This document shows positions 1 through 64,000 of a stretch of DNA of 64,000 bases, in pieces; positions within the stretch are counted from its first letter, which is position 1, and each line of letters begins with the position of its first letter. The notes under the pieces are model-generated. The model was not told where the DNA came from, searched no databases, and saw nothing but the letters and a program-made list of their open reading frames with translations. Made by a program: the position numbers and the translations under genes. Source of the stretch: Myxococcota bacterium (lineage in GTDB: Bacteria; Myxococcota_A; UBA9160; UBA6930); assembly GCA_965223415.1 (NCBI GenBank), contig OZ245002.1, positions 1,408,001 to 1,472,000 of the forward strand. Direction: 5' to 3'.

Positions 1-1154
1 TCGGAGGCGACGAGATCTCGCGCCGCGGCGGCCAGACGCAGCGCGACGGCCTCGTCGGTGAGCAGCCGCAGGCACGCGTCGGCCAGGGCCCGGGGCGCCG
101 CCTCCGGCACCAGGAGGCCGGTCTCGCCATCCCGGACGACCTCGGGGATGCCGGTCACAGGGGTTGCCACGCACGGCGTGCCCAGCGCCATCGCCTCGAG
201 CAGCACGGTGGGCAACCCCTCGCGATCCCCGTCGGCCGCCACGCGACAGGGCGCGGCGAGCACGGCCGCCCTGGAGAGCGCCTCGAACACCCGGTCCCAG
301 GGCAGGGCGCCGCGGAAGACGACACGCTTCGGTGTCAAACCCAGGGCGCGAGCCCGTGCCTCCAACTGCCCGCGCAGCGGCCCGTCGCCGAGGATCTCGC
401 AGTGGAAGGCGAGCCTGCGATCCGCAAGGATCCGGCAGGCGTCGAGCAGGTCTTCGAAGCCCTTCTTCTCGACCAGCCTTCCCACTGCCACGATGCGCGA
501 GGGACGGACGACCGGCGGTGAGTACGGCAGGCTGGCCAGGTCGAGCCCGTTTCGGATCACCGCGACGCTCTCCGCTGCCGGACCGAATGCCGACCGCAGG
601 TAGCGCGCGTTGAAGTCGCTGACGGTGGCCACGAAGGCCGCATCGGCCAGCCTGCGGGCCAGGGCCTCGCGGTGTACGCCGGCGTGGAAGATGTCCCGGG
701 CGTGGGCCGTGAAGCTGTAGGACGCGCCGGCCCACCGGGCGGCGAGGCGCGCGGTCGCCGTCGCGGACGTGGCGAAGTGGGCGTGCAGGTGATCGAGCCC
801 TGCGGCCTGGGCCAGCTCCGCGATCCGGAGCGCCTGGGCCGCGACTTCCGGCGGCTCGGCCTCCGCCTCGGCCACCTCGGCGTCGGGATCCCTCCCGTGC
901 TTCCGGGCGCGATCGCGCACGGCGGCGCGAAGCGCGCCGGGGGACAGAGCATCCTGCGGCACGGGGCATACCCGCGCCTTCAGCCGCGAGAGGCCCGGGT
1001 GGGTGGGCTCGTCCTTCGGGGGCCGCAACGTGAAGAGCGTCAGGGGAAGCCCGTCCTGCTCATGGGCCAGGACCTCGCCCAGAACGAAGGTCTGGGAGAG
1101 CCGAGGGAACACCTTCAGCACGTAGCCGACCCTGGGACGCCCCCCAGCGGCCAT
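1..1154 (-). CDS. Glycosyltransferase family 4 (WcaL-like), 3' end truncated by window edge
   Basis: Not in the ORF track. Manual translation from ATG 1154: MAAGGRPRVGYVLKVFPRLSQTFVLGEVLAHE...HLHAHFATSAT...GDREGLPTVLLEAMALGTPCVATPVTGIPE. Paralog of 9604..10821. Confidence 0.9.
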   Translation of the reverse strand, partial: MAAGGRPRVGYVLKVFPRLSQTFVLGEVLAHEQDGLPLTLFTLRPPKDEPTHPGLSRLKARVCPVPQDALSPGALRAAVRDRARKHGRDPDAEVAEAEAEPPEVAAQALRIAELAQAAGLDHLHAHFATSATATARLAARWAGASYSFTAHARDIFHAGVHREALARRLADAAFVATVSDFNARYLRSAFGPAAESVAVIRNGLDLASLPYSPPVVRPSRIVAVGRLVEKKGFEDLLDACRILADRRLAFHCEILGDGPLRGQLEARARALGLTPKRVVFRGALPWDRVFEALSRAAVLAAPCRVAADGDREGLPTVLLEAMALGTPCVATPVTGIPEVVRDGETGLLVPEAAPRALADACLRLLTDEAVALRLAAAARDLVAS

Positions 1155-1226
1155 GACTCCCGGGCCCGGCTCCCTCTCGTCGAGGAATCCGGACCCGGGA
1201 GCTTGGAACCCCGCCACGAGGGCCGC

Positions 1227-2738
1227 TCAAGGCAGGGTTACCGTCAGGAACGTCGTGCTGCCCTGCTTCACCTCGATCAAGGCGCCGGTCGGGTCGAAGG
1301 TGAGGGGAAGCTCGTTCGGATCGTCGACCTCGGTGTCGAACTCGAGCTCCGCCTCGAAGAGGGGAGGACCCACGACCAGGTTGCCCCGGGCCACGCCGGC
1401 GACGAAGAGCGTGTAGCTGCCGGCCGGGAGATCCTCGACCTCGACGCGGAAGTCACGCCGGCAGTCGTCTCGGATGCGGCGGCGGGCGTCTCCACTGGCG
1501 AGCGGAGCGGCGCCGGTGTTCTGCAGGTTGCGGCGCACCTCGATCTCCTGGCAGATGCCGGGCCCGCCGCCGCCCGCACCGCCGCCGCCACCTCCCGCGG
1601 CCAGGCTTCCCGAGAACCGCACGATGCCGCCCTGGGCCACCTCGATCGTGGCGTTCCGCGGATCGAAGGTGAGGGGCAGCTCGCCGGGATCGTCGGGATC
1701 CGTGTCGAACTCGATCTCGCCCTCGACCTGGCCCTTGGCCGCGACGAAGGCCGCCGTGATCTGCCCGCGTACCACACCGCCGACGAGCACGTCGTAGGTT
1801 CCCGCCGGAACGTCCTGGATCTCGACCTGGAAATCCTCGTCACAGTCCTTGCGGGTGCGGAAGCGCGCCTTGGCGCTGCCCGTTCCGGAGACGCGCGGCA
1901 GGAAGACGAGGGTTTGACGCTCGGCGCACGGAGTGACGCCCGCCGCCATCGCGACGGCCTGCGTCGTCAGGAACGTCTGGCCGCTGCCGACGACGTCGAC
2001 CTGACTGCCGATCGGAATGACGCCCAGGCTGCCGTCGTCGGTGCGGAGGACGATGGACCCGGCCGTGCGCCGGCGCTTATTCCTCTTCTTCTTCTTGAGC
2101 CGATCGATTCGAAAGCTCCCGGCGACCGAGCCGTCGATCCGCAGGTCGTAGTCGCCCGGCGAGAGCCCGCTGGCCGCCACGGTCAGGCTGCGACTGCCGC
2201 CGGGAGAAACGGTATACGCCATGGCGCCGCCGGCGCGGGCCGGGGCCCCCGGGGCCGCCCCGAGGAACAGTGTCTCGCTGGCCGTCACGCCCTGGCTGCT
2301 GCCCGGAACCGAGGCCTGGAAGACGAGCAGGTCCGCGCCGCCCTGGCGCAGGGCGAGCTGGCTGCTCCGCGGATCGAAGTCCAGCGGCAGGCTCACGCCG
2401 TTCACGAGTGGCGACTCGAAGCGCACGAACGCCTTGCCGAAGGCGTCGCCGCTGACCTGCGTCCGGATGACGCCGTCGACCGCGAGGTCGTAGGTGGTGC
2501 CCGCGGCCAGGTGCTCGAAGCGGACGTCGACGATGGAGCGCGCCGCGTTCATCGCCCAGGCCACCTTCCCTTCCTCTGGCCCGGCGGTGAGCTCGACGAA
2601 GGACGCGCTGAGCGCGGACCCCTCGCGGAAGCGGCGCTTCTTGCGGCGCTTCGCGTCGGCATCGTCGGGAAGAACGAAGCCGGCCAGCAGCAGACAGGCC
2701 AGCAGGAGGCGGAGGCTTCGCGATTGGAACCGGTTCAT
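1227..2738 (-). CDS. Secreted protein with four ~105-115 aa beta-rich repeats
   Basis: Signal peptide MNRFQSRSLRLLLACLLLAGFVLPDDADA; recurring YD/TL.V.G...G and LPL[DT]FDP motifs; Gly linker; GGGGAG RBS. Confidence 0.85.
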   Translation of the reverse strand: MNRFQSRSLRLLLACLLLAGFVLPDDADAKRRKKRRFREGSALSASFVELTAGPEEGKVAWAMNAARSIVDVRFEHLAAGTTYDLAVDGVIRTQVSGDAFGKAFVRFESPLVNGVSLPLDFDPRSSQLALRQGGADLLVFQASVPGSSQGVTASETLFLGAAPGAPARAGGAMAYTVSPGGSRSLTVAASGLSPGDYDLRIDGSVAGSFRIDRLKKKKRNKRRRTAGSIVLRTDDGSLGVIPIGSQVDVVGSGQTFLTTQAVAMAAGVTPCAERQTLVFLPRVSGTGSAKARFRTRKDCDEDFQVEIQDVPAGTYDVLVGGVVRGQITAAFVAAKGQVEGEIEFDTDPDDPGELPLTFDPRNATIEVAQGGIVRFSGSLAAGGGGGGAGGGGPGICQEIEVRRNLQNTGAAPLASGDARRRIRDDCRRDFRVEVEDLPAGSYTLFVAGVARGNLVVGPPLFEAELEFDTEVDDPNELPLTFDPTGALIEVKQGSTTFLTVTLP

Positions 2739-2800
2739 GTCTCACTCCCCATCGGGTACGTCGCCCAGGGTGGGCTGGATTCGTGCACCCACGTTCGGAC

Positions 2801-2816
2801 TGCAAGGTGGATGCCA
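2801..2816 (-). promoter_or_regulatory. sigma54 (-24/-12) promoter
   Basis: Minus strand reads TGGCATCCACCTTGCA (GG-N10-GC), ~60 bp upstream of ATG 2738. Confidence 0.8.
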
Positions 2817-2873
2817 GCGGCTTCGGGGCCGATCGCTCCCGATTCCATGCCGGAGAGGCCGGCACGGGGAGCC

Positions 2874-2911
2874 CCAGGGTGAAAGCGCGCACAGGCGGGG
2901 GATTTCGCGCA
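2874..2911. promoter_or_regulatory. Candidate tandem bEBP upstream activating sites
   Basis: CCAGGGTGAAAGCGCGCA (2874-2891) and GGCGGGGGATTTCGCGCA (2894-2911), 20-bp period; the second shares 13 identical bp with 12308-12320. Confidence 0.55.
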
Positions 2912-2924
2912 GCCCAAGCCGGGG

Positions 2925-4388
2925 CTAGAAGTTGTAGTCGACCTTGATCGCACCGAAGTGGGCCCAACGGCCGTCGTCCGGTCCAAAGGCCGAGCCGGCA
3001 CGGAAGGCAGAGGCGACGAACTCGAACTCCCAGTGCTCGCTCTCCTCGATACCGACGACGAGGTCGAGCTCCTGGCCGAGGCTGCGCGATCGCCCCCGGG
3101 GCCTCGCGTCGAGAGCCGAGTCCCGGAGGAACGGCGCCGCATCGTCCTGCCGGTAGTGGTGGTACAGGAGCTCCAGCGAGCTCTGGGTCCAGAACGGAAC
3201 GCCGACCGACAGGGTCGCGACGTGCAGGTTCGAGAGCTCGGGCCGGAACAGCTCGCCGTAGAATCGGAAGCGGTCCACGCCGCGGAAACGGGCGTTGTTG
3301 TCCTGAAGTCCGGTCTGCCGGAAAGCGCCGTCCAGGCCTCCGCCGTCGTCGCCGCTTCCCCAGGCGTAGCCGAGGGTGAGTGTCGGTCCGCCGCGCGAGC
3401 CCGGGTCCCAGGTGACGCCTCCGTCGAGGGCATAGCCCCGGACGCTCCGGGTAACGCGCTCGTCGACGATGCGCAGATCGCCCGGCCCGGCCACGGAATC
3501 GAAGTCGAGCTCGGTCTCCCTTCCGAAGACCGTCGCCGCGTCGGCCCAATAGTAGAATCGGCCGACGTCGTCGATCTTGGTGCGGCCGCGCCCGCGCACA
3601 CCCAGCCAGCTGAGTCGGGCGTCGCGCTCGTCCTCTCGCTCGGCCCGCACGAGCTCGCCGACGCTCTCGGTCCGGGAGTGGTCGCTCCGGTGTGCGGCGA
3701 AGAGCTCGAGCTTCTGTCGCTCTCGCCACTGCCAGCTCGCCTCGCCGAGCACGAACAGCACGTCGTCGCGCCCGGGGTCGATGCGATCGTCGTCGCTCCG
3801 CCGGCGCGAGAGATCCTGGGCCACCGAGAGCCGCGCCTCGAAGGGCGCCTGCTCGAACCACAGACTCACGGCGTCGAGGTCCTCGTCCCACCACCACTCG
3901 CGCTTGTCCTTGAAGTTCTGACGCCCGACCTGCAGGGCGAAGGGGCTACCGCCGATGCGGTCCCAGTGGAGCCAGGTCTCGCCTCGCTCGAGGGCGACCT
4001 GGGAGGAGCGATCCCCGTCCTCGGCCGCGACCCTCCAGTCGAAGAGGAGCTTGCCTTCGGCGAAGAGCGATACGTCCCGGGAGACCGGGTAGAAGAGCTC
4101 GACCTCCAGCTTCGGCTCGAAGGTCAGGACGTCGTCGTCCTCCTCCGGATCCAGGGCGAAGTCGCTCTCGAGCTCGGCCTTCCATTCGAGCTCGCCGCCG
4201 ATCACGAGCGGCCGTCCGAGGATCGGCACGGTGAGCTGCTCCTCGGGCCGGCTCTCGTCGTCGCGGACCACGAGGTTGCGGTCGTCGCGCTCGGGCTGCG
4301 CGCCGACCGCGACGGCCAGGCCCAGGATCGCGAGCAGGAGGAACGCCCGGCTCCCCATGCACTTCGCTGTCGTCGTCCACGTCGTCAT
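2925..4388 (-). CDS. Alginate export (AlgE-like) family outer-membrane beta-barrel
   Basis: Signal peptide; GRQNFKDKREWWWDEDLD, AFRQTGLQDNNARFRGVDRFRFYGELFRPELSNL; C-terminal aromatic (VDYNF); ATGA overlap with upstream gene. Confidence 0.85.
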   Translation of the reverse strand: MTTWTTTAKCMGSRAFLLLAILGLAVAVGAQPERDDRNLVVRDDESRPEEQLTVPILGRPLVIGGELEWKAELESDFALDPEEDDDVLTFEPKLEVELFYPVSRDVSLFAEGKLLFDWRVAAEDGDRSSQVALERGETWLHWDRIGGSPFALQVGRQNFKDKREWWWDEDLDAVSLWFEQAPFEARLSVAQDLSRRRSDDDRIDPGRDDVLFVLGEASWQWRERQKLELFAAHRSDHSRTESVGELVRAEREDERDARLSWLGVRGRGRTKIDDVGRFYYWADAATVFGRETELDFDSVAGPGDLRIVDERVTRSVRGYALDGGVTWDPGSRGGPTLTLGYAWGSGDDGGGLDGAFRQTGLQDNNARFRGVDRFRFYGELFRPELSNLHVATLSVGVPFWTQSSLELLYHHYRQDDAAPFLRDSALDARPRGRSRSLGQELDLVVGIEESEHWEFEFVASAFRAGSAFGPDDGRWAHFGAIKVDYNF

Positions 4389-6670
4389 GAGAGCCTCCGT
4401 TCCGCTTCGTCGATCAGGCGCCCGGTGGCGTGGCGTCGCTCCGGCATCCGGATGCTGATCGCCGCGAGTCGTGCGAGGGCCCAGGCCGCCCAGATCCGGA
4501 CGTCCCCGGGGCGCTCGTTGCCGCGTGCCAGCGCCTCCTCGAAGGGCGCCAGGGCATCGGCCGGCTGTCCGCAGCGCAGCGCCAGCTCGGTGGCGTGAGC
4601 GGCCAGGTTTGCCGGATCGAGCGCCGGGTCCGCGCGGGCGACGAGGTCCAGATCGACGAAGGTGAGTCGCTCTCCGCCGTCGAGGATCTGGTCCGGGTGC
4701 AGATCGCGATGGGCCGTGACCAGGGGCGCGCCCTCGAGCCGTGCGGCGGCGCGACGGGCGCCCTCGAGGACCCGCCGGGCGGGCGCGGCCCACTTGCCTG
4801 CCGCGCTCCCGAGCTCGGCCAGCTGTCGTTCGAGGATGCCCAGCTCGTCGGCGACGGTGTGCTCCCGGAGATCGGGGCACTCGAGGGATTGGAGCTCGCG
4901 AATCGCCCGGGCGACCCGCTCTCCGAGCAGACGCTGGCCCGTGGCCGTGCCGAGCCGGAGCGATCGTCCCAGCTCCCGGGTGACGGGGCGCCCGGGTTCG
5001 ACGCGTTGGAAGGTGGCCCGGAGGTCGGCCGCGATGCCCACGGGTTGCGGAAGCCGAAGGTGGGAGGACTCCAGCCGGGAGAGCGCGCCGGCGAGCCGCT
5101 CGGCGCGGCGATGGCCCTTGTGGTCGACCCCCTTGGCGCGAACCTTGGCGAGCACCGCGAGCCGCAGCCCGGCCACCATGCGCAGGCCGTACTCGATCAC
5201 CACCCGCCGGCCCCGCTTGTGCCGGCGAACGCGGATCGAGTCGACGCGCTCGAAGCCCGAGGCCGGGAACATCGCGCGGAACCGCTTTGCCATCGCGTCC
5301 GGGTCCAGCAGTCGATCGACGCCGACGAACGCGGTGTCCCCGGCGAGGCCCCAGGGGTCCACCAGGGCGACCGGAGCGCGACGCGGCGCGTCCGGCGAAA
5401 GAGCTCCGGTGGCCGCGGCAACGACCGCCTCGACCTCGTCCCACCAGGTCGCCCGGCGCGCCCGGAACGGATGCGGGGCCAGGCAGAGCAGCCCTGCGGC
5501 GCGCTGCAGCCGGAGGCGCGCCGCGGACGGGGGCTCGCGGTGCTGCGCATAGCCTTCGACGAGGGCGCGTTCGGCGGAGGCGGCATCCGGCGTGACCCGC
5601 TCGCCGGCCAGTCGGGCCACCTCGAGGTGGGCGAGGAGCAGGCCGAGATCCTCGGCGGCGTCCCCGCGGTGACTGGCGTCGAAATCCAGGACGCCCACCC
5701 GCTCGTCCTGGAGGAGCACCTGCTTGTCGTAGAAGTCGCCATGGACGAAGGCGTCGCAGGCCGCGCCGTCGAGATCCGCCGCCACTCGCTCCGCGAGGCG
5801 TCGCACGCGGCGCCCCGCCGAGGGAAGCAGCCAGCCTACATGCTCCGCGGCGGCGAACACGGCGCGCGCACCGGCGCGCGGCCCGGGCGCCGGCAGGCCC
5901 GCAGTCGGGCGGCCGTGGAGCTCGGCCAGGGCGGCTCCGACGCGCTCGAGCGCGGGGAGCGCAGCCGCGGACGAGAGGGCCTCCCGCAGCGGGAGCCCGT
6001 CCAGCCAGGCGAGGACGAGCAGCCGCCATCGCGGGAGGTGGGCCAGCAGTCGCGGGACGTTCAGCCGCTCGCCGTCGCGGGCCGTCTCGCCAGCGATGCG
6101 GATGCGGGCCGCGGCGGCCATGTCGTCACCCCGGGCAAAGAGCTTCAGCGCGGCAACGGGCTTTCCGTGGGCCCGCGCGGCCGCCACGTAGCGACGTTCC
6201 GGCTTGTAGGCGAGCGCTTCGAGGGACGAGGGCCGGTGGGCCTCCCCGAGGACGGGCGCCAGGCGTTCCGCCGCCGCTTCGGGGTCCATCAGCCGCCTCA
6301 GGACGCGAAGCTTGCGGTCGAAGGGGAACAAGCTGAGCGAGAGCCCGAGCTCGGGCAGCAAGGCCAACGAGGCCGTGGCCCCGGTCCGGCGCGCCGCCTC
6401 TTCGGTCTTGCGGAGCTTCACCTCGGCGTCTCGACCGTGAACGACCGCGTGGCCGCGCACCGACCCGAGGGCGTCGGTCTCGAGCACGAGGCCCGCCAGA
6501 CAGCGCGTGCCCGGCTTGTAGCGGAGGTAGTCGGCCCGCACGGCTCGCAGGCCCAGGTCCGTCCGGGCGGCCGCCAGCTGCGCGGCCAGGGCTTCGGCGT
6601 CGAGCAGCACGCCGAGCCCCGCCAGCTCGGGATCGCGCCGCACGAGGGCCTCGTCACCCCACGAGAGCAT
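4385..6670 (-). CDS. Tandem aminoglycoside-phosphotransferase-like kinase (two domains)
   Basis: HGDFYDKQ...LDFD and HRDLHPDQ...VDLD catalytic motifs; YKP.RR N-lobe motifs; GGAGG RBS before ATG 6670. Confidence 0.85.
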   Translation of the reverse strand: MLSWGDEALVRRDPELAGLGVLLDAEALAAQLAAARTDLGLRAVRADYLRYKPGTRCLAGLVLETDALGSVRGHAVVHGRDAEVKLRKTEEAARRTGATASLALLPELGLSLSLFPFDRKLRVLRRLMDPEAAAERLAPVLGEAHRPSSLEALAYKPERRYVAAARAHGKPVAALKLFARGDDMAAAARIRIAGETARDGERLNVPRLLAHLPRWRLLVLAWLDGLPLREALSSAAALPALERVGAALAELHGRPTAGLPAPGPRAGARAVFAAAEHVGWLLPSAGRRVRRLAERVAADLDGAACDAFVHGDFYDKQVLLQDERVGVLDFDASHRGDAAEDLGLLLAHLEVARLAGERVTPDAASAERALVEGYAQHREPPSAARLRLQRAAGLLCLAPHPFRARRATWWDEVEAVVAAATGALSPDAPRRAPVALVDPWGLAGDTAFVGVDRLLDPDAMAKRFRAMFPASGFERVDSIRVRRHKRGRRVVIEYGLRMVAGLRLAVLAKVRAKGVDHKGHRRAERLAGALSRLESSHLRLPQPVGIAADLRATFQRVEPGRPVTRELGRSLRLGTATGQRLLGERVARAIRELQSLECPDLREHTVADELGILERQLAELGSAAGKWAAPARRVLEGARRAAARLEGAPLVTAHRDLHPDQILDGGERLTFVDLDLVARADPALDPANLAAHATELALRCGQPADALAPFEEALARGNERPGDVRIWAAWALARLAAISIRMPERRHATGRLIDEAERRLS

Positions 6671-8435
6671 GAGACCCCTCCGCAGGGAAGGCATGGGACA
6701 GGACCGCCTCGGGCGCACCGTCGGCGGCGATCCGACCGCCCTCCATCACCACGACCCGATCGCAACGCGCCGCGGCCTCGAGATCGTGGGTCACCAGGAA
6801 GGTCGTCCGGCCTTCGGCGAGGCGGGCCAGGGCGTCTCCCACCTCGCGCCGGTTCGTCTCGTCGAGGCCGGTCGTGGGCTCGTCGAGGACGAGGATCGGC
6901 GCCATGCGGACGGCGACCCGGGCGATCGCGATGCGCTGCAGCTCGCCCCGCGAGAGCGTGCCTCCGCGCTCACCGAGCTGTGTGTCGTAGCCGTCCGGCA
7001 GCCTCTCCGTGAAGGCGTGGGCCCGCGCGAGGCGGGCGGCCGCGCGAATCTCCGGCTCCGACGCCTGCTCCGCACCCCAGGCGATGTTGTCACGGACCGT
7101 CGCCGTGAAGAGCAACGGCTCCTGGTGCAGGATGCCGATCTGCTCGCGCAGGGATCCGAGGGTGAACTCGCGCACGTCCGTGCCATCGATTCGCACGACG
7201 CCCTCGTCGGGATCGTGCAGACGGAGCAGCATGCCGAGGAGCGTCGACTTGCCGGCTCCAGACGCACCGACGATCGCGACCGACTGGCCCCGGGGAACGA
7301 CGAGACTCACGTCCGCCAGCCCGTGGGACGCACCGGGGTGGCGAAAGCCCACCCCGCAGAGCTCGACGTCGCCGCGCAGCGCCGGTGCCGGACGGGAGCC
7401 CGGCAGGTCGCGCACCGCCGGCTCGATGGCCAGGATCTCGAGCACGCGTTCGCCGGCGGCGCTCGCCTTGGCGATACGCGCGGTGTACTTGGCGAAGTCG
7501 CGCAGGGGCCGCAGCGCACGGCGCAGGTAGCTCGTGAACACGATCAGGTCGCCGGGCGTGAGATCGCCCCGGAGCGCGCCGCGGCCGCCACAGAGCAGGA
7601 CGGTTGCCGTGCACAGGGCCACGACCACGTCGACGCTCCGCTCGAGGCTGGCCGCGAGCCGCTTCCCTTGGACACCGCTGGCGACGTCCCGGCGGCTGGC
7701 CGCGCCGAAGGCGTCCCCGAAGCGCTCCTGCAGCGACAGGGCCTGAACGATGTGGATCGCGCCCATCGATTCGGCGGCCGTCGCCGCCAGCTGTCCCTCG
7801 CGACGGCGCTGGCGGCGGCCCACCTCGCCGATCGACCGGGCCCGCCGACGCGCGAAGAGGAGGAAGACGGGCACGGGAGCAAAGGCGACGAGGGCGAGAC
7901 CCGGATCCAGCCAGACCATGACCGCGGCCATCGCCACGAGCACCAGCGCGTTCACCGCCAGGGGGAGCAACGCCGTGACCGTGACCTCGCGGAGGATCCC
8001 GCAGTCGCCGATCACGCGGAGCAGGAGGTCGCCGCTCCGGGCCCGTCGGTGGAAGGCGATCGGAAGGCGATGCAAATGGTCGAAGACGCGGGAGCGGAGG
8101 GCGGCGACGGCGGTGTTGCCGACGCGGGCGAAGGCGACGGTGCTGGCGTAGCCGGCCATCGCCCGCATGCCGACGGCGAGGATCAGGGCGCCCGCCGAGA
8201 GCGCGAGCACTTCGGTGCCGGTGAAGGGACGCAGCCAGGGACCGTCCGCACCGGCCAGACGGTCGAGCACCCACTTGAGGGGCCAGGGCTCGAGCAGCCG
8301 GAAGCCCAGCTGCAGGACGAGTGCGATGGAGCCGCCGAGCAGGAGCCGCCCGTGCCGGAGCAGCTCGGGGCGGACTTCCGCCAGCAGGCGCCGCAGCGCG
8401 GGGGCGGCTTCCCGGAACGAACGCGGGCGGCCCAT
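6654..8435 (-). CDS. ABC exporter, fused permease/ATPase (MsbA-like architecture)
   Basis: N-terminal TM domain; Walker A GASGAGKS; signature LSRGE; Walker B ILVLDEPT. Confidence 0.93.
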   Translation of the reverse strand: MGRPRSFREAAPALRRLLAEVRPELLRHGRLLLGGSIALVLQLGFRLLEPWPLKWVLDRLAGADGPWLRPFTGTEVLALSAGALILAVGMRAMAGYASTVAFARVGNTAVAALRSRVFDHLHRLPIAFHRRARSGDLLLRVIGDCGILREVTVTALLPLAVNALVLVAMAAVMVWLDPGLALVAFAPVPVFLLFARRRARSIGEVGRRQRRREGQLAATAAESMGAIHIVQALSLQERFGDAFGAASRRDVASGVQGKRLAASLERSVDVVVALCTATVLLCGGRGALRGDLTPGDLIVFTSYLRRALRPLRDFAKYTARIAKASAAGERVLEILAIEPAVRDLPGSRPAPALRGDVELCGVGFRHPGASHGLADVSLVVPRGQSVAIVGASGAGKSTLLGMLLRLHDPDEGVVRIDGTDVREFTLGSLREQIGILHQEPLLFTATVRDNIAWGAEQASEPEIRAAARLARAHAFTERLPDGYDTQLGERGGTLSRGELQRIAIARVAVRMAPILVLDEPTTGLDETNRREVGDALARLAEGRTTFLVTHDLEAAARCDRVVVMEGGRIAADGAPEAVLSHAFPAEGSHALVG

Positions 8436-9607
8436 CAACCCACGACGACCGCAAGGGGCGGGCGTTGGCCGTCGCGCGCCAGCTCGAGCAGCGCGTCGGC
8501 GACCTGCGCCCAGCTGTGGCGTTCGACCACCCGGCTCCTTCCCGCCCGTCCGATTCGCCGGCGCAGACCCGGCCGGCCGCCCAGCTCGAGGAGCGCCTTC
8601 ACCCACTCGGCCCGCTGCCCGGGCGCGCACAGGAAGCCCGTCCGCCCGTGCTCGACCACCGACGCCAGCTGTCCGGCCCGCGTCGCCACGACCGGCAGAC
8701 CCGCGGCCATGTACTCGAAGACCTTGAGGGGCGAGAAGTAGCAGTCCGCTCCATCGGCATAGGGAGCGACGCCGACGTCCATGCGGCGCAGCACACCGGG
8801 GATCCTCTCGGGCCGGACCGCTCCCAGGAACCGGGTGCGCCGCTCCAGCCCGGCCCGGACGATCGCGTCTTGCAGCGCCTCGCGTCCCGGGCCGTCGCCG
8901 GCGATCAGGAGGCGCAGCCCGGGCAGGCTCGTCGCCACCTCGGCGGCCGCCGCGACGACGATGTCGACGGCGTGCCAGGGCTTGAGGGTCCCCACGAAGC
9001 CGACGGTGCACGTGCCGTCGTCGGCGGGGTGTTCGGCGGGGCGGATCCGGTCGACGTCGGCTCCGTTGGGCACCACGACGATCTTGCCGGTCGCCTCTCG
9101 AAAGCCCTCCAGGTACCCCGCGACGGCGTCCGAGACGGCTACGACGTGACGAGCGGCCGCGAGGGAGCGCTGCATCGCGGTGTGGGCGGAGGGCACGTCC
9201 AGCAGGCGACGGTGACGGATCTGCTCTTCGATGAGCGGCGCGTTCACCTCGAGGATGCCGGGGATGCCGCAGCGCCGTGCGATCTCCATCCCGGCGAAGC
9301 TGAAGAGGGAGAGCCGTTCGTAGACGGCGTCGAAGCGCCCGGCGCGCAGCAGGCGGCGCCCGAGGGCGCCGTTCGCGTCGATGGCCTGCACCTCCCGCTC
9401 GGCGCCGTGGGCCCGCGGGAGGCATTGCGCGTGGACCGCGACGTCGCGCAGCTCGGGCCCCGGATCGCCGCCGAGGGACGTCGCGAACAGATCGACCGCC
9501 ACTCCCTTGGCAGCGAACGCGCGCAGCACCTGCTGGACGTGGACGGAGCAGCCCTTGGCTCCGAACACGGGGACCCCCCGATCCGCACACACGTACGCGA
9601 TCCTCAT
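8435..9607 (-). CDS. Glycosyltransferase family 4
   Basis: MRIAYVCADRGVPVFGAKGCSVH; GFVGTLKPWH; YFSPLKVFEYMAAGLPVV. Confidence 0.92.
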   Translation of the reverse strand: MRIAYVCADRGVPVFGAKGCSVHVQQVLRAFAAKGVAVDLFATSLGGDPGPELRDVAVHAQCLPRAHGAEREVQAIDANGALGRRLLRAGRFDAVYERLSLFSFAGMEIARRCGIPGILEVNAPLIEEQIRHRRLLDVPSAHTAMQRSLAAARHVVAVSDAVAGYLEGFREATGKIVVVPNGADVDRIRPAEHPADDGTCTVGFVGTLKPWHAVDIVVAAAAEVATSLPGLRLLIAGDGPGREALQDAIVRAGLERRTRFLGAVRPERIPGVLRRMDVGVAPYADGADCYFSPLKVFEYMAAGLPVVATRAGQLASVVEHGRTGFLCAPGQRAEWVKALLELGGRPGLRRRIGRAGRSRVVERHSWAQVADALLELARDGQRPPLAVVVG

Positions 9608-10821
9608 GAGCCCGTCCTCCTCTCTCGGCTGCGCGCGAAGACCGCGCGCAGCGCCCGGCTCGTGCGCCGGACGTCGAATCGCTCCTCGATGCGCCGCCGG
9701 GCGGCACGCGCGACCTGTCGCCCCAGGGCCGGGTCCGCGAGGATCCGCTGGAGCGCGCCGGCGAGGGCGGCGGGATCCGCCTCGGGCACCAGCAGGCCGC
9801 TTCGTCCGTGTTCGATCAGCTCCGGGATGCCCGTCACCGGAGTGGCTACGCAGGGCGTCCCGAGCGCCATCGCCTCGAGGAGGACCGTCGGCAGGCCGTC
9901 GCGGTCCCCGTCGTCGGCGACCCGGCACGGCGCGGCCAGGACGCCGGCGTCCGCCACGAGCCGCAGGGTCTCGGTCTGCGGAAGCGCGCCGTGGAGATGC
10001 ACCGTGGCCTCCAGACCGAGCTTCGCGACGAGGGCCCGTAGCGGCCGCTCCTCGGGCCCGCCCCCGACGAGGTCGCAGGCGACGTTCGAACCCCGGGAAC
10101 GGAGCTTCGCCATGGCCTCGATCAGATGAGCGAAGCCCTTCTTCGGCACGAGGCGTCCGACGGCCACGACCCTCGGCGGCCGCGGACCGGCGATGAAGGT
10201 GAGACTCTCGAGATCGAGGCCGTTGTCGATGCGGACCACGCCCGCGGCCGCGGCGCCGTGGTTGCGGGCGAGGAAGGCCGCGTTGTAGTCGCTCACGGTC
10301 ACCACCGCCGCGGCCTGGGCGAGCTTGCGTTCGAGATCGTCGGGGTCCACGTCGTCGTGGAACAGGTCCTTCGCGTGGGCGGTGAAGGTGAACGGTATGC
10401 CGGTCCACGCCGACGCCAGGCGCGCGACCTCCGTGGCGGCGCTCGCGAAGTGGGCGTGCAGGTGGCGAACGCCCCGATCCCGAGCCGCCACCGCCAGGCG
10501 CAACGCCTGATACACCCGGCGCGGGTCGCAGCCCACCGCGGCGCGCAGCCGGTCCGCACGGAACCACGGGCGACCGAGGGCCTCTTCGATCGCCTGCCAG
10601 TAGGCCGAGGGCTTCACGCCGTGGGCCGTCAGGTAGCGGACCGGAGCGCGCACGCGCCCGATCCCGTCCTGGAACGGACCGTCCTCCGGAGGACCGAGCG
10701 AGAAGATCTCGAGGGGGAGCCCCGCCTGCTCGTGGGCGATCAGCTCGCGCAGGATGAACGTCTCGGAGAGCCGCGGGTAGCGCTTCAGGACGTAGCCGAC
10801 CGGCCCGTCACGCGAAGGCAT
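9604..10821 (-). CDS. Glycosyltransferase family 4 (WcaL-like)
   Basis: GYVLKRYPRLSETFI; HLHAHFAS; VGRLVPKKG; DGDRDGLPTVLLEAMALG. Confidence 0.92.
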   Translation of the reverse strand: MPSRDGPVGYVLKRYPRLSETFILRELIAHEQAGLPLEIFSLGPPEDGPFQDGIGRVRAPVRYLTAHGVKPSAYWQAIEEALGRPWFRADRLRAAVGCDPRRVYQALRLAVAARDRGVRHLHAHFASAATEVARLASAWTGIPFTFTAHAKDLFHDDVDPDDLERKLAQAAAVVTVSDYNAAFLARNHGAAAAGVVRIDNGLDLESLTFIAGPRPPRVVAVGRLVPKKGFAHLIEAMAKLRSRGSNVACDLVGGGPEERPLRALVAKLGLEATVHLHGALPQTETLRLVADAGVLAAPCRVADDGDRDGLPTVLLEAMALGTPCVATPVTGIPELIEHGRSGLLVPEADPAALAGALQRILADPALGRQVARAARRRIEERFDVRRTSRALRAVFARSRERRTGS

Positions 10822-12010
10822 GCTGTGATCTCCGCCCGACGGCGGCCTGGGCCTTCGGCAGCGTGGTACGGCACAGCGCGACGACGCGATCGAGCCCTCC
10901 GAAGTCGACACCCTCCAGCGCCGCCGGATCCGGAACGCACTCCGTCTCGAGCCAGCTGCGGATCGCGCCCGGAACGAGGTTCTCCGGAGCCAGGACGTCG
11001 ACCAGGCCCAGCCGCGAGAGCCTGCTCGCGCGCACCCACTGCTCGCGCCGGGGCACCGTTCGCGGCACCAGGAGCGGGCGGTGACCGGCCGAGAGCAGCT
11101 CGCAGACCGTGTTGTAGCCGCCCATGGCGACGACCTGCTCCGCGCGATCCAGGAGCGGCGCGAGCTCGGGGACGAACTCGATCACCCGCAGCCGCCGACC
11201 GTCAGCGAGACCGAGAAGCCGCGTGCGCGCCTCGCGCGGCATGAAGGGCCCGGTGACGACGAGGCCCTTGCGCGACTCGGGAACGGCGCGCAGAAAAGCG
11301 GTCGCCAGGCCCTCCCCGTCCTGTCCGCCGCCGACGAGGCAGAGCGCGCAGGGCTGCGAGCCCAGCCAGCGAAGAACCGGCTCGAGAGCGGACGGAACCG
11401 CCTCGACCCTCGGCCGCGCGATGTAGCCGGTGAAGTGGATCTTGTCGCCCAGCTCCGCCCCGAGCCCGTAGGCCGCCACGGGATCGAAGCAGGCGCGATC
11501 TCCGTAGATCCACACCTCGTCGTAGAGCTCGCGCATGGCCTCGACGGTGCGGAGGCGCCCCCACTCGCGGCGCACGACGTCCGGCGCGTCCTGCACCTCG
11601 CGGAGACCCAGCACGGTTCGGGTTCGGGGCTGCTCGCGCAGGATCTCGAGGATCGGCTGGAGCTCGCCCAGCGCGCCGCGGGCAACCTGATCGACGATCA
11701 GGAGGTGGGGCCGGAAGGCGTCGAGGGCGGCCTGCAGGGTGGCGGAGCGGAGCTGGATCAGCCGCTCGATCGGGACCGGAAGCGAGCGCGACGCGTAGCG
11801 CCCGTCGGCCTGCTTGTGGATCGCCGGAAGGATGACGCTGTCGGCACCAGCGGGCGCGGCGAGCTGTCCCGTCTCCCGCGCGCCGCCCAGGAGCAGGACC
11901 TCCGGTCGCAACGTCGACGCCAGCAGGGCCTCGGCGATGGCGAGGTTGCGGCGAGTGTGACCCAGCCCCATCGTATCGTGGGCGTAGAGCGCGATGCGCG
12001 GCGACTCCAT
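10808..12010 (-). CDS. Predicted glycosyltransferase (GT28 C-terminal-like, GT-B fold)
   Basis: ALYAHDTMGLGHTRRN; VGGGQDG; AMGGYNTVCE; VPRTVPRREQWVRA. Confidence 0.88.
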   Translation of the reverse strand: MESPRIALYAHDTMGLGHTRRNLAIAEALLASTLRPEVLLLGGARETGQLAAPAGADSVILPAIHKQADGRYASRSLPVPIERLIQLRSATLQAALDAFRPHLLIVDQVARGALGELQPILEILREQPRTRTVLGLREVQDAPDVVRREWGRLRTVEAMRELYDEVWIYGDRACFDPVAAYGLGAELGDKIHFTGYIARPRVEAVPSALEPVLRWLGSQPCALCLVGGGQDGEGLATAFLRAVPESRKGLVVTGPFMPREARTRLLGLADGRRLRVIEFVPELAPLLDRAEQVVAMGGYNTVCELLSAGHRPLLVPRTVPRREQWVRASRLSRLGLVDVLAPENLVPGAIRSWLETECVPDPAALEGVDFGGLDRVVALCRTTLPKAQAAVGRRSQHAFA

Positions 12011-12022
12011 GCCGCGCCGCAG

Positions 12023-12038
12023 TGCAGTCCTCGTGCCA
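12023..12038 (-). promoter_or_regulatory. sigma54 (-24/-12) promoter of GT operon
   Basis: Minus strand TGGCACGAGGACTGCA (GG-N10-GC). Predicted +1 is ~12012, next to ATG 12010; no RBS. Confidence 0.7.
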
Positions 12039-12282
12039 TCCGCCCGGATCGTCGGAAATGGGGGATTCGCGGGCCCTTCCGAGGACTTACACCCCTTTGT
12101 GTGACCTCGCGTACGCGTGGGGCGTACGTCCGTCACCGAGCGGCGGGGCATCTGCCGGGCGATGCGCTGGAGATGCCGCACCCCCCGGGTTGGAACGATC
12201 CTTGCTGTTCAGAGGCTCGTTTTTGCGAGTCACCTCGGGGAGGTCCGTGGCTACTATCCAATTGGCGCGGAGCGTCGCGATG

Positions 12283-12320
12283 ACCGGGGGATTTCCCGCG
12301 GCTGCGCGGGATTTCGCGCA
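12283..12320. promoter_or_regulatory. Candidate tandem bEBP upstream activating sites
   Basis: ACCGGGGGATTTCCCGCG and palindromic TGCGCGGGATTTCGCGCA, 20-bp period; matches 2874-2911. Confidence 0.55.
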
Positions 12321-12347
12321 CGCGACTCCGGGGAACGAGGACGATCC

Positions 12348-13712
12348 ATGCCCTCCATCGTGGTGATCGACGACGAGCACGTGCTCGGGCGGCAGATCGC
12401 GCGCGCCCTCGAAGGCGCCGGCCACGAGGTCCAGGTGGCCGAGACCGGCAAGGACGGCGTCACCCTGGTCCATGATTCGGATCCGGACCTCGTACTCGTC
12501 GATCTCCGCCTTCCCGACACCTCGGGCCTGGAGGTGCTCGGAGAGCTCCGGCAGGGCGATCCGTCCCTGCCGGTGGTGCTGATGACGGCCTACGGGTCCG
12601 TCTCGGACGCCGTCGAAGCCATGCGCCGGGGCGCCTCCGACTACCTCCAGAAGCCCCTCGACCTGGGCGAGCTGCGGCTGCTCGTCGAGCGTGTGCTGGA
12701 TCGGCAGCGGGAGGCGCGGGAGCTCGCCTATCTGCGCAGCCGGGACCGCGTCGCGGAAGGCGTCGTCGGCTCCGACGCCAGCCTGATCTCGCTGTTCGAG
12801 CAGGTCGATCGCTTGAGAGAGGCGGGGCTCCCCGCCGGCAGGCGCCCGGCCATCCTGCTCACGGGCGAGACGGGAACCGGCAAGGGGGTGCTGGCTCGCG
12901 CCATCCACGAACGGCTGGGCGGCGGCCCCTTCATCGAGGCCAACTGCACGGCGATGCCCGAGAGCCTGATCGAGGCCGAGCTGTTCGGCCACGAGCGCGG
13001 CAGCTTCACCGACGCCAAGGCGGCGAGGACGGGGCTGTTCGAGGCTTCCGAGGGCGGCACCCTGTTCCTCGACGAAGTCGGCCACGCGACCCTCGGTCTG
13101 CAGGCCAAGCTCCTCAAGGTGATCGAAGAGAAGCGCGTGCGCCGGCTCGGCTCCTCCCGGGAGCGCAGCGTGAACGTCCATGCCATCGCGGCGACCAACC
13201 GTGACCTGGATGCTGCCGTGGCGGAGCAGTCCTTCCGGGGCGATCTGCTGCACCGCTTGCGCGTGCTCGCCTTCACGATTCCCCCGCTGCGGGAGCGGCC
13301 CGACGACATCGCCCCGCTTGCCAAGCACTTCTGCGAAACGATCGGGCACACCTACGCCCGCGAAGTGAGCATTGCCGCCGAGGGGATGGAGCAGCTGCAG
13401 CGCTACCCGTGGCCCGGCAACGTGCGCGAGCTGCGGAACGTGATCGAGCGCGCCCTGCTCCTCGAGTCCGGCCCGCAGATCGGCGGGAGCACCCTGCGAA
13501 CGCTGCTCCCCACCGGCGACGGGCAGGGCGGCGACGGCGTCGACGACACCTTCCGACTGCCGGAGGAGGGCGTGGACCTGGCGACCCTGGAGCGCCACCT
13601 GATCGAGCAGGCCCTGGAGCGCACCGGCGGCAATCGCACCCGCTCCGCGGCGCTCCTGGGCCTGAGCCGCGACACCCTTCGCTACCGGCTGGAGAAGTAC
13701 GAGCTCTCATGA
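12348..13712 (+). CDS. sigma54-dependent response regulator (NtrC family)
   Basis: Receiver (IDDE...VDLRLPD), AAA+ GETGTGKG, ELFGHERGSFTDA, WPGNVRELRN, Fis HTH. Confidence 0.95.
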   Translation: MPSIVVIDDEHVLGRQIARALEGAGHEVQVAETGKDGVTLVHDSDPDLVLVDLRLPDTSGLEVLGELRQGDPSLPVVLMTAYGSVSDAVEAMRRGASDYLQKPLDLGELRLLVERVLDRQREARELAYLRSRDRVAEGVVGSDASLISLFEQVDRLREAGLPAGRRPAILLTGETGTGKGVLARAIHERLGGGPFIEANCTAMPESLIEAELFGHERGSFTDAKAARTGLFEASEGGTLFLDEVGHATLGLQAKLLKVIEEKRVRRLGSSRERSVNVHAIAATNRDLDAAVAEQSFRGDLLHRLRVLAFTIPPLRERPDDIAPLAKHFCETIGHTYAREVSIAAEGMEQLQRYPWPGNVRELRNVIERALLLESGPQIGGSTLRTLLPTGDGQGGDGVDDTFRLPEEGVDLATLERHLIEQALERTGGNRTRSAALLGLSRDTLRYRLEKYELS

Positions 13713-14215
13713 TCGAACGTCCCCCCCTCCGACCTGGTCGGTGGCGCGCACTCCGCAGCGTCGCCGTTGCCCTGATCCTCACCCTGGCCGCCCTCGCGTC
13801 GGCGGCCCCGACCGACCCGGTGATGGTGCTCGCCCAGGGCGAGCGCAACGCCGCGTGGATCGGAGTCAAGGGCAGCTTCCCCGCCGAGGACCTGGTCCAG
13901 GCACCGGTCCCGGTGCAGGTGCTGGTGCGCGACCTGACGAGCGGGACGTCCTACGTCCGCTACGAGCTGGGCGTCGGCGCGTTCCAGGGCAGCGACCCCA
14001 CCCTCGCCGACGGACTGAGTCCCCTCGAGGCCGTGGCGCTCCAGGCCGCGGGCACCGCCACGAGTGCGCCGCTCCTCTTCCTGGGGCCGGCACGCCTGGA
14101 GCTGCTGCTCCCGTCCGGCTTCGCGACCGGCTCGATCGAGGTCCAGCTGTTCTCGGTGGACGCGACCGGCGCCGTCCTCTCGAACGCCCTGACGATTCCG
14201 GGAGGCACGCCGTGA
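13709..14215 (+). CDS. Exported hypothetical protein
   Basis: ATGA overlap with regulator; signal peptide ...VAVALILTLAALASA; beta-rich mature part. Confidence 0.75.
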   Translation: MIERPPLRPGRWRALRSVAVALILTLAALASAAPTDPVMVLAQGERNAAWIGVKGSFPAEDLVQAPVPVQVLVRDLTSGTSYVRYELGVGAFQGSDPTLADGLSPLEAVALQAAGTATSAPLLFLGPARLELLLPSGFATGSIEVQLFSVDATGAVLSNALTIPGGTP

Positions 14216-15744
14216 AGACGCGCCTCGCCCGCCTCCCCGTGATCGCCGCCGCCGCGCTCGCGCTCGGCGTCGGCAACTGCATGGCCTACTACCCGGTCGA
14301 CACCGAACCCGTGCTCTTCATGGACTGGCTGTCGGGCGGCGAGATCGCCGAGATCGTGCCCGGCGCTCCCATGATCGAGCCGGGACCGGACCTGCAGCTC
14401 GGAACGGCGGACGACGTCGTCTTCCCCTTCCGACCGGGCGACGTCGATCTGGTCATCCGCTCCGCCCGCACCACGATGGGCGGCAGCTTCCCGCCGCCGC
14501 ACACGCCGGCGACGGAGCCCCGTGTCACGGTCGCGGCGTTCACCTCGGGAACGCCGATCGACTTCGTCGTGGCGCCGGCCTCGGCATCGGGGGCGCCGGT
14601 GGTGTCGCCGAACCTCGTGGGCGTCCCCATCCTCGTGACCGCCTTCGCAGACCTGGACGGCGATGGTTTCGTCGGAATCACCGAGCTGGACGGCGACTCC
14701 GGTGACGCCGGTATCGAGGATGCGGAGTTGACGCCGGTGGCGAAGACGGTGGTCGTGTCGAACGGCGGTGAGGTCGCGGGGCAGCTCTTCCCCTCGGCCG
14801 GCGGCCCGAGCGGCGCACCGCTCCGCCTCGCGCTGGCCGCGGGGGCCTGGGCCGGCACCCTCGACCCGAACTTCCTCGGCGGGGTCGTCCCGGACGGTCC
14901 GCTCGTGACGACCAAGCTGCCGTTCCACCCGGAGACGGACCCGAACGAGGTGCTGCAAGGCGGGCCCACCGGGCCGCCGCCGCCCATCGCGAACGGCCCG
15001 GTCGCCGCGGAGATCAAGGAGGCCTTCGAGCCGGATCCCCTCCATCCGCGGATCGGCGAGGTCTTCCACATCGCGCTGGACGGCAGCGAGATGTCAGCCG
15101 ACACCGTCACCGCCCGATCCGGTCCGGCGCTCCGGGCCGGCGTCGCTCGCCGGCCGAGCCCGGCCACCTTCGACAGCCTGCCGTCCCGAACGCTCCGGCC
15201 GGCACTCGACAGCCTCGGCCAGCGCACGGTCCTGGAGGTGCTCCAGCGCCTGCCGATCGCCGACGACGGCGCGGGCACGCAGATGATCCTCCAGGTCGTC
15301 CCCGTCGACCTGCTCGGCAACGTCGCCGACCCCGCCGCAGCCATGGCCGTGGTGGTCCGGGTCGAGGGCCCGCTCGCGATCCTCTCGCCGGACGCGGACG
15401 GCGATCCCCTGCGGGAGACCCTGAACGTGGCGGATGCGCGGGGCGTGGAGATCACGGTGGACGACCTCGGCGGCACCTTCGACGACCCGAATACGGGGAC
15501 GGTGCACGTCGAGGACGCCTCGGGCGCGGTGTCACGAACGCCGGTGTTCCTGCCGGACCCGGACGTGGACGACACGGGCCTGGTCGACGCCGCCGACGTG
15601 GCGCTCGTCGATGCGAACGACGGGCTCCGGGATGGTGACCCGGGCTTCGATCCCGACCTCGATCTGACCGGCGACGGCCGTATCGACGCCGCAGATGCGG
15701 CGGCGGTCCAGGCCGCCCTCGGCCAGACGGTGGCCGTGCCCTAG
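14212..15744 (+). CDS. Exported protein, possible lipoprotein, with C-terminal dockerin/EF-hand-like repeats
   Basis: GTG after GGAGG; ALALGVGN-C; DLDGDGFVG; C-terminal DVDDTGLVDAADV...DLTGDGRIDAADA. Confidence 0.8.
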   Translation: MKTRLARLPVIAAAALALGVGNCMAYYPVDTEPVLFMDWLSGGEIAEIVPGAPMIEPGPDLQLGTADDVVFPFRPGDVDLVIRSARTTMGGSFPPPHTPATEPRVTVAAFTSGTPIDFVVAPASASGAPVVSPNLVGVPILVTAFADLDGDGFVGITELDGDSGDAGIEDAELTPVAKTVVVSNGGEVAGQLFPSAGGPSGAPLRLALAAGAWAGTLDPNFLGGVVPDGPLVTTKLPFHPETDPNEVLQGGPTGPPPPIANGPVAAEIKEAFEPDPLHPRIGEVFHIALDGSEMSADTVTARSGPALRAGVARRPSPATFDSLPSRTLRPALDSLGQRTVLEVLQRLPIADDGAGTQMILQVVPVDLLGNVADPAAAMAVVVRVEGPLAILSPDADGDPLRETLNVADARGVEITVDDLGGTFDDPNTGTVHVEDASGAVSRTPVFLPDPDVDDTGLVDAADVALVDANDGLRDGDPGFDPDLDLTGDGRIDAADAAAVQAALGQTVAVP

Positions 15745-15753
15745 GGAAGAGAG

Positions 15754-17991
15754 TCAGAACAGACCCAGCGGCAGCTCGACCTCGAACCGGGTGCCCTCGG
15801 CACTCGAGGACACGAGCTCGATCGAGCCACCGAGCATCTCGAGGATCTTCCGCACGGAAGGCAGGCCGATGCCCGTGCCATCCGGTCGGGTGGTGAAGAA
15901 GAGATCGAAGATGCGGTCCTGCACGGCCTCGGGGATGCCGCAGCCGTCGTCGTCGATGTCGAAGACGAGGTGATCGCCGCGACGCTCGAGGGTGAGCCCG
16001 ACCTCGCCCCCTTCGGGCGTCGCGCGCAGGGCGTTCCCGACCAGCTCGAGCAGCGCCTCCTCGAGGAAGGCCGGGTCGGTCGCGATCGTAGGCAGCTCCC
16101 GGCTCACGTCCACCTGCAGCCGTACGCCGGCACGCTCGGCGCTCTTGGCGAGCGTTCCCGCCACGCCCTCCAGGAGCCGCCCCGGGTCGATGACCTCCGG
16201 ATGGGGCTCCACCGGCCGCGAGAAGTCGAGCAGGCTGCGGATGCGTTGGTCCAGGCGGTCCGCCTCGGAGAGAACGCCGCCCAACGTGTCGGACACCGGG
16301 CCGTGGTCGGCCGCGTCCGCCTGCTCCTGGGCGATCTGGGCGGCGGCGCGGATGCCGGCGAGGGGATTGCGCATGCCGTGGGCGACGGCGCCGGCGAACT
16401 CTCCGATCACGGCCAGGCGTTGGTTGCGCAGGAGCTCCGCCTGGGCGCGGCGCAGGTCGTCGATCGAGTGCGCGTTCTGGAGCGCGAGGGCGCCCTGGGC
16501 CGCCAGGCCGCGAATGAGCTCCCGGTCCGCGGCGGAGAAGGGCGCACCGGTGAGCTTGCGTCCGCCTTCGAGCAGCCCGAGCGGCTCCTCCTGGAAGACG
16601 ATCGGCTCCGAGAAGCTGGCCGTCCCCTCGGCGTCGCCCACGTCGCGAACCCGGGCCCACTCGAGATTCAGTGCGGCCCGCACCCGCTCGGCGAGGGCCG
16701 CTCGGATCGCCGCCGCGTCGTCGAGGGTCGCCAGCTCGATGCCGGTTTCCTCGAGGACGTGCTCCGGTGGCTCGACCGAGCGGAAGAACACGCGATCGAC
16801 GCTCCGCTGGATCGAGCGGCGCGCCGGATCGAAGAGCACGGCCAGGCCCACCAGCAGGAGGAAGCCCGGCGCCGCACCCGGAGCGACCGAAAGGGCCGTC
16901 TGCTCGAGCACCGTGATCAAGGTGGCGTAGACAAGCACCACTCCGGCGGTCGCGACGCCGTAGCCGACGGTGAGCCGGATGAAGCGCTCGGCCTCGAAGA
17001 GGTCGTGGCGCACGATCGCGTACAGCACCGAGAGCGGGAACAGGAAGATCGGCGCGGTCAGCCAGGTCGTCGGGAAATCCCAGCCGAGCAGGAAGAAGGC
17101 GAGGATGCCGACGGACGGGAGCAGGAAGGAGACCAGGGCACCCGAGAAGACGACGCCGGCCCGGAGCCGCTCGGACTCCGTGCGACCGAAGAGGGTGGCC
17201 TGCGCGAGGCCGACGAGCATCGCGAAGGCCGCCAGGGCCCAGAGCGAGAGCGCCACGTTCGTGAGGGCGCGGGCGCGCTCGGGGGCGGTGAGCTCCCAGA
17301 GCGAGCCGAGCAGGCCCATGACCGTCGTCACGCCGATCGCGAGGCCCAGTGCAACCCAACGGCTGCGGGACGTGAAGCGCGAGACGGGGAAGAAGAGGGT
17401 CAGCGCGAGAATCCCGGCCGGGACCGTGGCCTCGGCCAGCGGATAGACGCGGTCGAAGCGGTAGGCAACGACGTGGTCGAGCCCCAGGGCGAGGGCCAGA
17501 CCCAGCAGCACCATCACGAACGCCAGGGCGCGAGCGCCCGGATGGTCCGGCCGCAGCGCCAGCGCGAGCACGGCGATGGCGAAGCAGAAAGCGGCATTGA
17601 GCAGGTAGTTCCCCGCACTCACCCAGAAGTCGGCGCTGCCCGGGACCATGGTGGGCACTTCGAGCCGTTGCTCCCGGCTGTCGAAGCGCACCCGGTAGGC
17701 GATGGGCTCGCCGACCGGGCGCTCCGCGGCCAGGCGATAGAGCTCGCGGCCCGACACGAAGGCACCGTCCTCGACGCCGACGATGCGCCCTCCGTTCAGT
17801 GGCATTCCCGCCTGGGCGCCGGACCAGGAGGGGGCGCCGATCGCCGAGAGCTGTCCGTTCTGGTAGAGGAGGAAGCCCGGTGAGGCTCCGGCGAAGTGGA
17901 GGTAGGTGTCGCGGGCGACGAGTGCCAGGATCGCGAACAGCACGACGCCCAACAGCGCAGCCGCCGCGTGGGACTTCCGGAACCACTCCAT
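15754..17991 (-). CDS. Membrane sensor histidine kinase (PDZ-like periplasmic domain, multi-TM, GAF-like, HisKA/HATPase)
   Basis: VAHGMRNPL H-box; N, DDGCG, FFTT and GTGIGL boxes; WSGAQAGM...GRIVGVED PDZ-like segment. Confidence 0.92.
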   Translation of the reverse strand: MEWFRKSHAAAALLGVVLFAILALVARDTYLHFAGASPGFLLYQNGQLSAIGAPSWSGAQAGMPLNGGRIVGVEDGAFVSGRELYRLAAERPVGEPIAYRVRFDSREQRLEVPTMVPGSADFWVSAGNYLLNAAFCFAIAVLALALRPDHPGARALAFVMVLLGLALALGLDHVVAYRFDRVYPLAEATVPAGILALTLFFPVSRFTSRSRWVALGLAIGVTTVMGLLGSLWELTAPERARALTNVALSLWALAAFAMLVGLAQATLFGRTESERLRAGVVFSGALVSFLLPSVGILAFFLLGWDFPTTWLTAPIFLFPLSVLYAIVRHDLFEAERFIRLTVGYGVATAGVVLVYATLITVLEQTALSVAPGAAPGFLLLVGLAVLFDPARRSIQRSVDRVFFRSVEPPEHVLEETGIELATLDDAAAIRAALAERVRAALNLEWARVRDVGDAEGTASFSEPIVFQEEPLGLLEGGRKLTGAPFSAADRELIRGLAAQGALALQNAHSIDDLRRAQAELLRNQRLAVIGEFAGAVAHGMRNPLAGIRAAAQIAQEQADAADHGPVSDTLGGVLSEADRLDQRIRSLLDFSRPVEPHPEVIDPGRLLEGVAGTLAKSAERAGVRLQVDVSRELPTIATDPAFLEEALLELVGNALRATPEGGEVGLTLERRGDHLVFDIDDDGCGIPEAVQDRIFDLFFTTRPDGTGIGLPSVRKILEMLGGSIELVSSSAEGTRFEVELPLGLF

Positions 17992-18017
17992 GGGCCGCCA
18001 CTCTACACTGGCGAGCC
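17992..18017. promoter_or_regulatory. Bidirectional overlapping -10 elements (leaderless HK / lnt)
   Basis: TAGAGT (minus, 18000-18005) and TACACT (plus, 18004-18009), each 8 nt from an ATG; 26-bp intergenic gap with no RBS. Confidence 0.55.
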
Positions 18018-19472
18018 ATGGCCGGCGCGAACCGGACGAAGCCGCGGCGCGGCGCACGGGCAGCGGCCGCGTTGTCGAGCGGCGTACTGCTCGCCCTCGC
18101 CCAGCCGAACTGGGGTGCCTGGCCCCTCGGCTTCGTCTGCCTTGTCCCGCTGCTGCTCGCACTCCGCGGTGCCGACCCGTGGGCCCGCGCGACGCTGGGA
18201 TGGCTCGCGAGCCTCTCGGCCACCCTGCTCGGCTGCGTCGCCCACGCGGGCGTGGCGGCCACGGCCTACTTCGACCTGGCATCCTGGCAGGGCTGGCTCG
18301 CGTCCCTTGGGGCGGCGCAGCTCTTCGGCGGCGTTCCGCTGGCGGCCTTCGCCATCGTGGCTCCCCGGGCGGACGGCGAAGGCCCGGCCTCGCACCTCCG
18401 GACGGCCGCCGCCTGGTCCGCCATGGAAGCGTTGCGCTGCGCGCTGGCCGGCGGCCTCCCGTGGCTCCTCCTGGCCTACGCGTTGGCGCCGGAGCCGGAG
18501 TGGATCGGCCCGGCCCGCTGGGGCGGGGTGCTGCTCGTCTCGGCCTGGATGGCCGGGGTCAACGCCGCGCTGGCCAGCGCCGTCGCTGCGCCCGGAAGAC
18601 GGCTCTCGGGCCTCGCCGCCGCCGGGATCGCCCTGGTCCTGCTGCGGCTGGCGGGCCCCGGCCCGGACGGGGCCGGCGGTTCCACGACTCGCGTCCGCGT
18701 CGTACACACGGACGTGTCGGGCCATGCTGCTCCGGCCCGCCTCGCCGAGCTCAGTCGAACCCAGGAGGCTCCGCTCGTGGTCTGGCCGGAGAACGCCGTC
18801 GGCGGCGTGGTCCCGGCGAACGTCGCGAGCCTTCGGGCGCTGCGCGCCGAGGCGGCGCCGGGGGCGGAGCTGCTGCTCGGCGCCACCCACGCCCGGGGCG
18901 ATACGCGGCCCGCCTTCTTCACGTCGGCCGTCCTCATCCCGCGCGACGGCGCCGAGCGCGTGTACGACAAGCGAATCCGCGTACCCTTCTTCGAGTACAC
19001 GCCGTGGCCCTTCGGCGTCCCGCACGACGCGGTGGAGATCAGCGTCGGCGCATCGCCTCTCACCCTCGACGCCGCCGACATCTCCGTCGCACCGCTCATC
19101 TGCTATGAGATGCTCTTTCCCGAGCACGCACGGCGGGGCGTACTCGCGGGAGCGCGCGCGCTGGTGCACCTCTCGAACGAAGCCTGGTTCGGGTGGACGC
19201 GGGGCGCCGACCAGCTGCTGGCAGCGGCGGTCTTCCGCGCCGTGGAGACCGGGCGGCCGGTGCTTCGCGCGACGAACGCAGGCGTCTCGGGGCTCGTCCT
19301 CCCGAGCGGTCGCATGCCCGTGCGCCACCGCGGGGAGGCGACCGCCCTGGACGTGAGGCTGCCGGAGCCGAGCCGGGATCCGCTGGCCCTCCGGGTGGGC
19401 ACCAGCTGGTGGTGGCTGGCCGCCGCCGTCGCGATCGCGGGCTTCGTCCGCGATCGACGCCGGGCTACATGA
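18018..19472 (+). CDS. lnt: Apolipoprotein N-acyltransferase
   Basis: TM region; nitrilase triad WPEN, YDKRIRVPFFEY, ICYE; SNEAWFG; RAVETGRPVLRATNAGVS. Confidence 0.9.
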   Translation: MAGANRTKPRRGARAAAALSSGVLLALAQPNWGAWPLGFVCLVPLLLALRGADPWARATLGWLASLSATLLGCVAHAGVAATAYFDLASWQGWLASLGAAQLFGGVPLAAFAIVAPRADGEGPASHLRTAAAWSAMEALRCALAGGLPWLLLAYALAPEPEWIGPARWGGVLLVSAWMAGVNAALASAVAAPGRRLSGLAAAGIALVLLRLAGPGPDGAGGSTTRVRVVHTDVSGHAAPARLAELSRTQEAPLVVWPENAVGGVVPANVASLRALRAEAAPGAELLLGATHARGDTRPAFFTSAVLIPRDGAERVYDKRIRVPFFEYTPWPFGVPHDAVEISVGASPLTLDAADISVAPLICYEMLFPEHARRGVLAGARALVHLSNEAWFGWTRGADQLLAAAVFRAVETGRPVLRATNAGVSGLVLPSGRMPVRHRGEATALDVRLPEPSRDPLALRVGTSWWWLAAAVAIAGFVRDRRRAT

Positions 19473-20862
19473 ACCGCTGCACCACCTTCCGCTTCCGCTC
19501 GCCGTAGGGCGGGTACATCATCTTGAGATCGAAGCGGAAGCCGCGCTTCAGCACGGCCTTGCGGTGGCTGAAGGTCTCGAAGGTGTGGCGGCCGTGATAG
19601 GCGCCCTGCCCGCTCGGGCCGACGCCACCGAAGGGCACGCGGGTGTCCATGATGTGCATGACCGTGCCGTTCACGCAGGCGCCGCCGGAGCTGGTGCGCT
19701 CGAGCACCTTGCGCTGCACCTCCTCGTTCCGGCTGAAGACGTAGAGGGCCAGGGGCTTGTCCCGCTGGTTCACGAAGGCGATGGCCTCGTCCATGTCGTC
19801 CACGGGCAGTACCGGCAGGATCGGTCCGAAGATCTCCTCCTGCATGACCGGCGCGTCCGGCGACACGCCCTGCAGCACGGTGGGCGCGATGTAGTTCTGC
19901 TCCGCGTCGGCTTCGCCGCCGAAGGCGGGGCGGCCGCTCTCGAGGAGCTTGGAGAGGCGCTCGTGATGGCGCCCGTTCACGACCCGGGCGAAGTCCGGGG
20001 TGGTCTTCGGGTCGTCGCCGTAGAAGCTGCGGGTGGCCACCTCGAGCTCGTGCACCAGCTCGTCCTCGCGGTCGCGCTGCACGAGCACGTAGTCCGGGGC
20101 GATGCAGGTCTGACCCGCGTTCACGAACTTGCCCCAGGCAATGCGGCGCGCGGCGGTGGCGACGTCCACGTCCCGGTCGACCAGGCACGGGCTCTTGCCG
20201 CCGAGCTCGAGGGTGACCGGCGTCAGGTGCTCGGCTGCGGCCTTCATGACCACCCGGCCGACGTGTCCGTTGCCGGTGTAGAAGATATGGTCGAAGCGCT
20301 CCTCGAGGAGTGCTGTCGTCTCCGCGACGCCGCCCTCGACGAGGGCGACCGCCTCCGGGTCGAGGTAGTCCCGCACGCAGCGCGCGAGGGCCGCGGAGGT
20401 GTGGGGCGTCACCTCACTGGGCTTCAGCACGGCCGCGTTGCCCGCCGCCAGGGCGCCGGCCAGGGGCGAGAGCAGCAGGCCGACCGGGTAGTTCCAGGGC
20501 GAGATGATCAGCGCCACGCCGAGGGGCTCGCGCAGCACGAAGCTGCGCCCGATGAGCGGGATCGGCCCCTTGCGCTCGGGCCGCGTCCACTTCTTCAGGT
20601 TCCGCAGCGCCCCGGCCGCCTCCATCTTCCCCTGCGAGACGTCGGCGGCGAGGGCCTCCACCGGCGGCTTGCCGAAATCCGCGGCCATCGCCTCCACCAG
20701 CTCGTCGGCGCGGTCGGTGCACAGGGCCTTCAGGGCTTCGAGCTGTGCGCGGCGCCAGGCCAGGGGGCGGGTGTGCCCGGCGTCGAAGGCTCGCCGCAGA
20801 CGCGCCACCGTGTCGGGGATGGCGGCGATCTCGGTGTGGGGAACGTGGGGGGTAGCGCTCAT
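19465..20862 (-). CDS. Aldehyde dehydrogenase (ALDH3-like)
   Basis: PWNYP, LELGGKSP, NAGQTCIAPDY, EEIFGP. Confidence 0.95.
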   Translation of the reverse strand: MSATPHVPHTEIAAIPDTVARLRRAFDAGHTRPLAWRRAQLEALKALCTDRADELVEAMAADFGKPPVEALAADVSQGKMEAAGALRNLKKWTRPERKGPIPLIGRSFVLREPLGVALIISPWNYPVGLLLSPLAGALAAGNAAVLKPSEVTPHTSAALARCVRDYLDPEAVALVEGGVAETTALLEERFDHIFYTGNGHVGRVVMKAAAEHLTPVTLELGGKSPCLVDRDVDVATAARRIAWGKFVNAGQTCIAPDYVLVQRDREDELVHELEVATRSFYGDDPKTTPDFARVVNGRHHERLSKLLESGRPAFGGEADAEQNYIAPTVLQGVSPDAPVMQEEIFGPILPVLPVDDMDEAIAFVNQRDKPLALYVFSRNEEVQRKVLERTSSGGACVNGTVMHIMDTRVPFGGVGPSGQGAYHGRHTFETFSHRKAVLKRGFRFDLKMMYPPYGERKRKVVQRFM

Positions 20863-20933
20863 GGCGGTTCCTCCGGCGGATGGACACGGAGAAGGTAACG
20901 GAAGGCGCTCTTGGGTTACCCTCCGCGCCCGCC

Positions 20934-21596
20934 ATGGACGACCCGGATGCCCGCCCCCACCGTTTCACCGAGGAGCTCCCGCCGGACGACGCCGCCCTGG
21001 CCCGCCGCGAGCTGGCCGCGGCGCTCCGCGACGTGCTGGCCCAGCTCGCCTCCACCGACGCCGAGGCGAGCGCCCTGCGCGAGGCCGCCGCCCACGCCCG
21101 GGCACTGGCGGAGGAGCTCGCCGCCACCACCCGCGAGCGCGCGGGCGACCACCCGATGGCCGACTTCCGGGAGCGAGGTCCGATCACCGGCCTGGCGAAC
21201 CCGATGGCGCCGCCCTTCCGCATGTGGCCGGACTTCGAGGCCCGCGTCGCCCGCGGCGAAGGGCGCTTCGGAAGCGCCTACGAGGGCGGTCCCGGCATCG
21301 CCCACGGAGGCTTCGTGGCGGCGGTCCTCGACGAGCTGCTCGGCATGGCCACGATCTTCTCCGGCGGCCCGGGCGTGACCGGCGAGCTGACGGTCCGCTA
21401 CCGGCGCCCCACCCCCCTCCACCGGGACCTGATCATCGAGGCCCGCCTCGACGGCCAACAGGGCCGCCGCCTGGCCGTCTCCGGAGAGCTGCGGGACGGC
21501 GAGACCCTGCTCGTCGAAGCCCACGGCCTCTTCATCGCGGTGGGCCAGGAGCACTTCGACGAGCTCGACCGCACCCGCCGCCAGGACGCCGGGTAG
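20934..21596 (+). CDS. PaaI-family thioesterase
   Basis: YEGGPGIAHGGFVAAVLDELLG; LTVRYRRPTPL. Confidence 0.88.
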   Translation: MDDPDARPHRFTEELPPDDAALARRELAAALRDVLAQLASTDAEASALREAAAHARALAEELAATTRERAGDHPMADFRERGPITGLANPMAPPFRMWPDFEARVARGEGRFGSAYEGGPGIAHGGFVAAVLDELLGMATIFSGGPGVTGELTVRYRRPTPLHRDLIIEARLDGQQGRRLAVSGELRDGETLLVEAHGLFIAVGQEHFDELDRTRRQDAG

Positions 21597-21664
21597 TGAG
21601 ACAAAGGGACGTTCCTGTCTGTCTCACGCTTCGTGAGACAGACAGGAACGTCCCTTTGTCTCAT
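21596..21664. repeat. REP-like inverted doublet (2 x 32 bp)
   Basis: GTGAGACAAAGGGACGTTCCTGTCTGTCTCAC-gcttc-reverse complement (31/32); second copy at 56724-56819. Confidence 0.9.
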
Positions 21665-21680
21665 GCCCGATCGCCTGGGA

Positions 21681-22017
21681 ATGACGCCCAGGCAGGCCAG
21701 GAACCGCCAGCAAGGCGCTCCGCAAGGGCAAGCTGAAGGACGCGCTGGGAACGTATCGAGAGGAGGGCCCGTGGTCCCAGCGGGCTGCCGACATCCTGCG
21801 GCGGATGGGCGACCGGGAAGGCGAGGTCCAGGGTCTTCGGCGAGATGTCGATCCTGGAGGGCGGCCGGCCGTCGCGACCTGCGCCGCGGCCCGCAAGTCC
21901 TGGGTGCTGGCGCTGGGCGCGCGCCGGGTAGCGGAGCTGCGCGAGGCCGCGGCCGCGTTGGCGGACCAGCGGCGGATGGAGAACGAGACCTTCGGGGCGA
22001 GGGCCCCGGGCGTCTGA
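21681..22017 (+). pseudogene. Decayed TPR-like/cyclic-nucleotide-binding protein
   Basis: Fragments in different frames: KALRKGKLKDALGTY..., VFGEMSILEGG, then AVATCAAARKSWVLAL (cNMP-like FGE...AT..A) after a 1-nt deletion. Confidence 0.6.
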
Positions 22018-22023
22018 CGCGCG

Positions 22024-22941
22024 CTACGCCCCGTACGACAGCACCAGCCCCGGCGTCTCCCACGTCGTCCTGACCAGCCGGCCCGTCGACGAGAGCGTCA
22101 CCCATGCGGTGCGCAGGTCCGGCCCGCCGAAGCAGATGTTGGTCGTCATGGGGTCGTCGGTGGGGACGTGGCGGTGCTCGCCGGTCGGCGAGAAGATGGT
22201 GATGCCGCCGTTCACGATGGTCGCGACGCAGACGTTGCCCTCGGCGTCGACGGCCAGCGAGTCGAGGAGCTGCATGTCCGGGAGGCCGGCGAGCGGGTGG
22301 CCGCCGTTCGGCGAGCGCGGGTTCGGGACGATGCTGCCGGGCCCGTCGAGCTCCCAGTAGCTGACGCGGCCGACGAAGGTCTCGGCGACGTACACCCGGT
22401 CGCCGGCGGGAGAGAGGCCGATGCCGTTGGGGCCGCCGTCCACCGGGAAGGCCATCTCGCGGATCGAGGAGCCGTCCGGCAGTGCGTAGAAGATGCCCGT
22501 GCGGTCGCGATCCCGAGCGCGGCTCTTGCCAAGATCGGTGAACCAGAAGCCGCCCTGGTCGTCGAAGACGATGTCGTTCGGTCCGCGCAGGGGATGGCCG
22601 TCGCATTCGGTGTAGAGGACGGTAACTTCGCCGGTTGCCAGGTCGACGCGCTCGATGCGCCCGCCGCTGTAATCGGCGGGCTGGTCGCCGGGAATCAGGA
22701 GATCGCCCATCTCGTGCCACTCGAAGCCGCCGTTGTTGCACACGTAGCAGGCGCCGTCGGGGCCGATGGCCGCGCCGTTCGGGCCGCCGCCGGTCTCGGC
22801 GACGACTTCCTGGCGGCCGTCGGGCTGGACGCGGGTGAGCGTGCCACGGGCGATCTCGACCAGCAGCACGCTGCCGTCGGCGCAGGCGATCGGGCCTTCA
22901 GGAAAGCGCAGACCGCTCGTAACCTCTTCGAACTTCGTCAT
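22024..22941 (-). CDS. SMP-30/gluconolactonase family protein
   Basis: FPEGP, GPNG, GPNDIVFD, DSLAVDAEGN, TTNICFGG. Confidence 0.93.
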   Translation of the reverse strand: MTKFEEVTSGLRFPEGPIACADGSVLLVEIARGTLTRVQPDGRQEVVAETGGGPNGAAIGPDGACYVCNNGGFEWHEMGDLLIPGDQPADYSGGRIERVDLATGEVTVLYTECDGHPLRGPNDIVFDDQGGFWFTDLGKSRARDRDRTGIFYALPDGSSIREMAFPVDGGPNGIGLSPAGDRVYVAETFVGRVSYWELDGPGSIVPNPRSPNGGHPLAGLPDMQLLDSLAVDAEGNVCVATIVNGGITIFSPTGEHRHVPTDDPMTTNICFGGPDLRTAWVTLSSTGRLVRTTWETPGLVLSYGA

Positions 22942-22988
22942 GGGGCGATGCTACCGTAGGCCCCCCCGAGGCGAACGAAGGAGGAGCC

Positions 22989-23765
22989 ATGGGCGAGTTC
23001 AGCCAGGTCGAGAAGGACGGACACCTGACCCTCGTGACCATCAACCGGCCGGAGCGGATGAACTCGCTCCATCCGCCGGCGAATCGCGAGCTGGCGGAGG
23101 TGTTCGACGAGTTCGCGAACGATCCCGAGCAGTGGGTCGCGATCATCACAGGGGCAGGGGACCGGGCATTCAGCGCCGGCAACGATCTCAAGCACCAGGC
23201 GAGCGGCGGCGACATGAGCGGCCAGCCGAAGAGCGGCTTCGCCGGGCTGACGGCACGCTACGACCTGACCAAGCCGGTGATCGCGGCGGTGAACGGCGTC
23301 GCCATGGGCGGCGGCTTCGAGATCTGCCTGGCCTGCGATCTCATCATCGCGGCGGAGAACGCCGTGTTCGCCCTTCCCGAGCCGCGGGTGGGCCTGGCCG
23401 CCCTGGCCGGGGGCCTCCACCGCCTGCCGCGGCAGATTCCGCTCAAGCAGGCGCTCGGCATGATCCTGACGGGCCGCCGCGTGCCGGCGGCCGAGGGCCA
23501 GCAGCTCGGCTTCGTGAACGAAGTGGTGCCGGAGGGCCAGGTCGTGGCCGGCGCGAAGCGCTGGGCCGAGATGATCCTCGAGTGCGCCCCGCTCTCGGTG
23601 CGCGCCAGCAAGGAGGCCGTCCTCCAGGGCCTCGAGCTCGCCGGCGTCGAGGCCGCCAGCGGGGCCCGCTACGACGGCGTCCACGCCATGGTCAAGAGCG
23701 ACGACTTCGTCGAAGGCCCCAAGGCTTTCGCCGAGAAGCGCCCGCCCAACTGGAAAGGGAAGTAA
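22989..23765 (+). CDS. Enoyl-CoA hydratase/isomerase (CaiD-like)
   Basis: AFSAGNDL, KPVIAAVNGVAMGGGFE, FALPEPRVG. Confidence 0.95.
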   Translation: MGEFSQVEKDGHLTLVTINRPERMNSLHPPANRELAEVFDEFANDPEQWVAIITGAGDRAFSAGNDLKHQASGGDMSGQPKSGFAGLTARYDLTKPVIAAVNGVAMGGGFEICLACDLIIAAENAVFALPEPRVGLAALAGGLHRLPRQIPLKQALGMILTGRRVPAAEGQQLGFVNEVVPEGQVVAGAKRWAEMILECAPLSVRASKEAVLQGLELAGVEAASGARYDGVHAMVKSDDFVEGPKAFAEKRPPNWKGK

Positions 23766-23836
23766 GAAACGGGGCCAGAGTTAAGAATTCAGTTCCCTCT
23801 GGGGAACTGAATTCTTAACTCTGGCCCCGTTTCTTA
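23763..23836. repeat. Perfect 35-bp inverted repeat (REP-like doublet / bidirectional terminator)
   Basis: TAAGAAACGGGGCCAGAGTTAAGAATTCAGTTCCC-tctg-reverse complement, between convergent genes. Confidence 0.9.
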
Positions 23837-24592
23837 ATCGAAGCTGGCGAGGGCGTCGGGGAGCTCGGCGAGGTCGCCGATGATGAGGTCGGGCTCCGGG
23901 CCTTCGTGGGCGCCCAGGGCTTCGTCGGGGTCGGAGATGCGGCGGGTGACCCAGGCGGTACGCATACCGACGGCGGCAGCCCCCGCCACGTCGGCCTTCA
24001 GGTTGTCGCCGACGTGGAGGGTCTCGTCGGGCTCCACACCGAGGGCCGCCAGCGTGGCGCGGAAGATCTCGGGGCGGGGCTTCCGCCAGCCGGTGGCGTC
24101 GGACACGACCACGACGTCGAAGTGCCAGCGCAGCCGGGCGTCCTCGAGCACCCGGAAGGCGGTCTGGCTGTGGGAGAAGTTGGAGCAGACGGCCAGACGC
24201 GCCGCGCCGCCCAGCGCCTCCATCACCTCGGGATGGTGGTCGAGGGCACTCACCTGCTCCCGGAGCATGGCCATGTGGGTCGCCGTCAGCCGCTCGGCCA
24301 GGTCCGGGGCGCGCTCGGCGCCGGGCAGCCAGGGCAGCAGGCGCTCGAAGCGCTCGAGGGTGGGCAGCTCGCGCCCCTGGTCGTAGCGGGACTTGCGCAG
24401 CTCGCTATCGAGGGCGAAGACCGTGTCGGCGAAGTCCTCGAGGCTCATGTCGACGAACTCGCTCACCACTTCGTGCAGCGCCCCCAGGCTCGAGGGGAAC
24501 TCGTGCTGCCGCACGCGGACCTTCGGGAGGCCCTCCATCGAGAGGTCCACCAGCGTGTCGAACAGGTCGAAGACGACGGCGCGGATCGGCAC
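23834..24592 (-). CDS. HAD-superfamily hydrolase
   Basis: FDLFDTL, CSNF, KPRPEIF, HVGDNLKADV. Confidence 0.92.
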   Translation of the reverse strand: MPIRAVVFDLFDTLVDLSMEGLPKVRVRQHEFPSSLGALHEVVSEFVDMSLEDFADTVFALDSELRKSRYDQGRELPTLERFERLLPWLPGAERAPDLAERLTATHMAMLREQVSALDHHPEVMEALGGAARLAVCSNFSHSQTAFRVLEDARLRWHFDVVVVSDATGWRKPRPEIFRATLAALGVEPDETLHVGDNLKADVAGAAAVGMRTAWVTRRISDPDEALGAHEGPEPDLIIGDLAELPDALASFD

Positions 24593-24608
24593 GGGGCGAG
24601 CGTAGCCG

Positions 24609-25580
24609 CTAGGAGCCCGAGACGATGCGCCGCAGCTCGGGCCAGGCCAGGTTGCCGCCGGAGAGCACGAGCACGACCTGCCTCCCGGCGAGCTCGTCGC
24701 GACGAGCGAGAGCCGCCGCCAGCGCCGCCGCGCCCGCGTGCTCCGCGACGTGGCGGGTGTGCTCCAGCAGCAGCCGGATCGCCTCTTCCAGGGCCGCGTC
24801 GCTCACCAGGACGAAATCGGCGAGACCGACCGCGGGATCCCGCATGATGCGCTGGGTGTCTTCGAAGGGCACTCGCGTGGCCAGGCCTTCGGCCAGCGTC
24901 TCCATCGGCGAGGGCACGGGCCGGCCCTCCTTCCAGCTGCGCTGCATGGTCGGCGCGGCCTCGGCCTGGACGCCGATCACCCGGGTCGCCGGGCTGCGCG
25001 CGCCGGCGACGATTCCGCAGCCGCAGGCGCCGCTCCCGGCGCCGACCGGCACGAACAGGGCGTCCGGCGCCGGCAGGGCGTCGAAGACCTCCACCGCGTA
25101 GGTGCCGACGCCGCAGATCAGCTCCGCATCGGTGGGCCCGATGAAGCGCGCTCCCTCGTCCCGGGCCCGGCCCTGGATCCACTCCCGTGCTTCGTCGAAG
25201 TCCGCGCCGTGGAGCAACACCTCGGCACCGAGGGCGCGCATCGCGGCGACCTTCGCCGGGTTCGCGGCGCGGGGCGCGGCCACCGTCACCGGCGTGCCGG
25301 TCGCCTGCCCGCCGAACGCGACCGACTGCCCGTGGTTGCCGGTCGACGCCGTGAAGAGGCCCGCCCGCCTCTCTTCCTTGCCGAGGGTCGACGCCAGGTA
25401 CACGCCGCCGCGCACCTTGAAGGCGCCGGTGGGCAGATGGCTCTCGTACTTCACCCACACGTCGGCGCCGAGGAGCTCCGAGAGGCCGGGAGACGGCCAC
25501 AGGGGCGTCGGCCGCAGGTGCGCGTAGACGGCAGGGCGCGCGCGAACGATGTCCCGGTAGCTGGGCCGCCCCTCGGTCAT
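24609..25580 (-). CDS. Threonine/serine dehydratase (PLP-dependent)
   Basis: TGAFKVRGG, ASTGNHG, PVGAGSG, LSGGN. Confidence 0.92.
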   Translation of the reverse strand: MTEGRPSYRDIVRARPAVYAHLRPTPLWPSPGLSELLGADVWVKYESHLPTGAFKVRGGVYLASTLGKEERRAGLFTASTGNHGQSVAFGGQATGTPVTVAAPRAANPAKVAAMRALGAEVLLHGADFDEAREWIQGRARDEGARFIGPTDAELICGVGTYAVEVFDALPAPDALFVPVGAGSGACGCGIVAGARSPATRVIGVQAEAAPTMQRSWKEGRPVPSPMETLAEGLATRVPFEDTQRIMRDPAVGLADFVLVSDAALEEAIRLLLEHTRHVAEHAGAAALAAALARRDELAGRQVVLVLSGGNLAWPELRRIVSGS

Positions 25581-25589
25581 CGCTGGACG

Positions 25590-26549
25590 CTAGTCGCGTG
25601 GGATCAAACCTTCCAGGCCCGCCGCCCGGATGCGTCGGCGAAGCGTCGTGCGCGCCATGCCGAGGCGACGCGCGGCCCGGGAGACGTTTCCACCGGTCTC
25701 GCGCAGGGTGGCCACGATCGGGTCGTCCGGCCGGCCCGCCCCGGTCTCGGGCGGGCCAGGGCGGCGGGGCTCGCAACGGGCCAGCTCCGGCAGATCGAGG
25801 CAGGGCCCCGGGGCCCACACCAGGAGCCGCTCCAGCAGGTTGCTGAGCTCCCGCACGTTGCCGCGCCAGGGCCTCTCGGCGAGCGCCCGCAGGAGCCGCG
25901 GCGTCGCCGCGGGCACCGGGAGGCCCAGCCGGGGGGCGATCCGTGCCAGCGCGTCCTCCACCAGCAGGGGGAGGTCCTCGGGCCGCTCGCGAAGGGGCGG
26001 CAGGTCGATACGCAGCACGTCGAGGCGGTGGAACAGATCGGCGCGGAAGCACCCGGCGGCCACGGCCCGCTCCAGCGGGAGGTTCGTCGCCGCGACGATC
26101 CGCGCGTCCAGGGTGCGAGGCGTGCAGCTGCCGACCCGCTCGAAGCGGCGCTCCTGCAGGACGCGCAGCAGCCGCGTCTGGCCGCGGGGAGAGAGCTCGC
26201 CGATCTCGTCGAGGAAGAGCGTGCCGCGGCCGGCCGTCTCGAAGCGTCCGATCCCGGCGGCGACCGCTCCCGTGAAGGCCCCGCGCTCGTGCCCGAAGAG
26301 CTCCGCCTCGAGCAGCCCCTCGGCGAGGGCGCCGCAGTCGACGTGGACGAAGGGCGCCGCCGCCCGCGGCGAACGGGCGTGGAGCTCGCGGGCGAGGACG
26401 CCCTTGCCGGTGCCCGTCTCGCCGGTGATCAGGACCGTCGAGTCGAGGGCCGCCGCGTGGACCAGCCGACGACGGACCTCTCGGGCGGCCCTTCCAGCAC
26501 CGAGCCAGCGATCCTCCACGCACGCTCCTGCCCCCTCGGCCCCGAGCAT
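25590..26549 (-). CDS. sigma54-dependent activator lacking an N-terminal regulatory domain
   Basis: GETGTGKG, ELFGHERGAFTGA, WRGNVRELSN, C-terminal HTH; start uncertain (ATG 26549 or GTG 26519). Confidence 0.88.
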   Translation of the reverse strand: MLGAEGAGACVEDRWLGAGRAAREVRRRLVHAAALDSTVLITGETGTGKGVLARELHARSPRAAAPFVHVDCGALAEGLLEAELFGHERGAFTGAVAAGIGRFETAGRGTLFLDEIGELSPRGQTRLLRVLQERRFERVGSCTPRTLDARIVAATNLPLERAVAAGCFRADLFHRLDVLRIDLPPLRERPEDLPLLVEDALARIAPRLGLPVPAATPRLLRALAERPWRGNVRELSNLLERLLVWAPGPCLDLPELARCEPRRPGPPETGAGRPDDPIVATLRETGGNVSRAARRLGMARTTLRRRIRAAGLEGLIPRD

Positions 26550-26647
26550 GCAGTCGACTCCGCGGCGGGGAAACGGGCGTCCCCGCGAGATCCCGTCCCG
26601 GCCCTGCCGGCGAGGGCGTGCTCGCGGGTGCGAGGAATCGGCGCCGA

Positions 26648-27541
26648 TCAGGCGGCCAGGCCGTGCTCGCTCTTCAGGCGGGCGATCCGCTCGTCGAGAG
26701 GCGGGTGGCTCGCCATCAGCCGGGCCAGGCCGGAGCGGACACCACCGGAGATCCCGAACGCGCCGAGCTGCTCCGGCAGCTCCTCCTGGGGCCCGGCCTT
26801 GAGCCGCTCCAGCGCCGCGATCATCTTGGGCGCCCCGGCCAGGCGCGCGCCGCCGGCGTCGGCCCGGAACTCCCGCTGCCGGGAGAACCAGAAGACGAGG
26901 ATGCTGGCCAGGATGCCGAGCGCGATCTGGGCCACGATCACGACGACGAAGTAGCCCGGCCCGTAGCCGCGCTCGGTGCGGAAGACCGTGCGGTCGACGA
27001 CGTGGCCGATGGCGCGCGCCAGGAAGATCACGAACGTGTTCACGACGCCCTGGATGAGCGCGAGGGTGACCATGTCGCCGTTGGCGACGTGGCTCACCTC
27101 GTGGGCGAGCACCGCCTCCACCTCCTCCTTGCGCATGCCGCGCAGCAGGCCCGTGCTGACGGCGACGAGCGCGTGGTCGCGACGCGCGCCGGTGGCGAAG
27201 GCGTTCGGCTCCGGCGCGTCGTAGACCGCCACCTCCGGCATGCCGATGCCCGCCGCGTCGGCCTGCTGGCGCACCGTCTCGACCAGCCAGGTCTCGGCCT
27301 GTCCACTGGGCTCGCTGATCACCTGGGCGCCGGTGAGGCGCCGCGCCGTCCACTTCGACATCGCCAGGGAGATGAAGGAGCCGCCCATGCCGAAGACGGC
27401 GGCGAAGAGCAGCATCGATGGCAGGTTCATCTCGACGCCCTGCTCGTCGAGGAAGCCCTCGAAGCCGACCAGCTGGAGCACGACCGAGAGGACCAGGATG
27501 ACGGCGATGTTCGTGGCGAGGAACAGCAGGACGCGTTTCAT
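26648..27541 (-). CDS. htpX: Zinc metalloprotease HtpX
   Basis: [52 protein letters not shown]. Confidence 0.96.
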
Positions 27542-27678
27542 CGAAAGGGAGTCTCCGTGGGCGCGCACCGGAACGGGCAAGAGTTGGGATGCCCGCGCCG
27601 GCCTCGCGGTTCGGGGGTTCGGGAAGTGGCTCGCGAAAGATGGGGCGCGAGCCGAGCACGTCAAGCCCCGCGGGGCCG

Positions 27679-27987
27679 TCAGCTCCCGCCGCCGAGCCTC
27701 TTGAAGACCGCGTCCGGGGTCTCGGGCTCGCCGGACGCATCCAGGCTGCCCAGACCTGCGGCGATCTCCGTGCAGGTCGGCCCGCCGTCCTCGATGCCCC
27801 GGGTCGCCAGCTCCGGCGGAAGCACACGCTCGAGAACGACCCGCATCTGCTCGCTGGTGACCGTGCGGGCCTCGAGACCGGCCTGCTTCAGGGCGAGGCG
27901 CACGGTTCCACGTGCGGCCAGGCGGTCCAGGTCGGTCAGGGTCTCTAGCTTTGTGCAGACGAAATCGAACGCCGGCGAATCCGCCAT
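27679..27987 (-). CDS. Small hypothetical protein
   Basis: [23 protein letters not shown]...[13 protein letters not shown]; high-GC3 codon usage. Confidence 0.75.
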
Positions 27988-28109
27988 CCGCCCCTCCTGC
28001 CGCGCGGTGCGTCGTGGATCCATTCGGGCGAATCGCGGCCCGACTTGAGGACGTCGCGGCGATAGCTGCCGCCTCGTGGAGGTGCCGTAGGGTATCTTCC
28101 GGCCCGCTC

Positions 28110-28763
28110 ATGGCCCTTCGCCCCCTCGGATCCGTCGGCGGCCTCCTCGTCCTCGCCCTCCTCGGCCTGGCCTGCGCGGGCCCGACCGTGGCAGAAAAGG
28201 CCCAACGAAAAAAGGAGATCCGCGCCCGCTGGGAGGTCGAGGTCTCGCTGCTCGAGGAGATCGGCCCCTATCGGGCGGCCACCCTGACGGGGCGCAAGGG
28301 CTCGTGGCGCCTGTTCTTTCCGCGAGCCGGGAGCTGTGAAGCCCTGCTCCGGCCCGGCGCGCCGGTGGTCTATCGCTTCGAGGGCCCCTTCGGCGTGCTG
28401 CGCGGAGAGGCCGGCGAGCGCTGCACGCCGGTGGGCGTGGGCTCGCTGCGGGCCTGGCGGGACGAGCAGCCCCGGCGCCGCTCCCAGTACCTGCAGCCCC
28501 GGGAGCAGGCCCGCTTCCGCACCCTCCACCGGGGCGAGGGCCATCTGCTGCTGCGCGGCGCCTTCCCGCTGGCCCTGGAGATCCGCTGGCCCGAGCCCAT
28601 GGATTCGGTGGCGGTCCTCCCGGCCACGCCCGAATGCGAGGCGCTGCTGGGCCGCAGCAAGGCCACCATGGCGTTCCGGGCCAGCGGCCCGGACGTGTTC
28701 GTGCTCGAGAGCGAGCAGGGACCGTGCCCGATCGTCGGGCTGGCCCTGCCCCTCGGGCTGTGA
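28110..28763 (+). CDS. Lipoprotein with internal two-fold repeat
   Basis: Lipobox LGLA-C; repeated P...CEALL...GP...C..VG. Confidence 0.75.
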
Positions 28764-28781
28764 ACGGAGGAGGAAGACGAC

Positions 28782-29531
28782 ATGCGACTGCGTCAGATCG
28801 CGCTGGTGGCGAGCGAGCTCGACCCGGTGGTCGAGGAGCTGTGCGCCGTGCTCGGCATCGAGGTCGGATTCCACGATCCCGGCGTCGAGGTCTTCGGCCT
28901 GGTCAACGCAGTGATGCCGGTGGGCGACACCTTCCTCGAGGTGGTGGTGCCGAATCGCGAAGGCACCACCGCCGGGCGGCTGCTCGAGCGCCGCCGCGGC
29001 GACGGTGGCTACATGGTGATCGTCCAGAGCCAGGCGAAGGACGAGGACCGCAGGCGGGTCGACGAGCTCGGCGTGCGCGTCGTCTACGAGGCGACGCTCC
29101 CCGGTGCCCACGGCATCCACCTGCACCCACGCGATGTCGGCGGCGCCATCCTCTCGATCGACTGGATGGACCCGCCGAGCTCCTGGAAGTGGGGCGGGCC
29201 CGGCTGGGAGTCGAAGGTCCGGGCCGACACGTCCCGCGAGATCGTCGGCGCGGACCTGCAGGCGGACGACCCGGAGGCCATGGCCACGCGCTGGGCCGAG
29301 GTGATGGGCCAGAAGGCGCGGGCGGGGGGAGACGGCGCGTTCCGCATCGACCTCGACGAGGGCGGCTTCGTGCGGTTCCACCCGCCGCGGGACGAGCGCG
29401 GCGAGGGCGTCTCGGGCCTGACGATCGCCGCGGCGGATCCGGAGCGGCTGCGCGCCGAGGCAGCGAAGCGCGGCTGCGTGGACGCCGACGGCGACGTGGC
29501 GATCTGCGGCGTCAAGATCGGCATCGCTTGA
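28782..29531 (+). CDS. VOC/glyoxalase-like family protein
   Basis: MRLRQIALVA, FGLVNAV, GDGGYMVI, HLHPRDVGGAILSID. Confidence 0.85.
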   Translation: MRLRQIALVASELDPVVEELCAVLGIEVGFHDPGVEVFGLVNAVMPVGDTFLEVVVPNREGTTAGRLLERRRGDGGYMVIVQSQAKDEDRRRVDELGVRVVYEATLPGAHGIHLHPRDVGGAILSIDWMDPPSSWKWGGPGWESKVRADTSREIVGADLQADDPEAMATRWAEVMGQKARAGGDGAFRIDLDEGGFVRFHPPRDERGEGVSGLTIAAADPERLRAEAAKRGCVDADGDVAICGVKIGIA

Positions 29532-30013
29532 GCGAGCGCATCCAGCTCGCCGACCTGCGCATCCGGAACGACGCCGAGGCCCTGCTGGCCGTCCTGGACA
29601 GCTACGTGCAGGATCCGATCATCGCCGGTGCACCGTTCGACCCGGAGGTGCGCGAGCAGCTCGTCCCCGCGCTCCTCGCCCACCCGACCACCCTCGTGTG
29701 GATCGCCCGCGAGGAGGCGCAGCCGGTCGGTGCGCTCGTGGGCTTCCTCGGCTTCTCGACCTTCCGCGCGAAGCCGCTGCTCAACGTCCACGATCTGGCC
29801 GTCGTCCCCGAGCGGCGAGGCCAGCAGCTGGGCGAGCGCCTTCTCGCCACCGCCGAGGCCCACGCCCGCAGCCTCGGCTGCTGCAAGCTCACCCTCGAGG
29901 TGCAGGAGCGCAACGAGCGCGCCCTGGCCCTCTACCATCGCGTCGGCTTCGGGCACTTCGCCCCGGGCGTGGAGCAGAACCCGACCGCCTTCCTGGAGAA
30001 GCCCCTGTCATGA
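29528..30013 (+). CDS. GNAT acetyltransferase
   Basis: TTG start overlapping upstream stop; NVHDLAVVPERRGQQLG; LTLEV..N..A..LY...GF. Confidence 0.88.
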   Translation: MSERIQLADLRIRNDAEALLAVLDSYVQDPIIAGAPFDPEVREQLVPALLAHPTTLVWIAREEAQPVGALVGFLGFSTFRAKPLLNVHDLAVVPERRGQQLGERLLATAEAHARSLGCCKLTLEVQERNERALALYHRVGFGHFAPGVEQNPTAFLEKPLS

Positions 30014-30540
30014 GCGACGCCGTCAAGATCTGTCCCTCCTGTGGCGACGAGTTCCAGCCCTGGGTCGAGCTGTGCCCGGACTGCCACGTGCCGCTCCAGA
30101 TGGGCAGCGGCGAGAGCGCCCCCGACGTCGGCTCGGAGCTGCCCCCGCCCACCGAGCTCGAGTGCGTCGCCACGGGCGGCCCCTGGCAGACCCGCGCCCT
30201 CGCCGAGCGCCTCCAGGAGGAGGGCATCGGCTGCCGCATCGACGCCTACCCGCCGGACACCGACATCGACACCGACGGCGGCAACGTCGCCGGCCGCTTC
30301 GGCCAGGCCGGCCGCGGCGTGAACCTCGGCGTCTACGTGACCCGCGCCGACCAGCCGCGCGCCGCGGAGATCGTGGCGGACGCGCGCACCGAGGAGCTCC
30401 CGGAGCTCGACGGCATGGAGATGCCCGAGCCGGGCAGCGAGCTCGACGCCTGCCCGGGCTGCGGCGAGCCCCTGGCCGCAGACGCGACGGGCTGCAGCGA
30501 GTGCGGACTCGAGTTCCCGGAGTTCGAGGCGGAGGAGTAG
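30010..30540 (+). CDS. Zinc-ribbon protein with DUF2007-like central domain
   Basis: CPSC...CPDC at N-terminus; CPGC...CSEC at C-terminus. Confidence 0.75.
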   Translation: MSDAVKICPSCGDEFQPWVELCPDCHVPLQMGSGESAPDVGSELPPPTELECVATGGPWQTRALAERLQEEGIGCRIDAYPPDTDIDTDGGNVAGRFGQAGRGVNLGVYVTRADQPRAAEIVADARTEELPELDGMEMPEPGSELDACPGCGEPLAADATGCSECGLEFPEFEAEE

Positions 30541-30541
30541 G

Positions 30542-31387
30542 TCAGCGGCCGGGCGGGTCGGACGACGTGTCGGGCCACTCGCCCCGGAACACCTCCACCG
30601 TCGGGCCGTCGAGCCAGGCCTCCTGGCCGGGGCCTTCCCAGGCCACGCGGAGCATGCCGCCCGGCAGCTCGATCTCCACCTCGGGACCCGTGCGTCCCGC
30701 CACCCGTGCGGCGACGGCGCAAGCCGTGCTGCCCGTGCCGGAGGACGGCGTCTCGCCCTCGCCGCGCTCGAACACGCGGGCGCGCAGGCGGCCTTCGTCC
30801 AGCACGTTCACCACCTCGAAGTTCACCTGGTCCGGGAAGCGCGGATGGGCCTGCACCTCGGGGCCGAGATCGGCCAGGGGAAGGTCGGCGACCGGGATGT
30901 CGGAGAGGTGCACCGCGTGGGGATTGCCGACGGAGAGGATCGTCACGGCGAGGGAGCCACTCGCGAGCGAGAGGGCCTCGTCGCCTTCGACCTCCGGCAC
31001 GCCCATCGCGACGCGACCCGCGCACACGACGCCGTCCTCGAAGCGGGGCCACACGACCCGAAGGCCCGCCTCGGTCTCGACCCGCAGGCCGCCGTCCGGG
31101 GCCGACGCCACGAGCTTGCGGTCGAGGACGAACTTGGCGAACAGGCGCACGCCGTTGCCGCTCATCTCCGCCTCGCTGCCGTCCGAGTTGAAGACGCGCA
31201 TGCGGATGGCGGCCTCGGCGATGCGCGGCGGCCGGGCCACCACCAGGCCGTCGGATCCCACGCCGGTGTGGGGGGCGGCCACGGCGCGGGCCAGCCGGGG
31301 CCAGTCGAAGTCCGGCGGTCGGGAGCGCCCGTCGACCGCCAGGTAGGCGTTTCCGGCGCCGTGGAGCTTCGCGAAGGGGATCGGCAC
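30542..31387 (-). CDS. dapF: Diaminopimelate epimerase family protein, Ser/Ser active-site variant
   Basis: KLHGAGN, GVGSDG, NSDGSEAEMSGNG, VGNPH, NFE, ERGEGETPSSGTG. Confidence 0.85.
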   Translation of the reverse strand: MPIPFAKLHGAGNAYLAVDGRSRPPDFDWPRLARAVAAPHTGVGSDGLVVARPPRIAEAAIRMRVFNSDGSEAEMSGNGVRLFAKFVLDRKLVASAPDGGLRVETEAGLRVVWPRFEDGVVCAGRVAMGVPEVEGDEALSLASGSLAVTILSVGNPHAVHLSDIPVADLPLADLGPEVQAHPRFPDQVNFEVVNVLDEGRLRARVFERGEGETPSSGTGSTACAVAARVAGRTGPEVEIELPGGMLRVAWEGPGQEAWLDGPTVEVFRGEWPDTSSDPPGR

Positions 31388-31422
31388 GGCGCGAGTCTAT
31401 CGTCTGGTAAGCTCGCGCGGCT

Positions 31423-32589
31423 TTGCCCCAGGACGTCCACAGGATCGAGAGCGACGGCCGCACGGTGATCGTGGTCGGCACCGCCCACATCTCCCGGGAA
31501 TCGGTCGAGCAGGTCCGGGAGACGATCGAACGGGAGGAGCCCGACCGGGTGTGCATCGAGCTGGACGAGCGTCGCTTCGAGGCGCTCTCGAAACCCCAGC
31601 GCTTCGACTCCCTCGACCTGAAGGAGATCATCCGCAGCCAGCAGCTCGCCACGCTGATGATGAACCTGCTGCTCTCGGCCTATCAACGGACGCTGGGCCT
31701 GCAGCTCGGCGTGAAGCCAGGCAGCGAGCTGCTCGAGGCCGCGGAGGTCGCGGCGGCCCAGGGCATCCCGATCGCATTGGTCGATCGGGACGTGCGCATC
31801 ACCTTGCGGCGGGCCTGGAAGGCGCTCTCCTGGTGGCACAAGGCCATGCTCCTCTCGTCGATCCTGGGCGGGCTGTTCGAGAAGCAGGAGCTCAGCGAGG
31901 ACGACCTGCGCGAGCTGCGCCAGGAGGACGTGCTCTCGCGCTTGATGGCGGAGCTGGGCGAGGCCTTCCCCGGCCTGAAGAGCGTGCTGATCGACGAGCG
32001 CGACGCCTACCTGGCCGAGCGCATCCGCCAGAGCGCGGGCGAGAAGGTGGTGGCGGTGGTGGGAGCGGGGCACGTCCAGGGCATGGTCGCGGCCCTGCGC
32101 TCCGAGACCCGTACGGATCTCGCGCAGCTCGAGGACGTGCCGCCCGCCTCCCAGGCCTGGAAGTGGGTGGGCTGGGGCATCCCGGCGGTGATCCTGAGCT
32201 CGATCCTCTTCATCGGCCTGCGCCAGGGCGCGGCGGCCGCCGGCGAGAACCTGCTCTTCTGGGTGCTCGCCAACGGCATCCCCGCCGCCGCCGGCGCCAT
32301 CGTCGCCTTGGGCCATCCGGCGACCATCGTCTCGGCCTTCTGCGCCGCGCCGGTCACGAGCCTCACCCCGGTGATCGGCGCGGGCTACGTCACGGCCTTC
32401 GTCCAGTCGTACTACAGGCCGCCCCTCGTCAAGGAGCTCTCCGGCGTCTGGGAAGATCTGGCCAGCGCCGGCGGCTGGTGGCGAAACCGCCTGCTGCGCA
32501 TCTTCCTCGTCTTCATCCTCACCACCCTCGGCAGCATCATCGGCACCTGGGTCGGAGGCGCCGAAATCGTCTCCAACCTGTTCCAGTAG
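31423..32589 (+). CDS. TraB/GumN family protein (TraB-domain membrane protein)
   Basis: VGTAHIS, CIELD, PGSEL, DRDVRITL, ERDAYL, VVGAGH; C-terminal TM helices. Confidence 0.92.
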   Translation: MPQDVHRIESDGRTVIVVGTAHISRESVEQVRETIEREEPDRVCIELDERRFEALSKPQRFDSLDLKEIIRSQQLATLMMNLLLSAYQRTLGLQLGVKPGSELLEAAEVAAAQGIPIALVDRDVRITLRRAWKALSWWHKAMLLSSILGGLFEKQELSEDDLRELRQEDVLSRLMAELGEAFPGLKSVLIDERDAYLAERIRQSAGEKVVAVVGAGHVQGMVAALRSETRTDLAQLEDVPPASQAWKWVGWGIPAVILSSILFIGLRQGAAAAGENLLFWVLANGIPAAAGAIVALGHPATIVSAFCAAPVTSLTPVIGAGYVTAFVQSYYRPPLVKELSGVWEDLASAGGWWRNRLLRIFLVFILTTLGSIIGTWVGGAEIVSNLFQ

Positions 32590-32672
32590 CGGCCCCTGGG
32601 GGAGAAGACCCGTGAACCTCCGACCGGGGTCGCGCGTAGTAGGAGCGCGACCCGAAGGAGGAACGAGCCGAG

Positions 32673-32927
32673 ATGCCGATCAAGAAGCCCGGATTGCAGC
32701 GCTCCCGGGAGCAGCGCCTCATCGCCGGCGTGTGCGGAGGCTTGGCCGAATGGCTGGGCTGGAACGCGACCCTGGTCCGCGTGCTGTTCTTCCTCGTCTC
32801 CGTCGGCTCGGCCGCGTTCCCCGGCATCCTGGTCTACGTCGTGATGTGGATCCTGATGCCCGAGCGGGAGGACGAGCCCTGGGAGGAGCTCTCCCGCGCC
32901 CGCGCGCGCAGCGAGATCCCGCTCTAG
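32673..32927 (+). CDS. PspC-domain protein
   Basis: RSREQRLIAGVCGGLAEWLGW..TLVR...YVVMWILMP. Confidence 0.9.
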   Translation: MPIKKPGLQRSREQRLIAGVCGGLAEWLGWNATLVRVLFFLVSVGSAAFPGILVYVVMWILMPEREDEPWEELSRARARSEIPL

Positions 32928-33211
32928 ACGCCGTCCACGATGAACGCCCGGGCGCGCGCAGCCCGCTCGCGAAGGGCCCTGGCCTCTGCGTAGGCCTCGC
33001 CGTCGTACCATGCGCGCGCCGCCTGCATGCTCGAGAACTCGACCACCACCGTGCGGCCCCTCGGCGGCTCGCCTTCGAGCACGTCCACCTCGCCTCCGCG
33101 CACGAGGAAGCGCCCGCCGGCCGCGGCCACCGCCGCACCGGAGCGGGCCTTGTAGCGCTCGTACGGCTCCGGGTCGTCGACCTCGGCCTGGTAGATCACG
33201 TAGGCCGCCAT
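32924..33211 (-). CDS. DUF1330 family protein
   Basis: GGRFLVRGG...LEG...VVVEFSS...AWY...Y. Confidence 0.9.
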   Translation of the reverse strand: MAAYVIYQAEVDDPEPYERYKARSGAAVAAAGGRFLVRGGEVDVLEGEPPRGRTVVVEFSSMQAARAWYDGEAYAEARALRERAARARAFIVDGV

Positions 33212-33215
33212 GCCG

Positions 33216-35201
33216 CTACCAGTGGGTTCCGGGAAGGAGGTGGGCGAAGGCCACCGCCTCCGTCGACGGCTCCTCCTCGCCGGGCAGGGTCTTCTTGCCC
33301 CGGGCGGCGCCGGACTCGGGCAGCAGCTTCCACGCCATGCTGGCGATGGTGTCGCTGTACCGGGGCGCGACCGCCGCGACCACCTGGGCGAAGGTGCCGG
33401 CCTTGGTCGCGACCTTTTTCGGGCGGTCGACGATCGCGTCGCAGATGAGCTGCCCCGCCTCCTCCGCGCTGATCGTCGGGAAACGCTGGTAGATCTTGGT
33501 CGGCGCGATCATCTCCGTGCGGACGAGGGGCATGGCGACGGACGTGAAGGCGATGTTCTCGTCGAGGAACTCCGGCGCCGCGCAGCGGCAGAAGGCGTCG
33601 AGCGCCGCCTTCGACGCCACGTAGGCCCCGAAGCGCGGCGGATGGGTTTGCACGCCCATGCTCGAGATGTTGATCACGTGCCCGCCCCGCTGGGCCTGCA
33701 TGCCGGGCAGAAAGCCCATGATCAGCTTCACCGCACCGAAGTAGTTGAGCTGCATGGTGCGCTCGAAGTCGTGGAAGCGATCGTAGGTGAGCTGGACGGA
33801 GCGGCGGATCGAGCGCCCTGCGTTGTTCACGAGGACGTCGATGCCCCCGTGCTGGGCCTTCACCTCCTCGACCAGCGCCTCGCAGCTGGCCAGGTCCGAG
33901 AGGTCGGCGGTGTGGGCATAGGCGGTGCCCCCCGCCTTCTCGACCTCGTTCTTCACCTCCGTGAGCTTCTCGGCGCTGCGTGCGACCAGCAGCACGGTTC
34001 CGCCGGCGGCTCCGATCTGGATCGCCGCCGCCTTCCCGATGCCCGCCGAGGCGCCGGTGATCAGCACGCGCTTGCCGCGAACCGCCGCCTCGAGTGAGCG
34101 CTCCCGGAAGAGATCCGGATCGAGGTTGCGCTCCCAGTAGTCCCACACCTTGTCGGCGTAGCTGTCGAGGGACGGCACCTCGATGCCCGAGCCTTCCAGG
34201 GCCGCCGTGGCCTCGCGGCAATCGAGGCGCGGCAGGTTCATCACCCCGAGGACGCGACTCGGGATGCCGATGTCCTCGAGGGTCTGCTCCATCAGGCGAC
34301 GGATCGGCGGCAGCTCCGCCACGGCGTTCCGGAGGCTCTTCGGAATCGCACCGGCGACATTCTTCCCCTCGATGCGAAGGGCGAACTCCGGCGCATGGGC
34401 GGCCTTCGCGAAGGCATTCAGCATGTCGCCCTGGCTGGTCGGCTCCGGGTCGACGAGGTGGAAGACCTTGCCGTCGAGCCCGTCCTCGTGGCCGATGTGG
34501 TCGACGGCTCGTGCCACGAAGTCGACGGGCACCACGTGAGAGGGCCCGCCCTCGATGCCGATCATCGGCATCCACGGAGGCAGTGCGCCGCGCAGCTTCT
34601 GGATCAGCTTGAAGACGTAGTAGGGCCCGTCGATCTTGTCGATCTCGCCGGTCTCGGAATGACCGACCACCATGCCCGGCCGGTAGACCCGCCAGGGCCG
34701 CGTGCAGCCCTGCTGCACCATGCGCTCGGATTCGTGCTTGGTGCGGAAGTAGGGATCGTCGAGGCCCTCTGCCTCTTCGAGCATGTCCTCGCGGAAGATG
34801 CCCGGGTAGAGGCCGGCGACCGCGATCGAGCTCACGTGGTGGAAGACGCGCGCCTGCATGGCCTCCGCCAGGTCGAGCGCGTTGCGCGTGCCCTCCAGGT
34901 TGGCCCGGCGCAGCTCGGCCTCGTCGGCCGCCATGTCGTAGAGGGCGGCCACGTGGAAGAAATCCGCTCCGCGAAGCTCGGCCAGGGCCTCGTCGCCCAC
35001 GCCGAGCCGGGGCGCGAGCAGATCGCCTTCGACGGGCACCACGCGCTCCTTCGCCGCGGAGCCCCAGCGCTGCAGCAAGCCCTCGAGCTTCTCCTGCGAG
35101 CCCGCACGCACGAGCACGTGGATCCTCCCCTCGCGGCGTAGGAGCAGCTCGACCAGGTGGCGACCGATGAAGCCGGTGGATCCGGTCACGAAGTAGGGCA
35201 T
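33216..35201 (-). CDS. Two-domain SDR, fatty acyl-CoA reductase-like (AcrA1-like)
   Basis: N-terminal TGSTGFIG extended SDR; C-terminal TGASAGIG, NNAG, YVASK. Confidence 0.9.
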   Translation of the reverse strand: MPYFVTGSTGFIGRHLVELLLRREGRIHVLVRAGSQEKLEGLLQRWGSAAKERVVPVEGDLLAPRLGVGDEALAELRGADFFHVAALYDMAADEAELRRANLEGTRNALDLAEAMQARVFHHVSSIAVAGLYPGIFREDMLEEAEGLDDPYFRTKHESERMVQQGCTRPWRVYRPGMVVGHSETGEIDKIDGPYYVFKLIQKLRGALPPWMPMIGIEGGPSHVVPVDFVARAVDHIGHEDGLDGKVFHLVDPEPTSQGDMLNAFAKAAHAPEFALRIEGKNVAGAIPKSLRNAVAELPPIRRLMEQTLEDIGIPSRVLGVMNLPRLDCREATAALEGSGIEVPSLDSYADKVWDYWERNLDPDLFRERSLEAAVRGKRVLITGASAGIGKAAAIQIGAAGGTVLLVARSAEKLTEVKNEVEKAGGTAYAHTADLSDLASCEALVEEVKAQHGGIDVLVNNAGRSIRRSVQLTYDRFHDFERTMQLNYFGAVKLIMGFLPGMQAQRGGHVINISSMGVQTHPPRFGAYVASKAALDAFCRCAAPEFLDENIAFTSVAMPLVRTEMIAPTKIYQRFPTISAEEAGQLICDAIVDRPKKVATKAGTFAQVVAAVAPRYSDTIASMAWKLLPESGAARGKKTLPGEEEPSTEAVAFAHLLPGTHW

Positions 35202-35286
35202 GGGGGGTCCTTTCGGATCGGAGGGAGGAACGGTCCCCAGCTTGCGCCGATAGGGCAGGGGAATGCAAGCGCCGGCGTCCCCCCGC

Positions 35287-36498
35287 TCAGGACTCCCGGC
35301 GGAAGCGCCACGCCAGCGCCACGTAGGCGAGCACACCCGGCAGGCAGGCCGCGATCATGGCGGCGCGCACGTCCAGCAGCTGGAAGAGCGGCCCGACGAG
35401 CACGTAGCCCAGGGCGAGTCCCCCGCTCGAGAGGGTGGTGCGCAGGGCGAACACCTTGCCGATCTGGTCCGCCGGGAAATCGCGTTGGACCATCATCAGG
35501 ATGGGCACATCGGTGATCGGGCCGCCGATGGCCGGGAGCATCATCAGCAGCAGCGCGGCTTCGAAGGAGGGCGCGAGGGCGACCGCCACGAAGCCCGTGG
35601 TGAAGATCAGACCGCCGACGCCCATCACCAACGCGCGCCGGGCGATCGGACGATAGGCGAGCACCAGGTTCGAGAGCACGTTCGAGACGCCGTAGGCGCT
35701 GAACAGGTAGCCGTAGGCATCGGCCTCCCGTTCGAAGGCGCGGTCGACGAGGAGGGCGAGGCCGATGATGGCCCCCGTCCACGCCAGGTTCGACAGCAGC
35801 AGGGCCGGGAGGCCCCAGCGCAGGCCGTCGTGGGCCCAGGTGAGGCGCGCAGCGCCGACGATGTCCGACCACACGCCGCGAAGGTCGCGCAGGCCGCGAA
35901 CCGGGTCGGGCATCGGTGCGTCGTGGCTTCGCGCTGCGAGGCCGCGCCCGATCGCGAGGATCGCCGCCGCCGAAGCTGCGAACGTCAGCACGTTCAGGCT
36001 GAAGAACTGGGCGATCGGTATCAGCCCGAGCAGCAGGCCGGTGAGGCCCGGCCCGACGACCATCGACAGCCGCCGCGTCATGTTCAGCAGCGCGTTCGCA
36101 CGCTGGAGACGCTCCGCATCGGGGGCGAGCACCGGCAGGCCGGTCTGGAGCGCCGGCTGGAAGAGCGAGTCGAGGGCACCGAGCACCGCGGCCACCGCCG
36201 CCAGGTGCCAGAGCGAGATGTCACCCAGCCAGGCCGCCACGGGCAGGGTCGCCACCGCGGCGGCGCGGATCAGATCGCTCGCGACGAGCGTGCGCCGACG
36301 GTTCCAGCGATCCGCGAGCACCCCGGCGACGAGGCCGAAGCCGAGTCGGAAGGCAGCGCCGACGGAGACGACCCACGCGGCGTAGCCCCCGACCTCCTGG
36401 GTCGCGATCCAGACCACGGCCACCTGGTGGAGCTGGTCTCCGACGGCAGAGAGCAGCTGCCCCCACCAGAGGAGGGGGAGCCAACGGCGCGAGGTCAT
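35287..36498 (-). CDS. MFS transporter
   Basis: GVLADRWNRR motif A; ~12 TM segments. Confidence 0.9.
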   Translation of the reverse strand: MTSRRWLPLLWWGQLLSAVGDQLHQVAVVWIATQEVGGYAAWVVSVGAAFRLGFGLVAGVLADRWNRRRTLVASDLIRAAAVATLPVAAWLGDISLWHLAAVAAVLGALDSLFQPALQTGLPVLAPDAERLQRANALLNMTRRLSMVVGPGLTGLLLGLIPIAQFFSLNVLTFAASAAAILAIGRGLAARSHDAPMPDPVRGLRDLRGVWSDIVGAARLTWAHDGLRWGLPALLLSNLAWTGAIIGLALLVDRAFEREADAYGYLFSAYGVSNVLSNLVLAYRPIARRALVMGVGGLIFTTGFVAVALAPSFEAALLLMMLPAIGGPITDVPILMMVQRDFPADQIGKVFALRTTLSSGGLALGYVLVGPLFQLLDVRAAMIAACLPGVLAYVALAWRFRRES

Positions 36499-36510
36499 CG
36501 CCTCTCCGGC

Positions 36511-37347
36511 TCAGTCCTCGTAGTAGGGCGCGTCGCCCAGCAGCGTGACCCGGTGCATCAGCCGGTGGGCACCGCCGGTATCGGCGACCACCGCGTGCTG
36601 CGTGCAGCGGTTGTCCCAGATCGCGACGGTGCCCCGCTCCCAGCGCAGCCGACAGGTGTACTCGGGCTGGGAGAGATGGCCGTAGAGGAAGCGCAGCAGC
36701 GCCGTGCTCTCCTTCGGCTTCATGCCCACGATGAACTTGGTGAAGGCGGAGTTGACGAAGATCGCCTTGCGGCCGGTCTCGGGGTGCGTGCGGATCACCG
36801 GATGCACGGCGCTCTGCCGGCTCGCCAGATCGCGCCGCTGCTCCTCGTTCTCGGCGATGCGCGTGAAACCGCCGCCGTCGTGGTGGGCCTCGAGGCCTCC
36901 GAGCAGGCGCTGCATCGTGTCCGAGAGGCCCTCGTAGGCGGCGTACATGCTCGCCCACTGGGTGTCACCGCCGTGCTCCGGCACGACCACGCCCCGCAGG
37001 ATCGAGCCCATCGGCGGGCACTTCTCGAAGGTGACGTCGCTGTGCCAGGCGCTCGCCAGGAACTGCCGGCTCTCGTCCGCCTCGAGCACGACGACTTCCG
37101 GGTGCCCCTCGTCCCGCAGCTGCTGGAGCACCGGGTGGATGTGTAGATCTCCGAAGTGGCGGGCGAAGGCCTTGTGCTGCTCGACGGTCACGTCCTGATC
37201 GCGCAAGAAGAGCACCTGGTGCTCGAGCCAGGCGTGGCGCAGCTCCTTCTCGCGGGCGGGGTCGAGGGGCGCGGCCAGGTCGACGCCGGAGACCTCGGCG
37301 CCGAGCGCACCGGCCACCGGCTCCACCGTGATGTGCTGGTATTCCAC
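36511..37347 (-). CDS. TauD/TfdA family Fe(II)/2OG dioxygenase
   Basis: WHSDVTF, GGDT, HPVIRTHPETG, WDNRCTQH; GTG start after GGAG. Confidence 0.93.
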   Translation of the reverse strand: MEYQHITVEPVAGALGAEVSGVDLAAPLDPAREKELRHAWLEHQVLFLRDQDVTVEQHKAFARHFGDLHIHPVLQQLRDEGHPEVVVLEADESRQFLASAWHSDVTFEKCPPMGSILRGVVVPEHGGDTQWASMYAAYEGLSDTMQRLLGGLEAHHDGGGFTRIAENEEQRRDLASRQSAVHPVIRTHPETGRKAIFVNSAFTKFIVGMKPKESTALLRFLYGHLSQPEYTCRLRWERGTVAIWDNRCTQHAVVADTGGAHRLMHRVTLLGDAPYYED

Positions 37348-37435
37348 AGGCTCTCCTTCCGGAGAGCCAGGGTATCTCACGCCTCGGGGGGCGGACCGGG
37401 GGGCCGGCGAGCGCACGAAGAAGGCCCACAGGCTG

Positions 37436-38646
37436 AGTTGTGGATCGAAGAATGGGTCCGGCATGAAACGTGCGGTGAAGGGCGGTCATGCCGACCGCCG
37501 GCGCTACCTTCGTTCCCCCGCACTGTCCGAACCCCACATGTGATTCCCACACGAATTCGGGCCCTTGGCGGTTCAAGAAGAAGGGCTTCTTCTCCCGCCC
37601 CCGCCGCGGCGACCGCGTCCAGCGGTACCTCTGTCAACACTGCCGCCGCTCGTTCAGTGAACCGACGTTCTCCCCCACCTACTGGCTCCGCGCCCCCGAC
37701 CTCCTGGAGACGCTGTTTTTCCGCATGCGCGGCTGCAGTGGCCTGCGCCAGATCGCCCAGGAGCTGGGCGTCTCCCACGCGACCCTCCAGCGCCAGGTCG
37801 AGCGCCTGGGGCGCCACTGCCTGCTCTTCCACGAGCGCCTCCGGCCCCGGGTGCCGGCCGAGCCCCTGGCCCTCGACGGCTTCCGCAGCGTCGAGTCCGG
37901 CCAGTACTGGCCCTTCGACCTGAACCTGGTGGTGGGCGCGTCCCACTACGTCTACGGCTTCAACGAGGCCGAGCTGCGGAGGAGCGGGACGATGACGAAG
38001 GCCCAGCGGGCGAAGCGCGAGCGGTTGGAGCAGGCCCACGGGCGTCCGGACCCCGGGGCCACGGGCAAGGCCGTCCAGGAGCTCGTGGGCCGGATCGTGC
38101 CGGAGGGCGCGGAGGTCGTCGTGCGCTCGGACGAGCATCCGAGCTACCCCGGGGCCCTTCGCCGGCTCCCGGGGCGGAGGATCGTCCACGAGACGACGTC
38201 GTCGCGCAAGGCGAGGACGGCGAAGAACCCGCTCTTCCCGATCAACCTGGCGGACCTGCTCTTGCGCCACGGCAGCGCGAACCACAAGCGGGAGACGATC
38301 GCGTTCTCGAAGCGGAGGCAGGGGGCGCTGTACCGGGCGGCGATCTGGGTGGTGTGGCGGAACTACGTGAAGTGGAGCGCCGAGGGCAAGCGCAGCGATC
38401 CCCCGGCGGTGCAGCTCGGGATCGTCCCGACACGGCTCTCGGTGAACGAGATCCTCTCGCGTCGCCTCTTCCCGTGGCGCCAGGAGCTCGCGCCCTGGCT
38501 CACCGCCTGCTACCGCGGCCGAATCCGCACGCGATGCCTCGCGAGGCAGAGGACGCACCGACTTCGCTACGCGGACTGAGCGACCGATCCCCGTGAACGA
38601 GGGGGCACCTCCCCCCCCCCCCAGACCCAATCTTCGATCCACAACT
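37436..38646 (+). mobile_element. IS1-like insertion sequence, 1211 bp
   Basis: 26-bp terminal IRs (24/26 match; 37436-37461 and 38621-38646); 9-bp direct repeat CACAGGCTG at 37427-37435 and 38647-38655. Confidence 0.9.
37488..38579 (+). CDS. IS1-like transposase (Zn finger-HTH-RNaseH fold), single ORF
   Basis: CPNPTC...QRYLCQHC; LRQIAQELGVSHATL; LDG, SDEHPSY, KRETIAFSK. Confidence 0.85.
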   Translation: MPTAGATFVPPHCPNPTCDSHTNSGPWRFKKKGFFSRPRRGDRVQRYLCQHCRRSFSEPTFSPTYWLRAPDLLETLFFRMRGCSGLRQIAQELGVSHATLQRQVERLGRHCLLFHERLRPRVPAEPLALDGFRSVESGQYWPFDLNLVVGASHYVYGFNEAELRRSGTMTKAQRAKRERLEQAHGRPDPGATGKAVQELVGRIVPEGAEVVVRSDEHPSYPGALRRLPGRRIVHETTSSRKARTAKNPLFPINLADLLLRHGSANHKRETIAFSKRRQGALYRAAIWVVWRNYVKWSAEGKRSDPPAVQLGIVPTRLSVNEILSRRLFPWRQELAPWLTACYRGRIRTRCLARQRTHRLRYAD

Positions 38647-38861
38647 CACAGGCTGGGCCGAGAGAGTCGATCCGGGCGAAGGGGGCGGGAAAGCCGATGC
38701 GATCGAAGCCGGCAGAAGAACCGTGACCGAGCCATCTGGGCGCGGCCATGGCCCTTCATCAGACCTCGGGGGGCGCTCAAGAACCCGGCCCCCTGTGACC
38801 GGAATCGCCACACCGGCCGCCGAAGATCGGGCCTGTATCCTGACGTGGGGGAGGTGAGAGG

Positions 38862-40181
38862 ATGGAACCCGGCGAATCCGGCGGCTTGAAAACGGGCCCG
38901 CTCGAGGCGCTCGAGGCGTTTTGGGGGCGCCTCGCGGCCGGCGGCCTGGAGGAGGCGGGCCTCGTGCTGGTGGCGGGGCTCCTGGTCGCCTGCGTGGTCC
39001 TGCTCGGCCTGGTGCTGCGGCGCCTGCGCCACGATCCGGCGAAGGCCCTCGGTCCGCGCTTCGAGCAGGTGAATGCCGTGCAGGAGCGCAGCGAGCGCGG
39101 TCTCCGCGAGGAGCTGGCCCGTAACCGCGAGGAGCTCTCCCACGGCACGCGGCACCTCCGCGAAGAGGTGGGCGGCACCATCCGCGCCGTCGGCGAGACG
39201 GTGGAGAAGCGTCTCGAGGACGTGCGCAGCGTCATCGACCGGCGGCTCCAGCACATCCAGGCCGAGAACGAGAAGAAGCTCGACGCCATCCGCGTGACCG
39301 TCGACGAGAAGCTCCAGGGCACCCTGGAGAAGCGGCTGGGCGAGTCCTTCCGGCAGGTGAGCGAGCGCCTGGAGGCGGTGCACAAGGGCCTGGGCGAGAT
39401 GCAGACCCTGGCCACCGGCGTCGGCGATCTCAAGAAGGTGCTCACCAACGTGAAGACCCGCGGCACCTGGGGCGAGGTGCAGCTCGAAGCCCTGCTCGAG
39501 CAGATGCTCGCGCCCGGCCAGTGGGAGAAGCAGGTCCAGGTGAAGCGCGGCAGCGCCGAGCGCGTCGACTTCGGCGTGCGGCTGCCCGGCCCCGAGGGCG
39601 ACGACGGCGCGCCGGTCTGGCTGCCCGTGGACGCGAAGTTCCCCCAGGAGGACTACCAGCGCCTGATCGAGGCCCACGAGCGCGGGGACGTGGGGGCGGA
39701 AGACGAGGCGGCCAAGGCCCTCGAGGCGCGGGTGCGCAGCGAGGCTCGCTCCATCCGCGACAAGTACATCAGCCCCCCGACCACGACGGACTTCGCCCTC
39801 CTCTTCCTGCCGACGGAGGGCCTCTACGCGGAGGTGCTGCGCCGTCCCGGGCTCGTGGAGGGCCTCCAAACCGAGATGAAGGTGAACGTGGCCGGGCCGA
39901 CCACCCTGGCGGCGTTCCTGAACAGCCTGCAGCTCGGCTTCCGCACCCTCGCCATCCAGAAGCGCAGCGCCGAAGTATGGAAGCTGCTCGGCGCGGTGAA
40001 GGGCCAGTACGGCAAGTTCGGGGAGCTGCTGGCGAAGGTGGAGAAGAAGCTGGAGGAGGCGTCGAACACGATCGGCCAGGCTTCCCAGCGCACCGAGCAG
40101 ATCCAGAAGCGCCTCGGAAAGGTCCAGGAGCTGCCCGAGGGCGAGGCGCGGCTGCTCCTGCCGGACGAGGCGGAAGAGTGA
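38862..40181 (+). CDS. rmuC: DNA recombination protein RmuC
   Basis: TRGTWGEVQL, PVDAKFP, KYI.PP.TTDFA.LFLPTEGLY, SLQLGF. Confidence 0.95.
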   Translation: MEPGESGGLKTGPLEALEAFWGRLAAGGLEEAGLVLVAGLLVACVVLLGLVLRRLRHDPAKALGPRFEQVNAVQERSERGLREELARNREELSHGTRHLREEVGGTIRAVGETVEKRLEDVRSVIDRRLQHIQAENEKKLDAIRVTVDEKLQGTLEKRLGESFRQVSERLEAVHKGLGEMQTLATGVGDLKKVLTNVKTRGTWGEVQLEALLEQMLAPGQWEKQVQVKRGSAERVDFGVRLPGPEGDDGAPVWLPVDAKFPQEDYQRLIEAHERGDVGAEDEAAKALEARVRSEARSIRDKYISPPTTTDFALLFLPTEGLYAEVLRRPGLVEGLQTEMKVNVAGPTTLAAFLNSLQLGFRTLAIQKRSAEVWKLLGAVKGQYGKFGELLAKVEKKLEEASNTIGQASQRTEQIQKRLGKVQELPEGEARLLLPDEAEE

Positions 40182-40241
40182 TCCAGCTTCCATGAAGGGG
40201 GTGGGTATCCGGCCTATGCTCGGGCCGGAGGAAGCTCCCCC

Positions 40242-42344
40242 TTGCTCCATCCCCTCTCGAGATTGCCGATCGCCCTCCTGCTGGGCGTGCTCGGCCTGGC
40301 GTCGGGCGCCAAGGCAGCCGAGACCGAGCTGGTCCCGGCTGGCTCCGTCTGGCGCTACGTCGACGGCACCTCTCCACCGGGGGTCGGATGGAAGCTCCGG
40401 ACCTTCGACGACGGGAGCTGGGCCCAGGGCGCAGCGGAGATCGGCTACGGCGACGGGGACGAAGCGACCGTGCTCGGCTTCGGCCCGGATCCCCAGAGCA
40501 AGCCGATCACGAGCTACTACCGCCACGCCTTCCCGGTGCCCGACCCGAGCGCGTTCCAGGTGCTCGACCTGCGTCTCGAGGCGGACGACGGCGCCGTCGT
40601 CTACCTGAACGCCACCGAGATCCTGCGCCACAACCTGCCGACCAGCCCCATCCTCCCCGGAACGGCTGCCCTGGCCGAGGTTCCCGACGAGGACGAGGAC
40701 CGCTGGGTCGAGGTGGCCGTGGATCCGGCCCAGCTCCTTGCCGGGACCAACCAGCTCGCCGTCGAGCTCCACCAGGCGAGCCCGGCGACCCCGGACGCAA
40801 GCTTCCGGCTCGAGCTGGTGGCCGGGGACTTCTCGCCGCCGACGGTGACCCGCGGGCCCTACCTGCAGCGCGGAAGCGAGCACGAGGTCGTCGTGCGCTG
40901 GCGGACGGACGTGGCGCATCCGTCCCGGCTGCGCTTTGGGCCGAGCCGCAGTGCGCTGGCCGGCGTGGCGGACGATCCCACTCCGCGCATCGAGCACGCC
41001 GTCGTGGTCGGCGATCGGCTTCCCACCCGACGGACCTACTACGCCGTCGGGACGACATCCCGGACCCTGGCCGGCGGAGGAGCCTTCGACTGGAGCGAGG
41101 CGAGCCCGGCGCCGGCCTCGCCCCGCTCCCAGCGCTACTGGGTGCTCGGCGATTCCGGCACCGGCAACGCCGGGGCCATGGCCGTCCGCGACGCCTTCCT
41201 GGCCTGGAACCTGGGACGGAGCCCGGACGCCCTGTTCATGCTGGGCGACAACGCCTATCAGAGCGGAACCGATCTCGAGTTCCAGACGAAGCTCTTCGAC
41301 ATCTACCCGAGCGTGCTGCGCAACACGGTCCTGTGGCCCACCTACGGCAACCACGATGCGGTGAGCTCGGTGTCGTCCACGGAGACCGGGCCCTACTACA
41401 CCGCCTTCAGCCTCCCGCGGCAGGGCGAGGCCGGGGGCGTGCCTTCCGGGACCAAGGCGTACTACTCCTTCGATCGAGGCGACGTGCACTTCGTTTCGTT
41501 GAACTCGGAGCAGCCATCCCGCTCTCCGACCGGGCCCCAGCTCACCTGGCTCCAGGCCGACCTCGCCGCCAACGACAAGACCTGGACCGTCGTGTTCTGG
41601 CACCAGTCGCCCTACACCAAGGGCTCCCACAACTCGGACGTCGAGACGGTCGCGATCCAGATGCGGCAGAACGCGGTGCCCTTCCTCGAAGCCGCGGGCG
41701 TCGACCTGGTGATGACCGGCCACAGCCACTCCTACGAGAGGTCCTTCCTGATCGACGGGCACTACGGAACTTCCGGCACCCTCCAGCCCTCGATGGTCCT
41801 GGACGGCGGGGACGGGGATCCCGCCGGCGACGGCGCCTACTTGAAGCTGGGAGCCCCGGGCGATCCCCACGAAGGCACGGTCTACCTGGTCCTCGGCAGC
41901 TCCGGATCCCTGGCGCCGGGCCCCCTCGACCACCCGGTCATGGCGCGCTCCATCTACAGCCTCGGATCGGTGGTCCTCGACGTCTCGGGGGGAAGGCTCG
42001 AGGGGCGCTTCCTCACCGACACGGGCCAGGTCCTCGACCACTTCGCGATCGAGAAGACGACCGAGTGCAACGACGAAGACGACGACGACGGCGACTTGCT
42101 GGTCGACTACCCGGCGGATCCGGGCTGCTCCGGGCCCACCGATCTCTCCGAGTCTCCAGACTGCTCCGACGGCCTGGACAACGATGGCGAAGGCACCATC
42201 GACGGAAGCGACCCCCACTGCGCGGGACCGAATGGGAGCGAGTGGCCGCCCCTCCACCCGAGCTGCGGCCTGGGAGTCGAGGTGACGCTGGTGCTCGCGG
42301 GTCTGCTCCTGTTGCGCCGGAGAGCCCGACTCCTGCCGGACTAA
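40242..42344 (+). CDS. Secreted purple-acid-phosphatase-type metallophosphoesterase with C-terminal anchor
   Basis: Signal peptide; GDSG, GDNAY, GNHD, VFWH, GHSH; CxDxxDxDGD repeats; CGLGVE-TM-RRR tail. Confidence 0.9.
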
Positions 42345-43264
42345 CGAAGCGAGAGCCGCGTGCCGTCCCAGTCGAGGGTGCGGTCGGCGGCGCCCACCCG
42401 ATGCCAGTCGAACCCGGCGACGAGCCCCCGGGGCGTGACCGGCGCCTCGGTCGCTCGGAGACCCGAGGCGTGGGCGAGCAGGCCGACGAGGGCGGCGGCG
42501 TTCATGGCGGGCCGGAGGGCCTCGGTGTCCACCGCGCCGTGCAGCTTGGCGAGCTTGCCGCCCCGCTCCTCGAGAAGCAGGAGGTGGTGCCGATAGCGCG
42601 GCGTCGCCAGGCCGAGCATCCCTTGCAGGCGCACCTGGGTGCCGGTCGCCGTGGCGAGATCCCGCCCGCGCACCACGCGGGTGACGCCGGCCTCCGCGTC
42701 GTCGACGACGGTGGCCAGGTGATAGGCGATCCCCCCGTCGCGACGCCGGACGATCGGGTCGCCGAAGGCGGCGGCGGGATCCTGGCTCAGGTCGAGCCCG
42801 CTCTCGTCGGCCAGCGGGAGCTCGCCTTCGGGAAGGCGGACGCGCAGGGGCTCGGCACTGGCGCGCCAGCCCGCCTCCGGGAGGGGCCGCCCCCGGCAGG
42901 TTCCCGGATAGCGGAAGCCGCCGTCCGGGGTTCGTTGCCCCCTCGCCCGGAGACCCGCGCGGGAGCAGGAGCACGGGTAGAGGACACCCGCCGTGGCGAG
43001 CCGATCCAGGGCGTCTTCGTGGCGGAGGCGCCGCTCGCTCTGCACGGTGACCTCGTCCCAGTCCACCCCGAGCCAGGCGAGATCTTCCTGCATGGCGGCC
43101 GCGAGCTCCGGACGGCATCGCTCCGGATCGAGGTCTTCCAGGCGCAGGAGCAGGCGGGCGCCGCAGCTGCGCGCGTCGAGCCAGCAGAGGAGCGCGGCGA
43201 GCAGGGTGCCGGGATGCGCCCGGCCGGTGGTCGACGGCGCAAAGCGTCCGACCTCCCGGGTCAT
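42341..43264 (-). CDS. gluQ: Glutamyl-Q tRNA(Asp) synthetase-like protein
   Basis: [40 protein letters not shown]; no anticodon-binding domain. Confidence 0.85.
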
Positions 43265-44385
43265 GGCGCTCCCGGGACGAGCGCGGGATCGAACCACTCG
43301 AGGATGCGCGCGTTCTCCTCGCGCGGGTAGGCGTGGGAGAGGTCCTCGATCTCCCGGTAGACGAGATCGGCGCCGGCCTTCGCGAGCTCGTCGCGGGCCA
43401 TCCGCGCGAGGGCCACCGGGAACATCCAGTCCCGGGCCCCGTGCACGAGATAGATGCGCTTGCCGCGAGCCCGCGCGATCTGCCCAGCTGCGAAATTGAG
43501 CGGGTGCAGCACGCCGGCAATGGGCGCCAGCGCCGTGTACGGCGCGTCTTCGGCGAGGCCGGCGAGCAGACTGAAGGTGGCCCCGTCGGACAGCCCGGTC
43601 AGCAGCACCCGCCCGGGGTCGACGGGAAAGCGCTCCATCAGGAAGGCGACCATCGAGCGCAGGGCGTTGCCGTCCGCCGCCGGCGCCTGGAGCGACCAGC
43701 TGGTGGATTGCGAGGTCGGCGCCAGCAGCAGGAACCCGCGGCTGCGCGCTTCCCGCAGCCAGGTCCACAGGAAGTCCGCGCCGTGGCCGTAGGCGCCGTG
43801 GAGGGCGACGACCAACGGCAGGGACGCGCCCTCCCGGGTTCGCTCGGGCACGTAGAAGACGAAGCCGCCGCGCACCGCCCGGTCGCCACCACCCCCTCCG
43901 GCATGGAGCCCCACGCTCGGCTGCTCCGGAGGCTCCGGGTCGAGCTCCGCCAGCCGATCGTGCCAGGGCTCCTCGGCGTAGAGGCGCCCGAGGGGCGGAA
44001 GCGCGAAGCGCAGCAGGTAGAGCAGCTCCTGGGCTCGGGCATTCTCGCGCATGGCCTCGAGAATGCGCGGCACGCCGCCGTCTCCGGCCCCGCCCGCGGC
44101 ACCCTCGGCGAAGCCCCGAAGCGCGGCCTCCACCCGCTCGGCTCCGCCCAGGAACCCGTCACGGACCGCCTCCGCTCCGTCCGGAGGCGGCAGCTCGCGA
44201 AGGGGTGTGAGGGTCTCGGCCAGGCGCTCGGCCAACGCCGCGAGGCGGCCGGCCAGCCGGGGCAGATTCGACGGGTGCAGGTGACGACCGGCCACCTCGA
44301 GGGCGCGCAGCCCGGTGAGGGTGGCGGCGCCCGCGTCGGCCATGCGATCGCGGAAGGCGGCGAGCTCCGGGCTCGGGTCGGTCAC
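43261..44385 (-). CDS. Phospholipase/carboxylesterase
   Basis: ALHGAYG, GLSDG nucleophile motif, [12 protein letters not shown]. Confidence 0.88.
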
Positions 44386-44411
44386 GGCAGCCGTAGGGTA
44401 CTCTACGCGCG
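44386..44411. promoter_or_regulatory. Bidirectional overlapping -10 elements
   Basis: TACCCT (minus, 44395-44400) and TACTCT (plus, 44399-44404), 9 and 7 nt from start codons. Confidence 0.5.
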
Positions 44412-45326
44412 ATGGTGACGAACGGGGCCGGGGGGACGAGTGCGGCGGTCCAGAGGCAGGGCGAGCTTCTGCGCACGCTCACGAGGGACGGCGGCGTCGC
44501 GATCCGCGCCGTCGAGGCGACGCAGCTCGTCGCCGAGGCGGCCGAACGCCACGAGCTCGGCTCCCTCGCCACCCAGGCCCTCGGTCGCGTGCTGATGGGC
44601 GCGATCCTGCTGGGCGCCGGCGGCAAGGACGACGAGACGGTGCAGGTGCGCTTTCGCGGCGACGGACCGCTGGGCACGCTCCTCGCGATCTCCGACGAGA
44701 ACGCGCGGGTCCGCGGCTACGCGTCGCGCCCGAGGGCGACGCTGCCCCTTCGCGGCGGCCGGATCGACGTCGCCAAGGGCATCGGCCTGGGCGAGCTCTC
44801 GGTCGTGCGCCACCGCCACGGCTGGCGAAAGCCGTACACGGGAATCGTGCCGATCGTCTCGGGCGAGGTGGCCGAGGACCTGGCCCTCTACCTGACCGAG
44901 AGCGAGCAGACGCCCGCGGCGGTGGGCCTGGGCATCCAGCTCGACGAGGAGGGAGAGGTCACGGCGGCCGGCGGCTACCTGGCCCAGGCGCTGCCGGGCG
45001 CCCGCGACGAGACCCTCGCGCGGCTCGAGGCCAACGTGCACGCCCTGCCCTCGCCCTCGACCCTGGTTCACCGGGGCGGCGGAGCCCAGGCCATGGTGGA
45101 CGGCCTGGCCGAGGGCCTCGGCGGACAGGCGCTCCTCCAACGGGAGGCGTGCTTCCACTGCCACTGCGACGAGGAGCGGGTGATTCGCGCCGTGGCGCTG
45201 CTCGGCCGGGAGGAGGCCGAGGCGCTGCGCGTCGCCGGCGAGCCCATCGATGTGCGCTGCGAGTTCTGCGCGGAGCAGTATCGAATCGACCCGGATCGCG
45301 TGCGAGCGTTGTTCCCAGATGCGTGA
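44412..45326 (+). CDS. hslO: Hsp33 redox-regulated chaperone
   Basis: GDGPLG, SGEVAEDL..Y...SEQ, CHC...CEFC. Confidence 0.93.
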   Translation: MVTNGAGGTSAAVQRQGELLRTLTRDGGVAIRAVEATQLVAEAAERHELGSLATQALGRVLMGAILLGAGGKDDETVQVRFRGDGPLGTLLAISDENARVRGYASRPRATLPLRGGRIDVAKGIGLGELSVVRHRHGWRKPYTGIVPIVSGEVAEDLALYLTESEQTPAAVGLGIQLDEEGEVTAAGGYLAQALPGARDETLARLEANVHALPSPSTLVHRGGGAQAMVDGLAEGLGGQALLQREACFHCHCDEERVIRAVALLGREEAEALRVAGEPIDVRCEFCAEQYRIDPDRVRALFPDA

Positions 45327-45335
45327 GCCATCGCC

Positions 45336-46091
45336 ATGAGCCGGCCGGTCTCGCTCTTCGTTCCCTGCTACGTCGACCAGCTCGCGCCGGAGGTCGCCAT
45401 GGCGACGGTGCGCGTGCTGGAACGCGCGGGCTGCGAGGTCCGCTACGACCCGGAGCAGACCTGCTGCGGCCAGCCCTTCCTGAACCAGGGCGAGGCCGGG
45501 GCGGCCGCGAGCCTCGCCGAAGCGCACCTCGCCCGTTTCGACACGGCCGACACCGTTGTGTGTCCGTCGGCGAGCTGTGTGGCGACGGTCCGCGGACGCT
45601 ACCCGGAGCTCGGCGTGGGCGACGACGAGCGCGGGAGGGCCCAGCGCCGGCGCACCTTCGAGCTGGGAGAGTTCCTGGTGGGGGAGCTCGGCACCACGGC
45701 CCTCGGCGCGCGCTTCCCCCATCGGGTGGCGGTGCTGGAGAGCTGTCACGGGTTGCGCGAGCTCGGCCTCGGATCGCCCAGCGAGCGGCCCGGTGCGTCC
45801 GACCCGGCGCCCATCGACGTCCTGCTTGCCGCCGTCGACGGCCTCACCCGAGCGCCTTCGGCGCGGGACGAGTGCTGCGGCTTCGGCGGGACCTTCGCGG
45901 TGAAGTTCCCGGAGGTGTCCGCACGCATGGGGCGAGCCCGGCTACGCGAGTGGTCCGAGGCGGGAGCGGAATTCGTGACGGGCACCGACGTGAGTTGCCT
46001 CCTTCATCTGGAGGGCGTGAGGCGCCGGGAGGGCTTCGGGCCGAAGGCGATCCACCTGGCCGAGATCCTCGCCGGGGAGGATCCGGCGTGA
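45336..46091 (+). CDS. lutA: L-lactate utilization protein A (CCG domains)
   Basis: LFVPCYVDQ, QTCCGQP, ECCGFGGTFAVK. Confidence 0.9.
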   Translation: MSRPVSLFVPCYVDQLAPEVAMATVRVLERAGCEVRYDPEQTCCGQPFLNQGEAGAAASLAEAHLARFDTADTVVCPSASCVATVRGRYPELGVGDDERGRAQRRRTFELGEFLVGELGTTALGARFPHRVAVLESCHGLRELGLGSPSERPGASDPAPIDVLLAAVDGLTRAPSARDECCGFGGTFAVKFPEVSARMGRARLREWSEAGAEFVTGTDVSCLLHLEGVRRREGFGPKAIHLAEILAGEDPA

Positions 46092-47449
46092 ACCACCCGG
46101 TCGAACGGGGCGCCCGCCGCGCCCTCGGCGGCGATGAAGCGGTGGCGCGCCACGACGCGGCGGTCTTCGACCTGCGCGCGCGTCGCGACGCGGCGGCCGC
46201 GGAGGTGCCGGACTGGGAAGCCCTGCGCGAGCGCGCGGCTGCGATCAAGGCGCACACTCTCGACCACCTCGATGTGCTGCTCGAGAGCTTCGAGCGCCAG
46301 GCGACCGCCGCCGGCGCCGCGGTCCACTGGGCGGAGGACGCCGCCGCCCTGCAACGGATCGTCGGCGACCTGCTCACCGAGCGCGGCGCGATGCGGGTGG
46401 TCAAGAGCAAGTCCATGCTCACCGAGGAATGCGGACTGAACCCGCACCTGGAGGCGCGTGGGATCCAGGTGGTGGACAGCGACCTGGGCGAACGCATCGT
46501 GCAGCTCGGCAAGGAGCGGCCCTCCCACATCATCGTGCCGGCGATCCACCGCTCCCGGGAAGAGATCGGCGAGCTGTTCCACCGGCGGATGGGCACGCCG
46601 CGGGGCGAGTCGGATCCCGAGCGGCTCACCGGGGCGGCGCGCCGGGACCTGCGCACGCGCTTCCTCGCGGCCCAGGCCGGCATCACCGGTGCGAACTTCG
46701 CCGTGGCCGAGACCGGCTCCCTGGTGGTCGTCACGAACGAGGGCAACGCGGACCTCGGCATGAGCCTTCCGCCGCTCCACGTGGCGTGCGTGGGGATCGA
46801 GAAGCTCATCCCGCGCATGGACGACCTTTCGGTCTTCCTTCGCCTGCTCGCCCGCAGCGCGACGGGGCAGCCGATCAGCAGCTACACGAGCGTGGTCACG
46901 GGGCCGAGGCCGGGGGCCGAGCTACACGTGGTGCTGGTGGACAACGGCCGATCGGCGCTGCTCGCCGACGAGAGCCATCGCCGCAGCCTGGCGTGCATCC
47001 GCTGCGGCGCGTGTCTCAACACCTGCCCCGTGTACCGGCGCGCCGGGGGTCACGCCTATCCGGGCCCGATCCCCGGACCGATCGGCGCCGTGCTCGCGCC
47101 GGCGATGCGGCCGGGCGACGCCTCGCTCGCCCAGGCCTCGTCGCTATGCGGGAGCTGCACGGCGGTGTGCCCGGTCGGCATCGACCTCCACGACCAGCTG
47201 CTCGCCTGGCGGCGGGGTCCCGGCCGGCCACGGGGCCTCGAGGCCCTGGCGACGCGCCTCGCCGCCGGCGTGGTGGCGCGGCCGCGGCTCTTCCGGCTCG
47301 TGGGCGGGCTCGCGCGCCGAGCGTGGCCGCTGCTCGGGCGCCGCTTCCCCGGCAACCCGGTCGGCGGCTGGCTTCGCACCCGCGAGCTTCCACCGCATCC
47401 GGGGAAGAGCTTCGCCGCGCGCTGGCGCGAAGAGCGGGGCGCCTCGTGA
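46088..47449 (+). CDS. lutB: L-lactate utilization Fe-S protein B
   Basis: KSKSMLTEE, DLGERIVQL, TNEGN, CIRCGACLNTCP. Confidence 0.92.
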   Translation: MNHPVERGARRALGGDEAVARHDAAVFDLRARRDAAAAEVPDWEALRERAAAIKAHTLDHLDVLLESFERQATAAGAAVHWAEDAAALQRIVGDLLTERGAMRVVKSKSMLTEECGLNPHLEARGIQVVDSDLGERIVQLGKERPSHIIVPAIHRSREEIGELFHRRMGTPRGESDPERLTGAARRDLRTRFLAAQAGITGANFAVAETGSLVVVTNEGNADLGMSLPPLHVACVGIEKLIPRMDDLSVFLRLLARSATGQPISSYTSVVTGPRPGAELHVVLVDNGRSALLADESHRRSLACIRCGACLNTCPVYRRAGGHAYPGPIPGPIGAVLAPAMRPGDASLAQASSLCGSCTAVCPVGIDLHDQLLAWRRGPGRPRGLEALATRLAAGVVARPRLFRLVGGLARRAWPLLGRRFPGNPVGGWLRTRELPPHPGKSFAARWREERGAS

Positions 47450-48054
47450 GCGACCGGGACTCCATCCTCGGCCGCGTGCGAGCCGCGGCCGGCCACGCGC
47501 TGGCCCATCCCGGCGCCCACCCGGCGCCGGACCTGCCGGGGGGCTTCGAACGCTTCGCGTCCAGGCTACGGGCGGTCGGCGGCGAGGCCCACGGCCCGGT
47601 GGCGGCCTGGGCCGTCGGAGAAGAGGCCTCCCGGGTCGCGAGCCTGCGGGCCCAGGGCGGGCGCGTGCTCACCACCGAGGCCGCCTGCGACCGGTTGGGG
47701 CCCGGGCCCTGGGTGGTGGCCGCCGCGGGGACCTCGCCGGTCGCCTTCGAGGACGTGGCGGTCGCCATCATCGAGGGCACGGTGGGGGTCGCCGAGAACG
47801 GCGCCGTCGCCGTAGAAGGCCGGCATGTCACGCATCGCGCCCTGCCCTTCCTCTGCCGCCACCTGATCCTGCTGCTCCCCACCGCGGCGATCCACCCCGA
47901 CCAGCACCGCGCCCAGGCCGCGCTCCCCGAAGACGCCTACGACCACCACCACCTCACCTGGATCAGCGGCCCCTCCAAGACCGCCGACATCGAGCAGACG
48001 CTCGTCTACGGCGCCCACGGCCCCCTCACCCTCGACCTCATCGCGATCGACTGA
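47446..48054 (+). CDS. lutC: L-lactate utilization protein C (LUD domain)
   Basis: AENGAV, ISGPSKTADIEQTLVYGAHGP. Confidence 0.9.
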   Translation: MSDRDSILGRVRAAAGHALAHPGAHPAPDLPGGFERFASRLRAVGGEAHGPVAAWAVGEEASRVASLRAQGGRVLTTEAACDRLGPGPWVVAAAGTSPVAFEDVAVAIIEGTVGVAENGAVAVEGRHVTHRALPFLCRHLILLLPTAAIHPDQHRAQAALPEDAYDHHHLTWISGPSKTADIEQTLVYGAHGPLTLDLIAID

Positions 48055-48078
48055 GCGCAGCCGGGGGGCCCGTTGCGT

Positions 48079-50097
48079 TCAGGAGCCCTGGTGCGTCGGG
48101 AAGGCGAGGGCGACGCGGAACCCCCCGTCTTCGGCGTTGCTGGCGCGGAGGGCGGCGCCCATCTGCTCGGCGAGGCTCTGGACGAGGGAGAGGCCGATGC
48201 CGGTGCCCTGGGCGCGCCGGGTGAGCTCGCTCTCCTCACGGTGGAAGGGCTCGAAGATGCGTTTGTGGCTGGCGGGCGGCACGCCGGGGCCGTGGTCGCG
48301 CACGGTCATCACCACCTGCTCGCCTTCGCCGGCGAGGACGAGGCGCACCGTCTTGTCCCGCGCATCTCGCGCGTACTTGAGGGCGTTGTCGACGAGGTTG
48401 AAGAGGACCTGGAGGACGGCGTCGCGATCGAAGCGCACCGGTGGGAGGTCCGGCGCGATGTCCACCTCGAGGCCGAAGCCCTGGGACGCTGCATGAGGTG
48501 CCAGCACATCCCCGGCCTCTTGCACCACCGGCCCCAGATCGCCGACGATCCAGCTCATCTCCCGGCTGCCGCGCTCGAGCCGGGAGAACTCGAGCACGTT
48601 GTCGATCAGGCGCGACAGCCGCTCGGACTCGGCGGTGATCGTGCCGACGTACTCGCGCTGCTTGGCTTCACTCGGCACCATCCCGTCGCGTAGCATCTCG
48701 CCGTACATGCGAATGGCCGTGAGCGGTGTCTTCAGCTCGTGCGAGACGGCGGCCACGAAGTTGGCGCGGCGCTCCGAGAAGCCGACGACCACCGTCACCA
48801 TGCGGTAGAGCGCGAACAGGCCGACGGAGCCCGCCAGCACCAACGCCAGGCTCAGGCCGTAGATGCTCCGGGCGCCCGAGCCGCCGGCCAGCTCCGGCAG
48901 TGAGAGGTCCACCGCCAGGGCGTCGAAGGGCTCGGCGAAGCGGTGACGGTAGTGAAACACGCCGCCGCTCGGCGCCGGCGGCTCCCGACCCGGCTCGACG
49001 AGGCGACCGCTCACCTCCGTGAGACCCGGGAGGGCGGCGCCGAGCAGGGTCCGCCCGAGGGCCTGGGTATCGAGGATGAGACCCTGGCGGAGCGCCCGGT
49101 TTCCGCGCCACACGGTTCGATGCAGGACCAGATGATCCGCGTCCAGCCGCAGCCCCAGCATCGGATCCACGACCAGCGGATCCGGCGCGGCACGGCTCTC
49201 CGCCGGATCGTTCTTCCGACCACCGGGCACCGGCGGGCGCGCGGCCAGGCGGCCCTCTGCCTTCGCTTCGTCCCGCCGCAGCGCCCGGGCCGCGGGCTCC
49301 GCCGGCGCCGCGGACGCCAGCTCCTCCAACGACTCCGGCGCGTCAGCGCTCGGGCGGGGAGCCACCTCCCGCGCCCGAGACGGCGGGGGCGCCGGCGCGG
49401 ACGCCGAAGATCCGGCTCCGGTCGCGAACGCCCCGCTCTCCGGGACGTCGCGCGCGTCCGCCAGCATCTCCGGTGACGCGGGCTCGACCTCGATCACCTT
49501 CTGGGTGCGCTTCTGGCGGAGGGCGGCGCCGCGGTTCAGCGATTGCAGCGCGTCGTAGGCATCGTCGAAGGACGCGTCCTCTTCCAGCTCGACCTGCAGC
49601 TTGCGATCCCGGCCGACGGCGACCGTGGTGCCCGGGGCCTGCTTCGCCGCCGTTCGCGGAGTGGGTGCGGCCGTCGGCCATGCGCGACGGGCCAGCCCGA
49701 GCACCCGCTCCGCCGCCGCCTCCGCTGCCGGCGAGGGCGCGGGCCCGCCGGGCCGCGGCAGGAGCGGCGTGTGCACGACCCCCTCCGCGTCGACCTCGAA
49801 GTGCCCGATCACGAAGGGCTCGGGCGACGGGTCCGCCAGCGGCGAGCGCAGCAGTACGCCGCCCGTCCCTCCGGCCGGCGACCAGGTGTGACGGTAGTGG
49901 CCGACCGGGCGCTCCTCCTCTGCCTGCAGGAAGGCCGAGAGGGTGCGCTCCATCTCGTCGAACACGCGCTCGGCGACGGCGCGGTGGCGCGCCGCCTGCT
50001 CGACGGCCACGCCGTCGAGGGCGCGCCGCACCAGCAGGACTCCGGGGACGAGGAGCCCCACCGCGAGCAGCGCGAACACCAGCCGGAGGCGACCCAC
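48079..50097 (-). CDS. Sensor histidine kinase with large periplasmic region
   Basis: VSHELKTPL, NLVDNALKY, DHGPG, GTGIGL; two TM segments. Confidence 0.92.
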   Translation of the reverse strand: MGRLRLVFALLAVGLLVPGVLLVRRALDGVAVEQAARHRAVAERVFDEMERTLSAFLQAEEERPVGHYRHTWSPAGGTGGVLLRSPLADPSPEPFVIGHFEVDAEGVVHTPLLPRPGGPAPSPAAEAAAERVLGLARRAWPTAAPTPRTAAKQAPGTTVAVGRDRKLQVELEEDASFDDAYDALQSLNRGAALRQKRTQKVIEVEPASPEMLADARDVPESGAFATGAGSSASAPAPPPSRAREVAPRPSADAPESLEELASAAPAEPAARALRRDEAKAEGRLAARPPVPGGRKNDPAESRAAPDPLVVDPMLGLRLDADHLVLHRTVWRGNRALRQGLILDTQALGRTLLGAALPGLTEVSGRLVEPGREPPAPSGGVFHYRHRFAEPFDALAVDLSLPELAGGSGARSIYGLSLALVLAGSVGLFALYRMVTVVVGFSERRANFVAAVSHELKTPLTAIRMYGEMLRDGMVPSEAKQREYVGTITAESERLSRLIDNVLEFSRLERGSREMSWIVGDLGPVVQEAGDVLAPHAASQGFGLEVDIAPDLPPVRFDRDAVLQVLFNLVDNALKYARDARDKTVRLVLAGEGEQVVMTVRDHGPGVPPASHKRIFEPFHREESELTRRAQGTGIGLSLVQSLAEQMGAALRASNAEDGGFRVALAFPTHQGS

Positions 50098-50801
50098 TAG
50101 CCGGCGACCCGGTAGCCTTCGCCGCGCACCGTCTCGATCGCATCCCGCGCGGCGCCGAGCTTCTTGCGCAGCTTCGCGATGTGCATGTCGACGGTCCGCG
50201 TCTCGAGCCGCTCCGGACGATCGAAGCCCCACACCTCCTGGAGGAGCATGCGGCGGCTCACGATGCGGCCGCGCTCCCGGGACAGCAAGGCGAGCATCTC
50301 GAGCTCCCGCCGCGAGAGCTCCACCTCGCCCTCGCCCGTCCGCGCCACCCGGCGCTCCGGATCCACCTGTACCGCGCCGAGCGTGAAGGGCTCCGCCTGC
50401 GGCTCGGCGCCCTTGTCGGCGCGCCGCAGCAGCGCCTCCACCCGCGCCATCAGCTCGGCGATCGAGAAGGGCTTCGTCACGTAGTCGTCGCTTCCGCAGC
50501 GAAAGCCGCGCACCACGTCCTCCTCGGCGCCGCGGGCGGTGAGCATCAGGATCGGCAGGTGCGGCAGCTCCCCCCGCAGCTCCTCGCAGACGTCGAAGCC
50601 GTTCTTGCCGGGCAGCATGACGTCAAGGATCACCAGGTCGTACTGCCCGGCGAGGCCCTCGCGCAGGCCTTCCTCTCCGGTGTCGGCCCCGGTGGGCTCG
50701 AAGCCGTGGAAGGCGAGCACGTCACAGAGCCCGCGCTGGATGGCGGGCTCGTCCTCGACCACGAGGACGCGGGGCCTGGGCTGCGAGTCGGATCGGGTCA
50801 T
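50097..50801 (-). CDS. OmpR-family response regulator
   Basis: VVEDE, LDVMLP, KPFS, RTVDMHIAKLRKK, TVRGEGY. Confidence 0.95.
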   Translation of the reverse strand: MTRSDSQPRPRVLVVEDEPAIQRGLCDVLAFHGFEPTGADTGEEGLREGLAGQYDLVILDVMLPGKNGFDVCEELRGELPHLPILMLTARGAEEDVVRGFRCGSDDYVTKPFSIAELMARVEALLRRADKGAEPQAEPFTLGAVQVDPERRVARTGEGEVELSRRELEMLALLSRERGRIVSRRMLLQEVWGFDRPERLETRTVDMHIAKLRKKLGAARDAIETVRGEGYRVAG

Positions 50802-50841
50802 GGCGGTGTCCCGGCAAGTGTAGGAAGCGATCGGGTGGCGG

Positions 50842-50890
50842 ACGTAAATCCCACGTAAACCCGGAAGGCCCCGTTTTACCCGGCCTTTTC
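50842..50890. promoter_or_regulatory. Candidate OmpR-family binding boxes
   Basis: ACGTAAA-tccc-ACGTAAA (11-bp period), plus opposite-strand GAAAA-N6-GTAAA at 50875-50890. Confidence 0.55.
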
Positions 50891-50978
50891 AGCACCCCGC
50901 CGATGCAGGGGGTACTTCTCTCACGAGGCCCGTGAAACGAATCGGCCCGACCCACGAGAGGCTTGAAAGGAGACCCGG

Positions 50979-51530
50979 ATGCCCACGAGACTGATCGACC
51001 GGATCGGCGCCCTGCTGCGCGCCGATGCCCACGGCGTGGTGGACGCCCTGGAGGAGCGCGGCCTGCTGCTGCGCCAGGCCCTCCGCGAGGCCGAGCTCGA
51101 GCTGCTGCAAAAGCGCGCCCGGGTCGCGGCGCTGACCGAGGAGGAGGCTCGCCTGCAGGACGAGCGCGAGCGCAAGCAGGCCGCCGTCGCCCAGCTCGAC
51201 GAGGACGTGGCGCTGGCCCTGGCCGGCGACAAGGAGGAGCTCGCCCGCTTCGCGGTGAGGCGGCTGCTACCGGAGCGGCGGGAGCTCGGCGCCCTCGGCG
51301 TGCAGATCGAGGAGGTCCAGGCGACCCGGGAAAAGCTCGAGGTGCGCCTCGCGGAGCAGGAGGAGGCCTTCACGGCCCTCCGCACCCGCGCGCGCGCCCA
51401 GCTCGCGAAGCCTGTGCGTCCGGACCTGGACGACACCCTTGCCGATGCGGGCGGTCCCGACGTCGCCGACGAGGAGATCGAGCTCGAGCTGCTGCGCCGC
51501 CGCGGCACGCTGGCGGGAGGAGCGGCGTGA
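50979..51530 (+). CDS. PspA/IM30 family protein
   Basis: LIDRIGALLRADAHGVVDALEE..LLLRQALRE; coiled coil; DEEIELELLR tail. Confidence 0.85.
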   Translation: MPTRLIDRIGALLRADAHGVVDALEERGLLLRQALREAELELLQKRARVAALTEEEARLQDERERKQAAVAQLDEDVALALAGDKEELARFAVRRLLPERRELGALGVQIEEVQATREKLEVRLAEQEEAFTALRTRARAQLAKPVRPDLDDTLADAGGPDVADEEIELELLRRRGTLAGGAA

Positions 51531-52072
51531 TGGCGTGGCACGGATTCGTGCGGACGATCCTGTTCGGCGGCCTCGCGGCGGCGGGCTGGCCCGCGGCGGC
51601 GCTCCTGCTGCGCCCGGTCGCCGACCCGAGCGGCGCCCTGGCGGTGTACCTGCTCGCGGTGGCGTCGGTCTACGTGGCCGGCCTCGGCGCGAGCGCACGC
51701 CGCGCCCTGGGCGCTGGCCTGCTCGCCACCTTCCTGAGCGCCCTCGTGCTGGCGCTGGCCCCGGGGCTCGGCGGCGTCCTCGCCGGCGCGGTGGGGGTCC
51801 TCGCGGTCGGTCGCGTGCGCCTCTTCCACCGCGGCGGGCTCGCCCGCACCCTCGCCGTCGAAAGCGCGACGCTGACCACCGGCCTGCTGCTCGCGAAGCT
51901 CGTCGCCGGGCCGGACCCGGTGCAGGTGGCCCTCGCCCTGTGGGCCTTCTTCCTGCCCCAGAGCCTGTACTTCCTGCTCGGCGGGCTCGCGCGACGCCGC
52001 GATCCGGACGAAGGGCTGGATCCGTTCGACCTGGCCTGCCACCGCGCCGAGGCCCTTCTCGAAGCTCAGTAG
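51530..52072 (+). CDS. Hypothetical membrane protein
   Basis: TGATG coupling to the pspA-like gene; several TM segments; WAFFLPQSLYF...DPFDLA. Confidence 0.8.
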   Translation: MAWHGFVRTILFGGLAAAGWPAAALLLRPVADPSGALAVYLLAVASVYVAGLGASARRALGAGLLATFLSALVLALAPGLGGVLAGAVGVLAVGRVRLFHRGGLARTLAVESATLTTGLLLAKLVAGPDPVQVALALWAFFLPQSLYFLLGGLARRRDPDEGLDPFDLACHRAEALLEAQ

Positions 52073-52533
52073 ACGCCGCCGAGCTTGCGGTGATCCCAGC
52101 TCACGACCCGCTCGGGCCGCACGCGGATCCCCGTGCGCTTCGGTGCGGTGCCGCGCACGGCAGCGCGCAGCTGGTCGGCGTCGATGTCGCCCTGGACGCT
52201 CTTCGCGTTGACCTGCACCAGGATCTCCACCACGTCGTCGGCCTCGGGCACCAGCTCGGCGGTGCCGTAGAGGACGGCGCCGCGGAGCTCCGCGTACTCG
52301 GTGCCGTCTTCCACGAGCAGGCTCACCCGCGGATCGCGCTCCAGGTTCCTGATCTTCTGGCTCTTCGTGAAGGTGCTCATCACGATGGCGCCATTGCCCT
52401 CCACGGCGAACCACATCGGCATCGGGTGGGGCACACCGTCCTTGCCGATCGAGTTGATGATGATCGTGTGAGCCGAGCCGACGAACTCCCGGAGCTCGTC
52501 TTCGGTCATCCGGATCTGGTCACGTCGGGACAC
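52066..52533 (-). CDS. Pyridoxamine 5'-phosphate oxidase family (PPOX class, probable F420-dependent)
   Basis: PHPMPMWF, KSQKIRNLERDPRVSLLVE, SWDHRKL. Confidence 0.88.
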   Translation of the reverse strand: MSRRDQIRMTEDELREFVGSAHTIIINSIGKDGVPHPMPMWFAVEGNGAIVMSTFTKSQKIRNLERDPRVSLLVEDGTEYAELRGAVLYGTAELVPEADDVVEILVQVNAKSVQGDIDADQLRAAVRGTAPKRTGIRVRPERVVSWDHRKLGGVY

Positions 52534-52543
52534 GGGGCCTCCT

Positions 52544-55387
<2,844 letters not shown>

Positions 55388-55486
55388 TGGGGGGTGAGCG
55401 CCGGCAGCGAGCGGCGATCCGGGAGTGTCGGAGCTTTGTCCCGGCGGTGCCAGTGCGGAGGCTCCGCCTCTGCTACCTCTGCTGCC

Positions 55487-56203
55487 ATGCCCGACCTGGC
55501 CGCCCTGGCGATCCTCGGCTTGGCGGCCGGTCTCCAGGGCTTCCTGGGCTTCGGCTTCGGCATCGCCGCCATGTCCGGGCTCACCCTCTCCCACGACCTG
55601 CTGCACGCGGCCGGGGTGGTGAACCTCACGGGCCTGGTCACGACGAGCTGGCAGCTCCTGGCCCTGCGGCGCCACGTCCGGTGGCGGCCGGCGCTGCGCG
55701 TCCTGCCGACCCTCCTCGTCGGCATCGTGTTGGGCGTCTTCGCCCTCGGCACCTTCGATCGGGGCCTGATGGTGCGCGCCCTGGGCCTCACGACGATCGG
55801 AATCTCGCTCTGGAACCTGTGGCGCCCCCGGCTGCGCGCCACCGAGGCGCCGGCGGTGGATGCGGCCGTGGGGCTCGTGAGCGGCGCGTTGGGGGGCGCC
55901 TTCAATACCGGCGGCCCGCCGTTGATCGCCCACTTCTACAGCCGGGCCGACCCGCCGGAGGCGATCCGGGCCACGATCCAGCTGCTGTTCCTGACGATCG
56001 GCTCGGTACGGGCGCTGACGGCCACCAGTCAGGGGATGATCGATCGCAGCATCCTGATCGATGCGGCCGTCGCGATCCCTGCGGTCGTGGTGGGCCTGCT
56101 GGTGGGCTTCGCCATCGGCCGTCGCGTCGGCGCCCAGCGCTTCCGCACGGCGTCGTGGATCGCCCTGGGCCTGCTGGGGGCCGTGCTGGTCCTGCGGGCT
56201 TGA
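55487..56203 (+). CDS. Sulfite exporter TauE/SafE family
   Basis: QGFLGFGFG, GGAFNTGGPP; ~8 TM segments. Confidence 0.88.
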   Translation: MPDLAALAILGLAAGLQGFLGFGFGIAAMSGLTLSHDLLHAAGVVNLTGLVTTSWQLLALRRHVRWRPALRVLPTLLVGIVLGVFALGTFDRGLMVRALGLTTIGISLWNLWRPRLRATEAPAVDAAVGLVSGALGGAFNTGGPPLIAHFYSRADPPEAIRATIQLLFLTIGSVRALTATSQGMIDRSILIDAAVAIPAVVVGLLVGFAIGRRVGAQRFRTASWIALGLLGAVLVLRA

Positions 56204-56244
56204 GCCGCTTCGCTACGCTCGGGCCGATTCCGGGGAGGACAAGG

Positions 56245-56721
56245 ATGATGGGGACGTTCACGATCCGCCGGTCGACGCCGGCGTTGGGCCTCGCGCTGGT
56301 GCTTCTCGCCGCGCCCACCTGGGCGGGCACGTCGGTGGGGAAGAAGATCCCGTACCACCCGCAGTCCGGCGCTTCGAACAACGTCAAGGAGAGCTGTGCC
56401 CTCGACACGAAGATCCCGGAGATCTTCGCGGAGGCCATCCCGGACGTCTCGGTCGGCGGCGGTGGGGCCCGGCTCGAGCTGATGATCCGCGACGTCCACG
56501 CCCCGCCGGCCGGCGCCTTCTCGGGCCCGAAGTGGGTGACGATCTACGGGACCCTGAAACGGGGCGGACGGGAGGTGGGCTCGTTCCGCGCCAAACGCAA
56601 CACGGTCTGGGGCTCCGGCACCTGCGGCATGCTCTACAAGTGCGTGGGCGCCATCGCCGACGACGTGAGCGAGTGGCTGAAGAACCCCACCAAGGACGCG
56701 AGGCTCGGCAACGCGAAGTAG
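56245..56721 (+). CDS. Exported hypothetical protein
   Basis: GGAGG RBS; signal peptide; three Cys; FSGPKW...GTCGML.KC. Confidence 0.78.
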   Translation: MMGTFTIRRSTPALGLALVLLAAPTWAGTSVGKKIPYHPQSGASNNVKESCALDTKIPEIFAEAIPDVSVGGGGARLELMIRDVHAPPAGAFSGPKWVTIYGTLKRGGREVGSFRAKRNTVWGSGTCGMLYKCVGAIADDVSEWLKNPTKDARLGNAK

Positions 56722-56723
56722 GG

Positions 56724-56819
56724 GTGAGACAAAGGGACGTTCCTTTCTGTCTCACTCCTCGTAGCGGAGATCGGCGCCCCTTCGGGAGTGAGACAGAAAG
56801 GAACGTCCCTTTGTCTCAC
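56724..56819. repeat. REP-like inverted doublet (2 x 32 bp, 32-bp spacer)
   Basis: GTGAGACAAAGGGACGTTCCTTTCTGTCTCAC at 56724-56755 and exact reverse complement at 56788-56819. Confidence 0.9.
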
Positions 56820-57957
56820 TCTCCAGCACGTGCTCGGTGATTTCGGCTGGGGCAAGCAGGCGCATCGGCGGGCCCCAGAAGCCGGTGCCGCGGCTGACGT
56901 AGAGGTGGGAGCCGTTCTCCTCGTAGCAGCCGGCGACCCAGCGCACCGAGAGGCGGACCAGCCAGCGGAAGGGCCAGATCTGCCCGCCGTGGGTGTGCCC
57001 CGAGAGCTGCAGGTCCACGTCCCGTCGGCGGGCCTGCCGGAAGGTCGCCGGATCGTGGGCGAGCAGCACCAGCGGCTCCGCCGGATCCCTGCCTTCGAGG
57101 GCGCGGGGCAGATCTTCGGAGCTGCCGCGGGCCCAGTCGCCGCGGTGGTCGTCGACGCCGGCGAGCTCGAAGCTCGACGCTTCGCCTTCGATCCGCACGC
57201 GCTCGTTGCGAAGCACGCGGATGCCGAGCTCGCGGATGCGGGCCACCCAGGCCTCGTCGCCCGAGTAGATGTCGTGATTCCCGGTCACGAAGAAGACGCC
57301 GTGGCGCGCGCGCAGCTCACCGAAGGCTTCCACGTCGTGACGGAGCTTCTCCACGTGGCCGTCCACCAGGTCCCCGGTGATCGCGACGAGGTCCGCGTCC
57401 AGGGCGTTGACCCGCTCGACCAGGCGCTCGGCGAAGCCCTCTCCCAGGATCGGACCGATGTGGATGTCGCTGATCTGCACGATGCGCAGGCCGGCCAGGG
57501 CTTCGGGCCAACGGGGCAGCCGGTGCACCACCCGGCGCAGCGGCGGCGGACGCAGCCCGAAGAAGAGGCCCAGGGCAGCCAGCAGGCCGGTGCCGGCGGC
57601 CAGGGCCGCCGCCTTCGGCCCGGCCTCGAAGCCCGGGGCCCCCAGCCCCGACGCGAGCGCTTGCAGCAGGTCGATCGCGAGCGCCAGGTTCAGGCCGATC
57701 CAGAAGCAGCCCATCCAGAGCAGGAAGGGCCAGGAGAGGCGCCGAGTCCACGCGGCCGGGAGCGCCCGCTCGAGGGCCGGCTGGAGGACGGAGCCCGCGC
57801 CGAGGAGGCCGATCGCGAGAAGCGCCGCCCCGCGCAGGGGCCCGCCGAGGCCCGTGTCGAGGACGAGCCGCCGCGCCAGGTAGAGATGGGCGACCCCGAG
57901 GAGCGAGAGCGCGAGCGTGACCATCACGGTCACGAGCAGCAGGCGGCGGCGTTCCAT
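56752..57957 (-). CDS. Membrane-anchored metallophosphoesterase (YkuE-like)
   Basis: SDIH, TGDLVD, GNHD, LAH, SGHTHGGQ, SRGTGFWGPPMR. Confidence 0.92.
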   Translation of the reverse strand: MERRRLLLVTVMVTLALSLLGVAHLYLARRLVLDTGLGGPLRGAALLAIGLLGAGSVLQPALERALPAAWTRRLSWPFLLWMGCFWIGLNLALAIDLLQALASGLGAPGFEAGPKAAALAAGTGLLAALGLFFGLRPPPLRRVVHRLPRWPEALAGLRIVQISDIHIGPILGEGFAERLVERVNALDADLVAITGDLVDGHVEKLRHDVEAFGELRARHGVFFVTGNHDIYSGDEAWVARIRELGIRVLRNERVRIEGEASSFELAGVDDHRGDWARGSSEDLPRALEGRDPAEPLVLLAHDPATFRQARRRDVDLQLSGHTHGGQIWPFRWLVRLSVRWVAGCYEENGSHLYVSRGTGFWGPPMRLLAPAEITEHVLESETKGRSFLSHSRRGADLRYEE

Positions 57958-58110
57958 GGCGCCGCAGTCTCGCAGATCCGCAGCGCCGGCGGCAGCTTGC
58001 GCACACTGCCTGCCGGTGCGCGTGCAGCAGTTGCCGATGATTGTGGTCTTCAGTTCTCGTCCGGTCCGCTCGATAACGCGTCCGAACTGCAACGGCATGG
58101 GGGGAACCAC

Positions 58111-58413
58111 ATGCGCCATCTCGTCCGAAAGCTTCTTGTCACGGCGGCCATCCTGGCCACCTTGTCCGCACCGGCCACGACCTTCGCGGCTTCGCGGATG
58201 GGCACGCTGGAGATCGAGAAGACGAACCCGATGTGGGACCTGTTCTTTCTGCGGCCGATGGGATTTGCCGGGCTCGCCGTGAGCGCCGCCTTCTGGGTTC
58301 CGGTCCAGGCCGTCTGCATGGTCACCCGGCCCACGGAGTGGAAGCAGCCGATCGACATGATGCTGAAGGAGCCGTACGAATTCGTGTTCGTGGATCCCGT
58401 CGGATCCCACTAG
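58111..58413 (+). CDS. Small exported/membrane hypothetical protein
   Basis: Signal peptide; DLFFLRPMG...P...F..PVG. Confidence 0.75.
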   Translation: MRHLVRKLLVTAAILATLSAPATTFAASRMGTLEIEKTNPMWDLFFLRPMGFAGLAVSAAFWVPVQAVCMVTRPTEWKQPIDMMLKEPYEFVFVDPVGSH

Positions 58414-58455
58414 CCGGGACTATCGCCCGAGGGGGGCTCCCCGAGGGCTGATTCC

Positions 58456-58493
58456 AGCGGCCGCTCGCCATCGCGGGCGGCCGCTCTTTGTTT
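58456..58493 (+). terminator. Rho-independent terminator
   Basis: AGCGGCCGCTCGC-catc-GCGGGCGGCCGCT followed by CTTTGTTT. Confidence 0.7.
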
Positions 58494-58499
58494 CCGCGC

Positions 58500-59486
58500 T
58501 CACCAGCCGCGAAGGTCGACGGGCCAGCGCTCGAGCACCTGCTCGCCCTCGACCGCGTACAGCCACTCGTGATAGGCGGCGGTGGGATCGACGTGGGCGG
58601 GCAGCAGGCGGATCCTCTCTCCGACCCGGACGGGCGCCTCGGGCGCGAAGGTCACGTGCTCGTCGGAGCAGAACCAGACGCGGCCGCCGCCCAGGATCTC
58701 GGGATTGCCGTGGTCCATTCCCAGGGCCTTCAGGCCGCAGTCGGCCACGGCGTAGGTGTCGGAAACGGAGAGGACCGTCGCCTCGAGCTGGAGGGCGCAG
58801 CGGAAGGGCAGCCCGAGGGCGCGATACGCGGTGTCCATCAGGGCGTAGGAGCCGGCCTGGATCTCCGTCGCCACGCGATTCAGGTCGTAGCTCCCGGTCC
58901 CACCCGCGGAGACCACCTCCCCGCCCACGTCCGCGTGGGCGGCTGCCAGGAGCGACATCGCATCGTGGACCCCTTCGGCCTGCTTGTCGCGATCGGCCAC
59001 AAGCATCAGGTGGCCCTCGTAACCCATCACCCCGCGGACCTGGAGGCCCTGGCCGCGGGCGCGGTCGGCGAGCTCACCGGCGCGCTCCGGCGCGCAACCG
59101 CAGCGGGGCAGGCCCACGTTCACGTCGATCAGTACCTCGCCCACACCACCCCGCGCCGCGGCTTCGATGGTCTGGGGGGAGTCCACGGCCACCGTCACCC
59201 GCGCGTCGAGGGCGCCGAGCCGGCGAGCATCGAGCACCTCGTTCGCGAGCAGCAGGTCGTCGCCGAGGCCGGCGGCGGCCATGCCCTCCATCTCCCGGAT
59301 CGTCGCGCAGGTGAATCCGGTGTGACCGTGGGCCGCCTGCCGGCGGGCCAGGGCCGTGCACTTGTGGGCCTTCACGTGGGGACGCAGGCGCGGGCCCGGC
59401 AGGGCTTCGCTCATGGTCGCCAGGTTGTGCTCGAGGTCGGCGGCCGCGACCAGCAGCGCCGGTGTGGGAAGTTCCGAGGTCCGCAT
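58500..59486 (-). CDS. PLP-dependent D-threonine aldolase / D-serine dehydratase-like (fold type III)
   Basis: TPAL, LRPHVKAHK, GYEGH, EIQAGSY, SDEH, HVDPT. Confidence 0.9.
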   Translation of the reverse strand: MRTSELPTPALLVAAADLEHNLATMSEALPGPRLRPHVKAHKCTALARRQAAHGHTGFTCATIREMEGMAAAGLGDDLLLANEVLDARRLGALDARVTVAVDSPQTIEAAARGGVGEVLIDVNVGLPRCGCAPERAGELADRARGQGLQVRGVMGYEGHLMLVADRDKQAEGVHDAMSLLAAAHADVGGEVVSAGGTGSYDLNRVATEIQAGSYALMDTAYRALGLPFRCALQLEATVLSVSDTYAVADCGLKALGMDHGNPEILGGGRVWFCSDEHVTFAPEAPVRVGERIRLLPAHVDPTAAYHEWLYAVEGEQVLERWPVDLRGW

Positions 59487-60205
59487 CAAGCGGAGTGTGA
59501 CACGGGAACCTCTCTCACGTACGAGCCCGTGAAGCCGGCAGCGCCGATGCCCATGTAGGCCTCATCGCCTGCCTCGATCCACTCCCCGGTGGCAGCGCAG
59601 CGCTGGCGCGTGTTCAGCACGACCGGCTGCCAGGCCACCACGTCAGGGAAGGGCGACGCCTCCGGCCGCTCCGGGGCCCGGGACGGCTCGGCAGGACGGG
59701 GCGGCTCGCCCGCGCGCCCGGCCTCCTCCCGCGCGGCGTTCCGCTCCCGGGCCTTCTGGGCCAGCCGGTCGACAGTGTCGGCGAATCGCTCGGCCGCTCG
59801 CCCCACCTGTTCGCTGGCCTTCTCCATCGTCTCGCGGAAGCGCTCCTCCCGCACCCCGCGGCTCTCCCGGAAGCGGTGGACCCGCTCGCTCGCGCGCTCG
59901 GCCTCGCCCAGCACCTCGTCCAGCAGGTCGCCGACATCGTCGGTCACCCGCTCGGCGGCGCTGAAGGCCTCCTCGAGGACGTTGCGGACGAGGTTCGAGA
60001 CCGGCACCCGCAGATCGTCGGCGATGGCCCGGATGTCCTCCGCCAGCTGCTCGGAGATCCGGGTGTGGAGGATGCGCTCCTTCCGGTCCCGCCCGCGGCC
60101 GGGTTCGCGAACGCGTTCCCGCTTGTGAGAATCCCCTTTCTCTCCGGGGCCTTGGCGGCCGCTTCCGTTTTCGCCTCGAGTGCCGTCGGAATTGTGTTCG
60201 CTCAT
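59486..60205 (-). CDS. Hypothetical protein with ribbon-helix-helix-like DNA-binding segment
   Basis: ERILHTRISEQLAEDIRAIADDLRVPVSNLVRNVLE; coiled coil; small C-terminal domain. Confidence 0.75.
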   Translation of the reverse strand: MSEHNSDGTRGENGSGRQGPGEKGDSHKRERVREPGRGRDRKERILHTRISEQLAEDIRAIADDLRVPVSNLVRNVLEEAFSAAERVTDDVGDLLDEVLGEAERASERVHRFRESRGVREERFRETMEKASEQVGRAAERFADTVDRLAQKARERNAAREEAGRAGEPPRPAEPSRAPERPEASPFPDVVAWQPVVLNTRQRCAATGEWIEAGDEAYMGIGAAGFTGSYVREVPVSHSA

Positions 60206-60213
60206 GGAGCTCA

Positions 60214-60241
60214 ATCGTATTACGTTGTCACACAATGTCAA
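60214..60241 (-). promoter_or_regulatory. sigma70-type promoter
   Basis: TTGACA-N16-TACGAT, 8 nt before ATG 60205; AT-rich island. Confidence 0.7.
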
Positions 60242-60282
60242 CTGATCCGCATCACCCCCTGGAAACCGGTAGCCTCCGCGCC

Positions 60283-61005
60283 ATGCCGGCCGCTCTCGAG
60301 CTCGACGCCGCCTCCAAGCAGTACGGCCCGCGGACGGCCCTGGCCGAGGTGAGCTTCGAGGTGGAGCCGGGCAGCGCGGTGGGCCTGTTGGGGCCGAACG
60401 GGGCGGGCAAGACGACGGCCCTGCGCCTGCTGCTGGGCCTCGCCCGCCCGAGCGGCGGCCAGGTGAGGCTGCGCGGCCTGGCGCCGGGCCAGGCGGAGGC
60501 CCGGGCCGGGCTGGGCTACCTCCCGGAACGCCTCGCCCTGCCCGGCCGGATGAGCGTACGCGGCTTCCTCTCGCTCCAGGCGGCCCTCGCCGGGCTGCGC
60601 GGCGCCGATCGCGACCAGGACGTGGAAGAGGCCATGCAACGGGTCGGCGTGCCGGATCGCGCGGGCGACCGGCTGGGCGCCCTTTCGAAGGGCCTGCGGC
60701 AGCGGGTCGGCTTCGCCCAGGCCTTCCTGGCCCAGCCGGACCTCCTGCTCCTCGACGAGCCCACCTCCGGGCTCGACCCCCTCGGCATCCGCGACGCCCG
60801 GGACTGGATCGCCCGGGAGCGCGAGCGCGGCTGCACGGTGCTGGTCAGCTCCCACGTGCTCTCGGAGGTGGAGCAGGTCTGCGACCGGGTGGTCATCCTC
60901 CACGAGGGCCGGGTGGTCGGGAGCGGCCCGACCGGGGAGATCGTGCGCCACGGCGAGACCCTGGAAGACGCCTTCGTGCGGCTCGTGCGGGGTGAGGGCC
61001 CGTGA
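60283..61005 (+). CDS. ABC transporter ATP-binding protein
   Basis: GPNGAGKTT, LSKG, LLLDEPTSGLD, SSH. Confidence 0.93.
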   Translation: MPAALELDAASKQYGPRTALAEVSFEVEPGSAVGLLGPNGAGKTTALRLLLGLARPSGGQVRLRGLAPGQAEARAGLGYLPERLALPGRMSVRGFLSLQAALAGLRGADRDQDVEEAMQRVGVPDRAGDRLGALSKGLRQRVGFAQAFLAQPDLLLLDEPTSGLDPLGIRDARDWIARERERGCTVLVSSHVLSEVEQVCDRVVILHEGRVVGSGPTGEIVRHGETLEDAFVRLVRGEGP

Positions 61006-61814
61006 AGGAGCTGCACGCCTTGCACGGGCTCGGCGCGCTCACCCTCGAAGCGGTGCGCGATGCGATCCGCCGCCGCGTCGTCGCCGCCGTCGCGGTCCTC
61101 TCGGTGCTCTCGCTGATGGTCGTCGACAGCTGCTCCGGCTGCTCGAGCGGCACCGTGACGGCGAACGGTCAGGTTCAGGAGATGATCGAGATCGCCGGCT
61201 ACGGTGCGTCCGCCACCTTCGTCGTCCTCGGACTGTGGGTGATCACCTTGGCGGGCGTGCTCGCGGCGGACCACCTGACCCAGACCTTGGAGGACGGCAC
61301 GGCGCTGCTCTCGCTCACCCGTCCCGTGCGCCGGGAGGTCTTCGCCTTCTCCCGCCTGTGTGGAACGCTGGGCATCGTGGCGCTCACCGGCCTGATCTTG
61401 CTAGGCGGGACCGCCTTTCTCTTCGCGACCCGCAACGATCTCCCGCTCGGCCCCGCGGCCGTCGCCGGTGCGGCTTGCGGCCTCGGGGCAATCGCGGTCG
61501 CGAGCCTGGCGATGACGGCCTCGCTCTACCTGCCCCGCCTCGCCACCTGGCTGGGCGTGGTCGGCGCCGTGGGCGTGATCGCCATCGCCGGGGGCCTGGG
61601 GCTGACGCCGCTCGAGCACGAAGGCTGGCTCGCCTGGGTCGGGGACTACGGCCCTCCGCTCCTCCACGCAATGGCGGCGCCCCTCGCCGCCTGGATGGAG
61701 GAGGTGACCCTTCCCTACGGCCCCTTCGATCTCTGGCCGCGGCTCCTGTTCTGGGACGCGGTGGGCCTCGCCGCCCTCGCCGTGGCCTTCCGGCGCCGCG
61801 AGATCGCCACCTGA
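61002..61814 (+). CDS. ABC-2 type permease
   Basis: GTGA coupling; LEDGTALLSLTRPVRR; ~6 TM segments; FRRREI C-terminus. Confidence 0.85.
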   Translation: MKELHALHGLGALTLEAVRDAIRRRVVAAVAVLSVLSLMVVDSCSGCSSGTVTANGQVQEMIEIAGYGASATFVVLGLWVITLAGVLAADHLTQTLEDGTALLSLTRPVRREVFAFSRLCGTLGIVALTGLILLGGTAFLFATRNDLPLGPAAVAGAACGLGAIAVASLAMTASLYLPRLATWLGVVGAVGVIAIAGGLGLTPLEHEGWLAWVGDYGPPLLHAMAAPLAAWMEEVTLPYGPFDLWPRLLFWDAVGLAALAVAFRRREIAT

Positions 61815-61831
61815 CGCGCCTCGGAGGTTCC

Positions 61832-62302
61832 ATGACCCGACTCGTCCTCTATGTCGCCATCCTCGGCCTCTTCGCCTGCGGCGGACCGATCGGCCCGTTC
61901 TCCGGCGGACGGCTCTCCGGTGATGCGGGCCCGCTGGAGATCGCCGACTGGGGCTTCGCGAAGGACCACGAGAATGCCCAGCTCGAGGTGCATCCCGCCG
62001 ATCCACACTCGGTGAACACCTGGTGCGTCGGCCTGGGCCCGAGCCTCTACGTGCCCACCTCCATGATCCTCGGCCCGGCAAACCCGGAGGAGCGCGAGTG
62101 GGTCGGCCACGTGACGAAGGACCCGGACGTGCGCATTCGCATTGGAGGCGTCGTCTATGCGCGCACCGCCGTGCGCGTCACCGACCCAGCCGAGTACGAA
62201 GCGGCGCTGCGCGCACTGGAAGCGAAGTACGACGAGGATCCGGCGGACCGGGAGCCGGAACGCGTGATCTGGATCTTCCGACTGGATCCGCGCGCGGGCT
62301 AG
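61832..62302 (+). CDS. Lipoprotein, split-barrel/nitroreductase-like hypothetical
   Basis: Lipobox LFA-C; GPFSGGRLSG; W...V..DP.VRIRIGG; KY; IFRLDPR. Confidence 0.75.
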   Translation: MTRLVLYVAILGLFACGGPIGPFSGGRLSGDAGPLEIADWGFAKDHENAQLEVHPADPHSVNTWCVGLGPSLYVPTSMILGPANPEEREWVGHVTKDPDVRIRIGGVVYARTAVRVTDPAEYEAALRALEAKYDEDPADREPERVIWIFRLDPRAG

Positions 62303-62310
62303 CCTCGAAG

Positions 62311-62724
62311 TCAGGCCGGTGCGTCGAGGTACGACTCGGCGAGCCACTCCCGGATCTCGTCGTCGAAGTCCTCGGCTCGCTCGAGCCGTACGAAGTGCAC
62401 GGTTCGGTTCGCAGACATGCGAACCGTGCGTCGGACCCGCGGGTGCTTCATGCAGCGGCCGAGCTTGAACGAGAGCTCGACCGAGTCCTTCCGCGGTCGG
62501 AGCTCGCAGAACGTGCCGGACCGCTTGACGAGAATGCCGATCTCGACCGGCTCGATCACGAGCGGTCCGAGCTTCTTCAGGAAGCCCACGGCAGCCCGGT
62601 AGGTGCCTCGGCGCTCCTTCGGCTGCGCCGCGAGGAACGACTGCAGGGTCATGCCCGGCTCGCAGTGGTGGCCCTGCCCACGACGACCGAACGGCCGCCC
62701 GCAGTCCGGACAGGTCCACTTCAT
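62311..62724 (-). CDS. DUF5655-like protein
   Basis: WTCPDCGRPF....QGHHC; DDEIREWLAESY. Confidence 0.75.
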   Translation of the reverse strand: MKWTCPDCGRPFGRRGQGHHCEPGMTLQSFLAAQPKERRGTYRAAVGFLKKLGPLVIEPVEIGILVKRSGTFCELRPRKDSVELSFKLGRCMKHPRVRRTVRMSANRTVHFVRLERAEDFDDEIREWLAESYLDAPA

Positions 62725-62766
62725 CGAGGGAAGCCATCGAAGCTTCCACCTCTCCGTCCGGACGAG

Positions 62767-63177
62767 CTAGAGCGCCGCGCGGATCCGATGGGCGATCGCC
62801 TCGAGCTCGCCGGGGTCCGCCTTGCGGCGGCCGTGGAGGGCAATCGGGTCGCCCTGGTTCCTCGGGATCAGGTGCATGTGGTAGTGGAAGACGGTCTGCC
62901 CGGCGGCGGCGCCGTTCAGCTGGTGGATGCCGATGCCGTCGGGGGCGAGGGCGGCCTTCAGCGCGTGGGCCAGCTTGCGCGCGTTGGCCATCACCGCCAG
63001 CAGGGACTCCTCGTCGGCTTCGAGAAGGTCCTGGGCGTGCCGCTTCGGAATGACCAGGACGTGGCCCTCCCCGACGGGGAAGAGGTCCATGAAGCTGAGC
63101 GTCAGCTCGTCCTCGTGGACGCGGTGGCAGGAAGCCTCGCCGGCGACGATCGCGCAGAAGATGCAGTCGGCCGCCAT
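62767..63177 (-). CDS. HIT family protein
   Basis: CIFCAI, GHVLVIPK, AGQTVFHYHMHLIPR. Confidence 0.95.
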   Translation of the reverse strand: MAADCIFCAIVAGEASCHRVHEDELTLSFMDLFPVGEGHVLVIPKRHAQDLLEADEESLLAVMANARKLAHALKAALAPDGIGIHQLNGAAAGQTVFHYHMHLIPRNQGDPIALHGRRKADPGELEAIAHRIRAAL

Positions 63178-63185
63178 CTCGCTCC

Positions 63186-64000
63186 CTACACGTAGGTCAG
63201 CCAGTCCGTGTACTTCGGGTTGCGGCCGGCGACCACGTCGAAGAACGCGTCCTGCAGCATCTTCGCCACCGGCCCGCGCCTTCCTTCGCCGACGGTGCGG
63301 TGGTCGATCTCGCGGATGGGGGTCACCTCGGCGGCGGTGCCGGTGAGGAAGACCTCGTCGGCGACGTAGAGCTCGTCGCGGGTGATCGATCCCTCCACCA
63401 CCGTGAGCCCCTCGTCCCTCGCCAGACGGATCACGGAGTCGCGGGTAATGCCCTCGAGGATGGTCTGGAGAGGCGGCGTGCGTAGCACCCCGCCGCGCAC
63501 CATGAACAGGTTCTCCCCGCTGGCTTCGGAGACGAGTCCGTGGGTATCGAGCAGGATCGCCTCGTCGTAGCCGTCGAGGAGCGCCTCGCGCTTGGCGAGG
63601 ATCGAGTTGACGTAGTCGCCGCAGGTCTTGCCCTTGGTCATCTTGGCGTTCACGAAGTGGCGGCTGAAGGAGGAGACCTTGGCGCGGATGCCGCGCTCCA
63701 TGCCGTCCTCGCCCAGGTAGGCACCCCAGGGCCAGACGATCACCGCGACCCGGACCGGGTTGTCGGCCGGGTTCAGGCCCATCGCCCCCTCCCCGATGAA
63801 GACGAGCGGCCGGATGTAGCCCTCGGGAAGCTGGTTCAGGCGCAGGCACTCGAGGATCGCCTCGGTGACCGTCGCCTCCTCGAAGGGCACGTCCATCAGG
63901 TTGATGTGGGCCGACTCGTAGAGCCGGCGGACGTGCTCGGGCAGGCGGAACACCGCGGAGCGTTCGTCATCGGTCCGGTAACAACGGATGCCCTCGAACA
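63186..64000 (-). CDS. ilvE: Branched-chain amino acid aminotransferase, 5' end outside window
   Basis: FEGIRCY, YIRP, WGAYLG, GYDEA, EASGENLF, LEGITR, TGTAAEVTP. Confidence 0.95.
   Translation of the reverse strand, partial: FEGIRCYRTDDERSAVFRLPEHVRRLYESAHINLMDVPFEEATVTEAILECLRLNQLPEGYIRPLVFIGEGAMGLNPADNPVRVAVIVWPWGAYLGEDGMERGIRAKVSSFSRHFVNAKMTKGKTCGDYVNSILAKREALLDGYDEAILLDTHGLVSEASGENLFMVRGGVLRTPPLQTILEGITRDSVIRLARDEGLTVVEGSITRDELYVADEVFLTGTAAEVTPIREIDHRTVGEGRRGPVAKMLQDAFFDVVAGRNPKYTDWLTYV

Follow-up and report, generated by a model that had tools for sequence, protein, structure and literature searches.

A second diaminopimelate epimerase homolog with serines at both catalytic positions in a Myxococcota genome

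The window (a stretch of 64,000 nucleotides from contig OZ245002.1 of the Myxococcota bacterium assembly GCA_965223415.1) encodes a homolog of diaminopimelate (DAP) epimerase, DapF, in which serines occupy both catalytic positions (Table 1). The serine codons noticed in the first-pass annotation, AGC within EMSGNG and TCC within TPSSGTG, lie exactly where it had placed them, and in HMMER alignments with the solved DapF structures 5ha4, 8qzy and 6d13, Ser76 falls opposite the cysteine of 'eqCGNG' and Ser216 opposite the cysteine of 'etlaCGTG' or 'etqaCGTG'. The Cys/Cys acid-base pair is absent from this protein, with Ser76 and Ser216 at the two sites, which we take to correspond to the first and the second catalytic cysteine (Cys73 and Cys217 in the numbering of Haemophilus influenzae DapF, respectively). 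Amino acid epimerases that need no cofactor are the textbook case of catalysis by two thiols, and they are targets of antibiotics.

None of the neighboring genes has a visible link to DAP, lysine or cell-wall synthesis. The gene is flanked by a divergent TraB/PrgY family gene and by convergent genes, including one of the Glyoxalase_3 family; synteny with the TraB and Glyoxalase_3 neighbors (clusters 29 and 35) extends to 7 and 6 loci, respectively, in Myxococcota-labelled relatives. The layout of the large fusion protein encoded further away is presumably that of fatty acyl reductases. Because only 35 bases separate the starts of dapF and of the TraB/PrgY family gene, either one of the two starts is miscalled or the promoters of both genes must extend into coding sequence. 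The promoter and terminator scan was uninformative, with a single promoter-like site, located within the TraB gene, and no terminator.

Table 1. Features of the window and of the related loci discussed in the text (coordinates without a genome or locus label are those of the window)
Feature	Location	Strand	Details	Basis
Ser/Ser DapF paralog, CDS	30542..31387	-	281 aa; GTG start at 31387, stop codon 30544-30542	ORF list and translation
Codon 76, AGC (Ser76)	31160..31162	-	within E-M-S-G-N-G	sequence and alignment to solved DapFs
Codon 216, TCC (Ser216)	30740..30742	-	within E-T-P-S-S-G-T-G	sequence and alignment to solved DapFs
Glyoxalase_3, GNAT and zinc-ribbon genes			downstream of dapF, convergent	
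Spacer between dapF and TraB/PrgY starts	31388-31422		35 bases	
TraB/PrgY family gene	31423-32589	+	TTG start; divergent, 35 bases from dapF	
Promoter-like site	31686-31657	-	within the TraB gene	promoter/terminator scan
PspC, DUF1330 and reductase-SDR fusion genes			further neighbors in the window	
Reductase-SDR fusion	33216-35336	-	706 aa; 'male sterility'-type NAD-binding reductase (PF07993) and short-chain dehydrogenase (PF00106)	
Cys/Cys dapF of the same genome (G000)	C1:1977356-1978174	+	EMCANG, ETLACGSG	
dapA of the same genome (G000)	C1:1978213-1979061		begins after 39 bases	
Aminotransferase of the same genome (G000)	C1:5599602-5600756		outside the window	
Gene row around Ser/Ser dapF (L024)	L024:1291-11697		tsaC-like, polyprenyl synthase, pgk, tpiA, miaA, dapF (Ser/Ser), dapL, hflX, S41 peptidase, smpB	
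Other Ser/Ser paralog (L092)	G050:C13:31000-33000		EKSGNG, ASGSSS	
Other Ser/Ser paralog (L094)	G112:C33:239500-241300		EKSGNG, ASGSSS	
Stop-bearing DapF match	G192:C1:2315392-2316237			
Stop-bearing DapF match	G127:C29:123904-124743			
Stop-bearing DapF match	G178:C52:3761-4597			

The assignment of the protein to the DapF family is clear. Over its whole length, it scores 201.9 bits against the NCBIfam equivalog TIGR00652 (cut-off 114.65) and, in two stretches, 143.9 bits against the Pfam DAP_epimerase family (PF01678; cut-off 34.7). A phmmer search of the PDB sequences retrieved 17 distinct chains at E <=0.001, of which 16 are named diaminopimelate epimerase and one is an O-ureidoserine racemase (7vdy); none of these 17 is a natural Ser/Ser DapF. 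The AlphaFold2 model (80-row alignment; mean pLDDT 96.0, pTM 0.91) predicts the two pseudo-symmetric alpha/beta domains of the DapF fold, with two central helices that would point toward the active site; Ser76 directly precedes helix 77-89 and Ser216 directly precedes helix 217-229 in this model. The top Foldseek matches in the PDB are DapF structures (TM 0.80-0.88, 31-37% identity, E-values down to 2.9e-31).

The substrate-binding motifs described as intact in the first-pass annotation are all present, namely G12-N13, N67-S-D-G-S71, N155-P-H157, N189-x-E191 and E207-R208-G209. We compared 133 Cys/Cys rows with 202 Ser/Ser rows, the latter taken from the homolog search, the scan of related loci and the full HMMER search and possibly with some proteins represented twice. 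In each of the two sets, at least 85% of the rows agree on G12, N13, G47, N67, D69, G70, S71, G77, N78, N155, P156, H157, N189, E207, R208, G209 and G217. In H. influenzae numbering, we take Asn11, Asn64, Asn157, Asn190, Glu208 and Arg209 to be the residues that bind the ends of DAP; their counterparts (N13, N67, N155, N189, E207 and R208) are kept in the window protein and in both sets. Ser76 and Ser216 are invariant across the 202 Ser/Ser rows. Compared to the Cys/Cys consensus, the Ser/Ser proteins have L82 for the second cysteine of CGNGxRC, F190 for Val, F206 for Trp, S215 for Ala, S220 for Ala, T221 for Cys and L8 for Met, as well as P114. These co-varying second-shell changes would agree with the published view that such enzymes have tuned the environment of their catalytic residues, and such tuning may apply to the present clade. 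Gly47 was considered as an oddity of the window protein and dismissed given that this residue is normal in Anabaena and Arabidopsis DapF (PMC12039745, in the portion available); in particular, the structure 9MRO belongs to the Cys/Cys enzyme of Anabaena, and Gly47 is the norm for that type.

The 5.83-Mb genome that contains the window (G000) matches TIGR00652 in two places, the window gene (201.5 bits) and a second, higher-scoring gene (291.5 bits) that is located immediately upstream of dapA (355.5 bits) and encodes a Cys/Cys DapF. On visual inspection, this gene seems to be preceded by an argininosuccinate-lyase-like ORF and dapA to be followed by a dapB-like one. The search for another Cys/Cys dapF that the first-pass annotation had proposed thus yields a canonical copy directly upstream of dapA, which makes the window gene dispensable on paper. 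The same genome also encodes an aminotransferase that scores 448.9 bits against NF006756, below the cut-off of 507.

Within the phylum of the window, copies with at least 75% identity to the window protein were found in 2 of the 121 sampled genomes (G000 and G072), both of the same genus, and the remaining three genomes sampled from the family have one DapF match each, in the canonical range. A second DapF match accompanies the Ser/Ser protein in all four examined carriers outside the Chloroflexota, that is, these two genomes, a Myxococcota chromosome (G004) and Entotheonella TSY1 (G005). Where its motifs were read (G000, G004 and G005), the second DapF is of the Cys/Cys form, with one protein of each form encoded in G004 and in G005, and the second match of G072 has 43% identity; in G004, the Cys/Cys dapF abuts dapA as it does in the genome of the window. 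A different Ser/Ser paralog, with the motifs EKSGNG and ASGSSS, is present as a second copy in relatives of the window genome (L092 and L094), and the same lineage is also the only DapF match in two genomes of the class of G001, a complete Dehalococcoidia chromosome (L133 and L134).

The serine pair is stable among the relatives of the window protein. A homolog search detected 2071 proteins at E <=1e-10 among 8000 scored candidates, and the query together with the 120 listed homologs (52-100% identity) have Ser/Ser in 121 of 121 cases. The same state was found in all 81 loci compiled in a scan of one genome per species (the window and the best 80 of 481 relatives). The codons for these serines turn over synonymously: across the 81 loci, the first site is encoded by AGC (67), AGT (13) and TCC (1), the last of these in L016, where the codon changed family from AGY to TCC, and the second site by TCC (31), TCG (20), TCA (15) and TCT (15). 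The dN/dS values (Nei-Gojobori) of the window gene against its closest orthologs L090, L003 and L004 are 0.24, 0.16 and 0.25, respectively, and those among these orthologs are 0.10-0.14; values of 0.3-0.5 obtained for distant pairs are unreliable because dS is near 1, that is, near saturation, and GC3 is extreme.

The claim in the first-pass annotation that the serines are under selection therefore stands on conservation of the pair, on synonymous turnover and on dN/dS of 0.16-0.25, but its argument from two different serine codon families does not, because one base change is enough to turn TGC into either AGC or TCC and two codon families by themselves are no proof of selection. That annotation had also named relaxed selection and lack of activity in the homologs, combined with a canonical dapF elsewhere, as the outcome that would speak against it; the canonical gene is indeed there, whereas the dN/dS values point away from relaxation. 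These observations bear on the possibility that the window gene is a redundant copy drifting to loss, in which the serines would be persisting inactivating mutations. Such a fate would be compatible with the existence of the canonical copy and with the occurrence of a window-like copy in just 2 of the 121 sampled genomes of the phylum, but it is highly unlikely considering that the ORF is intact, that purifying selection is apparent both for the window gene and among its close orthologs, that the serine pair is fixed in the 81 loci over several phyla, and that the TraB and Glyoxalase_3 synteny is common to related loci.

An indication of function comes from the orthologs in Chloroflexota. Of the 81 loci, a total that counts the window, 63 have the Ser/Ser dapF within a conserved co-directional gene row, all of these labelled Chloroflexota, Dehalococcoidia or SAR202, and in these 63 loci the gene that follows dapF falls into a single conserved cluster. 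The single member of this cluster that was scanned, in L024, is an LL-DAP aminotransferase (dapL; 556.7 bits against NF006756, cut-off 507). In the row, annotated on this one member, the dapF-dapL lysine-pathway pair is set among housekeeping genes. In each of the three complete Dehalococcoidia chromosomes tested (G001-G003), the Ser/Ser gene is the sole match to TIGR00652, and these chromosomes also encode LysA (452-467 bits, cut-off 297.9) and DapA (293-303 bits, cut-off 206.15); meso-DAP dehydrogenase was not found in any of the five genomes searched for it. LysA needs meso-DAP and LL-DAP aminotransferase makes LL-DAP, so an epimerase is required in these three organisms, and the Ser/Ser protein that adjoins dapL is the only candidate seen for this role. 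Taken together, the sole DapF located next to dapL, the presence of lysA and dapA and the failure to detect a DAP dehydrogenase imply that the Ser/Ser form is most likely a working epimerase.

DapF enzymes with two catalytic serines were described by Lamer, van Belkum, Chen et al. (J Mol Biol 437(21):169375, 2025), as cited in PMC13728532, of which a part was available; the surmise of the first-pass annotation that such variants may already be reported was correct. According to the same part of PMC13728532, Anabaena sp. YBS01 encodes one Cys/Cys and one Ser/Ser DapF, replacement of the serines by cysteines inactivates the Ser/Ser enzyme, and the physiological relevance of Ser/Ser DapFs awaits validation. 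Because Ser/Ser DapFs have been reported, the Cys/Cys pair no longer defines the DapF family.

A natural concern is that the window protein could bind DAP with little or no catalytic activity and be kept for DAP sensing, for binding a partner or for a similar non-catalytic task. Single Cys-to-Ser mutants of this enzyme class show hindered or slowed catalysis (PMC11602996 and PMC12039745, in the sections available), the canonical dapF already covers the step in G000, the neighbors of the window gene are unrelated to lysine synthesis, and Escherichia coli DapF activates RppH independently of catalysis (available part of PMC13728532), so that moonlighting of this kind needs no active enzyme. However, we consider an inert protein unlikely: three complete chromosomes have a member of the clade as their sole DapF, alongside dapL, dapA and lysA, and a DAP dehydrogenase was not found in them; Ser/Ser DapFs are reported to use their serines catalytically (PMC13728532, same part); and both serines are invariant in 202 rows, which mere binding would not require.

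Another option is an epimerase or racemase that acts on something other than DAP, for instance lanthionine or a further amino acid of the diamino or basic type. DapF-fold enzymes with other substrates do exist (HisR/CntK, DcsC and PddB; PMC11602996 and PMC8225329, in the parts consulted), and the racemase 7vdy is among the PDB matches of the window protein; DapFs of the Gly47 type tolerate lanthionine (PMC12039745, likewise in part); and the window gene is a stand-alone second copy. Nevertheless, a change of substrate appears quite unlikely, given that the residues binding both ends of DAP are all kept, that the TIGR00652 score is above the DapF equivalog cut-off, and that the orthologs adjoin a gene of the cluster in which the one scanned member is dapL and have no second DapF match beside them in the three chromosomes tested.

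We return to the reading of the window gene as an epimerase, which the first-pass annotation had offered, as possibly oxidation-resistant, next to an altered activity, and which gains support from the kept DAP-binding residues and from the dapL-adjacent, sole-DapF context in Dehalococcoidia. The gene would encode an active LL-/meso-diaminopimelate epimerase that belongs to the natural Ser/Ser type, has the ordinary two-domain DapF fold and DAP pocket, and would serve as a second isozyme beside the canonical Cys/Cys enzyme encoded directly upstream of dapA. Judging from the sequence data, activity is the most likely state both for the Ser/Ser clade and for the window copy, and we consider it probable that the latter is an active Ser/Ser diaminopimelate epimerase maintained as a second isozyme next to the canonical one. 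A special role as a thiol-free isozyme, immune to shut-off by disulfide formation, is a suggestion adopted from print.

The Ser/Ser state is by no means general in the class of G001. Among the 81 genomes sampled from this class, 72 have a DapF match and nine do not; 69 regions were read, those of the Ser/Ser genome G001 itself not being among them, and comprise 54 Cys/Cys, 5 Ser/Ser, 4 Ser/Cys and 3 Cys/Ser forms, one doubtful regular-expression reading ('AC') and two regions with no motif found. The idea that the whole class is Ser/Ser was discarded in view of the 54 Cys/Cys regions; because most of the sampled genomes are Cys/Cys, the serine pair is a property of lineages rather than a class-wide necessity. 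Each of the mixed forms, Ser/Cys in L113, L143, L149 and L152 and Cys/Ser in L115, L117 and L120, is the only DapF match of the respective Dehalococcoidia-class genome, and these proteins resemble extant intermediates on the way from one state to the other. A full HMMER search gave 17,530 matches at E <=0.001, and the best 150 cluster representatives were classified as Cys/Cys (137), Ser/Ser (6), Ser/Cys (3), Cys/Ser (3) and cut off (1).

Two other features of this class can be mentioned here. The sole Cys/Cys DapF matches of three Dehalococcoidia-class genomes contain one or two in-frame stops (TAA or TAG) and may be broken genes or assembly errors (Table 1). A link between the serine pair and aerobic life was not supported: in the class sample, all 6 Ser/Ser genomes and 35 of the 54 Cys/Cys genomes have the haem-copper oxidase gene COX1 (Fisher p = 0.16, with related genomes that are not independent), as do 3 of 3 Cys/Ser and 2 of 4 Ser/Cys genomes.

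Phylogenetic analysis of the homologs, which the first-pass annotation had proposed, places the window protein in a well-supported Ser/Ser clade. In the FastTree phylogeny of 224 rows, 84 of the 85 Ser/Ser rows, the window protein and the Chloroflexota members included, form one clade with support of 100. In a second tree (IQ-TREE in quick mode, LG+G4, 97 rows), the main Ser/Ser clade consists of 29 rows, again with the Chloroflexota members (support 97), and is nested among Cys/Cys and Ser/Cys DapFs of Dehalococcoidia, with the Dehalococcoidia Ser/Cys protein of L143 as its sister (support 91). Inside the main clade, nine Ser/Ser rows of the Myxococcota type, the window protein among them, group together at 97. 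The EKSGNG lineage is a clade of its own (support 99). The starred branches imply at least three origins of the Ser/Ser state, namely the main clade, the EKSGNG clade and a protein from one alphaproteobacterial MAG. A starred branch of the free tree separates the window protein from the Cys/Cys DapF of its own genome. However, when the nine myxococcotal Ser/Ser rows were held together with the two myxococcotal Cys/Cys rows, a group chosen after the tree had been seen, the AU test did not reject this topology (lnL lower by 31.5, p-AU 0.272), and because the joint myxococcotal grouping was left unrejected, horizontal transfer is not claimed over an old duplication.

A more specific evolutionary scenario can be offered tentatively, although we regard it as possible rather than probable. 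The Ser/Ser clade of the window might represent a separate origin of the serine pair inside the Dehalococcoidia DapF radiation, via Ser/Cys intermediates that are extant as sole DapFs; it might then have spread to a Myxococcota lineage as well as Entotheonella and been kept there beside the thiol enzyme as an oxidation-proof isozyme, with the changes C82L, V190F, W206F, A215S, A220S and C221T perhaps enabling catalysis by serine.

A natural serine pair in an enzyme with the task of an epimerase is chemically surprising, yet such enzymes were published in 2025, and the window gene is a further example of the natural Ser/Ser DapFs in print since then and no new kind of enzyme. What the present analysis adds is one more lineage in which Ser/Ser and Cys/Cys DapFs occur side by side; a large Ser/Ser clade that spans Myxococcota, Entotheonella and Dehalococcoidia/SAR202 and accounts for the single DapF of each of the three complete chromosomes tested; and a list of co-varying residues along with natural Ser/Cys and Cys/Ser forms, which could guide mechanistic work. 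As for annotation, the name diaminopimelate epimerase may stay, and pipelines that call the gene inactive for its missing cysteines would err.

Compared to known systems, the window protein is closest in kind to the natural Ser/Ser DapFs (Lamer et al., 2025, through the part of PMC13728532 available), with which it shares the DapF fold and serines at both catalytic positions of an otherwise intact DapF, and Anabaena sp. YBS01 resembles the genome of the window in the coexistence of a Ser/Ser and a Cys/Cys DapF. In contrast to those published proteins, as far as the same excerpts describe them, the nearest loci of the window are from Myxococcota-labelled MAGs, and its Ser/Ser clade is common to Myxococcota, Dehalococcoidia/SAR202 and Entotheonella. 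With at least three Ser/Ser origins in the tree, the clade of the window and the assayed Anabaena Ser/Ser enzyme are likened here by their catalytic residues and not by shared origin. The Cys/Cys DapF encoded in the same genome belongs to the same family and presumably catalyzes the same reaction, but differs in its catalytic pair, in its location next to dapA and in its position on the other side of the starred branch, with 42% identity to the window protein. Finally, the canonical Cys/Cys DapFs (EC 5.1.1.7; 5ha4, 8qzy, 4ijz, 9mro, 3ejx and 1gqz) share with the window protein 31-37% identity, TM of 0.80-0.86, identical DAP-binding residues and the location of the catalytic pair at helix N-termini, whereas the window protein differs from them in the replacement of both cysteines by serine and in the clade-specific changes around these residues.
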